Assembly (NCBI GenBank): GCA_044222185.1
Contig: JBGANV010000006.1
Coordinates: forward strand, 128,001-192,000
Length of the DNA: 64,000 nucleotides
Source: Planctomycetota bacterium
GTDB taxonomy: Bacteria > Planctomycetota > GCA-002687715 > CAIWVZ01
Reading direction: 5' to 3'
A program made the position numbers and the translations under genes. Of this stretch, positions 1 to 64,000 are shown piece by piece (the stretch's first letter is position 1; every line of letters starts with the position of its first letter). A model generated the notes under the pieces. That model had not been told where the DNA came from. It searched no databases and saw nothing but the letters and a program-made list of their open reading frames with translations.

Positions 1-1
1 C

Positions 2-202
2 AGCCGGGCGCAGGCCGAGAGCCTGGTTCGATTCCTGGTGGGGCTTGGGCGGGAGAAATTTGGCGTCTTCCTGGACGGGATCCGAAACGCCCGAGCGAAC
101 CGGCCCGTGGAGCTCGCGTTCCGGGACGCGCTCAAGGCCGCCTACGGGGAGGACTCCGTGGCGGTACGGGGAGCGTGGGAGTCGTGGGTCCGGCAGCCGT
201 GA
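2..202 (+). CDS. Partial CDS (3' end), helical C-terminus resembling peptidase MA-like/DUF1570 proteins
   Basis: Frame 2 is open from the window edge to TGA at 200-202: SRAQAESLVRFLVGLGREKF...ALKAAYGEDSVAVRGAWESWVRQP. The pattern resembles the end of gluzincin-like domains (compare 51287..52612). Confidence 0.55.
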   Translation, partial: SRAQAESLVRFLVGLGREKFGVFLDGIRNARANRPVELAFRDALKAAYGEDSVAVRGAWESWVRQP

Positions 203-475
203 GTCGAGCCTAAGCCGTTCGTTGCGAGGAGGATGCGCCGCGGCGACGCGGCGCCCGGGGGCGCCCGGCCGGCGCGCGGCGCGTGGGAAAGTCCGGGATG
301 ACTGCCTTGCGAGGCCGTCGCACCCCCGATATTCAGGGCGTTCGATGGTTTGGCCGGGTGTGGAATCGGTGTGGAAAACCGAGTCTGCGCCAGGTTCGCT
401 GCGCGGGCCCGCCCACGCGCTCACTCCGCATCCGCGGAGCGCGCGCGGGCGGCGCGCACGGAATGAAGACCCTGA

Positions 476-1186
476 ATGAGGAAGTTGCGGGTTTCGTTGG
501 TCCTGTCGCTGGCCGCCGCGTCGGTCGGACTCGTCGGCTGCGAGACGGCGGAGACGTCGGCTGCGCGTCACGCGAGCGGTCCGCGGTTCCCGGAGCCGTC
601 GACGGAGACCGCGGCGGTGCCTGCTGGACCCGTGGCCGACCCGCCTGCAGAAACGCCCTTCGTGAACTCGTTCGAAGAGCGACCTCAGCCTGCGCTCCGG
701 CGGCCCACCATGACGAGTGACGCCGGCCGGGAGTTCATCAAACAGCAGGAGGGGCTACGGCTGCGAGCGTATCGCGACGTGTCAGGTGCCACGACGATCG
801 GGTGGGGACACCGGGTCCTTCCCGGAGAACGGCGGCGGAGCGTCACTCGGTGGGAGGCCGACCAGATCTTCAGCCGCGACATCGTGATCGCCGAGGCCGC
901 CGTGCGCGACGGCGTGAGCCAGTCGGTGCTTCTCACCCAGGGCCAGTTCGACGCCCTCGTGAGTTTCGTATTCAACGTGGGACCGACGGCTTTTCGCAAC
1001 TCGACGCTGCTTCTGGCCGTGAACCGGTCGGACTTCGACCGCGCCAAATCCGAATTCAAGCGCTGGACGGGTGCGGGCGCGCGCTCGCGCCATGCGGGGC
1101 TCGCCGAGCGCCGTGAGCGTGAGGCCGAGATGTTCGACACGGACGGCGAAACGACCGCCGAATCGCCCCGCACGGCGTCACCGTGA
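476..1186 (+). CDS. Lipoprotein lysozyme, GH24 (phage T4/RrrD-type muramidase)
   Basis: Lipobox LVG-C after a basic/hydrophobic signal, then a Pro/Ala linker. Catalytic E-x8-D-x5-T in EGLRLRAYRDVSGATTIGWGH; also QFDALVSFVFNVG, STLL and GLAERREREAEMF. Confidence 0.93.
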   Translation: MRKLRVSLVLSLAAASVGLVGCETAETSAARHASGPRFPEPSTETAAVPAGPVADPPAETPFVNSFEERPQPALRRPTMTSDAGREFIKQQEGLRLRAYRDVSGATTIGWGHRVLPGERRRSVTRWEADQIFSRDIVIAEAAVRDGVSQSVLLTQGQFDALVSFVFNVGPTAFRNSTLLLAVNRSDFDRAKSEFKRWTGAGARSRHAGLAERREREAEMFDTDGETTAESPRTASP

Positions 1187-1266
1187 CAAGATCCGCCGCT
1201 CGGATGCGGCGATTTGGGAACCCCGGCGATCACGGACCGTCCAACGTCGGCCTGGTTGCAACCCCG

Positions 1267-1857
1267 ATGAATACCCTCACACGTGTGTCGTTGACGATCG
1301 TCGCCCTGCTCATCGTCCCCGCAGTCGCGGCAGCCCAGACTCCTGAGTCGCGACCGGCATCGGTGGCCGACAAAGTCACGTTCGAGCTGCTCCCCGTCAC
1401 GCCCGAGAGCCGTCCGACGGACTCACGGAGACCGCCTCCCATCGCCGTGATCCGCATCACCAACAAGAACCCGGTGGCCGTGACGCTCTGGCCGTTCGCG
1501 GCACTCGAGATCAAGAATGCGAAGGGCGAGATCCAGAAGCCGTCGTCCAATCGCGGCCGATTCGGTCGGCGCCGCCAGGCATGCTTCCTCGAAGCGGTGA
1601 ACTTCGTGACGGTCCAGCCTGGGAAGTCGATCGACTGGCCGGTCGTACTGGACTTGTACACTCACGACCCCGCGTCCCTCGTCGGCTGGAAGCTCGCCCC
1701 GGGTGACTACACGCTTTTCGTGCACTACGGCTACGACCGCGCCGGCTTCGTCGCTCGTTGCAAGCTGGGATGCGAGAGCCACGAGGACGGCTCCCGCGGC
1801 TGGAACACGGCCCTCGAGCTGATCCGTGACGCCACGCTGAAGGTCACGGTCAAGTAG
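1267..1857 (+). CDS. Secreted hypothetical protein (beta-sandwich-like)
   Basis: ATG 1267 with Sec signal MNTLTRVSLTIVALLIVPAVAAA-Q; Ig-like strand pattern (IRITN...VTVQPGKS...LAPGDYTLFVHY). Confidence 0.7.
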   Translation: MNTLTRVSLTIVALLIVPAVAAAQTPESRPASVADKVTFELLPVTPESRPTDSRRPPPIAVIRITNKNPVAVTLWPFAALEIKNAKGEIQKPSSNRGRFGRRRQACFLEAVNFVTVQPGKSIDWPVVLDLYTHDPASLVGWKLAPGDYTLFVHYGYDRAGFVARCKLGCESHEDGSRGWNTALELIRDATLKVTVK

Positions 1858-2007
1858 GCGCTGCCGGGCGTTCGGCGCGAATCGTGGGGGCCTTCTGGCC
1901 GGCGTCCGCACCCGCCGTCGCCCCATTGCTGAGTGCCGCCCGCCGGCGCTCGTCGTAGCGTGCGCTCGGAACCCGTCGTGCCGGCGGAGTTCCAGGAGCC
2001 CGAGCCC

Positions 2008-3519
2008 ATGTCGCCATCCGTGCCGATCGCCGTCCTGCTGCTCGTCGGTGGAGCCGGTATCGCCCGATCGCAGGTCCCGGAGGCGATCCGCTTCGCGGAC
2101 GTCACGACCGACGCGGGTCTCGGAAGCATCAAGGCCCACGGCGTTGCCACCGGCGATTTCGACGGCGACGAGGCGCTCGACCTTCTGCTCGCCGGGCAGG
2201 AACGCATCTGGCTCTTCCGCAACGTCGGAAAGGGGAAGTTCGTCGACGTCACGGAGAAGGCCGGACTCGCCAAGGTCCGGAACACGCACACGGGCGGCGG
2301 CGCCTACTTCGTCGACTTCGACGACGATGGAGACCTGGACGTCTTCGTCGCGCCGCGCTTCATGCTTCAGAACACCAAGGGCCGGTTCGAGGACGTTTCG
2401 GAGAAGCTGGGCTTCAAGCCGAACGACGACCGGGCCGAGTCGGCTGCGTTCGGGGACTTCAACGGCGACGGACGGCCCGACATCGTCGTCGGGAGGATCG
2501 GTGTCGAAGGGGGCGACCCGTTCGCGGGCGGTCCGCTGCGCCTGTACGTCCGGGATCGCGCCGGCAAGTACCGGGAGTCGGCGAACGAGGTCCTCCAGGG
2601 GATGGAGAATCGCTGCACGCGCATTCCTGCGTGGTGCGACTACGACGGGGACGGCGACCTGGACTTGTACGTGGGCAGTTATCGCTGCTTCGCGGACTAC
2701 CTGTTCGAGAATCGGAACGGCAAGCTCGTGAACGTGGCGAAGGAGGCCGGCTTCCCGCAGACGCCGGGGCAGGCCGACGAGAACGAACACACGATCGGCG
2801 CCGTCTGGCTCGACTACGACGGCGACGGCGATTTCGACCTCTTTCATCACGCACAGCACACCCCACCGCGGCTCCATCGAAACGACGGCGGTGGGAAGTT
2901 CACCGAGGTCGGCAAGGCGGCCGGCGTGGCCGGTGAGACGACGGAACATCTCGGCGTGACCGTCGGCGACTTCGACGACGACGGATGGCCTGACCTCTTC
3001 TACACCGTCGAGCGCGAGGGCGAGTCGGGCAGCGTGCTCTTGCGGAACGACGGGGATGCCACGTTCTCGAACGTCACGGCGGAGTCGGGACTCGGCAAGG
3101 TGTGGGGATTCGGGACCGCGTGCGCCGACTTCGATGGCGATGGCGACCTCGATCTCCTCGTGACGAGCGAGGAGCACTCGGCGGACGGCAAGGGGCTTCA
3201 GGAGATCCACCTCTTCCGCAACGAGTCGGCGAGGACGGGCGCGTGGGCCGACGTTCGGCTGTCGCAGAAGCCGGGCAACCTCCTCGGCGTCGGCGCTCGC
3301 GTGGAGGTCGAAGCCGGTGGCCGCAAGATCGTCCAGCAGGTCGTGTGCGGAGACGGCTCGTTGTCCCAGCGGCCCATGACCCTCCACTTCGGACTGGGTT
3401 CGGCGACGAAGATCGATCGCGTCACGGTGACGTGGCCCGGCAACAAGAAAGAGGTCTTCAAGGACGTGAAGACGGGGCGGCTGAACACGCTCAAGCGCGG
3501 AGCGGGCGTGCCGGGTTGA
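2008..3519 (+). CDS. CRTAC1-family FG-GAP/VCBS repeat protein with ASPIC/UnbV C-terminal domain
   Basis: Signal peptide; multiple DxDGDGDxD repeats; C-terminal GVGARVEV...GSLSQRPMTLHFGLG...VTWP. Confidence 0.9.
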   Translation: MSPSVPIAVLLLVGGAGIARSQVPEAIRFADVTTDAGLGSIKAHGVATGDFDGDEALDLLLAGQERIWLFRNVGKGKFVDVTEKAGLAKVRNTHTGGGAYFVDFDDDGDLDVFVAPRFMLQNTKGRFEDVSEKLGFKPNDDRAESAAFGDFNGDGRPDIVVGRIGVEGGDPFAGGPLRLYVRDRAGKYRESANEVLQGMENRCTRIPAWCDYDGDGDLDLYVGSYRCFADYLFENRNGKLVNVAKEAGFPQTPGQADENEHTIGAVWLDYDGDGDFDLFHHAQHTPPRLHRNDGGGKFTEVGKAAGVAGETTEHLGVTVGDFDDDGWPDLFYTVEREGESGSVLLRNDGDATFSNVTAESGLGKVWGFGTACADFDGDGDLDLLVTSEEHSADGKGLQEIHLFRNESARTGAWADVRLSQKPGNLLGVGARVEVEAGGRKIVQQVVCGDGSLSQRPMTLHFGLGSATKIDRVTVTWPGNKKEVFKDVKTGRLNTLKRGAGVPG

Positions 3520-3549
3520 CCGCGGCGCCCCTGCGCGGAGGGGCTGGAC

Positions 3550-6186
3550 TCACTTCGGTCGCAGGCGTGCGCGGGCTGCGTCCAGTCGATCCTGTCCCAC
3601 GGTGACCGCGAAGGATTGGTTCGGCTCGTCGCGGACGTCGAGGATGCCGTCGGCGAGCCAATCGGCGAACAGGGGCGCTGCACCCGGTGGCTCGTACACG
3701 ACCTGCAGCCTCACGGAGAACCGACCGGGAACTCCGAGCGGGAACACCCAGCGACCGTCGTGATCGGGAGGTACGCCGTCCGACGGGCCGAAGAGCAGAT
3801 CCGTCGCGCTCAGCGACCACGGTGGAACCTGGCGGAACGCGAGCGAGGCCCGCAGCGATTCGCCGACGGCCAACGCGGGTACGGGATCACGGAGCGTCAC
3901 GGTGATCGCGAGCGGATCGGGGAGCGTGATCTTCACGTCGGACGTCACGCCTTCGAGGGTGACGGCTCGGTGGCCCGGAGCCATCGCGACGATCGTGGCG
4001 CCGCTGGCGCGGATGAGGAGGGAGGCGCCGTTCGACTGCGTTCGTGCCGGCCTTCGCCCCTCGCGGGATTCGGACGCGGCATGGCCGGGGATGACGTTCA
4101 CTCGGGCGCCGTCGATGGGCACGCCGGCCGAATCCACCACCGTGACCTGGATCCGCTTCAGCAGTCCTCGCGCGTCGATGGGGTCGAGCCGTGCGTCGCG
4201 ATTCACTCCGGGATTGCGCAGCTCGATTCCGTCGATGGTGACGAGCGGATCCGAGTCGTCTGCGGGCGTGACGGTCACCGTGGCCGTGCCAGGATGAACG
4301 GGCCACAGCGTGAAGGCGCCGCCACGGTCGAGCGGGAGGGCGAGTTGAGTGACGCCGGGCTCCTCGGCGCCACGCGCGTCATGACGCACGGCGATCCGCA
4401 CGCGAATGGCCTCGATCGGAACGTCGGGTTCGAGGACGACGCGCCCGTTCAGCCGGCAGCCCCGCGTGACGACGACCGTGAGGTCGGTGGCTCCGGCTTG
4501 AAACGTCACGGGTGTCTGATCCACGCTGTCACTGGACGACGCGCCGACGCGGAGCTCGCCCGCCAGACTGGGCGCATGGACCTCGAATCGTCCGCGGTCA
4601 TCAGCCGTGCGGCTGAGATCGAACAGCGTGCGCCAGTGCTCCGGCTGACCGTCCGTCGTGGGCTCGGCCTGGGAGAACGTCAGCGATGCCGAGGGGATCG
4701 GCGCGCCCGTCTCGTCGACGACCACGCCGCGCGCCACCAGCGGAAGCGGCGTGAGGAGGAGCGTGCCGAGGTTCGCACCCTTCTGACCCGCGTCAGCTGG
4801 AAGCGGAGCGCGTGCCAGAGTGCGGAGGTCGCGGACACCCTCCCACTGACCGAGTTGGAGCCAGAGATCCGCGTCGGGTCCGGCGTCGCGAACGGGAATC
4901 GCGAACGAACCCTCGTCGTCGGTCAGCACGGGCCAGAAGACCTGGTTGGTGTCCTTCGGAGCGCCGCGAGCGATGTCGTAGACGAGTCGCGTGCGGACGA
5001 GGGGTGAGCCGCGATCGTCGAAGGCGCGAGCGCGTACGGTGGGGAACGGCTCGCCTGCATTCAGATCGATGGTCACCGTCTCGGCGGCCTTCGATGGGCC
5101 GTCGGCCTTGATCGCACCCGTGGATCGGAGCGCGATCGTCGAGGCTTCGACGACGAGATGGCTTCCGATGGGGATGGACGTGAACGTCGCGACGCCATCG
5201 TCTCCCGTGAGCCGGCGCGTGGCACGGATTGCCGGCGATTCCTCCGCACGCAGCGCCACGATGACGTCGGGGATCGGTCCGCTCGCTCCGCGAACGACGA
5301 CTCGGGCCTGGCCCAGGGCTGGCGAGGTCAGCGTGACGTCGCCGACGAGTTGGGCGAGCGTCTTCACGTCCATGCGAACCGTGGGCGGACTGGGGAAGTC
5401 GAGGGCGATCCCCAGGGATGCCGTCGCCGGGACCGCCGACGCCAGACGATCGAGGTTGTGGAACGTGGCGACTCCGTCCGGTGCGACGGATCTGGCTCGC
5501 GCGAAGATCTCGTCGCGACGTCGTTCATCGGGGTTGCGATCGTCGCGCCACGTGGCCACGACCTCCGCACCGTGGATCGGTTTGCCGTCCGGATCCACGA
5601 CGCGGACGCGAAGGGACGTGTCGGGCCTGAGTCGGAGCGTGACCGTGCGGTCGCTCGATGCGTACCAGAACGCGAAGTCGTGGCGTGAGCCCGATCGAGC
5701 GAAGAGCGTTCCCGTGGCGCCGCCGAGCTTGATGCGCACGGTGCCGTCGGGGCCGGTCTTCACGTGGCGTCCGCGGTTTTGGATGCGCGCGAACAGGTCG
5801 GGGTTCGCGGGCGTGCTCGATGCGCCGACCGACTCCTCCCGGTCTGCGACGTACTTCTCGATCCAAACGTCCGCACCGGCGACGGGCGCATTCGTGTCCC
5901 GTTCCACGACGCAGACGAGGAGGCCCTGGGCCGGGTCCGTCTCGATGGCCGACTCGTCGACGTCGTGGAATGGTTCGACGGCGACCGGCCGTGTCCCCGA
6001 CACCGGCGCCCGCACGGAGCTCGCCGCCGATTCGGCGGTCGGTGTGGGTTCGTCGTTCGGCCGGGCGATCGGCGTCTCGCCCCGCTCCTGGATCAACCAC
6101 GCGGCGCTGCCTCCAACTACCGCGAGCGCCGCGATGACGGCCATCGCCACCCGTCGCCGCGTTCCGCGTCCGCTGCCCATCATCAT
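3550..6186 (-). CDS. Membrane-anchored carboxypeptidase regulatory-like (Ig-like) repeat protein
   Basis: N-terminal TM helix, Pro-rich linker, repeated V-V-D-xxG-x-P-(I/V)-x-G-A-x-V and T-D-xx-G-x-F motifs. The ORF-track extension to 6621 runs into the tandem repeat and is discarded. Confidence 0.8.
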   Translation of the reverse strand: MMMGSGRGTRRRVAMAVIAALAVVGGSAAWLIQERGETPIARPNDEPTPTAESAASSVRAPVSGTRPVAVEPFHDVDESAIETDPAQGLLVCVVERDTNAPVAGADVWIEKYVADREESVGASSTPANPDLFARIQNRGRHVKTGPDGTVRIKLGGATGTLFARSGSRHDFAFWYASSDRTVTLRLRPDTSLRVRVVDPDGKPIHGAEVVATWRDDRNPDERRRDEIFARARSVAPDGVATFHNLDRLASAVPATASLGIALDFPSPPTVRMDVKTLAQLVGDVTLTSPALGQARVVVRGASGPIPDVIVALRAEESPAIRATRRLTGDDGVATFTSIPIGSHLVVEASTIALRSTGAIKADGPSKAAETVTIDLNAGEPFPTVRARAFDDRGSPLVRTRLVYDIARGAPKDTNQVFWPVLTDDEGSFAIPVRDAGPDADLWLQLGQWEGVRDLRTLARAPLPADAGQKGANLGTLLLTPLPLVARGVVVDETGAPIPSASLTFSQAEPTTDGQPEHWRTLFDLSRTADDRGRFEVHAPSLAGELRVGASSSDSVDQTPVTFQAGATDLTVVVTRGCRLNGRVVLEPDVPIEAIRVRIAVRHDARGAEEPGVTQLALPLDRGGAFTLWPVHPGTATVTVTPADDSDPLVTIDGIELRNPGVNRDARLDPIDARGLLKRIQVTVVDSAGVPIDGARVNVIPGHAASESREGRRPARTQSNGASLLIRASGATIVAMAPGHRAVTLEGVTSDVKITLPDPLAITVTLRDPVPALAVGESLRASLAFRQVPPWSLSATDLLFGPSDGVPPDHDGRWVFPLGVPGRFSVRLQVVYEPPGAAPLFADWLADGILDVRDEPNQSFAVTVGQDRLDAARARLRPK

Positions 6187-6260
6187 CGCGACGATTGTAA
6201 TGACCGCGCCGCGCCCGACCGGCGCGCATCGCCCCTGTGAGTCCTGCGCCGCCCGACTTT

Positions 6261-6950
6261 CGCGAGCCCGGAGGCCTCGTTTTTCGGCGGGAGCGCCGGG
6301 CTCTTGCCCGGCCGGATGGGCAGGCTCTGCCTGCCCGCGGTCCCGCGACGAGTGCCGTTCGCGAGGAATGCACCACCGCGTTCGCGCGAGCCCGGAGGTC
6401 TCGCGGTCCGGCCGGAGCGCCGGGCTCTCGCCCGGCCGGATGGGCAGGCTCCGCCTGCCCGCGGTCGCGCGACGAGTGCTGTTCGCGAGGAATGCACCGC
6501 CGCGTTCGCGCGAGCCCGGAGGTCTCGCGGTCCGGCCGGAGCGCCGGGCTCTCGCCCGACCGGATGGGCAGGCTCTGCCTGCCCGCGGTCCCGCGACGAG
6601 TGCCGTTCGCGAGGAATGCACCGCCGCGTTCGCGCGAGCCCGGAGGTCTCGCGGTCCGGCCGGAGCGCCGGGCTCTCGCCCGGCCGGATGGGCAGGCTCT
6701 GCCTGCCCGCGGTCCCGCGACGAGTGCTGTTCGCAAGGAATGCACCACCGCGTTCGCGCGAGCCCGGAGGTCTCGCGGTCCGGCCGGAGCGCCGGGCTCT
6801 TGCCCGGCCGGATGGGCAGGCTCTGCCTGCCCGCGGTCCCGCGACGAGTGCCGTTCGCGAGGAATGCACCGCCGCGTTCGCGCGAGCCCAGAGGTCTCGC
6901 GATCCGGCCGCGGTGGACCGCGGCGCTCCGGCCGAATGGGCAGGCTGCGC
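6261..6950. repeat. Tandem array of five near-identical 124-bp REP-like double-hairpin units plus degenerate flanks
   Basis: GAGCGCCGGGCTC recurs at 6291, 6415, 6539, 6663 and 6787 (period 124). Each unit has hairpins CCGGGC-TCTY-GCCCGG and GGGCAGGC-TCY-GCCTGCCC. Confidence 0.95.
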
Positions 6951-6976
6951 CCGTGCGCTTCCAGCGCGAACCGCCC

Positions 6977-8146
6977 TCAGCGGATCGTTCGCTCGAAAAG
7001 CGCCTTCAGCCCGCGGGCGGTGTCGTCCCAGCTGAAGCGCTCGGCGTAGCGGCGCGTGGCGGCGCGGTCGGGTGGGGAGGCGAAGAGGTCGCGCGCGGCG
7101 GCGGCGATGGCCGCGGCGGATCGTGCGTGCGTCAGCAGGCCGGACTCGCGGGTCGTCACGACCTCGGGAGTGCCCCAGATGTTGGTGGCGACGACGGGCG
7201 TGCCGCACGCCATGGACTCGAGCAGGACGTTGGCCCAGCCCTCGCGATCGGAGGCGAGCACGAGCGCATCGGCAGCACCGTAGTGGACGCGCAGTTCGTC
7301 CTGGGTGAGGCGCCCGAGGAACCGGACACGATCGTGGACGCCCGTGGATGAAGCGAGTGCGCGCAGCCGCGCGTCTTCCTCGCCCGTGCCGGCGATCAGC
7401 AGATCGAACCCGGCGAGCTCGGCGAGCGCTTGGATCACGAGATCGTGGCCCTTGCGAGGAATCAGGTGGCCGACGGAAATCAGCGTGAGCCGCGTGAGGC
7501 CGAGCTTCGCCCGATCGGCGACGCGATCCGTCGGCGGGTGGAAAAGCTCCAGGTCGACGCCATTGCGCAGCACGGTGACCCGGTCAGCGGGCGTCCCCAG
7601 CTCGACGAGCGTGTCCTTCAGCGCCTGACACACGGTGACGAGGCACGCGGCCTCCTTCGCCGCCCGCTGGATCATCCGCCGCGGAAGCCGGAACTGCGGG
7701 ATGAGATTCAGATCGGTGCCGCGAGCCGTGATCGACACGGGTTTCTTCAGCGCGCGTCCGATCATCACGGCCGCGACGCCGTCGGGGTAGAAGTACTGCG
7801 CGTCGATCAGGTCGAAGTCGAACCCGTCGGCGATGAGGCGTTCGAACACGGGCCGGACGCTGCGGGCGAGCAGGTAGGGCTGGGTCGTCATCCCGATCTT
7901 GGGGATCGTCGGGAAGCGGGGATGCAAGACGTCGATGCCGTGTCGCGTTTCTCGCGGCGCCACCTTCGCCAGCGCGGCGTAGTCACCGAACACCCGGTGG
8001 GTGAGGGGAAACCACGGCACGGGAGCGATCACCCGCGCCTCCACGCCGCCCTGCTTCAACAACTGCCGCAGCCGATGCTCGACGAACACGCCGTGGTAGG
8101 GCCGCGTCGCGTCGGGATAGAGCGTCCCGAAAGTGACGATCTTCAT
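6977..8146 (-). CDS. Glycosyltransferase family 4
   Basis: MKIVTFGTLYP...; GT-B C-terminal motif SDREGWANVLLESMACGTPVV; ATGA overlap with the upstream GT. Confidence 0.92.
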   Translation of the reverse strand: MKIVTFGTLYPDATRPYHGVFVEHRLRQLLKQGGVEARVIAPVPWFPLTHRVFGDYAALAKVAPRETRHGIDVLHPRFPTIPKIGMTTQPYLLARSVRPVFERLIADGFDFDLIDAQYFYPDGVAAVMIGRALKKPVSITARGTDLNLIPQFRLPRRMIQRAAKEAACLVTVCQALKDTLVELGTPADRVTVLRNGVDLELFHPPTDRVADRAKLGLTRLTLISVGHLIPRKGHDLVIQALAELAGFDLLIAGTGEEDARLRALASSTGVHDRVRFLGRLTQDELRVHYGAADALVLASDREGWANVLLESMACGTPVVATNIWGTPEVVTTRESGLLTHARSAAAIAAAARDLFASPPDRAATRRYAERFSWDDTARGLKALFERTIR

Positions 8147-9366
8147 CCGACGGCGACCGGAGCGGGCCTGGTCAGCGATTCGTAGACCGGCACGTAACGC
8201 GCCACGCTGCTCTGCCACGTCCGCTCGTGCTCGACGAACTCACGGCCCGCCGTGCGCAACGCGGGCCATCGGTCGCGCGTCAACAGCAGATCGACGACGG
8301 CCTGTGCGAGCGCGCCATCGTCACCCGCCTTGAACAACACTCCCGTGACCCCGTCGCGGATGAGTTCCTTGTGCCCGCCGACGTCCGACGCGACGAACAC
8401 GCGTCCCTGCGCCATCGCCTCCAGCGGCTTCAGCGGTGTGACGAGTTCCGTCAGCCGCATGGACAAGCGCGGATAGCACAGGACGTCGATGAGGTCGTAG
8501 TAGCGCTTGACGTCCTGGTGGTCGACGCGCCCGATGAACAGCACGGCGGCATCCAGCCCCAACGCGTTCACCTGGGTGCGAAGCTCGGGCTCATCGGGTC
8601 CGCCACCCACGAGGAGCACGCGGATGTCCGGCACCCGCGCCCGGATCTGCGGCAGCGCCTTCACGAGCAGGGTGAGCCCTTCGTAGGCGTAGAACGAACC
8701 GATGAAGCCGATCACCGGCTGGCCCGCCACTCCCAGGCGCATGGCGAGCGCGCGATCGGGAACGCCGGCCACCTGGAACTGCGAGACGTCGACGGCGTTC
8801 GGGATGACGGTGACCTTCGAGTCGGCGATGCCGCGGCTGACGATGTCCTGCCGCAACCCCTCGCAGATCGTGAACACGTGATCGACCTGGCGCAGCGCCC
8901 GCGTCTCGAGCGCGCGCGTGGCCCGGTATCGCGGACCCCACTCGCGGCTCGTGCCGTGGTCGACGGCCGCGTCTTCCCAGAACGCACGCACTTCGTAGAC
9001 GACGGGAATGCCGACCGATCGCGCCACGCGGATCGCCGGATGCGCGTTCAGCGCGGGCGAGTGCGCATGGATGACGTCGGGTTTGACGATCGCGACGACT
9101 TCGCGCAGGCGGCGCTCGACCGCGTTCATGAGCGCGAACTCCTTCATCACGGGCAGCCGCGAGCCGAGCCCCGTGGGCGCTCGCGTCCGATAGAAGTGGA
9201 AGCCGTCGACGGTCTCGTCCGCGCCGCAGGGCGCCGTGTGCTTGGGCGTCGTGAGGTGGAACGTCTCGATGCCGAGCTTTCGCTGCTCACGCAGGATCGA
9301 CAGCGTGCGGAACGTGTATCCGGAGTGCAGCGGAATGGAGTGATCGAGAACGTGTAGGACTCGCAT
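8143..9366 (-). CDS. Glycosyltransferase GT4, PEP-CTERM/exosortase A-associated type (TIGR04063-like)
   Basis: MRVLHVLDHSIPLHSGYTFRT..., YEVRAFWEDAAVDHG, RLTELVTPLKPLEAMA. Confidence 0.88.
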   Translation of the reverse strand: MRVLHVLDHSIPLHSGYTFRTLSILREQRKLGIETFHLTTPKHTAPCGADETVDGFHFYRTRAPTGLGSRLPVMKEFALMNAVERRLREVVAIVKPDVIHAHSPALNAHPAIRVARSVGIPVVYEVRAFWEDAAVDHGTSREWGPRYRATRALETRALRQVDHVFTICEGLRQDIVSRGIADSKVTVIPNAVDVSQFQVAGVPDRALAMRLGVAGQPVIGFIGSFYAYEGLTLLVKALPQIRARVPDIRVLLVGGGPDEPELRTQVNALGLDAAVLFIGRVDHQDVKRYYDLIDVLCYPRLSMRLTELVTPLKPLEAMAQGRVFVASDVGGHKELIRDGVTGVLFKAGDDGALAQAVVDLLLTRDRWPALRTAGREFVEHERTWQSSVARYVPVYESLTRPAPVAVG

Positions 9367-9372
9367 GACGCG

Positions 9373-10536
9373 TCACTGACCCTTCGGTGTCTGGAGGACG
9401 GAATCGTAGACACGCAAGTAGGCGTTCACCATCGCGTCCATGCTGAACCGCTGTTCGACGACGCGCCGGCCGGACATCCCGTGGGCGGCGACGAGCCCCG
9501 GCTCCTGGAGATAGCGGGCCATGGCGGCCGTCATGGGGTCGACTTCGTCGGACGGCACGAGCTGGCCCGAAACTCCGTCGAGCACGAGCTCGGGGTTGCC
9601 GCCGACCGCGGTCGCGACGAGCGGTAGGCCGCTCGACATGGCTTCGAGGATCGTGTTCGAGATCCCCTCGCCAAGCGACGGCAGCACGAAGACGTCGAGG
9701 GCGCGAAGGCACTCGGCAACGTCGTTTCGCTCGCCCGGCAACCAGACCCGGGCTGCGAGCCCGGCGTCCCGGACGATCTTCTCGCATTCGCTTCGCAGGG
9801 GACCGTCGCCGACGAGGATGAGGCGCGCGCGCGCACCCAGGTCGGGCGCCCCTTTGCAGAGTGCGACGAACGCGCGCGCGAGGAGCGTCTGGTGCTTCAC
9901 GGCCTGCATCCGCCCCACGGTTCCGAACACGATCGTGTCGTCCGTCGCGAAGCCCTCGGGCAGGACCCTGGGCCTTGGTCCCGATCGCGGATGAAACCGC
10001 TCCGAGTCGACGCCGTTGTAGATCTGGCTGATGCGATCCTCAGGCACCTGGATGTCGGCCGCGAGCCACTTCGCCAGGTCGTCGCTGACCGTGATGTAGT
10101 GCGTGACGAGGCGGCGGATCGCGCGACGGAGCGCGTTGTAGCGACGGTTCTTGCCGTGGAGGTCGTAGACGTCCCGCCCGTGCTCGCCGTGGACGCGCGC
10201 CCGCACTCCGGCGAATCGCCCCGTGACGACGCATTCGAGCGTCGGGAGGTTGCGGGTGTGCAGGATCGACGGCCGCCGGCGCCGCAGCTCGCGCCACAAC
10301 CGCCGGTGGAAGAAGAGGTCGTTTCCGGGCTTCTTGTGGAGCGCGAGCACCTCGACGTCGGCCCGAGTCAAGCGCTTGCGGAAGTCCGTGAACTCGGTGA
10401 GGGCGATGATCACGTGCCGATACCTGTCCGGCGGCATGTGATTGAGCAGGTTGACGATGCCGTTCTCGAGCCCGCCGACGTCGAATCGGTAGACGATGTG
10501 CGCAACGAGCGGCGGCTTTTCCTCCGGCATTTTCAT
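9373..10536 (-). CDS. Sugar transferase GT4, PEP-CTERM/EpsH1-associated type (TIGR03088-like)
   Basis: PLVAHIVYRFDVGGLENGIVNLLNHMP, HGEHGRD, EGISNTILEAMSSGLP. Start is ATG 10536 or 10530. Confidence 0.88.
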   Translation of the reverse strand: MKMPEEKPPLVAHIVYRFDVGGLENGIVNLLNHMPPDRYRHVIIALTEFTDFRKRLTRADVEVLALHKKPGNDLFFHRRLWRELRRRRPSILHTRNLPTLECVVTGRFAGVRARVHGEHGRDVYDLHGKNRRYNALRRAIRRLVTHYITVSDDLAKWLAADIQVPEDRISQIYNGVDSERFHPRSGPRPRVLPEGFATDDTIVFGTVGRMQAVKHQTLLARAFVALCKGAPDLGARARLILVGDGPLRSECEKIVRDAGLAARVWLPGERNDVAECLRALDVFVLPSLGEGISNTILEAMSSGLPLVATAVGGNPELVLDGVSGQLVPSDEVDPMTAAMARYLQEPGLVAAHGMSGRRVVEQRFSMDAMVNAYLRVYDSVLQTPKGQ

Positions 10537-10689
10537 GGTCCGCGCGAGTCTTAGCAGAGCGGTTCGTGCGGATCGCCCGCCCCTCGTGTTTCGACACGGA
10601 CGGCCATCGGCGTTCAGTCCCGGGCCCCAGGTTCCGCGCCAGGTCCGCAACCGATTCCGCACGGCGCGGGAAGATACTCTTCGGACGCC

Positions 10690-13683
10690 ATGGACGCCTT
10701 GGACACCGGATGGGACGGGCTCGTCGATGCGGACCGCGCGCTGCGCGGGTTCGCGCGCCGGCTCGTCGCCGGAGCCGACGAGGACGTGGCCCAGGAGGCG
10801 TGGCTCGCCGCCGTGCGGCGCCCCGGTGGAGCCGAGGCCGCCCCGCGGAGCTGGCTTGCGGCCGTCGCCCGCAAGCTCGCGGCGCGATTTCATCGCGACC
10901 GCGCGCGACGCGCACGACGCGAGGAGGGCGCAGCGCGCCCCGAAGCGGCTCCCGCGGATGCCTTCGCGGCCAAGGAGCAGGCGCGGCGCCGCATCGTCGA
11001 CCTGGTGCTCGCGCTCCCCGAACCCCACCGGACCGCGATCGTCCTGCGTCACCTCGAGGGCCTGCCCCCGCGTGTGATCGCCGCGCGTCTCGGGGTCCCC
11101 GTCGAGACGGTCCGCACTCGCGTCCGCAAGGGGATCGACCTCCTGCGGGAGCGGATCGGCGTGAAGGGCGAGGAACCCTTCGCCACGGCCCTGTCGGCCT
11201 GGCTTCTGCCCGTTTCTGGCGCGTGGGCGATCGGCGATCACGTCGCGGCAACGGCCGCGATGGGCAAGGCGATGTTCGTGGCGGCGGCACCTTCGCTCGG
11301 AGGCCTCGCGATGACGGCGAAAACGAAGTTCGGGATCGCGGCGGCGATCGTGCTCGTGGCCATGGCGGTCGTGTGGTCCTGGCCGCCTCGCACCGACGGG
11401 CCATCCGGGGGACCTGTGGTCATGGAGCGGCTCGGCGCTTCTGCGGCAACGCCGAAGTTGCCCGACGTACGTGAGTCGCGCCCCGTGGCCAAAGACGCCC
11501 CGGTCACCGTCACGCCGTTCAAGGACGACACGCCGACGACCGTTCCGACGGTGGTGATGGCCGCGACGCTGCGCATTCGAGCGACGTGGGAGTCGGACAA
11601 GTCACCCGCCGCGGGCGTCGTCGTGCGTGTGCGGTACCTGGGTGCCGACTACGACCGCTACGGCGGCCCGACGGCCGTCCTCGACTCGGAGGGCGTCGCC
11701 ACGCTCGCCTCGCTGAAGCCTGGGAAGGTGGCGGTCGAAGCGGAACGCAACAACCGGTACGACCAGCGCGCGACCCTGGTCGCCGGGAGCACGTCCGAGG
11801 TGACGCTCGCCATTCCCAAGGGCCTCGGTGTGAAGGGCGTCGTGCTCTCCGCCAAGGGTGAGCCCGTCGCCGGCGCCGACATCTGGTGCGGGATCTACAA
11901 CCAGTTCGTCGGGCCGCCGTCCACGCGCTCGTCCGCCGACGGCACGTTCGCGCTCCGCGATCTCGGTCAATACGAGCGCATCGCCGCGCGGGCGCCGGGG
12001 CACGGACCGTCACGGACCCAGTGGTTCATCACCGAGGTGGCTGACGCGATCTCCGTCAAGCTCATCCTGGGGTCGGCCGGCGCCAGCGTGGCCGGACGTG
12101 TCGTCGGGGTGGACGGAGCCGGTGTCCCGGGGGCTACCGTCACGTTCGGGGTCTTTGCCTACCAGCAGCAACAAGACGCCGATCGGGGGACGACGGAGCC
12201 TCCGCCCGCGACGGTCGCCACGACGGATTCGGAGGGGGCGTTCAGGCTCGATTCGGTGACCCCTGGACCCAACCCGGTGCAAGTCACCAAGCCGGGCTTC
12301 GCCATGACGCGCGACGTCGTGGACGTGCGCGCGGACGACGTCGCGCAGCCGGTCCTCAGGCTCGTCAGTGGTGGTGCGATCGCGGGCTCGGTGCTGAAAC
12401 CCGACGGGACGCCCGCGGCGAAGGCACGCGTCGTCGTGGGACTGGAGCGCGAGGTGGAACTTTCGGCGCGGACCGACGAGTCGGGGCATTTCACCGTCGG
12501 GGACGTGCCCGCCGGCGTGGTGCCCATTCGCGTCGACGTCGAATCCGTGGGCCGTGCGACGGCGAAGGTCACCGTCGTCGCCGGGGCGACGGCGACGTGG
12601 GATGCCACGCTGGCCGTGGCGCCCACGATCAGGGGCCGTGTCGTGGACGAAGTGGGGAAGCCGTACCCGAAGGCGTGGATCGGCGCCGATCGGTTGGGTC
12701 CGGCGCTCGACGGTGAGGAGCATGCATTCGGCGGCACGGCCACGGCCGACGAGCAGGGAGTGTTCGAGGTCAAGGACCTCGCTCGCGCCAAGTTCCGGTT
12801 GCGCGTGATGGTCAAGGGTGATGACGACCGCTCGCGCGAAGCGGCGATCCGCGAGGTGAATGCGCCCGCGGCGGACGTCTCCATCGTCATTCCCCGGGCG
12901 GACGTTCCTTCGGCATACATCACGGCGACGGTCGTCGGACCCGATGGCGCGCCCGCGGCCGTCAACATGCTCGCCATGATCCCCGACTCGGGCGGGACGC
13001 CCTACGTGCCGAGTGATCCCACGACGGGTGTGATCAAGGCGGGGCCGCTGCGCGGGGGAACCTACACCGTTCAGTTCCTCGGTCGCGGGTTCGCGACGAT
13101 CGAGATCCCTCACGTGATCGTCGAGCCTCGGGGGACGGTGGATCTGGGCCGGATCGTGATGGTGGTCCCCGGAACGATCGTCGCGACCTGCGCGGGGTTG
13201 GGCCGATCCCAGAATCGAGACTCAGCGGTGGCGTACCCGGAGGGTTCGAACCCGGGCCCGCACCGGGAGTCGCTGACGTTCACGGACGGCGTCGCGCGTG
13301 CGTCCGTTGCCCCGGGACGGTGGCGCGTGGTTCTCGAAACGGACGCGGGATTCGCCGAAGACGTGATCGTCGACGTGGTCGCGGGCCAGGAGTCGAAGGC
13401 TGCGTTCGAGGTTCGGCCCGCCGCGCGCCTGCGTTTCGAGGTCAAGCCGGCGGCGTCGTCCGAACTGGACCGCGCGCAAGTGGAAGTGCTCGATTCGTCG
13501 GGGACGGTGCGGTTGCGCCGGCCGCTCTGGCGCCCGGCTGGCGAGCCGTTCAACTGGTTCACCCGGCTGCTTCCCGGTCACTACGTCGTCCGCTTCACGG
13601 CCGCCGACAAGACGCACGCCGAACGCGAGATCGACGTGGGAACTCGCGACGTGAACGACCCGATCACGGTCGAGCTTCATTGA
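10690..13683 (+). CDS. ECF sigma factor fused via a TM helix to extracytoplasmic carboxypeptidase regulatory-like repeats
   Basis: sigma2 (EDVAQEAWL...SWLAAVAR) and sigma4 (LPEPHRTAIVLRHLEGL...IAARLGVPVETVRTRVRKG), a TM near aa 213-230, then ~750 aa of Ig-like repeats. Confidence 0.9.
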   Translation: MDALDTGWDGLVDADRALRGFARRLVAGADEDVAQEAWLAAVRRPGGAEAAPRSWLAAVARKLAARFHRDRARRARREEGAARPEAAPADAFAAKEQARRRIVDLVLALPEPHRTAIVLRHLEGLPPRVIAARLGVPVETVRTRVRKGIDLLRERIGVKGEEPFATALSAWLLPVSGAWAIGDHVAATAAMGKAMFVAAAPSLGGLAMTAKTKFGIAAAIVLVAMAVVWSWPPRTDGPSGGPVVMERLGASAATPKLPDVRESRPVAKDAPVTVTPFKDDTPTTVPTVVMAATLRIRATWESDKSPAAGVVVRVRYLGADYDRYGGPTAVLDSEGVATLASLKPGKVAVEAERNNRYDQRATLVAGSTSEVTLAIPKGLGVKGVVLSAKGEPVAGADIWCGIYNQFVGPPSTRSSADGTFALRDLGQYERIAARAPGHGPSRTQWFITEVADAISVKLILGSAGASVAGRVVGVDGAGVPGATVTFGVFAYQQQQDADRGTTEPPPATVATTDSEGAFRLDSVTPGPNPVQVTKPGFAMTRDVVDVRADDVAQPVLRLVSGGAIAGSVLKPDGTPAAKARVVVGLEREVELSARTDESGHFTVGDVPAGVVPIRVDVESVGRATAKVTVVAGATATWDATLAVAPTIRGRVVDEVGKPYPKAWIGADRLGPALDGEEHAFGGTATADEQGVFEVKDLARAKFRLRVMVKGDDDRSREAAIREVNAPAADVSIVIPRADVPSAYITATVVGPDGAPAAVNMLAMIPDSGGTPYVPSDPTTGVIKAGPLRGGTYTVQFLGRGFATIEIPHVIVEPRGTVDLGRIVMVVPGTIVATCAGLGRSQNRDSAVAYPEGSNPGPHRESLTFTDGVARASVAPGRWRVVLETDAGFAEDVIVDVVAGQESKAAFEVRPAARLRFEVKPAASSELDRAQVEVLDSSGTVRLRRPLWRPAGEPFNWFTRLLPGHYVVRFTAADKTHAEREIDVGTRDVNDPITVELH

Positions 13684-13795
13684 ACCCGGGACGCCGCGTT
13701 TCACGTCGGCGGCTGACGGAGCGCCGCGCGGCCGGGCTTCGCCGGACCACGCTGCATGCGGCTGGACTCGAGAATCCGGCTACGCTGTGCTGCTC

Positions 13796-14131
13796 ATGAG
13801 CACGGGAACGTTCACACGGGATCGGCACATCGGGCTCGGCATCGTGCTGATCCTGATCTCGCTCTCCGGCGTGCTCGTCCCGTTCGTTGCAGTCGGGCTC
13901 GGATGGGGGAGCGCCGCGTATCTGTTCTACGTCGGCCCATTCGTCGGCGGCGTTCTCGGGCTCTGCTGTGCGCGGGTCGTGCTCGGGGATCGCGTCTGCG
14001 AGACGAACGTCCACCTTCGCCGGCTGGCCATCGTGGCGGGGTGGATCGGCGTGCTCCTCGCCGCGGCGAACGTCGGGCTGTTCGTGTTTCTGGATCAGGG
14101 GGCGGGCCGATCGGCCCGGCTGTCTAAATGA
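13796..14131 (+). CDS. Small hypothetical membrane protein (3 TM)
   Basis: Three hydrophobic stretches; fills the intergenic gap. Confidence 0.6.
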   Translation: MSTGTFTRDRHIGLGIVLILISLSGVLVPFVAVGLGWGSAAYLFYVGPFVGGVLGLCCARVVLGDRVCETNVHLRRLAIVAGWIGVLLAAANVGLFVFLDQGAGRSARLSK

Positions 14132-14179
14132 ACGCCCGCTTCATCAGGTCCGCCTGTTCGACTTGATGCATGCGGAGCG
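14124..14179 (-). repeat. Degenerate duplicate of the kgd/sucA 3' end
   Basis: 49/56 nt identical to 15513..15568; encodes LRMHQVEQADLMKRAFI* versus LRMHQAEQADLVRRAFG*. Confidence 0.9.
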
Positions 14180-14304
14180 CCCCATTCACGCGACCGGATG
14201 GCAGGGATCCACGCTGCCGACGTCGGCTGCTTGCGGCGATCGATTCAGGATCCACTGGCGTTGTGCGCCATCGGACGCGTGACGGCCCTTTGCCCCGAGC
14301 GCAC

Positions 14305-14339
14305 CTTGAGAATTCAACACCACGTGATGGAATTTCAAG
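14305..14339. promoter_or_regulatory. AT-rich inverted repeat, candidate operator of the AAA/DUF4143 gene
   Basis: CTTGAGAATTC-N14-GAATTTCAAG immediately upstream of the likely start. Confidence 0.55.
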
Positions 14340-14346
14340 GCAAGCC

Positions 14347-15516
14347 ACGATCCCACGCGACCACGACAAACGACGCATCGTCGCACGTCTCGAGCAGTTC
14401 CCGGCCGTCGCCATCCCCGGGGCGCGGCAGGTCGGCAAGACCACGCTCGCTGGGGAGGTCGCCGCAGGCCGGAACGGACCGACGACGTTCTTCGATCTCG
14501 AGGATCCCGAAGACCTGGCGCAGCCGTCGGATCCTTCCGTCGCGTTCCGGTCGATGAAAGGCCTCATCGTCCTGGATGAGATCCAGCGCCTGCCGGAGAT
14601 CTTCACTCTCCTACGGGTGCTGGCCGATCGCAGCCGGAGGCCCGCTCGTTTTCTCTTGATGGGGAGCGCTTCGCCACGACGGCTCAGGCAGGCTTCCGAA
14701 TCACTCGCAGGCCGGATCGCGTACCACGAGCTGGGAGGTCTCTCGCTCGAGGACGCGGGCGCGGACGACGCGGAGCGACTCTGGCTTCGCGGCGGATTCC
14801 CTCGGGCGTTTCTTGCCGCGAGCGAGGGCGCGCGCGAGACGTGGGTGCGCAGCTTCATCACGGACCTGATCGAGCGCGACATCCCGCAGCTCGGCATCTC
14901 ATTGCCAGCGGCGACGGTGCGGCGATTCTGGACGATGCTGGCGCACTACCATGGCCAGACGTGGAACGGTTCGGAGATCGGTCGCGCGTTTGGAGCGTCG
15001 GACATGACCGTGCGCCGCTACCTGGACACACTGACGGCGACGCTCCTCGTCAAACAGCTCCAGCCGTGGCACGAAAATCTCGGGAAACGACAGGTCAAGG
15101 CGCCGAAGGTCTACGTTTCGGATTCGGGCCTGCTTCATGCACTCCTTGGAACCTGGACCCGAAGCGACCTGCTCGATCACCCCAAACGCGGGGCCTCGTT
15201 CGAGGGATTCGTGATCGAGCAGGTCATCCGCTTGCTCGACGCTCAGGGCGACGAGTGCTTCTTCTGGGGCACCCACGGGGGCGCGGAGCTCGATCTGCTC
15301 ATCGTTCGCGGCCAGCGCCGATGGGGATTCGAGGTGAAGCACACGAGCGCGCCGTCGATCACGCCGTCCATGCGCAACGCGATGAACGATCTCTCCCTCA
15401 CCAGCCTGAGCGTGGTTCATGCTGGTGAGAGGTCGTTCGATCTATCGTCGAAGATCCGTGCGGTCTCTTTCTCGCACCTGGCCTCGGAACTGGGATCGCG
15501 CCGGCGCTCGCGCTAA
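14347..15516 (+). CDS. AAA_14 ATPase + DUF4143 (wHTH/PD-(D/E)XK-like) protein; start codon uncertain, possibly decaying
   Basis: Walker A GARQVGKT, Walker B LIVLDEIQ, RGGFP, VKAPKVYVSDSGLLH, C-terminal ELDLL...FEVK. The expected start position reads ACG-ATC-CCA-CGC. Confidence 0.85.
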   Translation, partial: TIPRDHDKRRIVARLEQFPAVAIPGARQVGKTTLAGEVAAGRNGPTTFFDLEDPEDLAQPSDPSVAFRSMKGLIVLDEIQRLPEIFTLLRVLADRSRRPARFLLMGSASPRRLRQASESLAGRIAYHELGGLSLEDAGADDAERLWLRGGFPRAFLAASEGARETWVRSFITDLIERDIPQLGISLPAATVRRFWTMLAHYHGQTWNGSEIGRAFGASDMTVRRYLDTLTATLLVKQLQPWHENLGKRQVKAPKVYVSDSGLLHALLGTWTRSDLLDHPKRGASFEGFVIEQVIRLLDAQGDECFFWGTHGGAELDLLIVRGQRRWGFEVKHTSAPSITPSMRNAMNDLSLTSLSVVHAGERSFDLSSKIRAVSFSHLASELGSRRRSR

Positions 15517-18500
15517 CCGAACGCTCTCCTCACCAGGTCCGCCTGTTCGGCTTGATGCATGCGGAGCGAGCCCGTCGCAGGCGACGAGGACGCGGCGCGG
15601 CCGACGTAGCGCGCCTTCATCCCGAGGTCCTGGAACTGGGGCAGCATGAAGCTCCATGCCCCCATGTTCTTCGGCTCCTCCTGGACCCAGGCGAGGTTCT
15701 TGAATCCCTTCAAGTAGCGGGCGACCGCGTCCTGCAACGCCCGCCGTGGCAGCGGGTAGAGCTGCTCCAGCCGGATGATCGCCGTGTCCTTGATCGCGTT
15801 CTGGACTCGCCACTCATCCAGGTCGAAGTAGACCTTGCCGGAACAGATGAGCACCCGGGTGACGAGCGCCGGATCGGCGCCGTCGTCGATCACGGGCCGG
15901 AAGGCGCCCGTCGTGAACTCGGCGGAAGTCGACCCGGCCTCCTTCTTCTTCAGGAGACTCTTGGGCGTCATGACGATCAGCGGACGCTTCGTCGCAAGCT
16001 TCGCCTGCCGCCGGAGCAGGTGGAAGTACTGGGCGGCCGTCGTGCAGTTCGCGACGGTCATGTTGCCCGTGGCGCAGAGCTGGAGGAATCGCTCGACGCG
16101 ACCGCTCGAGTGCTCGGGCCCCTGGCCGTCGTATCCGTGGGGGAGGAGCATCACGACGCCGCTCGTCTGGTTCCACTTCGCCTCGGAGGCGGCGAGGAAC
16201 TGATCGATCTGGATCTGCGCGCCGTTGCAGAAGTCGCCGAACTGCGCCTCCCAGAGAACGAGTGATTGGGGACGCGCGAGCGCGAAGCCGAACTCGAATC
16301 CCAATCCCGCTTCTTCCGACAGGAGGCTGTCGACGACCTCGAATCGCGCCTGACCTTCGGACACGTGGTTGAGCGGGATCCAGTCCTTCTCGTCCGCCTG
16401 ATCACGGACGACGGAGTGTCGCTGGGAGAACGTGCCTCGACCCGAGTCCTGCCCGGCGAGGCGGATCGGCGTGCCCTCCGCCAGCAGGGATCCGAACGCG
16501 AGCGCCTCGCCGCAGCCCCAGTCGATGGGCAATTCGCCGTGGAGCATGTCCACGCGACGCTTGAGCTGGCGCGCGAGGTTGGGATGGACGTGATGACCCT
16601 CGGGCGGCTGCGTCGCGACCGTGAGGATGCGTTCGAGCGTCTCGCGGGCGACGCCGGTTTCCTGCGAAGGCTCGTCCTGGAAGTCGCGCGGGTCCTCGGC
16701 CGGCGGTCGGATCGCGAGTGCCTCCGGCTCCGGCGCCGCCGGCAGGGCGCGGAACTGCTCGAGCGCGAGGCGGAGCTGTTCCGCGTAGGCATCGACCGAC
16801 GCCTGTCGTTCGGCCTCGGTCATCTGCTTGCGCTGCACCAGCAGGCGGCCATAGCGATCGCGCACGGAGATCTGCCGCGCGATCTTCTGGTACATCAGCG
16901 GCTGCGTGTAGGCCGGCTCGTCCGTCTCGTTATGGCCATGCCGCCGATAGCAGACCATGTCGACGACCACGTCACCGGCGAACTGCTCTCGGTAGTCGAA
17001 CGCGACGCGGATCGCCCGCAGACAGGACTCGGGGTAATCGCCGTTCACGTGGAGGATCGGCGCCCCGATGCTCTTCGCCATGTCGGTGCAGTAGTAGGTC
17101 GAGCGCGTGGACTTGGGGCCCGCCGTGTATCCGATCTGGTTGTTGATGACGATGTGCACGGTTCCGCCGGTGCGATATCCGGCGAGCTGGGACATGTTGA
17201 GCGTTTCGGCGACGACACCCTGCCCCGCGAAGGCCGCGTCGCCGTGGATCAGGATCGGCAGCACGGCGCGGCGATCGTCCGCGGGACCGTCCTCCTGCTT
17301 CGCGCGAGCCAGCCCTTCGACGACCGGGTTCACGGCCTCCAGGTGACTCGGGTTCGAGGCCAGCGTGATCGGCAGGCGCCTGCCCTCCGGCGTGATGTGT
17401 TCGCCGTCGGCGCCGAGGTGGTACTTGACGTCACCCGACCCTTGCACCGTGCTCGGATCCACCAGTCCTTCGAACTCGGAGAAGACCTTGCCGTAGGACT
17501 TGTTGAACGTGTTCACGAGGACGTTCAGTCGCCCGCGGTGCGCCATGCCGATCACCGCGTGCTTCGCCTCGCGCGTCGTCGCGCGGTTGAGCAGCTCGTC
17601 CAACATGGGGATGAGCGTCTCGGCGCCCTCGAGCGAGAACCGCTTGTGTCCGAGGTACCGCGTGTGGAGGAACTTCTCGAAGGCCTCGGCGGCGTTCAGC
17701 TTCTCGAGGATCCGGCGCTGCTCTTTCGGCGCGAACGGCTCCAGGTTGCGCGTGGGCTCCATGCGCTGCTGGAGCCACGCCTTCTTCTTCGGATCCGAGA
17801 TGTGCATGTACTCGACGCCGATGCGGCGGGAGTACGTGTCGAGCAGGATCTCCAGGATCTCGCGGAGCGTCGCCATGGGCTTGCCGCCCAGGCCGCCGGT
17901 CATGAACACCCGGTCGAGGTCGAAGACCGTGAGGCCGTACGTCGCGAGGTCGAGTTCGGGATGGAACTCGGGTTTGAACTCGAGAGGATCGAGGTCGGCG
18001 ATGCGGCAGCCGCGGACGCGATAGGCATTGATGAGCTGGAGGACGCGGGCCTGCTTCTCGATCACCTCGAGGGACGGCGCGCCGCCGCCGGCGAGCATCG
18101 CGTTGCGATCCTGCGCCCGCTTCCACGGCGTGTGCGGGCAGTCGAGCGACTCGAAGATCTCCTCGTAGAAGGCGTCCTTGCCCTGCAGCAGTTCGTCGAT
18201 GCGGTGGAGCAGCAGACCCGATTCCGCACCTTGGATGATGCGATGGTCGTACGTGCTCGTCATCGTCATCACCTTGCTGATGCCGAGCTGCGTGAGCATC
18301 TCGCTCGATGCGGATTGGTACTCGGCGGGGTACGCGATCGCGCCCGTGGCGACGATGAGGCCCTGTCCCGGCATGAGACGCGGGACCGAAGCCACCGTGC
18401 CGATCGTCCCCGGGTTCGTCAGCGTGATCGTCGTGCCCTGGAAGTCGTCGGGCGTGAGCTTGCCGAGTCGCGCGCGATCGACGGCGTCGCCGTAAGCGGC

Positions 18501-19118
18501 GAGGAACTGATCGAAGCCCATGGCGCCGGCGTTCTTCAGGTTCGGCACGACGAGCGTGCGCGTGCCGTTCTTGCCTTCGAGGTCGATGGCGAGACCGAGG
18601 TTGATCGCCTCCCTGCGGATGCGGATGGGCTGATCGCCGTCCTGCGTGAAGGCCGCGTTCAGCTGCGGCATCTCGCGCACCGCACGCACGATGGCGAACG
18701 CGATGAAGTGCGTGAAGGAGGCCTTGGGACGTCCCGCCACGTTCAGGTGGCGGTTCAGGATGTTGCGATTCTCGTCCAGGAGTCGCACGGATAGCGAGCG
18801 GACCGACGTCGCCGTGGGGATTCCCAGGCTGTCTTCCATGTTCCGGACGATCTTCGCGGCGACGCCGCGCAGCGGTTCGTGATCGGCGGGCCGTGCGCCA
18901 GGCTCGGCGCCATCCGCCGTCGCCGGCGCTGCGATCGACGCGACGGCGGCCGGTCGCGCCGCGTGATCGCGCGCCCGTTCCGGGGCGATCCGCTCGAAGT
19001 ACGTCCTCCAGTCCTCGGCGACGTTCGTCGGTTCATCGGACCAGCGCGCGAAGAGATCGTCGACGTAGGCGGCATTCGCCCCGAACTCGGGCGAAAAATC
19101 TGGATGGCTCGACTGCAT
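15513..19118 (-). CDS. kgd: Multifunctional 2-oxoglutarate dehydrogenase E1 with fused acyltransferase (E2-like) domain (Kgd/OdhA type)
   Basis: FGANAAYV N-terminus; acyltransferase motif TSTYDHRIIQGA; KRFSLEGAE, GMAHRGRLN, TPP motif HGDAAFAGQG, WEAQFGDF, GQGPEHSS. Confidence 0.96.
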   Translation of the reverse strand: MQSSHPDFSPEFGANAAYVDDLFARWSDEPTNVAEDWRTYFERIAPERARDHAARPAAVASIAAPATADGAEPGARPADHEPLRGVAAKIVRNMEDSLGIPTATSVRSLSVRLLDENRNILNRHLNVAGRPKASFTHFIAFAIVRAVREMPQLNAAFTQDGDQPIRIRREAINLGLAIDLEGKNGTRTLVVPNLKNAGAMGFDQFLAAYGDAVDRARLGKLTPDDFQGTTITLTNPGTIGTVASVPRLMPGQGLIVATGAIAYPAEYQSASSEMLTQLGISKVMTMTSTYDHRIIQGAESGLLLHRIDELLQGKDAFYEEIFESLDCPHTPWKRAQDRNAMLAGGGAPSLEVIEKQARVLQLINAYRVRGCRIADLDPLEFKPEFHPELDLATYGLTVFDLDRVFMTGGLGGKPMATLREILEILLDTYSRRIGVEYMHISDPKKKAWLQQRMEPTRNLEPFAPKEQRRILEKLNAAEAFEKFLHTRYLGHKRFSLEGAETLIPMLDELLNRATTREAKHAVIGMAHRGRLNVLVNTFNKSYGKVFSEFEGLVDPSTVQGSGDVKYHLGADGEHITPEGRRLPITLASNPSHLEAVNPVVEGLARAKQEDGPADDRRAVLPILIHGDAAFAGQGVVAETLNMSQLAGYRTGGTVHIVINNQIGYTAGPKSTRSTYYCTDMAKSIGAPILHVNGDYPESCLRAIRVAFDYREQFAGDVVVDMVCYRRHGHNETDEPAYTQPLMYQKIARQISVRDRYGRLLVQRKQMTEAERQASVDAYAEQLRLALEQFRALPAAPEPEALAIRPPAEDPRDFQDEPSQETGVARETLERILTVATQPPEGHHVHPNLARQLKRRVDMLHGELPIDWGCGEALAFGSLLAEGTPIRLAGQDSGRGTFSQRHSVVRDQADEKDWIPLNHVSEGQARFEVVDSLLSEEAGLGFEFGFALARPQSLVLWEAQFGDFCNGAQIQIDQFLAASEAKWNQTSGVVMLLPHGYDGQGPEHSSGRVERFLQLCATGNMTVANCTTAAQYFHLLRRQAKLATKRPLIVMTPKSLLKKKEAGSTSAEFTTGAFRPVIDDGADPALVTRVLICSGKVYFDLDEWRVQNAIKDTAIIRLEQLYPLPRRALQDAVARYLKGFKNLAWVQEEPKNMGAWSFMLPQFQDLGMKARYVGRAASSSPATGSLRMHQAEQADLVRRAFG

Positions 19119-19201
19119 GGCCGACGGTCTTAGCAATCGACCGCAGAGGGTGGGAGAGGCCCGCGGGTGCGTGGTGGCACGATGCGGGTAATGTGGTCGC
19201 C

Positions 19202-19933
19202 ATGGCCAGACAGCTTCGGTCGCGGAGTGGATTTCACCTGTGGCTTTTCATCGGCAGCGTGTGCCTTTTTGGTTGCACGTCGTCGGACGGCGGGCCCACG
19301 ACGCGCCCCGCGAGCGTTCGTCCCGGGATCAACGACCCCTATCGGAGCGACCCGATCGCCGATCACTGGGTTGCGAAGTTCGAGATCGAAAGCCGCGAGG
19401 TGTATGCGCAGCGAGCGCGGATCGCGGCGGAGTGCGGCGTGACTCAGGGGATGCACGTCGCCGACGTCGGAGCGGGGACGGGCATCCTCACGCGCGAATT
19501 CGCCGGACTCGTCGGCCCATCGGGCCAGGTCTTCGCCGTCGATCTGATGCCGTCGTTCGTCGAGCACATCGCGGCGCGCGTGAAGGCCGACGGGATGACC
19601 AACGTCACGACCGTGCTGTGCAAGGAAGACTCCGTCGAGCTGCCGGACGCCAGCATCGATCTGGCGTTCGTGTGCGACACCTACCACCACTTCGAGTACC
19701 CGGCATCGACGCTCGCTTCGATCCATCGCGCGCTGCGCCCCGGCGGACGGCTCGTCGTCGTGGACTTCATCCGGATCCCGGGCAGGACTCCCCAATGGGT
19801 CCTCGATCACGTGCGCGCGGGGGAAGAGGTGTTCACCGCCGAGATCGTCGCCGCCGGCTTCGACGTCATCGGCGCGAAGCGTTGGATGAACGACAACTAC
19901 TTCGTCGAATTCCGTCGTCGTGAGACGCCTTGA
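19202..19933 (+). CDS. Class I SAM-dependent methyltransferase with predicted lipoprotein signal
   Basis: Lipobox-like LFG-C; motif I VADVGAGTG; DTYHHFEYP; ALRPGGRLVVVDF. Confidence 0.85.
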   Translation: MARQLRSRSGFHLWLFIGSVCLFGCTSSDGGPTTRPASVRPGINDPYRSDPIADHWVAKFEIESREVYAQRARIAAECGVTQGMHVADVGAGTGILTREFAGLVGPSGQVFAVDLMPSFVEHIAARVKADGMTNVTTVLCKEDSVELPDASIDLAFVCDTYHHFEYPASTLASIHRALRPGGRLVVVDFIRIPGRTPQWVLDHVRAGEEVFTAEIVAAGFDVIGAKRWMNDNYFVEFRRRETP

Positions 19934-19954
19934 CTCGTCGCACGATCGCCGTGC

Positions 19955-20731
19955 TCACTCGATGACGTAGGCGCCCGCGGCGTCGGCGTGGACGGCAGGC
20001 GGGACGTGCGTCGCCTCGAACGCCGTGAACGCAGGCGCGAGCGTCCGCCAGAACGCAACGAGTTCCGGCTTCTCGCCAAATCGGGCGGAGAGCCACGTCA
20101 TTCCCGGCTCGTCCAGGCGTGCGGGAAAGACGTGGACTGCGATCCTCCCCGGGCGGCCTTGCGTCGTGTCGAGCGCCAGCACGTAGATCTCGTCGATGAC
20201 CGCGTCCGTCATCGCGAGACACCCGATGCTCTCGGTTCCGCCGTGGATGCAGATGTCGGCGCCGGGGCGCTCGCGGTCCGACAGGATTCGATCGGATGCG
20301 TTGGGGTAGTCGAGCTTCAGGGAGAGGTGGAGTCGGCTTTGCGGCAGGAACTCACGCACGAGGTAGAAGCCCTCGGGCACCTGGAGATCACCCGAGCGTC
20401 GCTTCGGGCCGAGGCCGCCCGACATGCCTGCGATGGCGTACGTGCGAAGGCGTTCGAATGGTCTTGCTTGCGTCCCTCGCACCCAGACTTCGAGTTCGCG
20501 TTCGTGCTTGAACGCGCGAATGAACATCTCGGCCGGAGGGTACGCGATGCCGAGCGCGCGGGAGGCGTCGCGGAGCGGGGCCTCGGTTCGGCCTCGAGCT
20601 TCGGCGACCCGCACGCGGCCGGGTTTCGTCATGTCGACGAGGCGGCTCCAGTAGCGCGAGGCGACGAGCGCCGTAGCCCCGGCGCCGATGACGACGACCG
20701 TGAGGGAGATGACGACGCTGCGTCGTGCCAT
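19955..20731 (-). CDS. YafK/DpaA-like L,D-transpeptidase family protein
   Basis: RAFKHERELEVW, GPKRRSGDLQVPEGFY, LDYPNASD, catalytic IHGG-x3-IGC. Confidence 0.9.
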   Translation of the reverse strand: MARRSVVISLTVVVIGAGATALVASRYWSRLVDMTKPGRVRVAEARGRTEAPLRDASRALGIAYPPAEMFIRAFKHERELEVWVRGTQARPFERLRTYAIAGMSGGLGPKRRSGDLQVPEGFYLVREFLPQSRLHLSLKLDYPNASDRILSDRERPGADICIHGGTESIGCLAMTDAVIDEIYVLALDTTQGRPGRIAVHVFPARLDEPGMTWLSARFGEKPELVAFWRTLAPAFTAFEATHVPPAVHADAAGAYVIE

Positions 20732-20763
20732 GAGCGATCACTCGATGCGCGTGTGCCGCTGCG

Positions 20764-22485
20764 TCAGAAGCCCGTCCAGTCGTAATTCCCGGACGCATTC
20801 GGCGTGAAGACGAGCGCGTTGAGTCCGGGAACGAGCGGACCCGCCTGCCCGAACATGTAGACCATGTCGGTGGCGTTGTTCGGCCCGTTCACCGGCCCTC
20901 CGACGAAGAACGTCGTCTGACCGGGGTCGGTGGCGCCGCCGGGTCCGCCGGGGCTCAGTCCGAGGAACATGCTGTTCGAGATGCCCGTGACCGGCGGGAA
21001 CGTGAGGAAGCTCGTGATGCCCGAGATCGTGACTGCGCCGCTCACGGTGTCGATCTCGACGTAGAACGTCGCCTGGAGACCCGGGCTGCCGTAGTACGGC
21101 ACGGAGGTCCAGCTGACGCGGAAGAGGCCGGGTGCAGGTACGGACGCCACGATCGATCCGCCGCTGTTGGGCGTGAGGTCGCACCACGCACCCGCCGACG
21201 GCCCCTGCGTCATCGCGGACGCGACGAGCGGCACCGCGTCGCCGCTGCCGGTCGGTCCCCACATGAGTCGGCCGTTCGAACACACGTGCGTGACCGTGTA
21301 CGAGAGGCCGAAGAATGGAACCGTCACCGGACCGCAGAGGGGCATCGCGCCCGTCGTGATCGACACCACGCCGTTGTCCGCGATCGGCCCGGGCACGTTG
21401 ACTGACGAGACCGTCGTCAACTGGTTCGCCGCGGAAAGGCGGAACCCTTCCGCGTTCGTCGGATCGAGAACGATCATCTGCACCGAGACCAGCGCCGGAG
21501 CGGGCAGTGAGGCGGTGATCGCCGCCGGTGCGATGGGCGCGAAGTTCGGCGCGAACAGACCGGCGAACGTCGGGTCCGAGATGTTCAGGTTCAGGTGCTG
21601 CCCGCCGGGCGTCGCGAATCCGCCCGCGTTCGACGGCACGGCTGCGGACGCAGTGAAGAAGAGGTCGAACGGATTGCCCGTGAGCGTGGTCCCGATGGTT
21701 GCGATGACCGGCGCTCCGCTACACGTGGTGACGGTGATTGGGCCGCCGGTGCACGGCGGCGGCGACTGGCCGTTCAGGTCCAGGCTCGCCTGGGTGGAGT
21801 TCACCTGCCACGGCGACTGCCCGAGGGTGTAGTCGATCTTGATCACGGGCACGGATTCGTTGTTCGCCGTCGTGCGAGTTCCGATCGAGCAGAGCACCGT
21901 GTTGCCGTACGAGTTGCCGCCGTTGATCCCCGTCGCTCCGACCTGGGCGTCGAGCGGGATCCCGAGCGTCGTCGTCGTCGCGCACTTCTCCACCTGGACG
22001 AGGAAGTCCAGGCCGAGCGTCGGGTTGTAGGCGAACGGCGCCGTCAGCGGGATCGGGATCCAGTTGGCGGTCGCAGTCCCCGACGCCGTGATCGGCCCGG
22101 TGGTCCACGCTCCGTTGAACACGACCGTGGCGTTCGTACCCACGTTCGCGGCAAAGCTCGTGCTCTGCGCCGTCGCCGTGTAGTTGTTGGGCGACGACGA
22201 GCACGTCACGCGGACGTTGGGAAAGTTGCCGCCAGCACTCACGAGCGTCGGCTGGCTGGCGCGAACGGAGATCCCCGTGATCGTGATGGGCCCGGTGGCC
22301 TGGAACTGCCCCGAGTCGTAAACCCACTGCCAGACCTGGGACGAAGTGGAGTTGAAGGGGCTCTGGGCCGTCCCGTTTCCGTCGATGCTGAGGAGGCCGT
22401 TGGGAAGCGTCTGGGTGCAGGCCTGACCGCGGGCGACCGCACTCGAGAACAGGAGCGCATGAATGAGGGCGATGCGTCGGATCAT
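20764..22485 (-). CDS. Secreted hypothetical protein (Thr/Gly/Pro-rich beta domains)
   Basis: Signal MIRRIALIHALLFSSAVARG-Q; coding-like composition; no recognisable catalytic motif. Confidence 0.8.
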   Translation of the reverse strand: MIRRIALIHALLFSSAVARGQACTQTLPNGLLSIDGNGTAQSPFNSTSSQVWQWVYDSGQFQATGPITITGISVRASQPTLVSAGGNFPNVRVTCSSSPNNYTATAQSTSFAANVGTNATVVFNGAWTTGPITASGTATANWIPIPLTAPFAYNPTLGLDFLVQVEKCATTTTLGIPLDAQVGATGINGGNSYGNTVLCSIGTRTTANNESVPVIKIDYTLGQSPWQVNSTQASLDLNGQSPPPCTGGPITVTTCSGAPVIATIGTTLTGNPFDLFFTASAAVPSNAGGFATPGGQHLNLNISDPTFAGLFAPNFAPIAPAAITASLPAPALVSVQMIVLDPTNAEGFRLSAANQLTTVSSVNVPGPIADNGVVSITTGAMPLCGPVTVPFFGLSYTVTHVCSNGRLMWGPTGSGDAVPLVASAMTQGPSAGAWCDLTPNSGGSIVASVPAPGLFRVSWTSVPYYGSPGLQATFYVEIDTVSGAVTISGITSFLTFPPVTGISNSMFLGLSPGGPGGATDPGQTTFFVGGPVNGPNNATDMVYMFGQAGPLVPGLNALVFTPNASGNYDWTGF

Positions 22486-22757
22486 GGGGTGGCTCCGGGC
22501 TGGCGCGGGTGGTCGAGGATGACCGAGCCCATCGGACCGCCAGGATACTGCCGGCATGCGCCGCGCGTAAGCCGCGGATCCGGGCGCTTCGGCCTCGATG
22601 AACCCCTGCGGCGTCGTGAAGCTGACGATCGGGCGCACCTCGGGTGGCCCTCGGGGCCGCATCCTCGGTCGGACCGTGCGGCCGCGATCGCCGTAACTGC
22701 GGCTCGGTTGCCGTGTAGACTGTCCACACCCACGGTCCGCGCCAGTCTGGCTTGCGT

Positions 22758-25379
22758 ATGCATCGGTTCGGCATCCTGTCGAAGATCCTCGTGTCGGCGT
22801 GCGCCACGTCCATCTGCGTTGGACTGTCCGCGCAGGCGCAGTTCCGCGTTCCGCGCCTCGAGACGGACGGCCGCACGTATCGCGCCGCGGCAGACCTGGA
22901 CCTGGATGGCAAGTCCGAGTTGATCGGTTTCCTCGCCGGGAATCTCGTCGTCTGGCGGCCCGCGACCGACGGGAGCTACCAGCCGTGGATCCAACTGTCG
23001 GGAGTTCAGGCCGCCGACGCTCCCGTCGCTGCAATCGACATGACGGGCGACAACCTGCCGGAGATCGTCGTCGTCGTCCCCGGTGCAACGATGGCGGCCA
23101 CCGCGCTTGCGGTGTATTCGGTGGTGTCGGGGCCCGCGCTCGTGCAGTTGCTGACGATCCCGATCGGGCTCCAGGTCATGTCCCTTTCCGCGGGCGAGGT
23201 GACCGGTGACGGCGTCGCCGACCTCCTCGTTTCGACCGTTACGCCCCTCCCCCTGCCACCCTTCTCGGTGGTGTCACTGCGGTGGATCACGGTGACGGTG
23301 AACGGCTTCGTCGTGCTTCCGGCGTTCACGTTGCCTCTCGGGGGGCAGAATCCGCAGACGATCGTCCCGTGGGATTCGAATTCCGACGGTCTGACGGAGG
23401 TGATCGTTCACGAGGCGCTACCGAACCTCACGATCGGTCTGCGGGTCTACAACTGCGCTGGTGGCACATTCACTCCTGGCAGCCTGCTTCCGATCGCGTC
23501 AGCGAACGGATCGAGCGTCGTCGTCCTCGATCTGGATGCCGATGGCCGCAAGGACGTCGCCTTGCTTTCAGTCGACGGCTCCTCGCCGGCGGCGACGGTT
23601 GCGACGGTCCGTCAGGTGCCATCGGTGGGGTGGGTGGCCGGACCACAGAGCACGGTCTATGGGCCCGGGCCACAGTCCTTGGGGTGGGCATTCGGCGGGG
23701 ACATCGATGGCGATGGCGACGGAGACATCGCCTACCGGGCCGATCCGCCCACGTCGTCCAGCTGGCCCAATCGCCTCTCGCTCCTGCGCAACGACGGCAC
23801 GGGCCGGTTCACGATGGCGGTCGCGTTCGCGCTCGGGCAGTCGGGCAGCGGCGGGCCCGGGCTCGCGGATATCAACGCCGATGGTCGCACCGACTTCATC
23901 GGACCCGGGGAGATCCTCGCGATCGACGATGGGATCAGCGGGCCGAAGTACTGGTCGCAGAACGAGGTCGATGGGATCCTGGCCGACGCCGACGGCGACG
24001 GCGACGTCGACCGCGTGGCACGGAGCACGATGACCGTGTACTCGAACGCCGGCGATGGGGGACTGATCTTCCCGCCGATCTCCGCGCAGATCCCGCTCCC
24101 TCCGGGTGCCACCGCGGCGGCCTGCAACCTCGTCGAGGACCTGGACGGCGACGGCCTCTACGAGGGCATCTTCACGGTGAATGGTGGGTCCGGCACTCAG
24201 CGCGTGATGATTGCGCGGCCGGATGGGTCGCTTCAGGATCAGGGCCAGCTCCTGCCGTCGACCGCGCCGGTCGACGTGAGCGGCGGGCTCGTGGCCGACG
24301 TCGATCAGGACGGATTCCTCGACATCGTCGCACCTGCTGGCGTGCTTCGCCGGATCCCCGGGGGCACGTACCAGGTCTACGCATCTCCGTGGGCCGGGTG
24401 GACGCCGCGTGCCGTCGGTGATGTGGACGGTGACGGTCGCCCGGACGTTCTCGCTGCTCCCGCCGCCGTCGCTCTGGCCGGGACCATGCGCTGGTACCGG
24501 AACCTGGGCGCCGGGGCCTTCGCGTCGGTGTCGGTTGCCATGACGGGGATCACGGTGACGAGCCTTCGCGCTCGCGACCTCGACGGCGACGGCGATCTGG
24601 ACGTCGTCTGCATCCGCGCGCCGTCCGGGTCCCTGGCTTCAGGTGGCCGGGTGCTTGGCATCCGGCCGTGGCAGGGAGCGGCGTTTGGTCCGGCGACGGA
24701 AGTGCCGGTCTCCGACTTCGCGCAGCACTCGGACGTCGGCGACGTCGACTTGGACGGCGCGCTCGACATCCTCGCGTTCGAGGACGGCTTCGAGGTGGCA
24801 CGCGCGGACATCCTGTACGGAACGCCATCGGGCCCACTCACCGGGCACCGGGAGACCTTCGCGACGCCGCGGTCGCGCCAACTTGCGGACATGGATGGCG
24901 ACGGCGACCTGGACCTCTTCGGAGAATCCGTCGTCCTCAATCGGACGGTGGATGCGCCGGTCGTAGGGACGCGGCGGCAGTTTGGATTCGCGGGTGGCTC
25001 GAGCCTCAGGCCGAGTCCGCTTCGCTACCCGACGCTCGGACTCCTTGGTCCGCTCGGTCAGTCGACTTCCGCGGTCCTGCGTGCGCGGGGTTTCGAGGGA
25101 GGCGCCCCCGGCTATCTCGGCCTCTCGCTTCAACAGGCCGTGCCTCCGGTGGCGGTGGTTCCCGGCCTCGTGCTTCAGATATGGCCGATCGCGGGGGTCC
25201 TTCCGCTCGCGACCAATGGGACGCCGGGCGTTCCCGGTTCGGGTGTCTTCACGGCCCCCGTCGCCATTCCGCCATCGCTTGCGGGGAGCCACTTCTACCT
25301 CCAGGCAGCGTTCGCGGATGCGTCGGCGCCGGCCGGCGCGGTCGTCACGAACGGCCTCGAAATCCAGATCGGGCAGTGA
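22758..25379 (+). CDS. Secreted FG-GAP/VCBS repeat protein with C-terminal orphan beta module
   Basis: Signal peptide; more than 10 DxDGDG-type repeats; ends ...IPPSLAGSHFYLQAAFADASAPAGAVVTNGLEIQIGQ. Confidence 0.88.
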   Translation: MHRFGILSKILVSACATSICVGLSAQAQFRVPRLETDGRTYRAAADLDLDGKSELIGFLAGNLVVWRPATDGSYQPWIQLSGVQAADAPVAAIDMTGDNLPEIVVVVPGATMAATALAVYSVVSGPALVQLLTIPIGLQVMSLSAGEVTGDGVADLLVSTVTPLPLPPFSVVSLRWITVTVNGFVVLPAFTLPLGGQNPQTIVPWDSNSDGLTEVIVHEALPNLTIGLRVYNCAGGTFTPGSLLPIASANGSSVVVLDLDADGRKDVALLSVDGSSPAATVATVRQVPSVGWVAGPQSTVYGPGPQSLGWAFGGDIDGDGDGDIAYRADPPTSSSWPNRLSLLRNDGTGRFTMAVAFALGQSGSGGPGLADINADGRTDFIGPGEILAIDDGISGPKYWSQNEVDGILADADGDGDVDRVARSTMTVYSNAGDGGLIFPPISAQIPLPPGATAAACNLVEDLDGDGLYEGIFTVNGGSGTQRVMIARPDGSLQDQGQLLPSTAPVDVSGGLVADVDQDGFLDIVAPAGVLRRIPGGTYQVYASPWAGWTPRAVGDVDGDGRPDVLAAPAAVALAGTMRWYRNLGAGAFASVSVAMTGITVTSLRARDLDGDGDLDVVCIRAPSGSLASGGRVLGIRPWQGAAFGPATEVPVSDFAQHSDVGDVDLDGALDILAFEDGFEVARADILYGTPSGPLTGHRETFATPRSRQLADMDGDGDLDLFGESVVLNRTVDAPVVGTRRQFGFAGGSSLRPSPLRYPTLGLLGPLGQSTSAVLRARGFEGGAPGYLGLSLQQAVPPVAVVPGLVLQIWPIAGVLPLATNGTPGVPGSGVFTAPVAIPPSLAGSHFYLQAAFADASAPAGAVVTNGLEIQIGQ

Positions 25380-25406
25380 GCCGACCGGTCGCGGCAGCGC
25401 TCCCGG

Positions 25407-26318
25407 TCACCGCACGAGCTGCGGCGTGTCCGGGATCGCCGGGCCGCCGATGGATTCACCGTACATCGGCGTCGTCACGAGCACGCCGTACTCCCGGAAG
25501 ACGAACATGAGATCGAACTGGTCGGTCATCATTCGCAGGAATGCAGCCAGCGTCACGGGCTCGTTGAACGGAGTCGTGACCTTCGCCTCGGTCAGAGCGG
25601 CGTCCTCCTGAGCCGACCGGTGAACCACGAAAGAGAGCGCCGTCGACTTGGCGAGACTGTCGAGGACTTCGCTCAGCGGAGCCTCCTTGAAACGCGTCGA
25701 GATCTTCGCCGAGAGTGGCCCCTCGACCATCGCAGCCGGAAGGGCAGGCCGATGGGCGGTGACGGGCGGGGTTGGCGCAGTGGGTGCCGGCACGAGTTGG
25801 TTGCTGAACGGGTCCGGTCCGTGCCCGCTGCCCGACTGGCTCGCGCCCCCCGACGCCAGCATGTAGCGCAGCCCCGCCTCCAGCTGGGAGAGGTCCATCT
25901 GCGCCTTCTGCAGGGTGAACCTGGCGGCCAGCACGTCGGTTTGCGACGCGGCGCCCGCCCCGCCGGCCTGCGCGATCCTCTCCCAGGTCAACTTCGCCTG
26001 CTCGATCGCCATCACCTGCTTCTCGCGCTCGTTGTGCAGCGCGATCACCTCGCGTGCGACCTTCAGCCGGACCTGGCTGAGTTCGGCCTCGGCTTGTCGC
26101 AGCTTCGCTTCGGCGAGGACGACGTCCGGGTTGGCGCGGAGCGCGACGGAGATCGTTTCGTCCAGGGTGCTCGGAATGTCGGGCAGGCGCCGCTCCGAGG
26201 AGGCGGCGCCCCCTCGCGTCGGGGCTCCAGGGCCGGCCCGTCCGGCTTCCTGGCCGAAGGTGGCTGCGGAGAACGCAAGGCACATCGTTGCGATGGTGAC
26301 CAATCGAACGGGTTTCAT
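25407..26318 (-). CDS. Secreted protein with TolC/OEP-like helical segment and STN-like domain
   Basis: GGAGG RBS and signal peptide; TLDETISVALRANPDVVLAEAKLRQAEAEL...SQTDVLAARFTLQKA; C-terminal ISTRFKEAPLSEVLDSLAKSTALSFVV. Confidence 0.7.
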   Translation of the reverse strand: MKPVRLVTIATMCLAFSAATFGQEAGRAGPGAPTRGGAASSERRLPDIPSTLDETISVALRANPDVVLAEAKLRQAEAELSQVRLKVAREVIALHNEREKQVMAIEQAKLTWERIAQAGGAGAASQTDVLAARFTLQKAQMDLSQLEAGLRYMLASGGASQSGSGHGPDPFSNQLVPAPTAPTPPVTAHRPALPAAMVEGPLSAKISTRFKEAPLSEVLDSLAKSTALSFVVHRSAQEDAALTEAKVTTPFNEPVTLAAFLRMMTDQFDLMFVFREYGVLVTTPMYGESIGGPAIPDTPQLVR

Positions 26319-26329
26319 TGGCGAACCTC

Positions 26330-26863
26330 CTATGGGTTGGATTGTTTGAGCGACGTCAAGAGCCAGCTGTCCGTCGGATCGAAGCGTTTGCGATCGGTGG
26401 GGGACGCCGAATCCAGCATGGCCCGGTAGCAGCGGAGGGCCGACACCACGTCGACGTCGTCGTTGAGGAAGCGGTCGCCGGCGAGCTTGAACAGAAGGAG
26501 TCGCTGATCGGCCGGTGCGGTGCGGGCGCGCTCCTCGATCTGGGCCGGCGATGGGCGAACCGGGGGTGCCTCGGCAGTGATCGAGTTGCCGGCGTCGACC
26601 CGCGGAACGATCGCCGCCGCCGGCGAAGTCGCGGGCTTCGGCGCGTCCGGACGAAGCCACGGCGCAACGGCGACGCCCGCGACGAAGCACGCCGTGAACG
26701 TCGTGGCGATCGCCATGCGGCGCAGACGGCGCCTCGCGACCAGACGCTTCGCCGTCGCGAGGAAGATCCGCTCGCGAAGCGCATCGCCGGTTGGAGAGGG
26801 TTGGAACACGTCGGGCTGATCCTTGATGGCGGAGAGCAACGCGTCGTCGTCAGCGTGGTTCAT
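26330..26863 (-). CDS. Putative anti-sigma factor (single TM)
   Basis: ATGA-coupled to an ECF sigma; short N-domain, Arg cluster, TM helix, Pro-rich linker, helical C-domain. Confidence 0.7.
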   Translation of the reverse strand: MNHADDDALLSAIKDQPDVFQPSPTGDALRERIFLATAKRLVARRRLRRMAIATTFTACFVAGVAVAPWLRPDAPKPATSPAAAIVPRVDAGNSITAEAPPVRPSPAQIEERARTAPADQRLLLFKLAGDRFLNDDVDVVSALRCYRAMLDSASPTDRKRFDPTDSWLLTSLKQSNP

Positions 26864-27453
26864 GGGCCCTCGATTCCTCCCATGTGGGCGTCGAGCGCGT
26901 CGAAGGCGCGACGGAACGCGTCGCGAGCTCGCACGAGCATGGACTCGACGGACTTGGGTGTGCGCCCCGTGGCCGTCGCGATCTCGTTCACGGGGCGGCC
27001 GTCGTGGTACTTCCAGCGGAGCACGTCGCGGTAGTTCGCAGGGAGCGTGCTCATGGCGACCGCGATCTGATGTTGCAGCTCCGTGTGCGCGCTCGCGTCC
27101 GAGGGCGAGCGTTCCGGCTGCGTCGGCGCGATCCTCTCGTCGAGCGTCGTCCCCTCGACGCGGTCGCGCCTCTCCCACCGCCGTTGCTGGTTCTTCAGCA
27201 CGAGGGCGGCGATGCCGATCACCCACGCGACGAACGGCCCGCGCTCCGGGTCGAAGGTCTTGATGCGGCGAAGAGCGACCATCCACGTCTCCTGAAGGAC
27301 TTCCTCGGCGCGATCGGCGCGCTGCCCCGTGCGGCCCCGCACGAATGTGTGGGCACCGTCGAATCCACGTTCGTAGAGAATGCGCCAGGCCGCGTCGTCG
27401 CCAGCGGCGACGGCGTCTCGGAGGAGCCGTTCCTGCCAGATGCGTTCGTCCAC
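26860..27453 (-). CDS. ECF sigma factor
   Basis: GDDAAWRILYER, AEEVLQETW, FDPERGPFVAWVIGIA, LPANYRDVLRWKY...EIA...KSVESMLVRAR. Confidence 0.93.
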   Translation of the reverse strand: MDERIWQERLLRDAVAAGDDAAWRILYERGFDGAHTFVRGRTGQRADRAEEVLQETWMVALRRIKTFDPERGPFVAWVIGIAALVLKNQQRRWERRDRVEGTTLDERIAPTQPERSPSDASAHTELQHQIAVAMSTLPANYRDVLRWKYHDGRPVNEIATATGRTPKSVESMLVRARDAFRRAFDALDAHMGGIEGP

Positions 27454-27561
27454 GAGTTGTGGGACTCCGCCGGCCGCGGCGGGTCACGCGGGGAATTGTC
27501 GCTTCGCGGGCCGATCCTTCGTGGGATCGGGAATTCCGACCCGAACGGCGCGGAGTGCGGA

Positions 27562-27951
27562 TCAGGCCGGGTCGACGATCAGGAACCCGCCGGTGTACCG
27601 GGCACAGACCTTGCCCCCTTCATCCGTGAGGGTTGCGTCGACGACGAGGCGGCGACGACCCCGGTGGACGATGACGGCTTGCGCCTCGCAGCGGCCCGCT
27701 GGGACGGGCCGCAGGAACTGAACGGTGAACTCCGTCGACGTGAACACGCACCCCGCCGGGAGCGTCGCAAAGCAGGCGCAGGCGGCGGCCGAGTCCAGGA
27801 GCGTGGAGATGACCCCGCCGTGAGTGAGACCGTGGACCTGCGTGTGCTGACCCGTCACGGTCATGGCGAGTCGGGCGCGGCCCTCCATCGCTTCGACGAC
27901 TTCGACGCCGAGCGAGCGGAGGAACGGAGCTTCCGTGAACGGGTGCGGCAC
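27562..27951 (-). CDS. PaaI-family thioesterase
   Basis: HGLTHGGVISTLLDSA, VQFLRPV hotdog-fold motifs. Confidence 0.9.
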   Translation of the reverse strand: MPHPFTEAPFLRSLGVEVVEAMEGRARLAMTVTGQHTQVHGLTHGGVISTLLDSAAACACFATLPAGCVFTSTEFTVQFLRPVPAGRCEAQAVIVHRGRRRLVVDATLTDEGGKVCARYTGGFLIVDPA

Positions 27952-27955
27952 GGCG

Positions 27956-28627
27956 TCACCCGAAGCGGTGGAAGATGTCGAGCATGCGTTGCCCGTCGCG
28001 GAGCAGGTACGCCGGGATGTGGAACACGCCGATCATCGCGTCGACGACGAACCAGAACTTCCGAGAGAACTGGGGGACGCCCACGAAGAGGGCGAGCACG
28101 ATGAACATGGAGTACGCGCCGAAACGGTTCGCTGCGACCTGCACGTCGCGGGGGAGCCACGGGGCGATGGCGCCGAATCCGTCGAGTCCGGGGATCGGGA
28201 GGAGGTTCAGCACGACGGCGCACGCCTGGAGTTCGCAGCAGATGGCGAGGATCGGCCAGACGGCGCCGGTCGATTCTCCGCCGCTGAAATCTTTGAACGC
28301 GAACGGAAGCCCGAGCACGAGGCACATGACGACGTTCGCGGCTGGACCGGCGAGGCTCACCGCCGATCGCCATCCCTTCGATCGCAACCGCCACGTTTCG
28401 ATCCACACGGCACCACCTGGCAAGGCGAAGCCACCGACCATCATGGCGGCGACGGGCCAGAGAATGCTCTGGACCGGGTTCATGTAGTGGAGCGGATTGA
28501 ACGAGAGATAGCCCTTGTCCCTCACCGTGTAGTCTCCGCCAGCGAATGCGACGCGGGCATGGAAGTACTCGTGAAGGCAGAGCGAGAAGATCCAGATCAT
28601 GAGGATCGCGAGAAACGGTCCGATCAT
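27956..28627 (-). CDS. Site-2 protease, M50 family
   Basis: HEYFH, SLAGPAAN, NLLPIPGLDG. Confidence 0.93.
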   Translation of the reverse strand: MIGPFLAILMIWIFSLCLHEYFHARVAFAGGDYTVRDKGYLSFNPLHYMNPVQSILWPVAAMMVGGFALPGGAVWIETWRLRSKGWRSAVSLAGPAANVVMCLVLGLPFAFKDFSGGESTGAVWPILAICCELQACAVVLNLLPIPGLDGFGAIAPWLPRDVQVAANRFGAYSMFIVLALFVGVPQFSRKFWFVVDAMIGVFHIPAYLLRDGQRMLDIFHRFG

Positions 28628-28634
28628 GGTTCGC

Positions 28635-29096
28635 TCAAAATGGGAGTTTGGGGTCGAGACGGGCGTCGGAGACGTCCGCGTACGTGAGGTCAAAAACGTC
28701 ACCACGCTCGAGCTTCAAGCGAAAGCCCGACGTGTCGGCGCGCTCGAGCATGCCGACGACGACGCGGTCCTTCGCCGTCGGGTCGCGGCGAACGATGCGG
28801 ATCCGCTCGCCGACGAAGCGGATGAAGTGGGCCGGCGTTCGCAGGGGACGGAGCGCGCCCGGCGACTCCACGTCGACGGACCAGTCGTCCACGGCGATGC
28901 CGGCGTCCGTCAGCTTGTTGCGAAGGTAGAGGTTGAAGCGCGCGATCTCGTCGACGCTGACGCGACCGGAGTTCTTGTCGATGACGACGTGGAGACTGCG
29001 GTCCTGGCCGATGCGGAGATCGAAGAGCTCGTACCGCGATTCGGCGACGACGCGTTCGACCTCCTGCTTGACCATCTCCTTCTCACGGTTGTTCAC
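28635..29096 (-). CDS. rimP: Ribosome maturation factor RimP
   Basis: LHVVIDK...VSVDE, VESPGALRPL...HFIRFVG, C-terminal ARLDPKLPF. Confidence 0.88.
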   Translation of the reverse strand: MNNREKEMVKQEVERVVAESRYELFDLRIGQDRSLHVVIDKNSGRVSVDEIARFNLYLRNKLTDAGIAVDDWSVDVESPGALRPLRTPAHFIRFVGERIRIVRRDPTAKDRVVVGMLERADTSGFRLKLERGDVFDLTYADVSDARLDPKLPF

Positions 29097-29192
29097 TCGA
29101 ACTCTCCCGCCTTCTGGCCCGTCACGCGGCGCGAAGACGCGGGACGATAACCCCGACGCCGGGGGCCCCGTAGCTCGGAGGCCGACGCAGGG

Positions 29193-31121
29193 TCAGGGGA
29201 CGTCGACGCGCGGCGACGGATCCTCATAGACGAGCGTCTTGCCGTCGGGCGACGTGGCCACGCGACGAAGGTCGCCGAGGGACTCGGGCCACCCGTCGCG
29301 TGCGACGGTGTCCATCTCGTCCAGGTGGATGACCCAGAAGCGGGCGCCGAGGTGCCGCACGGCGGATATCGACGCCGGATCGAGGCGCCCGTCGCGGATC
29401 AGGGAAACCTCTGCGGCGCGCATGTACACGTCGACGAAATCGGGGTGAACGCCGGCCCAGCCGTTCACGGTGGGTCGGCCATGGAAAAAGCGCGAGTAGA
29501 CCCGGCGCATGGCGATGGCCGGGCGATCGAGTCGCAAGGGGAGCTCGACGACGGCACCCTCGCCCGGGACCTGCTTCAGGAAGAGGTCGACGAGGCGGGC
29601 CTCGATCGCTTGCGACCGGATCGGGGGCGCCGCGAGGCGGAAGTGTTCCGCCGTCACGCAGTCGAACAGGAGGGCCGCGACGGCGATCCACGGGACGACG
29701 CGCCAGGGGCCCGCGCGAAAACGCGACAGCACGCATGCGGCGGAACCGCCGACGCCGAACGCCGCCATGACGCCCCACCTGGCGACGGCGCGGATCCCTT
29801 CGAACCCGGGCGCGCGAAGGAGCGGCAGAAGCGGCGACGCCCTCGCCGGGCGCGTCGCGGACCAGAGCGGCCCGAACGTCATCGCGAGCGTGAGTGCGCC
29901 CAGGCCGAGGAACATCACGGCGGGTTCACGCCAGACGCGGCGGATGCGACCCCACGAGGCCAGCACGAGCAGGAGGATCGACGCCCAGCATGTGAAGGCC
30001 GCCGTCCAGTCCAGCGTGACGCCGTCGATCGTGCGCCCGAGCGAGAGCCACGCGATGCCCAGGATCGCAGCGCCGGCGACGGCGCCGACGGCGCGCGGTT
30101 TCCAACGCTGGGCCGGGTTGGCGACGGCCGGATCGTGCTTGGATCTGGCGGCGAGGATCGCGAGCGTCGCCGCACCGGCGCCCGCGACCAGCGCGGCGAG
30201 CGGCACGAGCCCCGGGATCGTCTCCGCCTCGACGCGGCTCATGCGGGCGTCGCCGAGGAGCCATTGCGCGGTCGCGGACCAGCGGCACGCGATGACCGCG
30301 TCGACGTTCGCGACCGATCCCGCTTGCATGGTGAGGTCACGGTGCGATCCCACGCTCCGCAGGGCGAGCATCAGCGGAATGAACGCCGTCGCCATGCCGA
30401 TCGATGCGATCACGGCGACGAGCGCGATCCTTCGCCAGGCGTCGCGCGTGATCCCATGCGTCGTCGCGAGCCAGGCGAAGAGGGCTGCGAGGAACGTCCC
30501 GCCCATCACCGTCAGGTGCGCAGAGGACCATGCGAGCCAGGCGACGACCGTGCCCAGCACGGCCGCGCGAATCCAACCGGACCGGCGGACCACGTCGATC
30601 AGGAGCCCGCCCGCGAGCGGAACGAGCCAGAACGGCCAGAAGAACGGCCGCGGCATCACGCCGAACCAGGCCGCCGAAAGACCCAACGACGCCGTGCCGA
30701 AGAACGCTCCGACGCGCGAGCAGTCGAGCTTGCGCAGGAACCAGTACGTCGTGATCCAGCCGGCGCACAGAAACAACGGTGCCGCGAGACCGATCACCTT
30801 GAACGGATCCTCGAGCCACAACCACAGCGGTAGCACCACGACGGACGTGGCCCAGGTCGGCTCGGTGTAGAGAAGCGACGACTGGTGCTTGGGGAAGAAG
30901 AACCCGCCGTCGAAGAACCCGCTTGTGTCCACGCCCGTGAGCTTCAGGCATTCGACCTTCAGCATGTAGCCGTAGAGCATGGAGTCGGCGCCGTCGCCCA
31001 TGTCGCCCGCGTTCATGCCGAACGCGACGACGAACTTGATCCACGGCCAGCTCACGACGAGCGCGGCGAGGCCGATCGCGGCGAGTTCGAGGGCGGGAAG
31101 TAGGTTTTGGCGCCGGTTCAC
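29193..31121 (-). CDS. Multi-TM membrane protein, YfhO/GT-C-like glycosyltransferase
   Basis: FFDGGFFFP...LLYTE, ~12 TM helices, GFEGIRAVARW, GAVVELP...HGRPTVNGWAG. Start uncertain (GTG 31121). Confidence 0.7.
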   Translation of the reverse strand: MNRRQNLLPALELAAIGLAALVVSWPWIKFVVAFGMNAGDMGDGADSMLYGYMLKVECLKLTGVDTSGFFDGGFFFPKHQSSLLYTEPTWATSVVVLPLWLWLEDPFKVIGLAAPLFLCAGWITTYWFLRKLDCSRVGAFFGTASLGLSAAWFGVMPRPFFWPFWLVPLAGGLLIDVVRRSGWIRAAVLGTVVAWLAWSSAHLTVMGGTFLAALFAWLATTHGITRDAWRRIALVAVIASIGMATAFIPLMLALRSVGSHRDLTMQAGSVANVDAVIACRWSATAQWLLGDARMSRVEAETIPGLVPLAALVAGAGAATLAILAARSKHDPAVANPAQRWKPRAVGAVAGAAILGIAWLSLGRTIDGVTLDWTAAFTCWASILLLVLASWGRIRRVWREPAVMFLGLGALTLAMTFGPLWSATRPARASPLLPLLRAPGFEGIRAVARWGVMAAFGVGGSAACVLSRFRAGPWRVVPWIAVAALLFDCVTAEHFRLAAPPIRSQAIEARLVDLFLKQVPGEGAVVELPLRLDRPAIAMRRVYSRFFHGRPTVNGWAGVHPDFVDVYMRAAEVSLIRDGRLDPASISAVRHLGARFWVIHLDEMDTVARDGWPESLGDLRRVATSPDGKTLVYEDPSPRVDVP

Positions 31122-31230
31122 GTGGTCGCGGATCGTAGGGGCCACGAGGAATCGCGCCAACCCTCGCGGTTCCCGCGCGACGGCGGCGCTGCTAACAGGC
31201 TCCCTCGCGCGGCCCGCCGTGCGCAAACCC

Positions 31231-32307
31231 ATGGAACTCACCGAACGACTTCGAGACGCCGTGGTCATGGCACCCATGACCAAGGGCGGAAACACCCCGT
31301 ACCGGCGTCTGTGTCAGGCGTTCGGCGCCACGTTGACGATGGGGGAGATGGCGGTCGCGCGCCAGCTCCTGAAGGGCGTGCGCAGCGAGTTCGCCCTCAT
31401 CCGGCGGGGCGCTGACGAGCGGTTCTTCGGAGTCCAACTCGCAGGCAACGACCCGGAGGAGATGGCGGAGGCCTCCAAGCTCGTCGCCGAGCGCGGCGCC
31501 GACCTCGTCGATTTGAACTGCGGGTGTCCGATCGACTTGATGACGCGGCGAGGACTCGGGTCCGCGCTCCTTCGGCGGCCGACGAAGCTGCGGCGGATCG
31601 TCGAGGCGATGAGTCAGGCCGTGAGCATCCCCGTGACCGTGAAGATCCGGTTGGGCTGGAGCGAGGACGACCTGAACTACCTCACGATCGCCAAGGCGGC
31701 CGTGGAAGGGGGAGCCAAAGCCATCACGGTTCACGGCCGCACCCGGACGCAGCGCTACCGCAAGAGCGCATCCTGGGAGGCCGTGGGCGAGGTCGTCGCC
31801 GCCGTTCCGGTCCCGGTGATCGGCAACGGTGACATCCTCTTTGCGAGAGACATCGAGGAGTTTCGGCGCCGGTCGAACTGCGCGGGAGTGATGGTGGCCC
31901 GTGGCGCACTCATCAAACCGTGGGTCTTCCGCGAGGCCGCGACGCGGCAGGACGAGGATCCCACGGCCGAGGAGCGGCTCGCCATCTACCGCCAGTACGC
32001 CGAGCTCGCCGCCGAGCACTTCGGTCGCGACGAGCGAGGGCAGAAGCGCGTTCGCGAGTTCCTCTCCTGGCACGTGGGGTTCTGGTGCCGGCACGTTCCG
32101 CGGCGGCCCGACGGAACCTACCCGGCGATGCAGGAGCGCGAAGAGCACTTCGAGCCGCGTTCGGAGCTCGAGGGCCTCCTCAGCCGCAACGACCCCGCCG
32201 CCTGCGAGTGGGTGACGACGCTGATCATCGACGGCATCGAGAAGGCCGGCCCGCCGCCGCCTCCGCCGTCCGGTGAGTCCGAGCGAGAGTTGATCCCCGA
32301 AGGTTGA
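31231..32307 (+). CDS. dus: tRNA-dihydrouridine synthase (DUS3-like)
   Basis: MAPM, GEMA, FGVQL, DLNCGCP (catalytic Cys), VTVKIRLG, HGRT, GNGDI, ARGALIKPW. Confidence 0.93.
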   Translation: MELTERLRDAVVMAPMTKGGNTPYRRLCQAFGATLTMGEMAVARQLLKGVRSEFALIRRGADERFFGVQLAGNDPEEMAEASKLVAERGADLVDLNCGCPIDLMTRRGLGSALLRRPTKLRRIVEAMSQAVSIPVTVKIRLGWSEDDLNYLTIAKAAVEGGAKAITVHGRTRTQRYRKSASWEAVGEVVAAVPVPVIGNGDILFARDIEEFRRRSNCAGVMVARGALIKPWVFREAATRQDEDPTAEERLAIYRQYAELAAEHFGRDERGQKRVREFLSWHVGFWCRHVPRRPDGTYPAMQEREEHFEPRSELEGLLSRNDPAACEWVTTLIIDGIEKAGPPPPPPSGESERELIPEG

Positions 32308-32798
32308 TCGGAGCGCCAAGCTCCGCTTGGCCGGACCGGCAAGGCTCCCGCCTTGCCGTGAACGTCGACGACCACCCGCTCGCCCCGATCCGTGTCACCT
32401 CCCCCGATCAACGCAGTCCGCCAACCCGCGGCAGGGCAGGAGCCCTGCCAACCGGCCGCGTGGAACGCGGCGTTCCGCCTTGCGACGGTCGACGTGCGCC
32501 CGCTCACCCCGCTGCGTGTCGCCACGAGCGTCGGAGCGCCAAGCTCCGCTTGGCCGGACCGGCAAGGCTCCCGCCTTGCCGTGAACGTCGACGACCACTC
32601 GCTCGCCCCGATCCGTGTCACCTCCCCCGATCAACGCAATCCGCCAACCCGCGGCAGGGCAGGAGCCCTGCCAACCGGCCGCGTGGAACGCGGCGTTCCG
32701 CCGTGCGACGGCCGACGTGCGTCCGCTCACCCCGACGCGTGTCACCTCCACCGAACGATGCAACCCGCCAACCCCGCGGCAGGGCTCGCGCCCTGCCG
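32308..32798. repeat. Tandem 223-bp duplication of a REPIN-like unit (two inverted double-hairpins) plus a partial third hairpin
   Basis: TCGGAGCGCCAAGCTCCGCTTGG at 32308 and 32531. Hairpins CCAAGC/GCTTGG, CGGCAAGGC/GCCTTGCCG, GGCAGGGC/GCCCTGCC and CCGCGT/ACGCGG. Confidence 0.92.
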
Positions 32799-32847
32799 AA
32801 CCGCGCGCGCTGCGCTTTCTCGCGGGCCGTGGCACACTGGCGACATC

Positions 32848-33678
32848 ATGCCGCCAACACTTCGGCTGTCGTGCGCCCAGTGCGAGGTCGACCTCCTGGA
32901 CGTTCCGCGCAACGTCGAGCGCGCCGTCGCGATCATCCGGGAGGAGGCCGCGCGGGGCGCGCAACTCGTCGTCTTCCCCGAGTTGTCGCTGACGGGCTAC
33001 GTCATGGAGACGAGGGACGACGCCGCGCGCGTCGCGCAGCCGGTGCCGGGTCCCGCGACCGCATCGATCGCCGCCGTCTGCCGCGAGACCGGCGTGTGGG
33101 CCGTCGTGGGGCTGATCGAGCGCGGCCCCGACGGCCGCCTCTTCAACGCGTCGGTCTTCATCGCCCCGGACGGCGTGCGGGCCACGTACCGCAAGACGCA
33201 TCTGCCGAAGATGGGGATCGACCGGTTCCTCGATCGCGGCGACGCGCTGCTGGACCCCATCGAGATCCACGGCGTGCGCGTCTCGTGCCTCATCTGCTAC
33301 GACGGCACGTTCCCCGAGCCGACGCGCGTCCTGGCGCTCCGCGGCGCGGACCTGGTGCTCTTGCCGACGAACTGGCCCGACGACGAGTGCGCCAAGGGAC
33401 ACTTCATGCCGGCGACGCGCGCACTGGAGAACGTGATCTGGTTCGCCGCAACCAATAGGGTGCGCACCGAGCGCGAGATCGAGTTCCGAGGTCAATCCTC
33501 GATCTGCGACCCCGGTGGGAAGGTCGTCGCCAAGGCCGGCGACGGGCCGTGCGTCATCCGCGCCGAAGTCGATGCGGCCGTCTCTCGGGCCAAGGTCCGC
33601 TCGACTCGCGACGGCGCCTTGTCCGTCGACCGCATGGGCGATCGGCGTCCCGACCTTTATCGCCTGATCACCGCGTAG
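32848..33678 (+). CDS. Carbon-nitrogen hydrolase (nitrilase superfamily)
   Basis: E-K-C triad: VFPELSLTGY, YRKTHL, LICYD; ATRALEN. Confidence 0.93.
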   Translation: MPPTLRLSCAQCEVDLLDVPRNVERAVAIIREEAARGAQLVVFPELSLTGYVMETRDDAARVAQPVPGPATASIAAVCRETGVWAVVGLIERGPDGRLFNASVFIAPDGVRATYRKTHLPKMGIDRFLDRGDALLDPIEIHGVRVSCLICYDGTFPEPTRVLALRGADLVLLPTNWPDDECAKGHFMPATRALENVIWFAATNRVRTEREIEFRGQSSICDPGGKVVAKAGDGPCVIRAEVDAAVSRAKVRSTRDGALSVDRMGDRRPDLYRLITA

Positions 33679-33690
33679 CGGCGGGGCGCG

Positions 33691-34410
33691 TCACACCGCG
33701 CGCTCCCACGCGCCGCTTTCCGAGAGCAGCTCGTGGGGGCGGAACTTCGTCTTGTAGGCCATGCGCGTGGAACCGGGCACGAAGTAACCGAGGTGCACCC
33801 AGCGGAATTCCAGCGTCCGCGCCAGGAATATCGACCAAAGGATGAACGCCGTGCCGAGCGAGCGGTCACGCAGCTCAGGGTCATATGCCGAGTAGACGAG
33901 AGAGAGCAGGTCGCTGCCCACGTCGACGATGCCGACGACGACGAGGCGTCCCTCGTGCCGTGCCGTGATCTCGATGCTCTCCACCGGCGAACGGTACAGT
34001 CCCTCCTCCAACTCGACGGGGTCGCTGCTCATCTGCCCGTCGTGGCGCGCCTCGAGGTACTTCTTGAACAGATCCGCGCGCTCGGCGTCGAAGTGCGGAG
34101 CGCCCATCATCACGTCGAGGTCGCGATTGCGCTCGAGCGCGCGCCGTTGGGCGCGATCGGGACGGAACTCGTTCACGGGGATTCGCAGCGAGCGACACGC
34201 GTTGCACCCGTCGCAATCGGTGCGATAGACGAATAGACCCGATCGGCGAAACCCGTGGTCGAGCAGCGAGGAGAATCCGTTGTCACCGGGCGGGAGGCGC
34301 GTCGCGTATGCGAAGCGCGCGCTCTTCCCGGGCAGGTACGGGCACGGGTGGGGCGGCCCCAGGACTACGGGGGCCGGGTCGCCGGGACCTTGTTGCGGAT
34401 GCTCAGACAC
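33691..34410 (-). CDS. bpt: Ate1-like aminoacyl-tRNA-protein transferase (Bpt)
   Basis: PCPYLPG, GFRRSG...YRTDCDGCNAC-x-SLRIPV, YLEARH, VYSAYDP...SLGT, HLGYFV...MAYK. Confidence 0.9.
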   Translation of the reverse strand: MSEHPQQGPGDPAPVVLGPPHPCPYLPGKSARFAYATRLPPGDNGFSSLLDHGFRRSGLFVYRTDCDGCNACRSLRIPVNEFRPDRAQRRALERNRDLDVMMGAPHFDAERADLFKKYLEARHDGQMSSDPVELEEGLYRSPVESIEITARHEGRLVVVGIVDVGSDLLSLVYSAYDPELRDRSLGTAFILWSIFLARTLEFRWVHLGYFVPGSTRMAYKTKFRPHELLSESGAWERAV

Positions 34411-35377
34411 CCGATCGACTCCCCGCGAGTGTTTCGAGTTGCGTGTGATCGACGTTCGATCCCGTGAACACGACGACGGTGCCGAGGTCAGGGGTGACGA
34501 GTCCGTCGAGAATCGCCGCGAGCGTCACCGCGGCCGAACCCTCGAGCGCCACGCCGAGCGTTCGCCATGCGATGCCCATCGCTTCCGCGATGGCCGCTTC
34601 GCCGACCTCGTGGATGACGGGCACGTGAACGCGGCACGCTTCGAATGTGGACGCCGCGACGCCACCCTCCAATCCTTCGGCGAGCGTGGGCGCCGGAGGC
34701 CACGTCAGGTGAGGGAATCCGTCACGAAGCGACCGCGCCATGGCGGGGGACGCGGTCGACTGCGCTCCGACGATCTCCACGAGAGGGTGCGACGCGTGGA
34801 TGGTCAGCGCCATCCCGGTCGCGAGACCACCCCCGCCAACCGGGATCAGGACGCGCTCGACGTGCGGCAGTTGCGCGAGGATCTCGAGTCCGAGGGTCCC
34901 TCCGTTGCCCGCCTGTACGAGGGGGTCGTCGAACGCCGACACGAAGATCGCGTTGCGCTCGTCCGCCAGTCGCTTCGCCCGGACCTCGGCCGCGTCGTAG
35001 CCGGCCTGGTCGTGGATGATCAATTCGGCGCCGAGCTTTCGGATCCCCTCGCACTTCACGTTTGGCGTATCGCGGGGCACGACGACCGTCGCAACGATTC
35101 CGAGCTGTGCCGCGGCCCAGGCCACGCCCTTGCCGTGGTTGCCGTGCGACGCCGTGATGACGCCGGCCCGCGACTGATAGCGCTCGATGTACGCCAGCCT
35201 GGTCAGTGCTCCGCGGACCTTGAACGACCCCGTCGTCTGCAGATCGTCGCGTTTGACCCAGAACTCGTGGCCGCAGAGCGAGACTCGCTGGACCGGCGTT
35301 TGGGGGAGGGCCTCCAGCAGATTCGGGTGAAACTGCCGGGCGACGGCATCGATGGAAACCGAGGGTTCGGCGGTCAT
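34403..35377 (-). CDS. PLP-dependent threonine/serine dehydratase family protein
   Basis: KRDDLQTTGSFKVRGA, ASHGNHG, PVGGGGL, TLAEGL, EGSAA, TGSNVD. Confidence 0.92.
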   Translation of the reverse strand: MTAEPSVSIDAVARQFHPNLLEALPQTPVQRVSLCGHEFWVKRDDLQTTGSFKVRGALTRLAYIERYQSRAGVITASHGNHGKGVAWAAAQLGIVATVVVPRDTPNVKCEGIRKLGAELIIHDQAGYDAAEVRAKRLADERNAIFVSAFDDPLVQAGNGGTLGLEILAQLPHVERVLIPVGGGGLATGMALTIHASHPLVEIVGAQSTASPAMARSLRDGFPHLTWPPAPTLAEGLEGGVAASTFEACRVHVPVIHEVGEAAIAEAMGIAWRTLGVALEGSAAVTLAAILDGLVTPDLGTVVVFTGSNVDHTQLETLAGSRSGV

Positions 35378-35708
35378 GATCGGTCTCGCACATCCCCCGC
35401 GCGGCGAGGGCGGCGATGGTACCACGGCTCGAATCGGCCCGGATTTGCCCGGCTCGGGGGCCTTCGCGGCGCCCTCGAGCACCGCAGAGGCGCGCCTCGG
35501 GTCATCTTTCGTCGGTCATAACTATCGTACAGCAGCCAGATTAGGCTCCGAATCTCCGGCGCCGCCCACGTTCGCGTGAGCAAAAAAAATCGAGCGTGAA
35601 GTTTTCCTTCATGGCTGGGTTCAGGCGAGCCGATCAGTGGTCCAGCGACGGCCGCCTCGGCGTCCGGCGCGAAGAGAAGGGAACGGGCCGGTGGTTCTTG
35701 GTGATGCA

Positions 35709-35852
35709 GACACCGAGGGCCGCAAACCGGTCGACCTCGCGGGCGACACACCCGCGTGGTCATGGGGAAAACGACTCCGACGCAACGCTTCATCGAGTCG
35801 CGAACAACTCGTCAGTGTCAAGGAGAGGTCTCCCAGGACCTCTCCTTTTTTT
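35709..35852 (+). ncRNA. Candidate orphan structured RNA
   Basis: Nested stems GACAC/GTGTC, CGAG/CTCG, GACC-CGCGGG/CCCGCG-GGTC and CGACTC/GAGTCG directly followed by an intrinsic terminator; no credible + strand CDS upstream. Confidence 0.4.
35820..35852 (+). terminator. Rho-independent terminator
   Basis: AAGGAGAGGTC-TCCCAG-GACCTCTCCTT followed by a T-run (7 T). Confidence 0.8.
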
Positions 35853-35921
35853 GTTCGGGCCGCGACGGCGCCCGTCGCACGCGGTCTCGGCGCTCGACGG
35901 GAGTCCACGCGCCTCCGCCCA

Positions 35922-38144
35922 TCACAGCTCGTCCGCCCCCATGTCGTTGTACAGCGCCGGTGGCGCACCATTGACATAGGGGCGCGCCTGAAGGTCGAAG
36001 TCGTCGACGATGTGTCCGATCGGGGGGTGGGCTCCGACGAGATTCACGCACGGCGATGTCGCGAGGATGTGGAGATCTCCCACGGACGCGTTCGCGAATA
36101 GCGGGTCGGCATTGATGTTGCCCGACGAGCCGAAGTAGCTCGCGTTGCAGTTGTAGAGGATCGACGTCGTGAAGTTCACGTCCACGATGTCGGCGGCAGG
36201 GTTCCCGCCAGCGTTGAACTTCGAGATGTTCCCGAACGCCACCGTGCCGACCCACGGCGGCATGTACCAGATCGTGTATTGGATCACGTCGCGCATCACG
36301 ATGCCCGCCACCGTCTGACCCACGATGCTGTTGTGGATGATGCCGGTGTTGCTTCGCACGTCCGGCAGGACCTCGTTCAGGAAGAGCGTTCGGCTTCGCG
36401 TGTGTTCGTTGATCCCGATCTGCTGGGATTCGAGCGTCGCCGTCGCGTTGTAGATGAAGTTGTTCCAGGCAAACGGCTGGGCGATCACCACGTCGTTTGC
36501 GAGATCGTCGGTTGGACTGAAGACGCGGGTGCGCGCCGGGCCCGTGGGCGGGAATCCCGTGACGTAGAGGTTGACCGTCGACATGGACGTGAAGTCCACG
36601 CCATTCACCGCGTTGCCGTGGATGCGGTTGCCCTTCACGCCCGGGTTGCCGCTGCCGTCGACGAGGCGTGCCGTGACGCCGTGACGGCCGTTCACGAAGA
36701 TCTCCGACTCCTGCACCGAGGAGTTGTTCCGAGTTTCGCGCATCGCTCCGGCGAAGTACCCGTTGTTCGAGAGCGGGAGGTACCAGTCGGACGAGACATA
36801 CACGCCGTCACGGGCGTTCGCCGTGATTCCCACGTTGGGATGTCCTGCGCTCGTGCCGCTCGCGTCGCACGAGTTCACACGCATGGCGAGCTGCCCGAAG
36901 TCGTACGTCCGTAGCGACACGCCGTGGCCGTCTTCCGGATAGATCGAGAACAGCGGTGCGAGCGTTCCGTTCGTCACGTACGAGCAATCGGTGATGACGG
37001 GGAAGAGGAAGTGCGGACTCATGGCTCCGTAGAAGGGGTTCAGGAGGAACTGACTCCAATACCCGTACTCGAACCACTGCTCGAACCAGAACTCGCCCGG
37101 GAGGAGCCCCAGGTGCGGCATGCCCTGTTCACCCGCGAACATCATCGTGCCGTCGAAGCCGCACTTCTCGAACCAGCACTGCTGGATCGTGAACGTGGCG
37201 TCCGTCATGCGCCCGAGCACGTCGACGTAGACCCCGTACAGCATGCCGTTCCGGCCGGGAAGCGACGTGTCCGCATTCCCCAGGAATTCGTTCTCGAGGA
37301 TGAGCGGCTGCAGCGTTCCCGTCTGGAAGATCTCCATGTAGATGCCCGCATCCGTGAAGACCGGCGAGCCCGTGATCACGTTGGTCGTGTCGCTGCTGAA
37401 TTTGCAGGTGTCGACTTGACCGGTGATCGCGCCGCCGCTGGCGATGTAGTAGCGGATGTGGTCTGCGAGGTTCGTGATCCCGCCGGCCCTCCCGCCACCG
37501 ATCCAGGTGGGCTGTGGGACGTTGGCGAATCGGCAGTCCGTCGTGAGCGCGTCGATCGTCGTCACCGGGCTCAGCGGGCTGAACGTCATGCCGACGGTCG
37601 TCTGGTTGAATCCGATCTGGCGGAACGTGGCCCCGACGGTTCCCGACGTGGTCGGGAACCATTCGATGCCCGTCGCGAAGGCCACGATCTTGATGCCCTT
37701 CAGCGTCGTGTTGCTCCGCGTGTGTGAGTCCGTGGGGTTCATGCGAAACGCCGTCGCATTCGTTCCGGCGGCAGCGCCGCTGAACACGGCCGGAGCCCGG
37801 CGCCCGAACGGATCCAGATCCGAGTTGGCGACGTCCCAGAAGATGTTCACGTTTCGGGGGATGACGATGGCGCCGGCCGTGCTCCAGTTCTCGACGGAGT
37901 CGCCGTGAACCACGACCTGGTTGATCGGTCCCAGGCGCCCGCGGATCGCGATGTCCTGGAGGGCATTCGGGCTGACGAGGTTGTGGAAGGCGATGGCCGA
38001 CCGCAGCGTGTTGAACGTCGTGCCGGATGGCGTGGCGAGGACGTCGACGGTCAACCGTGGCGGAGACTGGGCGGGAGCCTGGGTGAAGCACAACGAGAGG
38101 ACGAGTGCGCTCGCATGGAGCGCGGTGGCGAACGACCGTTTCAT
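35922..38144 (-). CDS. Secreted right-handed beta-helix protein
   Basis: GGAGG RBS; signal MKRSFATALHASALVLSLCFTQAPA-Q; Asn/Gly ladder repeats (NRIHGNAVNGV, NNFIYN); C-terminal NINADPLF...DLHI...SPC...DMGADE. Confidence 0.82.
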   Translation of the reverse strand: MKRSFATALHASALVLSLCFTQAPAQSPPRLTVDVLATPSGTTFNTLRSAIAFHNLVSPNALQDIAIRGRLGPINQVVVHGDSVENWSTAGAIVIPRNVNIFWDVANSDLDPFGRRAPAVFSGAAAGTNATAFRMNPTDSHTRSNTTLKGIKIVAFATGIEWFPTTSGTVGATFRQIGFNQTTVGMTFSPLSPVTTIDALTTDCRFANVPQPTWIGGGRAGGITNLADHIRYYIASGGAITGQVDTCKFSSDTTNVITGSPVFTDAGIYMEIFQTGTLQPLILENEFLGNADTSLPGRNGMLYGVYVDVLGRMTDATFTIQQCWFEKCGFDGTMMFAGEQGMPHLGLLPGEFWFEQWFEYGYWSQFLLNPFYGAMSPHFLFPVITDCSYVTNGTLAPLFSIYPEDGHGVSLRTYDFGQLAMRVNSCDASGTSAGHPNVGITANARDGVYVSSDWYLPLSNNGYFAGAMRETRNNSSVQESEIFVNGRHGVTARLVDGSGNPGVKGNRIHGNAVNGVDFTSMSTVNLYVTGFPPTGPARTRVFSPTDDLANDVVIAQPFAWNNFIYNATATLESQQIGINEHTRSRTLFLNEVLPDVRSNTGIIHNSIVGQTVAGIVMRDVIQYTIWYMPPWVGTVAFGNISKFNAGGNPAADIVDVNFTTSILYNCNASYFGSSGNINADPLFANASVGDLHILATSPCVNLVGAHPPIGHIVDDFDLQARPYVNGAPPALYNDMGADEL

Positions 38145-38243
38145 GGATAGGCACCTCCGGGCGGGTTTCCAGGGGATCACCATCGACGGGGAGTCGATGG
38201 ATCGACCGGTGCGCCCGCGGTGGGTGCGCCGCCCGATGGCGCC

Positions 38244-38274
38244 TACTTGGGTGGAACTCCTCGCGGATCGGACA
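38244..38274 (-). promoter_or_regulatory. Candidate ECF promoter copy 1 (TGTCCG-N19-CAAGTA)
   Basis: Minus strand GCTGTCCGATCCGCGAGGAGTTCCACCCAAGTA, 100 nt upstream of the 38144 start. Confidence 0.7.
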
Positions 38275-38313
38275 GCAATCCGAACGCGGTCGTGTCCGGG
38301 AGGGCCTGAGACC

Positions 38314-38895
38314 TCACTCCACGAAGAGCGGCGGCGGCCCGAGCTTCGTCACGCGCGTAATGAGCCGCTGCCATCGCTTCTCGCATGCATCGGCGCTGAT
38401 GCCGAGGAGGTGCGCGGCCTCCGTGTGCGAGAGCCCTTCCAGCCCTCGATAGATGAGGAGCCGGCGGTCGTCCTCCTCGAGCACGCCAAGCTGGACGATG
38501 AACGCCGCCAGGTTCTCGTCGCGTGCGACGCGGCGGCTGACGCTGGTCACGTCGGCGGGAATCTCGGCGACGCGATCCCGGCTGGAGTCGTCCGGTCGCG
38601 CGGCACGCCGGCCACGGCGGGTCGCGTCCGCGAGGATCTCCTTCAGCACGAAGTTCGCCACGCCGAAGAGCCAGCGGCGGAAACTGCCCCGCGCCGGGTC
38701 GAACGCGGAGAACTTCCGGTACGCCCGGAAGCAGACCTCCTGCACCAGGTCCTCGGGTTCGAGCACGCCCTGGAGCGAACGTCGCACGCGGAGCACTGCC
38801 CACAGGTGGAGCGCGGGGGCGACGTCCTCGAAGAGTGCGCCGAACTTCGATGAGTCCAGGGACTGGGCGTCGGAGGACGACGGGGCGGAGGACAT
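38314..38895 (-). CDS. ECF sigma factor (Ser/Thr kinase-associated type)
   Basis: EPEDLVQEV, FDPARGSFRRWLFGVA, linker DVTSVSRRVARDE, sigma4 YRGLEGLSHTEAAHLLG; divergent from the kinase. Confidence 0.92.
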   Translation of the reverse strand: MSSAPSSSDAQSLDSSKFGALFEDVAPALHLWAVLRVRRSLQGVLEPEDLVQEVCFRAYRKFSAFDPARGSFRRWLFGVANFVLKEILADATRRGRRAARPDDSSRDRVAEIPADVTSVSRRVARDENLAAFIVQLGVLEEDDRRLLIYRGLEGLSHTEAAHLLGISADACEKRWQRLITRVTKLGPPPLFVE

Positions 38896-38930
38896 CGCGG
38901 GAGTCTATCAGGCGGTTTCGAGCGGAGGGC

Positions 38931-38960
38931 TGTCCGAATCGCACGCCGACCTCCCAAGTA
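38931..38960 (+). promoter_or_regulatory. Candidate ECF promoter copy 2 (TGTCCG-N18-CAAGTA)
   Basis: GCTGTCCGAATCGCACGCCGACCTCCCAAGTATGCTC, 14 nt upstream of kinase ATG 38975. Confidence 0.7.
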
Positions 38961-38974
38961 TGCTCACGAGCGTC

Positions 38975-41479
38975 ATGGACGACGACGACCTCGACGACCG
39001 CCTCGATGTGGATGCACTCGAACGACTGCTCGACGGGAGTGGTGACGGCTCGAGCGGAGGTCTCGAGGCCTTCGCTGCCATGGGGGACGACCACGCCGCG
39101 GCCGCGCGGCGCGTTCGCCGTGCGAAGGAGGACCGCTCGGAGTCGGGAGACGGGGATGCGACGCCGCGGTTCGGTCGCTTCCGGCTTCTCGCCGAGCTTG
39201 GTTGCGGCGGACAAGGAGAGGTGTGGCTCGCCGAAGACGGAGAACTGAACCGTCGCGTGGCGCTGAAGATCCTCCACCGGGGCTTCGGCGCGCATGAAGA
39301 CGCGTTGCTGCGCTTCCGTCGCGAAGCGGAGGCGGCGTCGCGTCTGGACCATCCCGGACTGTGTGGCGTGTTCGACATCGGCCGCTCCGACAGCCGAGCC
39401 TGGATGGCGATGCGGTACGTGGAGGGACTCACGCTGGCGCAGCGCCTCGCGCAGGAGAAAGGCCTTCCGACGCGCGCGGCGATCGACGAGTGGACCCGGG
39501 TCGTCGAGGAAGCGTCGCGCGCCGTGCATGCCGCCCACGAGGCTGGAGTCGTGCACCGCGATTTGAAGCCGTCGAACGTCGTCATCGACAAGGATGGACA
39601 CCCCGTGGTGCTCGACTTCGGGCTGGCGCGGCTCACGGACGCGGGTGAAATCACGCTGACTGCACCCGGCGCCGTCGTGGGCACTCCGTCCTACATGGCG
39701 CCCGAGCGTCTCGATGGCGCGGCCGGCGTCGACCGCCGCGCCGACGTGTATGCGCTGGGTGCGATCCTCTACCGAGCGTTGACGGGGCGCGCGCCACGCG
39801 AGGGGAGCACCTTCGCCGCCGTGCGCGAGCACGCATTCGATGCGATCACTCCGCCTCGGCGGCTGAATGCCGCGGTGCCACGCGCCTTGGAGGCTGCGAC
39901 GCTGGCCGCGCTGAGTGCCGACCTCGCGCATCGGTATGCGACGGCCCTCGACCTGGCGGAGGACCTGCGGCGCGCTCGTCTCGGCGAGCCCGTCCTCGCC
40001 ACGCGCCCGGGGCCGATCGCGCGGCTTTCGTCCTGGGTTCGCCGCAACCGCGCGCTGGCCTTCGCCATCCTCGGTCTCATCGTGGCGCTGATCCTGGCGC
40101 TCGCGGCGACGCGGACGGCGATTCGAGAGGCGCGCACCGGCGCTCACGCGTTGCAGCAACGAGACCAGGCGGCCGACCTCCTCGCCCTTCGCGCCATGCT
40201 CGCGCGCGAGCGGACGCTCTACCCGATCGAACCCGGCCTCGTCGAACCGGCGACGCGCTGGCTCGACGAGGCCGCGCCCCTCATCGCGCGCGCGCCGCTC
40301 CATCGCGAGGCCCGCGCGGAGATCCGCGCCGGCGCCGGCGCCGCGCCGGACGATCCCAATCCCCGGTTCGCGCGTCGCGAAGATGCGTACTTCGATGAGG
40401 TCCTGGGCGACGTCCTCTCCTCGATCGATCGCCTGGCGGCTGCGTCGGCCGAGGTCGCGCGTCGCCGCGATCGGGCCAGCACGGTGCGCGCGCGCTCGCT
40501 GGAAGGGGATCAGGCCGGGGCATGGGCGGCGGCTGCTGCGCGCGTCGCCGCAAAGCCCGAATATGACGGCCTCGTGCTCACGCCGCAGCTGGGCCTCGTT
40601 CCGCTCGGACCGGATCCCGCGAGCGGGTACGAGGAGTTCGCCCACGTGGAGACGGGCGACGTCCCGGGCGCTGGCCCCAGCGGGAAGCGCCCGCCACTCG
40701 ACGTCGCCGATGCGGTGATCCTGGTTCTTCTGCCCGGCGGTTCGTTCGTGATGGGCGCGGATGCCGACGATCCGTTCCTGGACAAGACGTACGAGATTCC
40801 CGCATTCCCGGTCAAGCTCGCGCCGTTCTTCCTCGGGAAGTACGAGTTGACCCAGGCGCAGTGGCTGCGGATGTCCGGCGGACCGAACCCGTCGTACTAC
40901 TTCCCAGGCACGGACCACGGTCGGGAGAGCGCTCCGTCGGAGGAGATCACTCTGCTCCATCCCGCGGAGTCCATGTCGTGGCCGGCAGCCGTCGAGATCC
41001 TGGCGCGCGTCGGACTCATGCTCCCCACGGAAGCCCAGTGGGAATACGCATGTCGCGCGGGAACGACGACGCCCTGGTCGGCCGGCCGCGAGCGCTCCGA
41101 TTGCGCGGGTTTCTGCAACGTCGCGGGAAGCGAGAGCCCGCGGTCGCGCTGGCTCTTCGATTACGAGCCCGCGTTCAACGACCGCTACAAGCTCCACACG
41201 CCCATAGGCCTGTATCGTCCAAACCCGTTCGGCCTCCATGACATGCACGGCAACGTAGGGGAGTGGTGTCGGGATGCGCTGCTTCGGCGGTATGCCGATG
41301 CCCGCCCGGCCCCAGGCGACGGTCTGTTGACGCCCCGACGGCTCGACGGAAACCGGGTCATTCGTGGCGGGTCATTCCAACTCGACCTCAACTACTGCCG
41401 ATCGTCGGCGCGGACGTTCATGCCCGAGGACGCGCCTCGGCGGGATTTGGGAGTCCGGGTCTCGGCCCCACTGCGCTGA
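38975..41479 (+). CDS. Hanks-type Ser/Thr kinase fused to a formylglycine-generating-enzyme (SUMF1)-like domain
   Basis: LGCGGQGEV, VALK, HRDLKPSN, DFGLAR, GTPSYMAPE, DVYALG; TM helix; LPTEAQWEYACRAG, PNPFGLHDMHGNVGEWC, RGGSF. Confidence 0.95.
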   Translation: MDDDDLDDRLDVDALERLLDGSGDGSSGGLEAFAAMGDDHAAAARRVRRAKEDRSESGDGDATPRFGRFRLLAELGCGGQGEVWLAEDGELNRRVALKILHRGFGAHEDALLRFRREAEAASRLDHPGLCGVFDIGRSDSRAWMAMRYVEGLTLAQRLAQEKGLPTRAAIDEWTRVVEEASRAVHAAHEAGVVHRDLKPSNVVIDKDGHPVVLDFGLARLTDAGEITLTAPGAVVGTPSYMAPERLDGAAGVDRRADVYALGAILYRALTGRAPREGSTFAAVREHAFDAITPPRRLNAAVPRALEAATLAALSADLAHRYATALDLAEDLRRARLGEPVLATRPGPIARLSSWVRRNRALAFAILGLIVALILALAATRTAIREARTGAHALQQRDQAADLLALRAMLARERTLYPIEPGLVEPATRWLDEAAPLIARAPLHREARAEIRAGAGAAPDDPNPRFARREDAYFDEVLGDVLSSIDRLAAASAEVARRRDRASTVRARSLEGDQAGAWAAAAARVAAKPEYDGLVLTPQLGLVPLGPDPASGYEEFAHVETGDVPGAGPSGKRPPLDVADAVILVLLPGGSFVMGADADDPFLDKTYEIPAFPVKLAPFFLGKYELTQAQWLRMSGGPNPSYYFPGTDHGRESAPSEEITLLHPAESMSWPAAVEILARVGLMLPTEAQWEYACRAGTTTPWSAGRERSDCAGFCNVAGSESPRSRWLFDYEPAFNDRYKLHTPIGLYRPNPFGLHDMHGNVGEWCRDALLRRYADARPAPGDGLLTPRRLDGNRVIRGGSFQLDLNYCRSSARTFMPEDAPRRDLGVRVSAPLR

Positions 41480-41510
41480 CGCCGATTCTCGTCGGATTTC
41501 TCTTGGGTCG

Positions 41511-41541
41511 TGTCCGCCACGGGCTGGTCGTTCATCAAGTA
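41511..41541 (+). promoter_or_regulatory. Candidate ECF promoter copy 3 (TGTCCG-N19-CAAGTA)
   Basis: TGTCCGCCACGGGCTGGTCGTTCATCAAGTATGCTC, ~70 nt upstream of ATG 41610. Confidence 0.7.
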
Positions 41542-41609
41542 TGCTCCGGCGCAACGTCGTCCCGGGCCGTCAGCCCCCGATCGGTGCCCCGGCGAGGCGC
41601 AGTGTTTCC

Positions 41610-43262
41610 ATGACCACGAATCCATCGTTGTGCGTCGCCGTGTTTCTCACGATCGCGTCTTTGCTCGTGGCGCAGGACGACATCAAGCTGCCGTTCTATG
41701 GCGTGTTCGGACCCGAGTCGCCAGAGCTCACATCCGCTGGTCTGGGAACGGGCGACATCGTCAAGCGGCAGACGAGCGATGGACAGGCCGCGTCGCCGGT
41801 GCTTCGCGGAGCGGCCGCGGCATTCGCGTTTCCTCCGCAGGTCGATCCGGCGTCGATCGAGATCAATTCGATCGCGTATGCGAACGACGTCTTTTCCGCG
41901 TGGGGACCGTGGGCTCAGCTTCCGACGGCCGTCAAGCTCCGCCGGACGACCATCTCGTTCACCGTCACGCCGGGCTCGTCCGTGACCTATCCCACGGGTA
42001 GCGCCGTTCCCATCTGTTCCGGTGCGCCCGAGTCGGCGCAGATCTACTCCGTCATCACGAACACGGCGGCTCCCGGCGACGGTACGCAGTCGTTCTCCGC
42101 GGGCGCCGCCGTCGCGGACGACTGCGGCTTGGGCACGACCACCGCGGGAAAGCCCACGGTGCTCGCCGCACTGGCCGTCGAGCCTCGCGATTCCGCGACC
42201 GGCGGCGTGCCGGTCTACTTCACGTTGAGCCGCGCGTGCTGTGCGCGACTTCGCCAGGACCCCTCGCTGCCCTATGCGAATGCGCACCCGTGCGACATCT
42301 GGTTTGCCGATGGGATCCAACCACCGGTCATCATCTGCGACATGGACCAGCGGGGACTGCTCGCTCCGGACGACTCCATCGACGCGCTCGCGATGTCGAA
42401 CGCGGGCAACTGCGTCTTCAGCCTCGACGCCGCGTCGCCGACCGTCGTGGGCCACGCGCGCTGGGTCGACGCGTGGTATCCGTCCGCGACGATCGCGGGA
42501 TCGCTGGACCATCTCTCGACGATCATCGATCAGAACACGTTGATCGGCTTCGTGCCGTCGAGTGTCACCGCACTCGAAACCTGGATCACACCGCCGCCCA
42601 ACTACGCGTTCGGCAGCCTCTTCCTCTGGTTCGATCCGTATTGGCTCGGGCTCGAAGGCCAGGGTTCCACTTCGGACGACCTGAACGGCATCGAGATCGT
42701 CGATCCGCCCCAGATGGAAGGGTACGGCGGCTCGATGCCGCTTCGCGGGTCGCCGGGCGATTCGGCTCAGCAGCGTCTGTGTCTCTTTGCGCAGGGAGTT
42801 GCCGGCGACGGCGGGGGCGTCGTACCGGTCCCGGCGCGCGTCGGCGAGCCGATCCACATCCAAGTCGTGCTCCCTGGCGTCATCAACGGTCGACCGCTGC
42901 TCAATTGGGTTCTGTGGATCCGCACCGGCCGCTCGAGCGAGAACACCTTCGGCCTCGTCACGCCGCCAGGCGGAAACACGGCGCCGTTCGCCATGTTCTT
43001 CAATCCGTTCCTCGGGCCGGCGATGCCGGTGTTCGGGACGAGGTCGGGCGTGAACTATGCACTGGGACCCGCGGGGTTGCTGCCGACCGGGACGCTCGCG
43101 AATGCGATGGCGATCCCGAGCGGATTCGCCGCCGGCTCCTACACCCTGCAGATCCTGGCCGTGACGACGGCGCCGAGTGGGGCGTACCCCCTGAAGGGCT
43201 ACTCGTCGAATTGCGTGCAGTTGGACGTCTCGCCGGTCGGGGCGCACATCGCCCTGAATTGA
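41610..43262 (+). CDS. Secreted hypothetical protein
   Basis: Signal MTTNPSLCVAVFLTIASLLVA-Q; repeated (G)L-x-DD-(I/L)-(D/N)-AL blade-like motifs; C-terminal ...AAGSYTLQI...SNCVQLDV. Confidence 0.78.
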   Translation: MTTNPSLCVAVFLTIASLLVAQDDIKLPFYGVFGPESPELTSAGLGTGDIVKRQTSDGQAASPVLRGAAAAFAFPPQVDPASIEINSIAYANDVFSAWGPWAQLPTAVKLRRTTISFTVTPGSSVTYPTGSAVPICSGAPESAQIYSVITNTAAPGDGTQSFSAGAAVADDCGLGTTTAGKPTVLAALAVEPRDSATGGVPVYFTLSRACCARLRQDPSLPYANAHPCDIWFADGIQPPVIICDMDQRGLLAPDDSIDALAMSNAGNCVFSLDAASPTVVGHARWVDAWYPSATIAGSLDHLSTIIDQNTLIGFVPSSVTALETWITPPPNYAFGSLFLWFDPYWLGLEGQGSTSDDLNGIEIVDPPQMEGYGGSMPLRGSPGDSAQQRLCLFAQGVAGDGGGVVPVPARVGEPIHIQVVLPGVINGRPLLNWVLWIRTGRSSENTFGLVTPPGGNTAPFAMFFNPFLGPAMPVFGTRSGVNYALGPAGLLPTGTLANAMAIPSGFAAGSYTLQILAVTTAPSGAYPLKGYSSNCVQLDVSPVGAHIALN

Positions 43263-43409
43263 CGCGCGGCGGTCGTTCGCCCGCAGCGACGCTCAGACTC
43301 GGTTCCGTGAAGGGTTCATGTAGTCGGCCCACCCGATCGGCGCGTCTTCGCTTATGCTGCGGGCGGCTCGCTGCGCGTCGCAGCGCGCGGCGACGAAGGG
43401 GGCTGTGTC

Positions 43410-45899
43410 ATGGCGATGCGTGCGGGGCTGGGCGTCATCGCGGTCGTGGCGATCGCCGCGGGCGTGTGGTTCCTGCTCGGTGGCGCGGAGCAAGCGCCGC
43501 GGACGCTCGCGAAGCCGGTCGGTGAGCCCGCGGCTGTCGTTGGCGATACGGCGTCGCGACCGGCACCAACTTCGCGCGCCACCGCGTCCGCGATCGTCCC
43601 CAATCCGCTCGTGGATCGCGCGGCCGACGCCGCGGCCGCTCGCGCGGGGCGGTGCGAGTTCCGCATCGTCCAGCCGGACGGAACGCCGGCCTCAGCTGCG
43701 CGATGCGTGCTCGGGAGGAAGCGCGAGCGATTGGGGTTTGCCGACTGCGACGCGAACGGCGTCGCGGCGTTCACGCCGTCGGACGGGGAGGCGTGGCTGC
43801 TCGTGAATCCGCCGGCGCGGCCGAGGGCCCGCTACGTGGTCGTTCCCAGCGCGGGGCGGCACGTGATCGATTTGCCTGACGGGGTTGCCGTTCGCGGGCA
43901 CGTCGTCGTGGACGGGCGCACTCCGGACGAACCGATCGAGCTTCGTCTCAGCGGCGCCGAGGTTCCGCTCGATGGCCCCGTCTTCGAGGGTTCGTACCTG
44001 GCGGCGTTCGGGCCGGATGCGCCGCCAACGATCCGGCCCTGGATGTGCGCGACGACAGCCCCGGACGGTTCGTTCACGTTCTTCGGCATCCCGAATAGCG
44101 CGCGGCAGCTCCACGTGGATACGGTGTCCGATCACTTCGACGTGCCGCCGCAGGTCGCCGCGCGGACGCATCTCGCGAACGTGATTCCTCTGGATCCGTC
44201 GATCGCCGACAACCTCGTCGAACTCACGCGCATGCCCGTTTGGACCGGCCGCATCGTGCGACCCACGGGAGAGCCGGTCGCCGACGCCGTCGTCTCGACG
44301 ACGAGGATCTCTCCGACGTCGCGCGCGAACCTCTTCCGGACGAAATCCGACGGACGGTTCTCGGTCCCAGTGAATCCGCCGAGAGTCGTCGGCGACGGGG
44401 GGCAGATGCGTCGGGACGTCAAGGGGTTCCTCTGGTGCGCCGAGTCGCCGACGTCACCCGTGCACCAGACGACGCACGGGGTCGACGGGGCTCGCGTTCG
44501 TGACGTCGGAGACGTCGTGCTCCCGGCGTCCGCGCGCATCGCATTGCGCCTGCGCGATGCGGCCGGCGCACCGATCGAAGGCGGTCGCGCGGTGCGACCC
44601 GACGGATTCAACTTCCCGGTCCAGGGCCTGAAGTCCGATGGGGCCGGACGCCTCGAGATCTCGATCGACAGATTCCCCAGCGAGGTGGTCGTCGGGGCTG
44701 CGGGCTTTCACGACCAGATCGTCGACATCGCTGGCGGAACCGCCTCGCCGATCGAAGTGACGCTGGTTCGTGGCGGCCACCTCGACGTCGATGTGCGTCG
44801 ACGCGATGGCGCGCCGGAGCGACGGGTGACGCTCGAACTTTTGGGACCTCGGAAGGCCTTCGAGAGCGAGCGCCTCGGGATCGCACGTTTCCTCGCGTCT
44901 GGATTCTCCACCACACCCCGCGACGGCAAGCTCTCGGGCGAGCCTGACGCGGACGGTCGGTTGACCTTCGCAGGCCTCGTGGAGAATTCCACGTACACCG
45001 TCACCGCCAGTGATTCCTTCGGCGCGGTGCTCGCAACGCAGGAGGTGACGTTGACCGCGGAGTCGCGCCCGACCGCGCTCCTCACCGTCGCGCTCGGATC
45101 GCGGAAATTCGCCTGCCGCGTCTTCGATGCGAAGGGCGTCGCGAGGAAGGACGCATCCATTCGGCTCTCGAACCCGAGCTTCGGTGGGCCCTATGGGTTG
45201 ATCGGCTCCGGCGTGAACCTCACGGCGAATGACGACGGCGTTTACCGCGCGTCGGACATCAGCCTCGACACCGTCGACCTCGACGTCGCGTGTCCGGGGT
45301 GCGGGCGGCTCTTCCACGCGGGCATCGACTTGACCGGTGACGACGAGATCCGCGACATCCACCTCTCCGACCCGCGTACCGTCGTATTCGAGGTCGTGGA
45401 TCCTGCTGGTGCGAGCGTCGCCTTCGAGCAATTCGAGGCGAGCTTCGAGGGTCGTCCGCTTGGGTCCGGTGTGACGGTGAAGCGCCGCGAGGGCAAGGCA
45501 ACCGTCTCCGGCATCTCCGCCGGCAAGCTCAAGGTGCGCCTTCGCGTGGCGCGCACCGACTACGACTTCGAGTTCGACACGTCGCAGCCGACGCGGCGGA
45601 TCGTGCTCACGAATCCCGGACGGGTCCTCGTGCACGTCGATCCTCCCGTCGACCGCGAGCCGGGCGCACGGTGGATGATCGAACTGGTCCCCGAACAAGG
45701 CGGGGCGCGCTACTCGGACCTCGTGGCACGCCGGGCGTCCGATCCCACGGATCAACTCCAGTTCGGCAGTGTTCTTCCCGGCCGTTACACGGCTCGGCTC
45801 GTCCACCTCGTCGCGAACGTCTCGCTGGGTTCATCGCCCCCGATGACCGTCGACGTCGAATCCGGCAAGCAGGCCGAGGTCTCCGTGAAGCGGCCCTGA
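43410..45899 (+). CDS. Membrane-anchored carboxypeptidase regulatory-like repeat protein (paralog A)
   Basis: N-terminal TM and Ig-like repeats; collinear with 46040..48526. Confidence 0.85.
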   Translation: MAMRAGLGVIAVVAIAAGVWFLLGGAEQAPRTLAKPVGEPAAVVGDTASRPAPTSRATASAIVPNPLVDRAADAAAARAGRCEFRIVQPDGTPASAARCVLGRKRERLGFADCDANGVAAFTPSDGEAWLLVNPPARPRARYVVVPSAGRHVIDLPDGVAVRGHVVVDGRTPDEPIELRLSGAEVPLDGPVFEGSYLAAFGPDAPPTIRPWMCATTAPDGSFTFFGIPNSARQLHVDTVSDHFDVPPQVAARTHLANVIPLDPSIADNLVELTRMPVWTGRIVRPTGEPVADAVVSTTRISPTSRANLFRTKSDGRFSVPVNPPRVVGDGGQMRRDVKGFLWCAESPTSPVHQTTHGVDGARVRDVGDVVLPASARIALRLRDAAGAPIEGGRAVRPDGFNFPVQGLKSDGAGRLEISIDRFPSEVVVGAAGFHDQIVDIAGGTASPIEVTLVRGGHLDVDVRRRDGAPERRVTLELLGPRKAFESERLGIARFLASGFSTTPRDGKLSGEPDADGRLTFAGLVENSTYTVTASDSFGAVLATQEVTLTAESRPTALLTVALGSRKFACRVFDAKGVARKDASIRLSNPSFGGPYGLIGSGVNLTANDDGVYRASDISLDTVDLDVACPGCGRLFHAGIDLTGDDEIRDIHLSDPRTVVFEVVDPAGASVAFEQFEASFEGRPLGSGVTVKRREGKATVSGISAGKLKVRLRVARTDYDFEFDTSQPTRRIVLTNPGRVLVHVDPPVDREPGARWMIELVPEQGGARYSDLVARRASDPTDQLQFGSVLPGRYTARLVHLVANVSLGSSPPMTVDVESGKQAEVSVKRP

Positions 45900-46039
45900 C
45901 CGGGCGCATCCCATCGAACTGAGGCGCGCCGGTCGCCAGTCGCCGCCAGCGCTGAAAGTCGGCTTGATCGCGGGCTCTCGTGTATGTTGGTGTCGCCTCG
46001 CTGCGAATTGCGGCTGGCGGCGGACAAGGAGGCCATGTC

Positions 46040-48526
46040 ATGGCGATGCGCGTGAGCCTGGCAGTCGTTGCAGTCGTGGTCATCGCGGTCGGTGCGTGGT
46101 TTGCGCTCGGCGGCACGGAGCACGGACCGCAGACCCGCGCGCAACCGAGCGTCGAGCCCGCCGCGGTTCCGTTGGACGTGGAACCGCACCCCGTTCCCAC
46201 CTCCCGGTCTTCGGCAGGCGCCGTCACGGTGAATCCGATCGTCGATCGCTCAGCAGACGCGGCCGCCGTGCGCGCGGGTCGGTGTGAGTTCCGGGTCGTC
46301 CAGCCCGACGGGGCGCCGGCGGTCGGCGCCCAATGTGCACTTGGGCGGAAGAAGCTCTTGCGCGGGACGTCCGACTGTGATGCGAATGGCGTCGCGACGT
46401 TCGAGCCGTCGGAGGACGAAGCGTGGCTCATCGTCGTCGCGCCCACGCGGCCCATGGCCGGCTTCGTCGTCACGCCGCGCGCAGGGCGGCACGTGGTGGA
46501 TCTGCCCGACGGCGCCGTCGTTTGCGGCCACGTCACGGTCGACGGGCGACCGCCGCAGGAGCCGATCGTTCTCCGCCTCAGCGGTGGTGAGCCGCGGCTC
46601 GATGCCCCGATCTTCGAGGGATGGAACGGCGCACTGTTTGGACGCGACACGCCCCGCGTGATGGAGACGTCCTGTCGTGCGACGACCGCGCCCGACGGTT
46701 CGTTCGCGTTCTCTGGCGTTCCCAAGGACTACCGGGAACTTCACGTCGCGCCGCTCTCGGACTTTTTCGAAGTCCCGCTGCGCGTCGTAGAGCGCACCCA
46801 TCTCGTCAACGTCATCCCGGTCGACCCTGCGTCTCCGGACAACCTGATCGAGCTGACACGCGCTCCCGTGTGGACGGGGCGCGTCGTTCGTCCGACGGGC
46901 GAGCCGGTCGCCGGTGCGCTGGTGTCGACGGACATGATCATCGGACCGTCGCTCGACCACGTTATCCGGACGAAGGTCGACGGACGGTTTACCGTTCCCG
47001 TGCGCTTGCCGACCGTCGTCGGGGGCGCCGATGGGACGGGGAAGGTCCTGAGCGTGACTCTCTATTGTGCGGACTCGTTATCGGCCCCCGTGCATGGCAC
47101 GAAGCACATCAACGGCGCGACGCTCTCCCGAGACCTCGGCGACGTCGTCCTGCCCGCGCCGACCCGGATCACCCTGAGCGTGCGGGACGGCACGGGGTCG
47201 CCGATTGCAGGGGCCCGCGTGGGGCGACCTCGGGGACTCAGCATTCCGGTCCCCGTAGTGAAGTCCGATGCCGAGGGCCGGCTCGAGCTCCCGATGGACG
47301 AGTTCCCCGGTTCGTTGATCGTCGGTGCGGCAGGGTTTCACGACCTCAATGTCGAGATTCCGGAGGCGGTCACGGATCCCATCCCGCTGACCTTGCGACG
47401 TGGCGGGCACATCGACGTCGAGGTCCGCCGCCCCGATGGTGGTCCCGAGCGTCGCTACATGGTCGAGTTGGCTGGCTCACGAACGGCATTCGAAGACGGG
47501 GTTCTGGTGATTGCGCGCCACCTCGCTGGCGGGGCGAACAGCGGGCCCTTCGAGGGGAAGGCCACGGGATCGCCGAACGCCGAGGGCCAGATCACCTTCG
47601 CTGGCCTCGTGGACGGCTCGACGTTCACCGTCGACGCCGTCGACCCGTTCGGAACCAAGGTCGCGAGCCGAGACGTGGCGCTGTCGGCGGAGTCTCGGCC
47701 GACCGTGGTCCTGACCGTCTCTCCAGGGACGCGAAAGTTCGCGTGCCGCGTGTTCGACCTCAAAGGGGTGGCGCGGGCGGACGCGTCGGTTCTCCTGACG
47801 AAGCCGGGCGCGAAGGACGTCATGCGTGCCGGTAGGTTGTACGTCAAGGCGGATGTCGACGCCGTTTACCGTCAATCGGACATGGGCATCGATCGCGTGG
47901 ACGTCGAGGTGTCCTGCCAGGGGTGCGGGCGGCTCGTGCAGAACGGCATCGACCTCACCGACGACGAAGAGGTCCGCGACTTCCACCTCTCCGAAGCGCG
48001 CTCCGTCGAATTCGAGGTCGTGGACTCGAGCGGGGAGCCCGTCGTCTTCGAAGCCTTCGAGGCGAGCTACGAAGGGCACAGCCTCGCGTTCGGCGGCGTG
48101 CAGATCGTCCGCCGCGAGGGCAAGGCGACCGTCTCGGGAGTCTCTGCAGGCAAGCTCAACGTCCGCGTTCGCGTGGCGCGCACCGACCATGACTTCGAGT
48201 TCGACACGTCCCAGTCGAAGCAGAGGATCGTCCTCGACCGCCCAGGGCAGGTTCTCGTCCACGTCGATCCACCCATCGAGCGGAAGCCCGGCGAACGCTG
48301 GATGATCGAACTGGTCCGCAGCGAGGACAAGAAACGCTACTCGGACCTCGTCGCGCGGCGCGACTCCGATCCCACGGATCGGTTCGAGTTTCGCAGCGTT
48401 CTTCCCGGTCGCTACGCCGCCCGCCTCGTCCGGCTCGTCGAGAACCGCACGGACGGCTCCTCGTCCCCAGTCAGCGTCGACGTCGCATCCGGCAAGCAGG
48501 CCGAGGTCACGGTGAAGCGGCCGTGA
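46040..48526 (+). CDS. Membrane-anchored carboxypeptidase regulatory-like repeat protein (paralog B)
   Basis: AGGAGG RBS; MAMR start shared with paralog A; ends SGKQAEVTVKRP versus SGKQAEVSVKRP. Confidence 0.85.
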   Translation: MAMRVSLAVVAVVVIAVGAWFALGGTEHGPQTRAQPSVEPAAVPLDVEPHPVPTSRSSAGAVTVNPIVDRSADAAAVRAGRCEFRVVQPDGAPAVGAQCALGRKKLLRGTSDCDANGVATFEPSEDEAWLIVVAPTRPMAGFVVTPRAGRHVVDLPDGAVVCGHVTVDGRPPQEPIVLRLSGGEPRLDAPIFEGWNGALFGRDTPRVMETSCRATTAPDGSFAFSGVPKDYRELHVAPLSDFFEVPLRVVERTHLVNVIPVDPASPDNLIELTRAPVWTGRVVRPTGEPVAGALVSTDMIIGPSLDHVIRTKVDGRFTVPVRLPTVVGGADGTGKVLSVTLYCADSLSAPVHGTKHINGATLSRDLGDVVLPAPTRITLSVRDGTGSPIAGARVGRPRGLSIPVPVVKSDAEGRLELPMDEFPGSLIVGAAGFHDLNVEIPEAVTDPIPLTLRRGGHIDVEVRRPDGGPERRYMVELAGSRTAFEDGVLVIARHLAGGANSGPFEGKATGSPNAEGQITFAGLVDGSTFTVDAVDPFGTKVASRDVALSAESRPTVVLTVSPGTRKFACRVFDLKGVARADASVLLTKPGAKDVMRAGRLYVKADVDAVYRQSDMGIDRVDVEVSCQGCGRLVQNGIDLTDDEEVRDFHLSEARSVEFEVVDSSGEPVVFEAFEASYEGHSLAFGGVQIVRREGKATVSGVSAGKLNVRVRVARTDHDFEFDTSQSKQRIVLDRPGQVLVHVDPPIERKPGERWMIELVRSEDKKRYSDLVARRDSDPTDRFEFRSVLPGRYAARLVRLVENRTDGSSSPVSVDVASGKQAEVTVKRP

Positions 48527-48538
48527 CCTTCCCGTGCT

Positions 48539-49384
48539 TCATCGTTCGGTGGCGCTCGGCGACTGCCGGCCGGTGGATACGACGGCGACGAGAACGCCGG
48601 TGATGGCCCCCGCGACGTAGCCGAGGAGGCTCAGCGGCGCGAAGTCATCAGGCGTCTCACCCCGCAACGCGAACTGGGTCATCACGAAGGCTCCGATCCA
48701 ATTCACCGTGTACACGACTCCGCGAGGGTGGGGCGGTTTCATCGTGAGGATGATCACGGCTCCCGCGGCGACGACGCCAGAGACGGCTCCTGCGGCACCG
48801 ACGAGCGCGAGCGTCGGATCCTCGGTGACGAACGCATGGACGATGCCGCTCGTGACCGACGACGCGATCAGCGTCGCCATCAGCCACCAGCGGCTCTTGT
48901 GCGTCTCGAGGACGATTCCGAACGGCACGAGGAAGACCAGGATGCACGCGAGCTGGTTGAACGTCGCCTGGACTAGCCCATGCGTCACGAGGCCGAGCGC
49001 GCGGCCCTGGCGCACCGCGCTCGGGACGAGCTTCAGGGCCCACGCCGTCCTCGCGAAATCCTCCGTGTGGGCAGCAACGGTGGCCGCCGCACACGCGATC
49101 GAAACGAGAGCCGTGAGGAACCATCGCGGCGCCGGCCGCGGCGTCGGGTCGGGAATGGCGGGCGGGAACGTGGGGTTGCGAGAGAAGAACTGACCCTCGA
49201 AATGCTTGCCATCGCGGCGCAGATGGCGCAGCCGCCACGCGTGACGTTCTTCGGGCGAGAGGCTCGAGAGGCGGATCCCCGCGTCGTCCGGCGTGTCGTC
49301 CGATCCTCTCTCGGGTTCGGACGCGTCGTTCCCTCGTCTCGCTGCATCGCCCTCGCTCATCGGCGCGCCTTCCTGCACGATCAT
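48539..49384 (-). CDS. Rhomboid-fold protein lacking catalytic residues (pseudoprotease)
   Basis: Aligns to the upstream rhomboid but has GAAG for GASG and LGYVAG for LAHLGG; ATGA overlap at 49381-49384. Confidence 0.8.
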   Translation of the reverse strand: MIVQEGAPMSEGDAARRGNDASEPERGSDDTPDDAGIRLSSLSPEERHAWRLRHLRRDGKHFEGQFFSRNPTFPPAIPDPTPRPAPRWFLTALVSIACAAATVAAHTEDFARTAWALKLVPSAVRQGRALGLVTHGLVQATFNQLACILVFLVPFGIVLETHKSRWWLMATLIASSVTSGIVHAFVTEDPTLALVGAAGAVSGVVAAGAVIILTMKPPHPRGVVYTVNWIGAFVMTQFALRGETPDDFAPLSLLGYVAGAITGVLVAVVSTGRQSPSATER

Positions 49385-50526
49385 CGGCCGGCTTCGCGTG
49401 CGGTCCGACGATTCTCGCCGTAACGGAACGCCGCACCAAGCAGGAGCCCGACTCCCGCGCCGCCCAGGTGGGCCAGCGCGCTCACGGCGGACTGTCGCGA
49501 CATCTGGAGCTGAAGTCCCCAGATCTGGCTCGCGATCCACACGACGAACTGCCCGAGGATGTTCACGCCGCCGATGAGGAAGCTGTTCGTGGCCACCTTG
49601 GCCGCGGGCCGCATGACGACGAGCGCGGCGAAGAGGCCGGCGATCCCGCCGCTCGCGCCGATCATGGGCACGGTGCGCTCGGGCGCGAGGATCGCATGTG
49701 AGACGGCCGCACCGACGACGGATGCTCCCAGGATCGCGAGGAGCCGCCGATGCCCCGCGAGGTTCTCGATGGTCGCCCCGAGCGGCAAGAACACGAGCAT
49801 GTTTCCCAGGAGGTGCGCGACGTTCGCATGCAGGAAGAAGTGGCTGACGAGTCCGAAGACGTTCCCCCGGAACAGATCGGACGGAACCAGCCCTGCGCGG
49901 GCGATGGCTCCGGCCTTGTCGACGGACAGCGCGACGCCGCTCGTCACGCAGACGATCAGCGTCAACCCGAGAGTCACGGGCGCAGCACGAAGCTGGGCGC
50001 GGACCCCGTTCGAGCGGGGGAAATTGAGCAGGAATGCGATGGCTTCGCCGCCCGCCTCGTCGATCGCGTCCTGTCGCAGCAGCGCCACGCGGCGAGCGGA
50101 CTTCGATGCGCGCTCGACCTTCGTCGGGCGGCGGGCGCACGTCGCATCGGTCATGGCCGCGCGCACGGCCGCGAGCTCGGCGCGGTCGAACCACAAGAGG
50201 TCGCAAGGCGTGCACGCGTCGAGCGACACGAGACCGGCGCTTCCTCGCACGCGCGCCGTCCGCATGGGCTCGGCGCAACGCGGACACGGCCGGTGCGCGG
50301 CGGTCGCGTCACCGAATGCCGTTCGGAGTTCGTCGATCGCCTGAGACGGTGCCAGCGTGCGCAGCGACACGAAGGGCACGATCTGGGATCGGCACGCATC
50401 GCAGAGCCACAGCTCGGGCAACGAACCGATGAGGCGGCCTTCGATCCGCCGCATCGGATGACGGCAGTCCGGGCACTCGAACGTGCGTGCCTCGCGGCGA
50501 TCGATCACCGGTTCGAGTGCAGACAC
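49381..50526 (-). CDS. Rhomboid intramembrane serine protease with two N-terminal Zn-ribbons
   Basis: CPDC...CDAC and CPRC...CTPC...WFD; HFFLHANVAHLLGNM, GASGG, AHLGG. Confidence 0.92.
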   Translation of the reverse strand: MSALEPVIDRREARTFECPDCRHPMRRIEGRLIGSLPELWLCDACRSQIVPFVSLRTLAPSQAIDELRTAFGDATAAHRPCPRCAEPMRTARVRGSAGLVSLDACTPCDLLWFDRAELAAVRAAMTDATCARRPTKVERASKSARRVALLRQDAIDEAGGEAIAFLLNFPRSNGVRAQLRAAPVTLGLTLIVCVTSGVALSVDKAGAIARAGLVPSDLFRGNVFGLVSHFFLHANVAHLLGNMLVFLPLGATIENLAGHRRLLAILGASVVGAAVSHAILAPERTVPMIGASGGIAGLFAALVVMRPAAKVATNSFLIGGVNILGQFVVWIASQIWGLQLQMSRQSAVSALAHLGGAGVGLLLGAAFRYGENRRTAREAGR

Positions 50527-50535
50527 GGACGCGAA

Positions 50536-51114
50536 CTACGATCCGATGTTGATGTCGTAGGCCTGCGTGAGCACGAACGGCCCCGCGCATGCCGGTCCCG
50601 GGAACACCACGGCCTGGCTCGAAAGTCGAAGGCAGGTGAACGGCGGGAGGGGCGGCATCGTGAACGTGACGGTGAACACTCCGGCCGTGTTGGTCGTCCC
50701 GGAGAGCAGCACGCTGAGCGGGCAGGTGAAATCCAGGTCCACAGACTGGTTGGTGCTCGCGCCACATGCCGTGAACGGGATTGGCAGGCACGTAGGTCCC
50801 AGCGGTGCGAAGCACGGGATGCATGGACAGGGGTCCGTGAAGATCGTCACCTGGCCGCCCGGCACGCACGTCACCGTGAGTGTGAACGTCCCGCCGCCGG
50901 AGAGGTCGAAGAACATGGGAGTGCAGGACGTGCTGCCCGAGACACCGCCCAGGCCCGGCGTGGTCCCCGGCGGCCAGCAGATGGATGGCGTCGTGCCGCA
51001 GCCGACACAGGTGACGGTGAAGTCGTTCACGAGCGGCACGCCCGTGGTCTGTCCGACGACGCTCGAAGACGCGATCAGCGTTGCGGCGAGGATCGCCACG
51101 ATCCGGCATTTCAT
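50536..51114 (-). CDS. Small secreted Cys/Pro-rich hypothetical protein
   Basis: GGAG RBS; signal MKCRIVAILAATLIASSSVVG-Q; more than 10 Cys; ends ...RLSSQAVVF...FVLTQAYDINIGS. Confidence 0.78.
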   Translation of the reverse strand: MKCRIVAILAATLIASSSVVGQTTGVPLVNDFTVTCVGCGTTPSICWPPGTTPGLGGVSGSTSCTPMFFDLSGGGTFTLTVTCVPGGQVTIFTDPCPCIPCFAPLGPTCLPIPFTACGASTNQSVDLDFTCPLSVLLSGTTNTAGVFTVTFTMPPLPPFTCLRLSSQAVVFPGPACAGPFVLTQAYDINIGS

Positions 51115-51286
51115 GTCGCTCTCCATCGGGGGATGTGGATTCATCGGCGACGAAGCCTTCGTCCGGCGCCGGAACTCGCACGACCCGTGCCGTCGAGTTC
51201 GCGTGGCGAGCGTACCAGAACGCGGCCCGAACGTGATGTTTCCCGCCGGCGCGCCTTTCGCCGGCCGGCGGAATGGATCGGCCCCG

Positions 51287-52612
51287 TCACATGCGGCGAA
51301 CCGAGATCCCGGTCGCCTTGGCGCGTCCGCCAACGCATCCGACCCCGATCGGTGCGGGCGCCGGATCGATCGCTCCCTCGACACCGAGGGCACCGTTGAT
51401 CCACACGCTGGCCTTGCCGCCTCTGCGGCGCAGCACGATTTCCACCGGCGCCTCGCCGAGCGTGATCGCGGGGTTCACGCCCACCGCCGTGGCGTCGCTG
51501 TAGAGGAAGAGCCCCTGACCCTTCAGCAGCAGCGCCTGACACTTGGGACCGATCTGGAGTTGCACCCCATAGCAGCCGTCGTCGGCGGCGAGCGTGGTCC
51601 GCACGATCGCGTCGGCGACCGCGTCCGCGCCAGTGCGCGCGATGCACCAATCACCCTGCGACTTCTCGCCGGTGAGGACGAGCGTGGGGCGAGCCGTCGC
51701 CTTCGGGTCCCATGCGCCAGGGTCGCCCGCGGGGATCGCCACCCGATCGAGGGACTTCCACTGGGACGCGGGACCCAGGATCGCGTCGGTGAGCTTCGCC
51801 TCCGGCGACTTCTTCAATGCCGCTGACGGCCCATCCGCGCGTTCTTCGAGCAACGAGACGAGTCCGGGGCGGAGCCGGACCTTCTCCAGCCGCGCGTGCC
51901 ACGCCTTCTCGATGGCCGCGAGGTCGGCGCCGAACGCCTCCTTCGCGGGTACTCCCCGGTAGTAGCCGCGTGTCTTCGGCGCGCCGTACGTGTCGAGGAG
52001 GAATCGCATGTAACTGCCGCCGATGTCGTAGCCGTTGACTCCAGGGTGACTGGCGAGCCACGCGTAGAAGTCGTTCAGCCCGTTGAGTTCCGTCAGCGAC
52101 GGAAGCTGCCCCCGCTTCTTGTAGAACGCAGCTACGGCGTCAACGTGAACGCCGTGCACGTAGCGGAGCACCGCGTTCGCGAGGCCTTCGGCGAAGAAGA
52201 GGTTGCGGGTTTCCGGGCCACGCTCGGTGAACTTCTCGGCGACGACGTGCACGAGCTCGTGGACGCGCGTCTGGTCGTTGTCGCGGGGCACGTGCGACTC
52301 GAGCGGGATCGAGAACCCCTCTGCGCCCGTTTTCGTGATCTTCTGCAACTCGGCCACGTCGTCGTAGACGAACAGCTTGATGACGTGGGGGAAGTCCGGC
52401 AGCGCCAGCTCCTTCAGGATCATGGCGAGATCGGTCTCGACCATCGCCACCACCCGGTCGATCGACGCCTCCGCGTGCGAGTCCGGGCGAAAGTGGATTT
52501 CGAAGTGCTTCGTCTTCTCGACGCCGGTGAGCACCTTCGCCGCATCGCCCTGGGCGGCGGCCTGGGTGGTGAGGATTGCGACGGCGAGCAGGACGGCGAG
52601 CGGTCTGTTCAT
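51287..52612 (-). CDS. Secreted gluzincin (peptidase MA-like) with C-terminal beta-sandwich
   Basis: Signal ...AAA-Q; TKHFEIHF; HELVH...FFAEGLA; Y...GSYMRFLLDTYG; C-terminal LamG/DUF1080-like strands. Confidence 0.8.
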   Translation of the reverse strand: MNRPLAVLLAVAILTTQAAAQGDAAKVLTGVEKTKHFEIHFRPDSHAEASIDRVVAMVETDLAMILKELALPDFPHVIKLFVYDDVAELQKITKTGAEGFSIPLESHVPRDNDQTRVHELVHVVAEKFTERGPETRNLFFAEGLANAVLRYVHGVHVDAVAAFYKKRGQLPSLTELNGLNDFYAWLASHPGVNGYDIGGSYMRFLLDTYGAPKTRGYYRGVPAKEAFGADLAAIEKAWHARLEKVRLRPGLVSLLEERADGPSAALKKSPEAKLTDAILGPASQWKSLDRVAIPAGDPGAWDPKATARPTLVLTGEKSQGDWCIARTGADAVADAIVRTTLAADDGCYGVQLQIGPKCQALLLKGQGLFLYSDATAVGVNPAITLGEAPVEIVLRRRGGKASVWINGALGVEGAIDPAPAPIGVGCVGGRAKATGISVRRM

Positions 52613-52680
52613 TGGCGGTGACCTCGCGTGCGTTGGACGCAGCTTAGTCGAGGACGTTCCGCCAGGTCGCCACGCGCTCG

Positions 52681-55302
52681 TCACTTTCGTTCGCGTTCGG
52701 GCAGCGCGGCCGATGCATCGAGCGTTCGCTCGATCGGCTCGACGCCTACAACCTCCAGGACTCCGAGGTCTTGCGCCACGACTCTGCGGGTGACGCCGAT
52801 GGGGCCGTCGTTCCGCCAGCCGACGAGCTGGATCCGCCAGACGCCCTTGGGGATGCCGCTCACACGGAAGCGTCCGTCAGGCCCGACCCTCGCGTCGGCC
52901 TCGGTCTCGGGCGGCAGCGCATGGCGCGACGGGTCGACGACGTCGACGAGATTCACGTAGGGCGCGTTGCCGAGCACGGTGAGCGCATCCGTGGCGCCCT
53001 CCGGCCCGACCTTCCCAGTGAAGATGCCGCCGGCCTCGGCGACCACCGTGACCGTCTCTCCCTGGTCACCCACGCGGAACGGCCCCATGCGTTTCGCGAC
53101 GACTCCCGCGCCCCGCAGCAGGACGTCGAACGCGGTTCCGCTCGCGAGGTGAAGCGTCACGCGGCCCTCCGCATCGGTCCGACCACCGCCCAGTGCCATG
53201 AGCGAGTCACCCGGATCTGGCGGTGTGTCCTGCCGATGGCGCATGAGTGCCATCGTCACTCCCTCGATCGCGCTTCCGCCAGTCGTCGTGACGCGGACCG
53301 TGACGCCAACCGGCGCCGCCAGTTCCACGGTGATCTCTCCCGTTCCAGACTGCGGGATCACGACGCTCGCAAGAGCGCTCTCGCCATCCGCGCCTGTGAC
53401 GAGCACGTCCACGTCACCCCGAGGCAATCCACCGGCACGCGCGACGCCGCGCTCGTGATTCGCCATGGCGATGACGGCCTCCCAGGCGCGGACCTGCTTC
53501 GCGCCGTCGGACCGGCGGGCGCGGGCGCGCGCACTGAAGCGCGTCACCGGCGTGCCGTCTGGCCGGAGTACCCGGATGTCGAGAGTGGCCGCGCGTCTCA
53601 GGGCGATGCGGACGTTCGTCCGACCCCAGCCGATGGGCTCTGGCGATTCCCACGCCTCGAATCCCGTCGGTTCAGGGACGACGAGACGGACGGCGATCTC
53701 CCGTTGCCCGTTGCCGGCGAGGATGAACGTGCCATCCTCCGCGCTGCCGGTCGCGCCCAACACGTTGCCCGCGCCGTCGCGGCCTTCGATCGCATGGTGT
53801 CCCGCCGGTCGGCCGAACTCGTCCACCACGATTCCCGTGATGGTGTCCGCTGGATCGGGGAGTCTCACGACGACCGTGAGCTCGAGCTCGCTCCCGTCAT
53901 CCGCGACGGAGAACGACGACCTTCCCTGGATCCAGGCCGGCCCGGTGATCTGCGTGAGATAGTCGCCCGGCGCGAGCGCGCGGCCGAAGTCGAAGTGCCC
54001 GCTCGCATCGCTCACGGCGCGCACGGTTCGCGCCGACCACCGCACGGCGAGGCGGGTTCCGACGGCGACGGCGGTGACTTCGCGTCCCGCCACGGGCCGA
54101 CCTCCCATGTCGCGCAGCGTGCCCCACACGCGCTGGCCGCGTGCGAGTCGGATCTCCCCGAGGTTGCCTCGATCGGGGCCCGTCGCATTCAGGATGCACG
54201 GACCGACGGGAACGCGGTCGGGGTGTTTGACCTCGACGGCGAACATACGGCTCCTCGATCCGGCGAAGGGGATGGTGAAGGCTCCGTCCGTTCCCGTCGT
54301 CACGGGCGGTGGTGCGACCCAGAACACGGGGCTCGAGTCCGTGGCGACGGGTTCGTTCCAGGAGGGGACGTGGACGACGGTGACCGTGCAGCCGGCGAGC
54401 GGGAGATCCGACTCGGCGGCCACGCATCGTCCGCTGGCCGTGAGTCGATCGAGGCCGGCCTCGATCGCTGGCTTGCCTCCCTCGACCGTGGGATCGCGGA
54501 ACGGAACGACCTTCACGGACGTGGAGTCGTCGTGCGGCGACGTGGCGATCACTCCAGCCGAATCGCTGCTTGCGGGCGGCGTCGGCGCCACGGGACCTGG
54601 AGGATCGCCCGCGCGATCGAGCGTCCAGTAACCGAGCGGCAGGAGGACGAGCAGCGCCAGGGCGATCAACACGTTCCGCGTGGTCATGGCGAGGAGTCCC
54701 GTGGCCGGGACCAGGCTGGCGGTCGCTACGCCCCGCGTGCCGACGTGGCCCACGAGCATCGCGAGCGAGACTCGCCAGTCCGATCCGTTTGGCCCGTGGT
54801 CCAGCCGATCGCGGAGCATTTCGAACGCTCGCCGCAGGCGCGAGCGCACGGTCGCCTCGGGGATTCCCGCATGCGCCGCGATCTGCGCCGGGGAGAGCTC
54901 CTCGAAGAACCGGCTGAACACGCAGCCCTTGTACGGTTCGGGCAGCGACATCAGCCCGTCGACGAGACGGCGGAGCGTGTCTTCCCGTTCGACGCTGGAG
55001 GTCTCCGGCGGCACCGCTTCGGGGCGAGCCGCGGCGCCCTCACGGGCGGTTCGACGGGCCTCGGCGCGACGCAGGTGACTCACGGCCCCCCGCGCCACGT
55101 GCCCGAGCCATGCGAGAGGGTTGCGCACGACCCGGATGGGCGCGGCGAGCACCGTCATCCACGTCTGCTGTTCGACGTCGTCGGCGAGCGACGGATCGCC
55201 CACGAGTCGACGCGCCACCGCGCGTACGAATCGCGTGTGCTCCAGGAGCTCCGCTTGCGTCAGCGTCTTCGTCACCCCGTGCTGCTCATTTCGATCGGCC
55301 AT
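52681..55302 (-). CDS. ECF sigma factor fused via a TM helix to carboxypeptidase regulatory-like repeats
   Basis: ADDVEQQTW...AWLGHVAR; LPEPYK...RFFEELSPAQIA...ATVRSRLRRA; TM near aa 211-228; Ig-like repeats. Confidence 0.9.
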   Translation of the reverse strand: MADRNEQHGVTKTLTQAELLEHTRFVRAVARRLVGDPSLADDVEQQTWMTVLAAPIRVVRNPLAWLGHVARGAVSHLRRAEARRTAREGAAARPEAVPPETSSVEREDTLRRLVDGLMSLPEPYKGCVFSRFFEELSPAQIAAHAGIPEATVRSRLRRAFEMLRDRLDHGPNGSDWRVSLAMLVGHVGTRGVATASLVPATGLLAMTTRNVLIALALLVLLPLGYWTLDRAGDPPGPVAPTPPASSDSAGVIATSPHDDSTSVKVVPFRDPTVEGGKPAIEAGLDRLTASGRCVAAESDLPLAGCTVTVVHVPSWNEPVATDSSPVFWVAPPPVTTGTDGAFTIPFAGSRSRMFAVEVKHPDRVPVGPCILNATGPDRGNLGEIRLARGQRVWGTLRDMGGRPVAGREVTAVAVGTRLAVRWSARTVRAVSDASGHFDFGRALAPGDYLTQITGPAWIQGRSSFSVADDGSELELTVVVRLPDPADTITGIVVDEFGRPAGHHAIEGRDGAGNVLGATGSAEDGTFILAGNGQREIAVRLVVPEPTGFEAWESPEPIGWGRTNVRIALRRAATLDIRVLRPDGTPVTRFSARARARRSDGAKQVRAWEAVIAMANHERGVARAGGLPRGDVDVLVTGADGESALASVVIPQSGTGEITVELAAPVGVTVRVTTTGGSAIEGVTMALMRHRQDTPPDPGDSLMALGGGRTDAEGRVTLHLASGTAFDVLLRGAGVVAKRMGPFRVGDQGETVTVVAEAGGIFTGKVGPEGATDALTVLGNAPYVNLVDVVDPSRHALPPETEADARVGPDGRFRVSGIPKGVWRIQLVGWRNDGPIGVTRRVVAQDLGVLEVVGVEPIERTLDASAALPERERK

Positions 55303-55390
55303 TCCATCGGGATTAGAGCCCGCCGATGGCAGGACGGATCACACGTCACTCGGATTTCCACGCCCGCCACCAGTCTTCGGCCGGCGGGGC

Positions 55391-58300
55391 TCAGCGCCGA
55401 TACGTGATCCGTGTCTCCTCACCGGATTTGATCGTGATGGATTGGCGGATCGTCCAACTCGGTCGACCCTCGGTCGGGCCCAAGCGCAACTGCCAGTCTC
55501 CGGGGGCAAGCGAGGGGACGAGGCACGCCGGCGTAGACGGGTTCACGGTCTCGATTCGCATTGGAACGTGTTGTGTGATGGGCACCAGCTCGAGTTCGAG
55601 CTCGGCGTCGGCGGGGCAGTCGACTCGCTCGATCGTGACGCGGAGGGACCCGTTGCGAACGACACGAACGATCCCGACGTCCGCATCGCGGCCCCTCGGC
55701 AACTCGACGCCTCGGAGCAGGACGGGGACGTGCCCCGACACCGCGACGGCGATGTCATACACGCCGGGCTCGTATCCCCCGAAACAGTACCCGTCCTTCG
55801 TCTGGATCAGCGGAGTGGTGAAGGCTGAGTCCGCAGCCGCACCCGGGACGGTGAGCGTGACGTCGCCCGCGACCGAGGGAGGGGACGCCGGCGCGACGTC
55901 GGCACCTCGGATCGTCATGGTCGCGCGGGGCGCGCGAACGAGCTCGAGCTGCAGGTTCTGACGGGGCCCGCGGACGACGACATGTCCGCGCTGCGGATCC
56001 GGGCGCAACGTCGGGTGGATGACGGTGAGCTCGACGGGACGGTCTCCGCGGATCTGCATGGAGAACATGCCAGCCTCGTCGACGGAGCCCGTGCCCTTGA
56101 GCTCCGTCGCCCCACACAACACCGGCAGCGCCGGGTCTTCGACCGACCACGCCACCTGCGTGTCGATCAGCGCTTCGCCGTCGGGGACGATGACCCGGCC
56201 TTCGACGAAGAAGATGTGAGAGAGATCCCACGAGACCTCGACGGTCGTCGCGGGCGAGGTCAGGTCGAGCAGGGGCCCGGGGGTCCCCGTGGTCGTTTCG
56301 AACGCGCGGTATCGGCCGAGCGGGAGGTCGGCCCATTCCGCGCGGAAATGGGCAGACGAGGTGTCGTCGATCATCGGCCTCGACATCGGTCCAAACTTGG
56401 CGCCGTGAGGCGCCGACGGCCCTGACTCGAGCTGGCAGAGGACGAGATCGACCGCGCGGCTCGATGGCAGCGTGACGGCGATCGCCACCTTCGCGGCCGC
56501 ACCGATGCCGACGTCGAAACGCAGCTTGCGATCCGGAGGAATCGGCCGCTCCGGGAACATGGCCGGCGGGAGATCGCCACCCGTGCAGGTGACGGCCGGG
56601 ATCGAGCCCTCGGGCGGGATCCACCACGAGAAGTGGAGCGTGCCCGACGCGGGATCCTCGGACCAGTCGGTTGCGAACGTCACGGGGTCGTCGGGGAGGA
56701 ACTCGAAGTCGGCGGGAAGGCGTGGCTTCCCGTCGACCGTCACGTGGACGGTGGTGTCGACTCGGACTCCGAGGTCGATCGTGACGGTCGTCTCGGGCGC
56801 CGTCACGGGGTTCACGGTCACGCAGCGGTCGCCGAGCCTGGGAAGCAACGGTGCCTGTGCCACCTGCAGAGATCGCGTCCCGCCGGGTGGGACGTCTTCG
56901 TCCGTCGGCGGCGCCCGGAGTGCGAGCGCCGCCGGTCTCACGCTGATGCTGCACGGGCGGGGGAAGGTCGATTCGAAGATCACGGTCCCCGCCGCATCCG
57001 TGATGCCCCAGCTCGGCGACGAATCCGACGCATCACGAAGCACGATCACACCGGGCACCGGGTGCCCTTCGGCGACGACCTTGGCGATGACGCGGGCCGG
57101 CGCGACGAAACGGACGGGTTCTCCCGTGGACTGCCAGTCCGTGTGCGCCACGACGGCCTGCCGGCCATCGGCTGCGGTGGCGACACCCGCGGTACCCCAG
57201 CCCTCTCCGCGTTCGAACGTCTCGCACACGAGGAATTCCCCCTCCACGTGAGCTGCAAGCACCCGCGCCGCCGGATTCGACGGGTGCTCGACGGAAATCC
57301 GACACGCGCTCCCGTCCGGCGGTGGCGCGCCGCCGGTCGTGTCGATGGGCCAGCGCGCGCCGAGTTCGTCGGGTGACGGGTCGAGCTTGACCGTGAGGGA
57401 GCGCTCCTTCCCGAGATCGAACCACTCCTGCGCCTCCGGTGCCACCCAGCCGGGGGCCCGGAGGATGCGGACGCTCACGGGCCAGGAGGCCGGAACGCCG
57501 TCGATGCGGGCGGTCCCCGTCGCATCGGTTGGCACGCCCGAGCTGAACCAATAGCCGGAGCTTCGAAGGGACGCGACGTCCCCTCGACCGGCGTAGAGCG
57601 TCACGCCGGGAATCGGCGCGCCTCCCTTCGAGGAAATCACTCGAACGGTCAGGGGCGCCACGGGCTCGAGGTCGAAGACGCAGGTGTCGGTCCCGTCCGA
57701 CTCGCCGAGGACCCGCGTGGCGCACCGACCATCTCGCGCGCGCACGTGTACGCACGGCGAGTCGTCGTAGGCCCAGGCGAACTGGAACAGGCCCGCGGAG
57801 TCCGTTGCGCCACTGAGGAACGCGGAACGTTCGCTGCCTGTGAACAGCGTATGCAGCTCGGTGGCGACGCGGATCGACGCGCCGGCGACCGCGTCGTTTC
57901 CGCTGGTTACTCGGATGGTGAACGGTCGCAGGTTCCGCAGAGCGAGGGTCCCGAAATCCCAGAACGGCGCCCCGCGAGGTTCGAGCCTCCAATACAGGAT
58001 GCGCCCGTGGCCTCGGCCGTCGGTGGCGAAAACCTGGATGTACGCGTCGTCGGTTCGATCGGGCTCGGGCAACCAGAAGTCGAAGTTCCCATTCGAATCC
58101 GTCGCGGCGGTGACGGTCTCGACACCCGCGGTGGCGCCCTTGACCTCGACGCCGGCCAACGGGAAGCGGTCGTCGTCGACGAATCGTCCGGTCAGGTGGA
58201 GGCCCGACCCGGACCGGGTGACGGGCTCCGTTGCAGGGTCGAACGGCGCCGTGCGGACCGTGCGGTCCGCGGCATTCTTCCGATCACCGGTTGCCGTCTC

Positions 58301-58459
58301 GTGCGACCTCTCTGCGAGCGGCGTGGGGGCATCGGGCGCCAGGACGCAATCGCGGCCGTCGTCCCGAAGGAGTGCGATCGCGAGCGCGAGAACGAACGCC
58401 GTCGCGCCGACGATCGCGAGCGCCTTCCGTGTCGCCGTCGCGGCCATGGGGCGCATCAT
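55391..58459 (-). CDS. Membrane-anchored carboxypeptidase regulatory-like repeat protein
   Basis: N-terminal TM; repeated P-(L/V/I)-x-G-x-x-V and TD-xx-G motifs. Start may be 58459, 58456 or 58447. Confidence 0.8.
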   Translation of the reverse strand: MMRPMAATATRKALAIVGATAFVLALAIALLRDDGRDCVLAPDAPTPLAERSHETATGDRKNAADRTVRTAPFDPATEPVTRSGSGLHLTGRFVDDDRFPLAGVEVKGATAGVETVTAATDSNGNFDFWLPEPDRTDDAYIQVFATDGRGHGRILYWRLEPRGAPFWDFGTLALRNLRPFTIRVTSGNDAVAGASIRVATELHTLFTGSERSAFLSGATDSAGLFQFAWAYDDSPCVHVRARDGRCATRVLGESDGTDTCVFDLEPVAPLTVRVISSKGGAPIPGVTLYAGRGDVASLRSSGYWFSSGVPTDATGTARIDGVPASWPVSVRILRAPGWVAPEAQEWFDLGKERSLTVKLDPSPDELGARWPIDTTGGAPPPDGSACRISVEHPSNPAARVLAAHVEGEFLVCETFERGEGWGTAGVATAADGRQAVVAHTDWQSTGEPVRFVAPARVIAKVVAEGHPVPGVIVLRDASDSSPSWGITDAAGTVIFESTFPRPCSISVRPAALALRAPPTDEDVPPGGTRSLQVAQAPLLPRLGDRCVTVNPVTAPETTVTIDLGVRVDTTVHVTVDGKPRLPADFEFLPDDPVTFATDWSEDPASGTLHFSWWIPPEGSIPAVTCTGGDLPPAMFPERPIPPDRKLRFDVGIGAAAKVAIAVTLPSSRAVDLVLCQLESGPSAPHGAKFGPMSRPMIDDTSSAHFRAEWADLPLGRYRAFETTTGTPGPLLDLTSPATTVEVSWDLSHIFFVEGRVIVPDGEALIDTQVAWSVEDPALPVLCGATELKGTGSVDEAGMFSMQIRGDRPVELTVIHPTLRPDPQRGHVVVRGPRQNLQLELVRAPRATMTIRGADVAPASPPSVAGDVTLTVPGAAADSAFTTPLIQTKDGYCFGGYEPGVYDIAVAVSGHVPVLLRGVELPRGRDADVGIVRVVRNGSLRVTIERVDCPADAELELELVPITQHVPMRIETVNPSTPACLVPSLAPGDWQLRLGPTEGRPSWTIRQSITIKSGEETRITYRR

Positions 58460-58523
58460 ACTGAAGCGCGGCTACGACTGTTCCGGATAGCTCGGCCGAG
58501 CGGCGGTTTGCTGCGCGACGTCG

Positions 58524-58793
58524 TCGCGGAGGAGTGCGAGTCGCCAACCGCGGCAAGGCAGGAGCCTTGCCGATCCAGCCAGGCAGAGCCTGGCGTTCCG
58601 GCGCTGGGATCGCCGCATTTCACGTGGCTGGCTGGCAGGCACCAGCCCAGCCGCGAGTGGCGGCATGCGCGTTTCGTTGAGGGTGACGATCGACGATCGA
58701 CAGTCACGCGTGATCGCGGAGGAGTGCGAGTCGCCAATCGCGGCAAGGCAGGAGCCTTGCCGATCCAGCCAGGCAGAGCCTGGCGTTCCGGCG
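58524..58793. repeat. Two 80-bp direct repeats (190-bp period) carrying the REP-like double hairpin
   Basis: 58524-58603 and 58714-58793 differ by one base; they contain CGGCAAGGC/GCCTTGCCG and CCAGGC/GCCTGG. Confidence 0.92.
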
Positions 58794-58852
58794 TCCTTTC
58801 CGGGCGCGGCCCTTTGACGGGCTCCGTCAGCCCGTGGTAAGCCAGCGGCCTC

Positions 58853-60547
58853 ATGAAGCTCATCATTGCGGTGATCGCCGTCACGGCGATGGCGCTCGGC
58901 CAGGTCGCGGGCGTGCCCGTGCTCGGGAAGCACGGGATGGTCGTCTCGGCTTCGGCCGCGGCGACGGACGCGGGAGTGGAGATCCTGAAGGCCGGCGGCA
59001 CGGCCGTCGACGCGGCGGTGGCCGTGGGATTCGCGCTCGCCGTCACGCTGCCGGAAGCCGGCAACCTGGGCGGCGGCGGATTCATCGTGGCGCGGCTGGC
59101 CGGCGGATCGGAAGTGGCTCTCGACTTCCGCGAGATGGCGCCCAAGGCGGCGACGGCCGATCGGTATCTCGACGAGAACGGGCATGCCGATACGCGTCGT
59201 TCACGGGCCGGCGGGCTGGCTTCTGGCGTTCCCGGCTCCGTCGCCGGACTGTGCCGTTTCCTCGAGAAGCACGGGACGCTTCCGCTGAAACAGGTGATGG
59301 CTCCGGCGATCCGACTTGCTTTCGACGGTTGGCCCATCACGCAAGGGCTCGTGCGCGAGCTGAACGCGAAGCCCACGCGCGAGTTGCTCGGAGCCTTCGC
59401 CGAGAGCCAACGCATCTTCCTCGCGGGCGCCGGCGCGCTCGAAGCGGGACAGCCGTTCAAGCAGCCCGAACTCGCGCGGACACTCACGCTCATCGCCGAG
59501 AAGGGGCCGGACGTCTTCTACCGGGGCGAGATCGCCGAACTCGTCGTCGCGGAGATGAAGCGATGTGGCGGCGCGATCACCCTGGAGGACATGGCGGGCT
59601 ACGTCGTGAAGGAGCGCACTCCGCTCACGACTCAGTATCGCGGCCGCCGCGTCATCACGATGCCGCCGCCGTCGTCGGGAGGCGTGGCGCTGATCGAGAT
59701 GCTGAACCTGCTCGAGCCTCAACCGGTCGCCGCCATGGGATTCGGTTCCGAGCGGGGGACGCACGTGCTCGCGGAAGTCATGCGCCGCGCGTTCTTCGAT
59801 CGCGCCACGTGGCTCGGCGATCCGGATTTCGCGAGCGTCCCCGCGCACGGGCTGACGTCGCGCACCTACGCCGCCGTCGTGCGGGGAACCCTCGGCGAGA
59901 CCGCCGCGGCCTCGCTTCCACTCAAGCTCCCGGACCCATTCGCTTTCGAGAAGAGCGAGACGACACACTTCTCCGTCGTCGACGACGACGGGAACGCGGT
60001 CGCGTGCACGACGACGTTGAACGGGGGATTCGGGTCGGGGGTCACCGTCACGGGTGCGGGGTTCCTGCTCAACAACGAGATGGACGATTTCGCGGTGACG
60101 CACGGCGTCCCCAACATGTTCAACCTGATCCAGAGCGACCGGAACAAGATCGAGGCGGGGAAGCGGCCGTTGTCGTCGATGACGCCCACGATCCTCGTGA
60201 AGGACGGCAAGGTCGAACTGGTCGTGGGGAGCCCGGGTGGGCCCACGATCATCAACACGGTGTTGCAGATCGTGCTCGACGTCGTCGATCACGAGATGAC
60301 GGTGAGCCAGGCCGTGGCGGCGCCGCGCATCCATCACCAGTGGTTGCCGGACCGTCTCGAGGTCGAGCCCTTCGGCCTGGCGCCTGAAGTGATCGCGGGT
60401 CTCGAGCGGCGCGGTCACAAGGTGGTGGTCCGCGGCAAGCTCGGCGCGCCGCAGTTCCAGGGCGATGCCCAGGTGATCGGGCGCTTCGGATCCCGTTGGG
60501 CCGGCGCCGCCGACCCGCGTCACGAAGGCAAGGCCGCCGGGTTCTGA
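58853..60547 (+). CDS. ggt: Gamma-glutamyltranspeptidase
   Basis: GGTAVDAAVA, GNLGGGGF, DFREMAP, autoprocessing ETTHFSVVD, LNNEMDDF, KRPLSSMTP, GSPGG. Confidence 0.96.
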   Translation: MKLIIAVIAVTAMALGQVAGVPVLGKHGMVVSASAAATDAGVEILKAGGTAVDAAVAVGFALAVTLPEAGNLGGGGFIVARLAGGSEVALDFREMAPKAATADRYLDENGHADTRRSRAGGLASGVPGSVAGLCRFLEKHGTLPLKQVMAPAIRLAFDGWPITQGLVRELNAKPTRELLGAFAESQRIFLAGAGALEAGQPFKQPELARTLTLIAEKGPDVFYRGEIAELVVAEMKRCGGAITLEDMAGYVVKERTPLTTQYRGRRVITMPPPSSGGVALIEMLNLLEPQPVAAMGFGSERGTHVLAEVMRRAFFDRATWLGDPDFASVPAHGLTSRTYAAVVRGTLGETAAASLPLKLPDPFAFEKSETTHFSVVDDDGNAVACTTTLNGGFGSGVTVTGAGFLLNNEMDDFAVTHGVPNMFNLIQSDRNKIEAGKRPLSSMTPTILVKDGKVELVVGSPGGPTIINTVLQIVLDVVDHEMTVSQAVAAPRIHHQWLPDRLEVEPFGLAPEVIAGLERRGHKVVVRGKLGAPQFQGDAQVIGRFGSRWAGAADPRHEGKAAGF

Positions 60548-60571
60548 TTCGCGAATCGAGGGAGACTCACC

Positions 60572-61024
60572 GTGCCGACGCGTCGTCAGAAGTCGACCGA
60601 CAAGAGCTGGTACGCCGGCGGCCTGCGCTTTCAGTGCACGCAGTGCGGCAACTGCTGCAAGAACCACGGCGAGTACTCCTACGTCTACCTCTCGAAGGTC
60701 GAGCTGGACGCGATCCCCAAGTTCCTCGGGATCACGAAGAAGGAGTTCCTCGCGCAGTACTGCATCAAGGAGCCCGGCTCGCTCGTGAGCTTGCGGATGG
60801 ATCAGCCAGCGTGCCCGTTCCTCCATGCGGACAATCGTTGCGCGATCTACCCCGTGCGACCCAAGCAGTGCGCGACCTGGCCGTTCTGGGAGCACAACCT
60901 CGTGCCGCAAGTGTGGAACGGACCCGTGAAGGAGTGCTGCCCCGGGATCGACAAGGGCCAGCTCTACTCCGCGGACGAGATCACGCGCACGGCGCGTGAA
61001 ACCGAAGCCTGGTACGAAGTGTGA
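60572..61024 (+). CDS. YkgJ-family CxxCxxCC Zn/Fe-S cluster protein
   Basis: FQCTQCGNCC, CPFL...CAIYPVRPKQCATWPFW, CCPGI. Confidence 0.92.
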   Translation: MPTRRQKSTDKSWYAGGLRFQCTQCGNCCKNHGEYSYVYLSKVELDAIPKFLGITKKEFLAQYCIKEPGSLVSLRMDQPACPFLHADNRCAIYPVRPKQCATWPFWEHNLVPQVWNGPVKECCPGIDKGQLYSADEITRTARETEAWYEV

Positions 61025-61028
61025 CGAG

Positions 61029-63326
61029 TCAGGGCGAGCGCCCGACCGTCGCGCGGAAGAACCTCCACGGAGATCGGGCAACCACGGCGAGTCCGTCCGC
61101 CCCCATGGCTTCGATGCGGACACCGATGACGAAGTAGACGTTCGCGTCTCCCGAGCTCAATTGCGCCATGTCCGCGTCGTTCACCGGCCGCCCGTCGGAC
61201 CACGCGACGCTCTCGACAGGCGTGGGCGATGCCATGCGGAACTCCAGCTCGTCGCCGTGGCGATCGAGAAACCGGACCGCGGTCCGGTAGGCGAGCATCA
61301 GTTGACCGGTGGGCGGTCGAACGGATGCGGAGACGATGACTCGCAGCTCCGATGCGCCCTCTGGGACGCGGAAGCGGATCGGCGCATGCATCAGGTCCTC
61401 GACGGGTAGCGACTCCACCGGGGACACGATGGTGATCGTGGGAAGTGACGCCAGAACGGTTGGCGGTGAGGTGAATGCGGCTCCGTCGAGTCGCACCTCG
61501 CGCAGGGCGACGGCCATCGGCCAGTCCGCACCGGCGGGCGCCCCGACCGTGACGGGCTGCTTCGCGGACGCCCGCAGGGCGTCGACGCCGATGCGCGCCG
61601 TCTTGTTTCCTGTTTCGGTAACCCACGTGAGCACGACGGGCTCGGTTCGGCCCTCGTCGCACCGGGCTTGCAGAAGGACCCCGCCGACGGCGCGAGACGG
61701 AGGCGGTGCATCGAAGACCGCCGCACGGCCGCCACGGTCGAGCCGTGTCGACGCGCCGCCGACAGTGAACGGCGGGAGGGGCCTGCACACGGGCACGAGC
61801 CGATCCCCATCGGCCTTCAGCACGTGGATCGGACCCGGGAATTCGGCGAGCTCGGGCAAGGCGTCGATCGACGCGAGGTCGGGGCGGCACAAGACCGCAG
61901 CCGGAGCGCGGCGGAACGGCGGTCTCATGGCGAAGCGCATGAACGTGGAGATCATGGGTACGCCGCCCCGCAGGAATTCCGGATCGATCACCACGACCAA
62001 GGCGTCCGGTGTCGCGCTGACCTGTGCCTCGATGGATTCGAGCCGGCCCCGAACGGCGTCACCCACGTCGAGTTCGCTCCGAGCGTAATGGAGAGCGACG
62101 TCGGCGGAGATCGCGATGAATGGCAGCAGGCCGGCAATGGCGGCTCGGCGCGCGCGTCGGGCCTCGACGCCGCCAACCGTCAGGCCGATGAATCCACTCA
62201 GTGCGCAGGTCGCCGGGTAGTACGCGCGGCCGTGCAGGTTCTGGTCCGTGAGCGGGAGCAGAAGCAGGGGAACCAGCGTGAAGATGACGGCGCACGCGCC
62301 GACGACGAACAGGACCACGCCTCGTCGTCCCTTCGACAGCGCCGCCAGGCCCGTCGGGACCACGAGTGCGATCGCTGCGGCCGTCGAGAGGCCTGCGAAC
62401 TTCATCGCCGAGTCGCCACCGAACCAGGTCGCGAGTCGCGGGGCGAGGGATGCGAACTCGGGCGCGCGGTTCCAAGGCACCAGCAACGTGCGAAACGCGG
62501 CCCAAAGACCCGATGCGACGCCTCCATCGAGGTGGATCGACGAACCCAGATACGTTCCCACGATTCCCTGCACGTAGGTCGCTCGGACGAGCAACGCGAG
62601 AACCATGGATCCCGTCGTGACGACCAGCGCCGTCCACGCAATCGGGCGCCCCCGCACGTGGTCCAGGCCGACGCGGCAAGCGAGCGCGGCGGGGACGAGG
62701 AACAGTGCCGTTTCCTTCGCGAGCTGCGCCAGCACGATGCAAAGTCCCACGTGGATGAGTGTGGCGTTGCGACGAGACTCGGCATGTCGCAGGAGCTGTA
62801 GCGTCGCGAGCAGCATCCAGAGGACCGCGAGCTCGTCGCCCATGGCCGACGCCCAACTCGTGGCCTGCGAACCACCGGGAAGCACCGCGAAGGCGACGCC
62901 AGCCATGACTCCCGCTGTACGCCTCGAAAGCCGCGCGACGATCCGCAGCAGGAGCACGGCCCCCGCCCCGTGGATTGCGAGCATCGCGGCGTGGAACACC
63001 GTCGGGTCGGCAAACCCTCCGCACACTTTCAGCAGGACCCACCACGTCGCCCACATGACCGGGCGAAAGTAGTACCGGTTGTCCGGTTTGGGGGTGTCGC
63101 CAGCCGAGGGCGCCTGGAACATGGCGGCGAGAGTGGGGTCGTCGAAGGGGGCGAACGGCTCCAGGCCAAGCAGCGCGCCGGCACGCGGAATGGTGAAGTA
63201 GTCGTCGAACTGGAACGGCATCCGCACGCTCCACCCGTGACTGAGCAAGGCGAGCGCGAAAACGATGACGGCCGCAGGGCGAAGCGACGGGTTCTCAGCG
63301 GGTGGCTGCTGGTCTCTGCCTTCCAT
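61029..63326 (-). CDS. Multi-TM GT-C (PMT/TMTC-like) glycosyltransferase
   Basis: FQFDDY after TM1, YYFRPV, AKETA, RAYYP; long soluble C-terminal domain. Confidence 0.72.
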   Translation of the reverse strand: MEGRDQQPPAENPSLRPAAVIVFALALLSHGWSVRMPFQFDDYFTIPRAGALLGLEPFAPFDDPTLAAMFQAPSAGDTPKPDNRYYFRPVMWATWWVLLKVCGGFADPTVFHAAMLAIHGAGAVLLLRIVARLSRRTAGVMAGVAFAVLPGGSQATSWASAMGDELAVLWMLLATLQLLRHAESRRNATLIHVGLCIVLAQLAKETALFLVPAALACRVGLDHVRGRPIAWTALVVTTGSMVLALLVRATYVQGIVGTYLGSSIHLDGGVASGLWAAFRTLLVPWNRAPEFASLAPRLATWFGGDSAMKFAGLSTAAAIALVVPTGLAALSKGRRGVVLFVVGACAVIFTLVPLLLLPLTDQNLHGRAYYPATCALSGFIGLTVGGVEARRARRAAIAGLLPFIAISADVALHYARSELDVGDAVRGRLESIEAQVSATPDALVVVIDPEFLRGGVPMISTFMRFAMRPPFRRAPAAVLCRPDLASIDALPELAEFPGPIHVLKADGDRLVPVCRPLPPFTVGGASTRLDRGGRAAVFDAPPPSRAVGGVLLQARCDEGRTEPVVLTWVTETGNKTARIGVDALRASAKQPVTVGAPAGADWPMAVALREVRLDGAAFTSPPTVLASLPTITIVSPVESLPVEDLMHAPIRFRVPEGASELRVIVSASVRPPTGQLMLAYRTAVRFLDRHGDELEFRMASPTPVESVAWSDGRPVNDADMAQLSSGDANVYFVIGVRIEAMGADGLAVVARSPWRFFRATVGRSP

Positions 63327-63596
63327 CTTTCGGCGCGATCTTACACGCCGCCGTCACGGGCCGCCGCCTCGGGGATTCTGCCGCTTGTCGAAGCTCGCGG
63401 GATCTATGAACCTTCTGTGCCCGTGCAACCGCGACACGCCCGCTGCGCCCCCCAGTGGATGTGGAGCGTGGGTCTGGCCGAAAAACGGCTGGTGGCGCCA
63501 CGTGCGCCAGGAGCCGGCCGGTTCGGCTGGCCACATCACGCGGATCGACGGTCGAGGTCGTCCTCGTCGCGCCGTCGTCCGTCTGGAGTCGACTTC

Positions 63597-64000
63597 GTGA
63601 CACAACAACGGCGTCCATCGTGCGCGGTTCGGTACGCGGTTCCCGTCGCCCTCGCGCTGACGGCGTGGGTCTCGCCGTGGCTCGCCGCCCAGTCGTCCGC
63701 TTCCGACGGAACGACGCCCACGATCACCATCCGGTCGGGCACGGCCGTTCTGACCGTTCCCTGGAAGGACGACGTGGCACTCGCCGAGGGGATTCGCCAG
63801 CTTTCGGGAGCCGGCGGCGGGAGCATCGAGTTCTCGGCGGGCACCTACGAGTTCGGCCGCGGGATGAACGTCCACACGATCAAGAACGTGGCGCTCGTCG
63901 GGCGGCCGGGCGTCGTCTTCCGCATGCGCAAGCTCACCGAGTGGGGGCTCATCAAGACCATCGGTTCCCACGCACCCGACGAGAAGCTCTTCGAGGTGGA
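63597..64000 (+). CDS. Partial secreted protein, probable beta-helix N-terminus
   Basis: GTG 63597, open to the window edge: signal ...WVSPWLAA-Q, then AGGGSIEFSAGTYEF...NVALVG. Absent from the ORF track because it has no stop. Confidence 0.65.
   Translation, partial: MTQQRRPSCAVRYAVPVALALTAWVSPWLAAQSSASDGTTPTITIRSGTAVLTVPWKDDVALAEGIRQLSGAGGGSIEFSAGTYEFGRGMNVHTIKNVALVGRPGVVFRMRKLTEWGLIKTIGSHAPDEKLFEV

Follow-up and report, generated by a model that had tools for sequence, protein, structure and literature searches.

The locus raises the question of whether a short bipartite element, which recurs around the gene of an ECF sigma factor in an uncultured Planctomycetota bacterium, is the promoter read by this sigma factor, and whether the genes behind it form a regulon of their own. 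A sequence-only reading of the region had proposed that TGTCCG-N18/19-CAAGTA is the cognate promoter of a kinase-controlled ECF sigma factor, driving its kinase and two secreted proteins in a self-contained regulon. The element was followed in the window, which is the whole stretch of 64 kb analysed, and then in the whole assembly and in related loci.

Genes and repeated elements at the locus

The features of the locus are as follows.

35922..38144, minus strand: beta-helix-like secreted protein with a signal-peptide-like N-terminus, 740 aa if translated from the ATG at 38144, or 753 aa if from that at 38183
38244..38274, minus strand: motif copy 1, TGTCCG-N19-CAAGTA, from the pattern search; 3' of the sigma stop codon
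38314..38895, minus strand: ECF sigma factor, 193 aa (Pfam Sigma70_ECF, Sigma70_r2, Sigma70_r4_2)
38902..38910, minus strand: TGATAGACT, an extended -10-like element (TG-n-TAnnnT) read from the sequence, 6 nt 5' of the sigma ATG
38931..38960, plus strand: motif copy 2, TGTCCG-N18-CAAGTA, from the pattern search; within the 79-nt divergent gap between sigma and kinase
38975..41479, plus strand: Hanks-type Ser/Thr kinase of 834 aa, with the Pkinase domain in the cytoplasm, a single TM helix and an FGE-sulfatase-fold domain on the extracytoplasmic side
41476..41495, plus strand: weak hairpin that resembles a terminator and has a T-rich tail, located at the kinase stop and just 5' of copy 3
41511..41541, plus strand: motif copy 3, TGTCCG-N19-CAAGTA, from the pattern search; 32 nt past the kinase stop
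41610..43262, plus strand: orphan protein of 550 aa, secreted, the founder of a small family that is restricted to its lineage

The sigma factor matched PF07638 (Sigma70_ECF) with an E value of 2.2e-12 (47.7 bits, cut-off 21.1), and its Sigma70_r2 and Sigma70_r4_2 matches likewise exceeded their cut-offs. Its score against NCBIfam TIGR02984 (Planctomycetaceae subfamily 1) was 76.7 bits, below the cut-off of 183.75. No anti-sigma gene was found between the genes of the window locus. A kinase match was present within 9 kb of all 19 sigma paralogs in the genome, and the pairing of sigma and kinase is kept in relatives. When 13 sigma factors were aligned, ExxDxxQ of sigma2.2 and the putative -35-reading helix KRWQ(R/H)L of sigma4 were present in every one, EPEDLVQE was kept in seven including the window sigma, and the Thr and the second Ser of a TSxS stretch at the linker/sigma4 border were kept in 12 each. 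The gene identities, the lack of an anti-sigma factor, the ordinary acidic sigma2.2 and the Ser/Thr linker stretch are thus as the sequence-only reading had described them. The sigma gene does not carry a TGTCCG/CAAGTA motif of its own, and a consensus scan called no sigma-70 site. Elements that look like TGATAGACT are found 7 and 9 nt before the sigma ATGs of two related loci, L021 (TGATAGTCT) and L078 (TGGTAAGTT), respectively, and TGATAGACT is a candidate promoter of the housekeeping type, from which the sigma mRNA would be leaderless.

The kinase gene is divergent from the sigma gene. The ectodomain of the kinase matched PF03781 (FGE-sulfatase) with an E value of 2.3e-34 and solved FGEs with E values down to 1.6e-17. 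Catalysis by FGE depends on a pair of copper-binding cysteines (C-x4-C) near the C-terminus. The FGE stretch FLCHESYC aligned with FQLDLNYC of the kinase, in which the first Cys is changed to Leu; this Cys is missing in all six kinase orthologs, and the second one is kept in the window kinase only. A catalytic FGE was therefore rejected, the fold being present with an incomplete Cys pair, and from these alignments the outer domain of the kinase is predicted to be a non-enzymatic FGE fold.

The beta-helix protein scored 18.5 bits against Pfam Beta_helix, below the cut-off of 25.9, and is a near-orphan with one homolog, which is 69% identical and carries PF13229. The orphan family is without a match in Pfam and numbers about 51 representatives in a set of 1.84 billion proteins.

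The pattern search with TGTCCG-N17-20-CAAGTA returned exactly three matches in the window, at the places and on the strands reported earlier, and none of the 100 dinucleotide-preserving shuffles of the window had any match. All three copies are non-coding and gene-proximal, lie inside 3.3 kb and point to a gene, ending 14–99 nt before its start codon. Copy 1 ends 99 nt from the beta-helix ATG at 38144, which has GGAGGTG 5' of it, and 60 nt from the alternative in-frame ATG at 38183. The end of copy 2 is only 14 nt from the kinase ATG at 38975, so a very short leader is predicted for this transcript, and that of copy 3 is 68 nt from the orphan ATG at 41610. The hairpin before copy 3 is weak on its own because four such sites occur in the region against 3.2 expected. 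The longer strings claimed before were also found, GCTGTCCGA...CCCAAGTA in copies 1 and 2, and CAAGTATGCTC in copies 2 and 3. The spacer sequences of the three copies are unrelated to each other, which argues that the copies are not duplicates.

Occurrence of the element in the genome and at related loci

In the whole 7.08 Mb assembly, exact TGTCCG-N17-20-CAAGTA had four matches, the three window copies and one at C1:1522791-1522819, and the reversed-pattern control had three. Across 22 other genomes of the order, the pattern gave 0–2 and the control 0–4 matches per genome. Because the control counts are similar, the copy number alone is not beyond chance. A motif common across the genome had been named earlier as evidence against the promoter; the exact motif is rare and confined to two sigma-kinase loci, although rarity as such does not separate it from the control. 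What is beyond chance is the clustering of three non-coding, gene-proximal copies together with a fourth at the syntenic place of a paralogous locus. This fourth copy lies 15 nt past the stop of a kinase that is 51% identical to the window kinase, and 93 nt 5' of a homolog of the secreted orphan; the closest sigma paralog, with 57% identity, is 2.6 kb away. The same locus continues with a second kinase, AGTCCG-N17-CAAGTA and a second orphan homolog. With the form GTCCG-N17-19-CAAGTA, five of the seven matches in the genome fall in these two closest paralogous loci.

Eight loci, identified by the similarity of an encoded protein to the orphan family, were compared for GTCC[GC]-N17-19-CAA in the interval from the kinase stop to the start of the orphan gene. 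Motifs of this type occur in this genome at a background rate of 6.7e-5 per nt per strand (~0.010 per 150 nt), so that chance alone would give about 0.01 per region. The motif was present in seven of the eight (the window locus W, C1a, C1b, G013, G002, G227 and L078) and was not found in this interval of G007. Among the four loci that are independent of query building (G002, G007, G227 and L078), three carry it, and upstream of the orphan homolog of L078, a metagenome locus, it is an exact TGTCCG-N17-CAAGTA. Furthermore, TGTCCG-N17-CAACAG was seen at the same syntenic place in G018, a locus found by synteny, the orphan gene of which is cut by the contig end. In the 11 sites listed, GTC of the -35-like half is invariant and CAAG(T) of the -10-like half is present at nine, the others having CAACAG (G018) and CAAAAG (G013). 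The spacers are 18–19 nt in the window copies and mostly 17 nt at the related sites. An ECF-type promoter was taken as a bipartite -35/-10 element with a spacer of 16–19 nt, pointing to a gene from a short distance upstream, and the spacers of 17–19 nt, the orientation and the position of the sites agree with this layout. The spread of 17–19 nt is wider than is usual for ECF promoters.

The support differs between the three target genes. The conserved target would be the gene of the orphan family, which follows that of the kinase. The motif precedes the kinase gene in two of the seven cases examined, W and L078; the L078 copy is TGTCCG-N18-CAAGTC, 13 nt from the ATG and with the spacer length of window copy 2. 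No motif was found before the kinase genes of L021 (k1 and k2), G002, G018 and G013, and those of G013 and G018 have apparent TATAC-type -10 elements in place of it. The positive feedback proposed earlier through the kinase promoter would thus be confined to two of the seven kinase genes. The beta-helix target gene is conserved at none of the related loci, and copy 1 is therefore left without comparative support. Taken together, the fourth exact copy, placed alike in the paralogous locus, and the motif in seven of the eight orphan-homolog loci make the reading as a cognate ECF-type promoter well supported in silico.

The claim of a self-contained regulon is not established, because besides the same hexamers at the paralogous C1 locus, the rest of the genome contains about nine additional non-coding sites of the form TGTCCG-N17/18-CAAG (N17 in eight, N18 in one). 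Signal-peptide proteins are encoded behind at least seven of these sites, and one site adjoins a third sigma-kinase pair at C4:207345. There may be cross-talk, or the regulon may be wider.

Alternative readings of the element

Given these extra sites and 18 paralogous kinase-linked sigma factors with the sigma4 helix in common, the promoters could be read by another paralog. The window locus would then be a node of a shared network, in which the element is an ECF-type promoter read mainly by one of these paralogs, e.g. that of C1, or by several. The identical TGTCCG and CAAGTA hexamers at the C1 locus fit with such sharing, and so does the sigma4 helix, which is invariant in the alignment; the restriction of CAAGTA-type copies mostly to the two closest paralogous loci, the absence of the motif from more distant paralog loci of this genome and its travelling with the sigma-kinase-orphan block between genomes count against it. 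We consider main control by other paralogs unlikely, though it is the strongest of the alternatives.

The element could also be an operator, with two half-sites for a DNA-binding regulator, or another conserved feature that is not a promoter, the genes being transcribed from other promoters. A spacer differing by 2 nt among sites, the lack of the motif at the sigma gene itself and the TATAC-type elements at the kinase genes of G013 and G018 would suit this explanation. The two halves, however, are unrelated and form neither a direct nor an inverted repeat, and the element is invariably directed at the downstream gene, 13–107 nt 5' of the start codon. It is also similar to published ECF -35/-10 predictions, and no regulator gene other than sigma and kinase is conserved in the block. 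We regard an operator or other non-promoter feature as very unlikely. Chance co-occurrence, or a functionless remnant of a local duplication of short GC-rich strings, would agree with a genome-wide count that matches the reversed-pattern control, but it is very improbable in view of the three non-coding copies within 3.3 kb, their unrelated spacers and the syntenic motif in independent loci of other genomes against a background of ~0.01 per region. The locus is best explained as a module of an ECF sigma factor linked to a Ser/Thr kinase, and we hold it probable that the motif is a promoter read by the sigma factor or its close paralogs and drives the kinase and the two secreted proteins. The earlier claim of a cognate promoter gains from the synteny and may have to be widened for possible cross-talk with the C1 paralog.

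Proposed circuit and relation to known kinase-linked sigma factors

In the circuit that we propose, the sigma factor would be produced constitutively, and the FGE-fold domain would sense an extracytoplasmic ligand, upon which the kinase would switch the sigma factor on. Because the acidic sigma2.2 motif is intact, the most likely site of phosphorylation would be not sigma2.2 but DVTSVSRR, the conserved Thr/Ser stretch where the linker meets sigma4. RNA polymerase with this sigma factor or its close paralogs would read the element as promoter, the sigma4 helix KRWQRL contacting the -35-like TGTCCG and sigma2 the -10-like CAAG(T). The active sigma factor would increase the transcription of both secreted proteins and, in this locus and L078, also of the kinase, giving positive feedback. 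An effector role for the two secreted proteins is a guess.

The arrangement is like that of the ECF43 pairs EcfP/PknT of Vibrio parahaemolyticus and EcfK/PknS of Xanthomonas citri, in which a Sigma70_ECF sigma is encoded beside a single-pass Hanks-type kinase without an anti-sigma factor. According to the available text of PMC7826278, anti-sigma factors are typically absent from kinase-linked ECF groups. Its supplement gives the predicted promoter of ECF43 as "GTC in -35 and CAG in -10", to which TGTCCG...CAAG of the window is close, although CAG is seen in the -10-like half of G018 only among the 11 sites listed; the supplement also gives TGTC-type -35 elements for several other ECF groups. 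Linker phosphosites have been demonstrated for EcfK (available text of PMC13147305) and would fit with the conserved TSxS stretch of the window sigma; T106 of EcfK is such a linker phospho-acceptor, to which TSxS at the linker/sigma4 border may correspond. In ECF43, the acidic DAED/DxxD of sigma2.2 is replaced by uncharged residues with a phospho-acceptor Thr (available text of PMC13147305; PMC7826278 supplement), whereas the window sigma keeps the acidic sigma2.2 and has no uncharged, Thr-containing switch of the QTTA type. An ECF43-type switch was ruled out, ExxDxxQ being intact in all 13 sigma factors. The ECF43 pairs further differ in the host phylum (Proteobacteria, against Planctomycetota here), in the kinase ectodomain (TPR, against the FGE fold) and in the kinase gene, which is divergent here.

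Closer in host are ECF59, ECF61, ECF62 and ECF217, the planctomycetal kinase-associated groups that were originally the ECFSTK groups of Jogler et al. 2012. Compared by their published descriptions in PMC7826278, they share with the window locus an ECF sigma of Planctomycetota, a conserved neighbouring TM kinase and the absence of an anti-sigma factor. Unlike the window motif, the promoter motifs of ECF61 and ECF62 are given there as "not conserved" and that of ECF59 only as "TC in -35", and the kinases are described with multi-TM or WD40 parts that the window kinase does not have. The architecture of the window kinase is the same as that of surveyed planctomycetal Ser/Thr kinases with a periplasmic sulfatase-modifying-factor (FGE) domain, and the available text of that survey links no sigma factor, promoter or target gene to them.

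Thus, the system itself is of a known kind, and its promoter and its conserved target gene are previously undescribed. The secreted orphan might even be an extracellular partner, or a ligand-presenting co-sensor, of the FGE-fold ectodomain, which would make the sigma factor, the kinase and the orphan parts of an autocrine surface-sensing loop that amplifies itself; we regard this as a long shot. In this reading, the orphan gene always lies directly behind the kinase under the promoter of the sigma factor. If true, the autocrine loop would be a signalling logic undescribed for ECF sigma factors.

The sigma–kinase locus and its motif copies

The locus lies in an assembly of 16 contigs (7.08 Mb, ~69% G+C), and the window DNA was also detected in metagenomes of activated sludge and bioreactors. 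It contains the following genes.

35922–38144, minus strand: beta-helix-like protein with a signal-peptide-like N-terminus; match to Pfam Beta_helix under the cut-off
38314–38895, minus strand: ECF sigma factor of 193 aa; Pfam Sigma70_ECF, r2 and r4_2
38975–41479, plus strand: Ser/Thr kinase of 834 aa; Pkinase domain, a single transmembrane helix, FGE-sulfatase domain at the C-terminus
41610–43262, plus strand: orphan protein of 550 aa with a signal-peptide-like N-terminus; no match in Pfam or NCBIfam

The sequence-only reading had placed in this locus three copies of the bipartite motif TGTCCG-N18/19-CAAGTA, each pointing into a gene, and had noted the lack of an anti-sigma gene beside the sigma gene. 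No anti-sigma gene was found among the genes at 35922–43262, and all three copies were recovered in the orientation described; the pattern TGTCCG-N17-20-CAAGTA gave three matches in the window, against none in 100 shuffles. Their distances to the genes, counted by hand, are as follows.

Copy 1, N19 spacer: 99 nt lie between its end and the beta-helix ATG at 38144, itself preceded by a ribosome-binding site, GGAGGTG
Copy 2, N18 spacer: 14 nt lie between its end and the kinase ATG
Copy 3, N19 spacer: starts 32 nt past the kinase stop, with 68 nt between its end and the orphan ATG

The three spacers, of 19, 18 and 19 nt, share no sequence relationship, and thus the copies are not duplications of one another. 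The whole genome contained four exact copies of the motif, against three for a reversed-pattern control. In an exact-pattern census of 22 other genomes of the order, the pattern and its reversed control were equally low, and one identical match was common to two genomes of one genus. The copy number of the motif is therefore unremarkable by itself, and it is the arrangement that carries the weight. When the pattern was relaxed to GTCCG-N17-19-CAAGTA, five of the seven genome-wide matches fell within this locus and a paralogous one on contig C1. The three motifs were unchanged, where covered, in four sludge metagenomes aligned to the locus, a comparison that carries no information on the motif because the strains are ~99% identical.

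In the surroundings, a strong 12-bp hairpin (35820–35847), followed by TTTTTTTG on the plus strand, lies in the gap that separates the end of the beta-helix gene from the upstream neighbour and is most likely an intrinsic terminator. Its match to Rfam sbrA was weak and sub-threshold (28.8 bits vs 45), and the Rfam scan of 35700–43600 gave no match at the gathering score and none at the motif sites. On the other side, two large tandem paralogs, 60% identical to each other (43410–45899 and 45980–48526, plus strand; one with a CarboxypepD_reg domain), begin 147 nt after the orphan gene with no obvious terminator in the gap, so that joint transcription with it is possible. The paralogous locus does not conserve this arrangement.

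Conservation of the element between kinase and orphan genes

The closest paralog of the window sigma factor (57% identity) is encoded at C1:1519597–1520145, within locus L021 (3230–12562, corresponding to C1:1515233–1524559). There, one ECF sigma gene has on either side a gene for a full-length FGE-kinase (identity to the window kinase 51% and 50%), each followed by a gene for an orphan homolog. One of these kinase genes lies directly downstream of the sigma gene, at 27 nt, and the two probably share a transcript. Eight loci gathered by similarity to the orphan family were compared in the region from the kinase stop to the orphan start.

Element in the kinase–orphan gap of the compared loci
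Window locus: TGTCCG-N19-CAAGTA
L021, kinase 1 (C1a): TGTCCG-N17-CAAGTA, the fourth exact copy, 15 nt past the stop, with 93 nt to the ATG
L021, kinase 2 (C1b): AGTCCG-N17-CAAGTA, 107 nt before the ATG
Genome G013: TGTCCG-N17-CAAAAG
Genome G002: CGTCCG-N17-CAAGTG
Genome G227: CGTCCC-N18-CAAGGA
Metagenome contig L078: TGTCCG-N17-CAAGTA
Genome G007: element absent

The element was present in seven of the eight loci, which are related to each other and are not independent trials, and in three of the four that had not been used to build the query. The background of GTCC[GC]-N17-19-CAA in the window's genome was 6.7e-5 per nt per strand, or ~0.010 per 150-nt region. The -10-like half lies 40–107 nt from the start codon, and the remaining intergenic sequence has diverged past recognition. 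A further genome found via synteny (G018), in which the contig ends within the downstream gene and which is outside this count, carries TGTCCG-N17-CAACAG at the equivalent place, 7 nt past the kinase stop.

The orphan family is small. A profile built from four members retrieved 51 representatives from 1.84 billion proteins and matched 5 of the 301 genomes sampled from the phylum, and a metagenome scan with a five-row alignment returned one locus (L078). None of 26 members matched Pfam, and a word-index search with the orphan protein returned only the query itself. The AlphaFold model of the orphan was confident (pLDDT 82, pTM 0.83) and had no Foldseek match in the PDB at E <= 0.001. With VIA-align, residues ~375–545 gave Ig/FN3-like matches alone, in the generic range (Z <= 7.3). 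In these searches with the whole model, similarity to a known fold was confined to the C-terminal ~170 residues, which resemble a generic Ig/FN3 sandwich, and no new fold is claimed. The beta-helix-like protein had a single homolog, 69% identical, in a search of 5.8 billion proteins. No beta-helix gene was found in the G002 or G018 loci, which makes this target of the window a lineage-specific addition. At the 3' end of the sigma gene, G002 (L022 2323–4728, minus strand) and G018 (L023 1588–3183, plus strand) have a convergent gene whose product ends in ...GF-stop.

A search of named genomes for relatives of the sigma factor gave 21 loci, mostly in Planctomycetota MAGs. In four of the five closest (L029–L033, contigs of Planctomycetota and Brocadiaceae MAGs; 42–49% identity) the sigma and FGE-kinase genes converge rather than diverge; L029 has its kinase gene ~1.5 kb upstream of the sigma gene on the opposite strand. 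Gene order therefore varies within one sigma family. No TGTCCG...CAA site was found beside the sigma gene, and no convincing motif in any of these five loci.

Possible kinase feedback, the sigma gene and the extent of the putative regulon

Positive feedback of the sigma factor onto its own kinase, as proposed by the sequence-only reading, is plausible in the window locus from the position of copy 2. The closest sigma factor found (L078, 60% identity) is accompanied by TGTCCG-N18-CAAGTC 13 nt before the kinase ATG, comparable with the N18 spacer and 14 nt of copy 2. However, no such element preceded the kinase gene in the five other cases examined (both L021 kinases, G002, G018 and G013). The divergent gaps of kinase genes lacking it are as short as 23–50 nt, and those of G013 and G018 have TATAC-type -10-like strings in its place. 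With the motif before two of seven kinase genes, kinase feedback is not a family trait.

Upstream of the window sigma gene no motif copy was found. In its place stands TGATAGACT, of the form TG-n-TAnnnT, with 6 nt between its end and the ATG; the corresponding strings are TGATAGTCT, with 7 nt to the ATG in the L021 paralog, and TGGTAAGTT, with 9 nt in the L078 sigma gene. We infer that TG-n-TAnnnT is a candidate housekeeping-type extended -10 which would give a leaderless sigma message; it was read by eye, and a sigma-70 consensus scan called no site. Autoregulation of the sigma gene is thus unlikely, and this would account for the failure of motif searches based on autoregulation to pick up such groups. 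This reading fits a remark in the part of the PMC7826278 supplement consulted, which lists kinase-linked ECF groups without conserved, autoregulation-derived promoter motifs.

The earlier description of the regulon as self-contained was not supported. The genome encodes 19 sigma factors of the window type, all 19 with a kinase match within 9 kb, many of these kinases bearing an FGE-type C-terminal part. Although kinase genes are numerous here, with 162 matching segments, a density of one per ~70 kb would by chance place a kinase this close in only about a quarter of cases. Sigma–kinase pairs are greatly expanded in this genome. The putative -35-reading helix KRWQ(R/H)L was identical in all 13 aligned sigma factors. 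TGTCCG-N17-19-CAAG had 37 matches in the genome, 12 of them without codon periodicity: three in the window and C1 loci and nine elsewhere (eight N17, one N18). At least seven of the nine lie upstream of genes for signal-peptide-like proteins, and one adjoins a third sigma–kinase pair. Given the 19 paralogs, the shared sigma4 helix and the nine further sites, the putative window promoters belong to a wider class. Non-coding TGTCCG-N17-(C/T)CAAG sites were seen at the following contig positions.

C2:305519(+), C6:177680(-), C4:207345(+), C4:93189(-)
C7:798964(+), C14:120422(+), C6:716500(+), C12:9658(-)

Several of these follow A/T-rich tracts, most precede genes for signal-peptide-like proteins, and the targets of C2:305519 and C6:177680 are paralogous to each other.

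Gene content, motif, orientation and syntenic conservation of the locus are established. The observation of the motif is confirmed, and its interpretation as the cognate promoter of a regulon is partly supported.

Proposed mechanism and relation to known systems

The kinase would sense an extracytoplasmic signal via its FGE-fold domain and phosphorylate a constitutively made sigma factor, and the active holoenzyme would read TGTCCG-N17-19-CAAG(TA), raising the kinase, the orphan and the beta-helix protein. In FGE the cysteine pair of C-x4-C is catalytic. Alignment to solved FGEs placed Leu at the first Cys in the window kinase; among six kinase orthologs the first Cys occurs in none and the second in the window's kinase alone, and by this alignment the domain is predicted not to be an enzyme. 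The complex prediction for kinase ectodomain and orphan scored 0.00, below the mark, and speaks neither for nor against binding.

An ordinary sigma2.2 motif and a Ser/Thr stretch in the linker, both pointed out earlier, were borne out by the alignment. The acidic ExxDxxQ was intact in 13 of 13 relatives, and so the switch described for EcfP of the kinase-linked group ECF43 cannot apply. In DVTSVSRR, at the linker/sigma4 border, the Thr and the second Ser were each kept in 12 of 13, which makes this stretch the best candidate phosphosite, by analogy with the linker site T106 of EcfK in the portion of PMC13147305 consulted.

The system, here known from its genes, resembles the kinase-activated ECF sigma factors EcfP/PknT and EcfK/PknS, whereas its sigma factor lacks the sigma2.2 feature that defines ECF43. 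It finds its place among the ECF groups of Planctomycetota that are linked to kinases, and it was matched to no published group here. Such sigma factors are abundant in this phylum, and to our knowledge no promoter or regulon has been defined experimentally for any of them. According to PMC11032199, kinases that carry an FGE domain in the periplasm are common there, and the promoter motifs of its kinase-linked ECF groups are given as not conserved in the corresponding part of PMC7826278. The same supplement, as far as covered, predicts 'GTC in -35 and CAG in -10' for ECF43, close to TGTCCG...CAAG, and describes TGTC-type -35 elements as common in ECF groups. No description of TGTCCG...CAAGTA was found in the literature searched, which included this supplement in part; the data of Jogler et al. 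2012 and of Iyer et al. 2020, among them the 1032-member ECF43 set, may include the motif or planctomycetal members. What the comparison of these loci adds as new is a concrete promoter motif in one lineage, a conserved family of target genes that follow the kinase gene, and a hint of a non-autoregulated sigma gene.

In contrast to the published groups, this lineage has a target promoter that can be read from synteny, as a conserved sigma–kinase–orphan block with TGTCCG-N17-19-CAAG in the kinase–orphan gap. The locus thereby offers a concrete, clonable set of promoter, sigma factor and kinase for phosphorylation-dependent sigma activation outside Proteobacteria, suited to testing linker-site activation against a sigma2.2 switch as well as sensing by an FGE-fold ectodomain.
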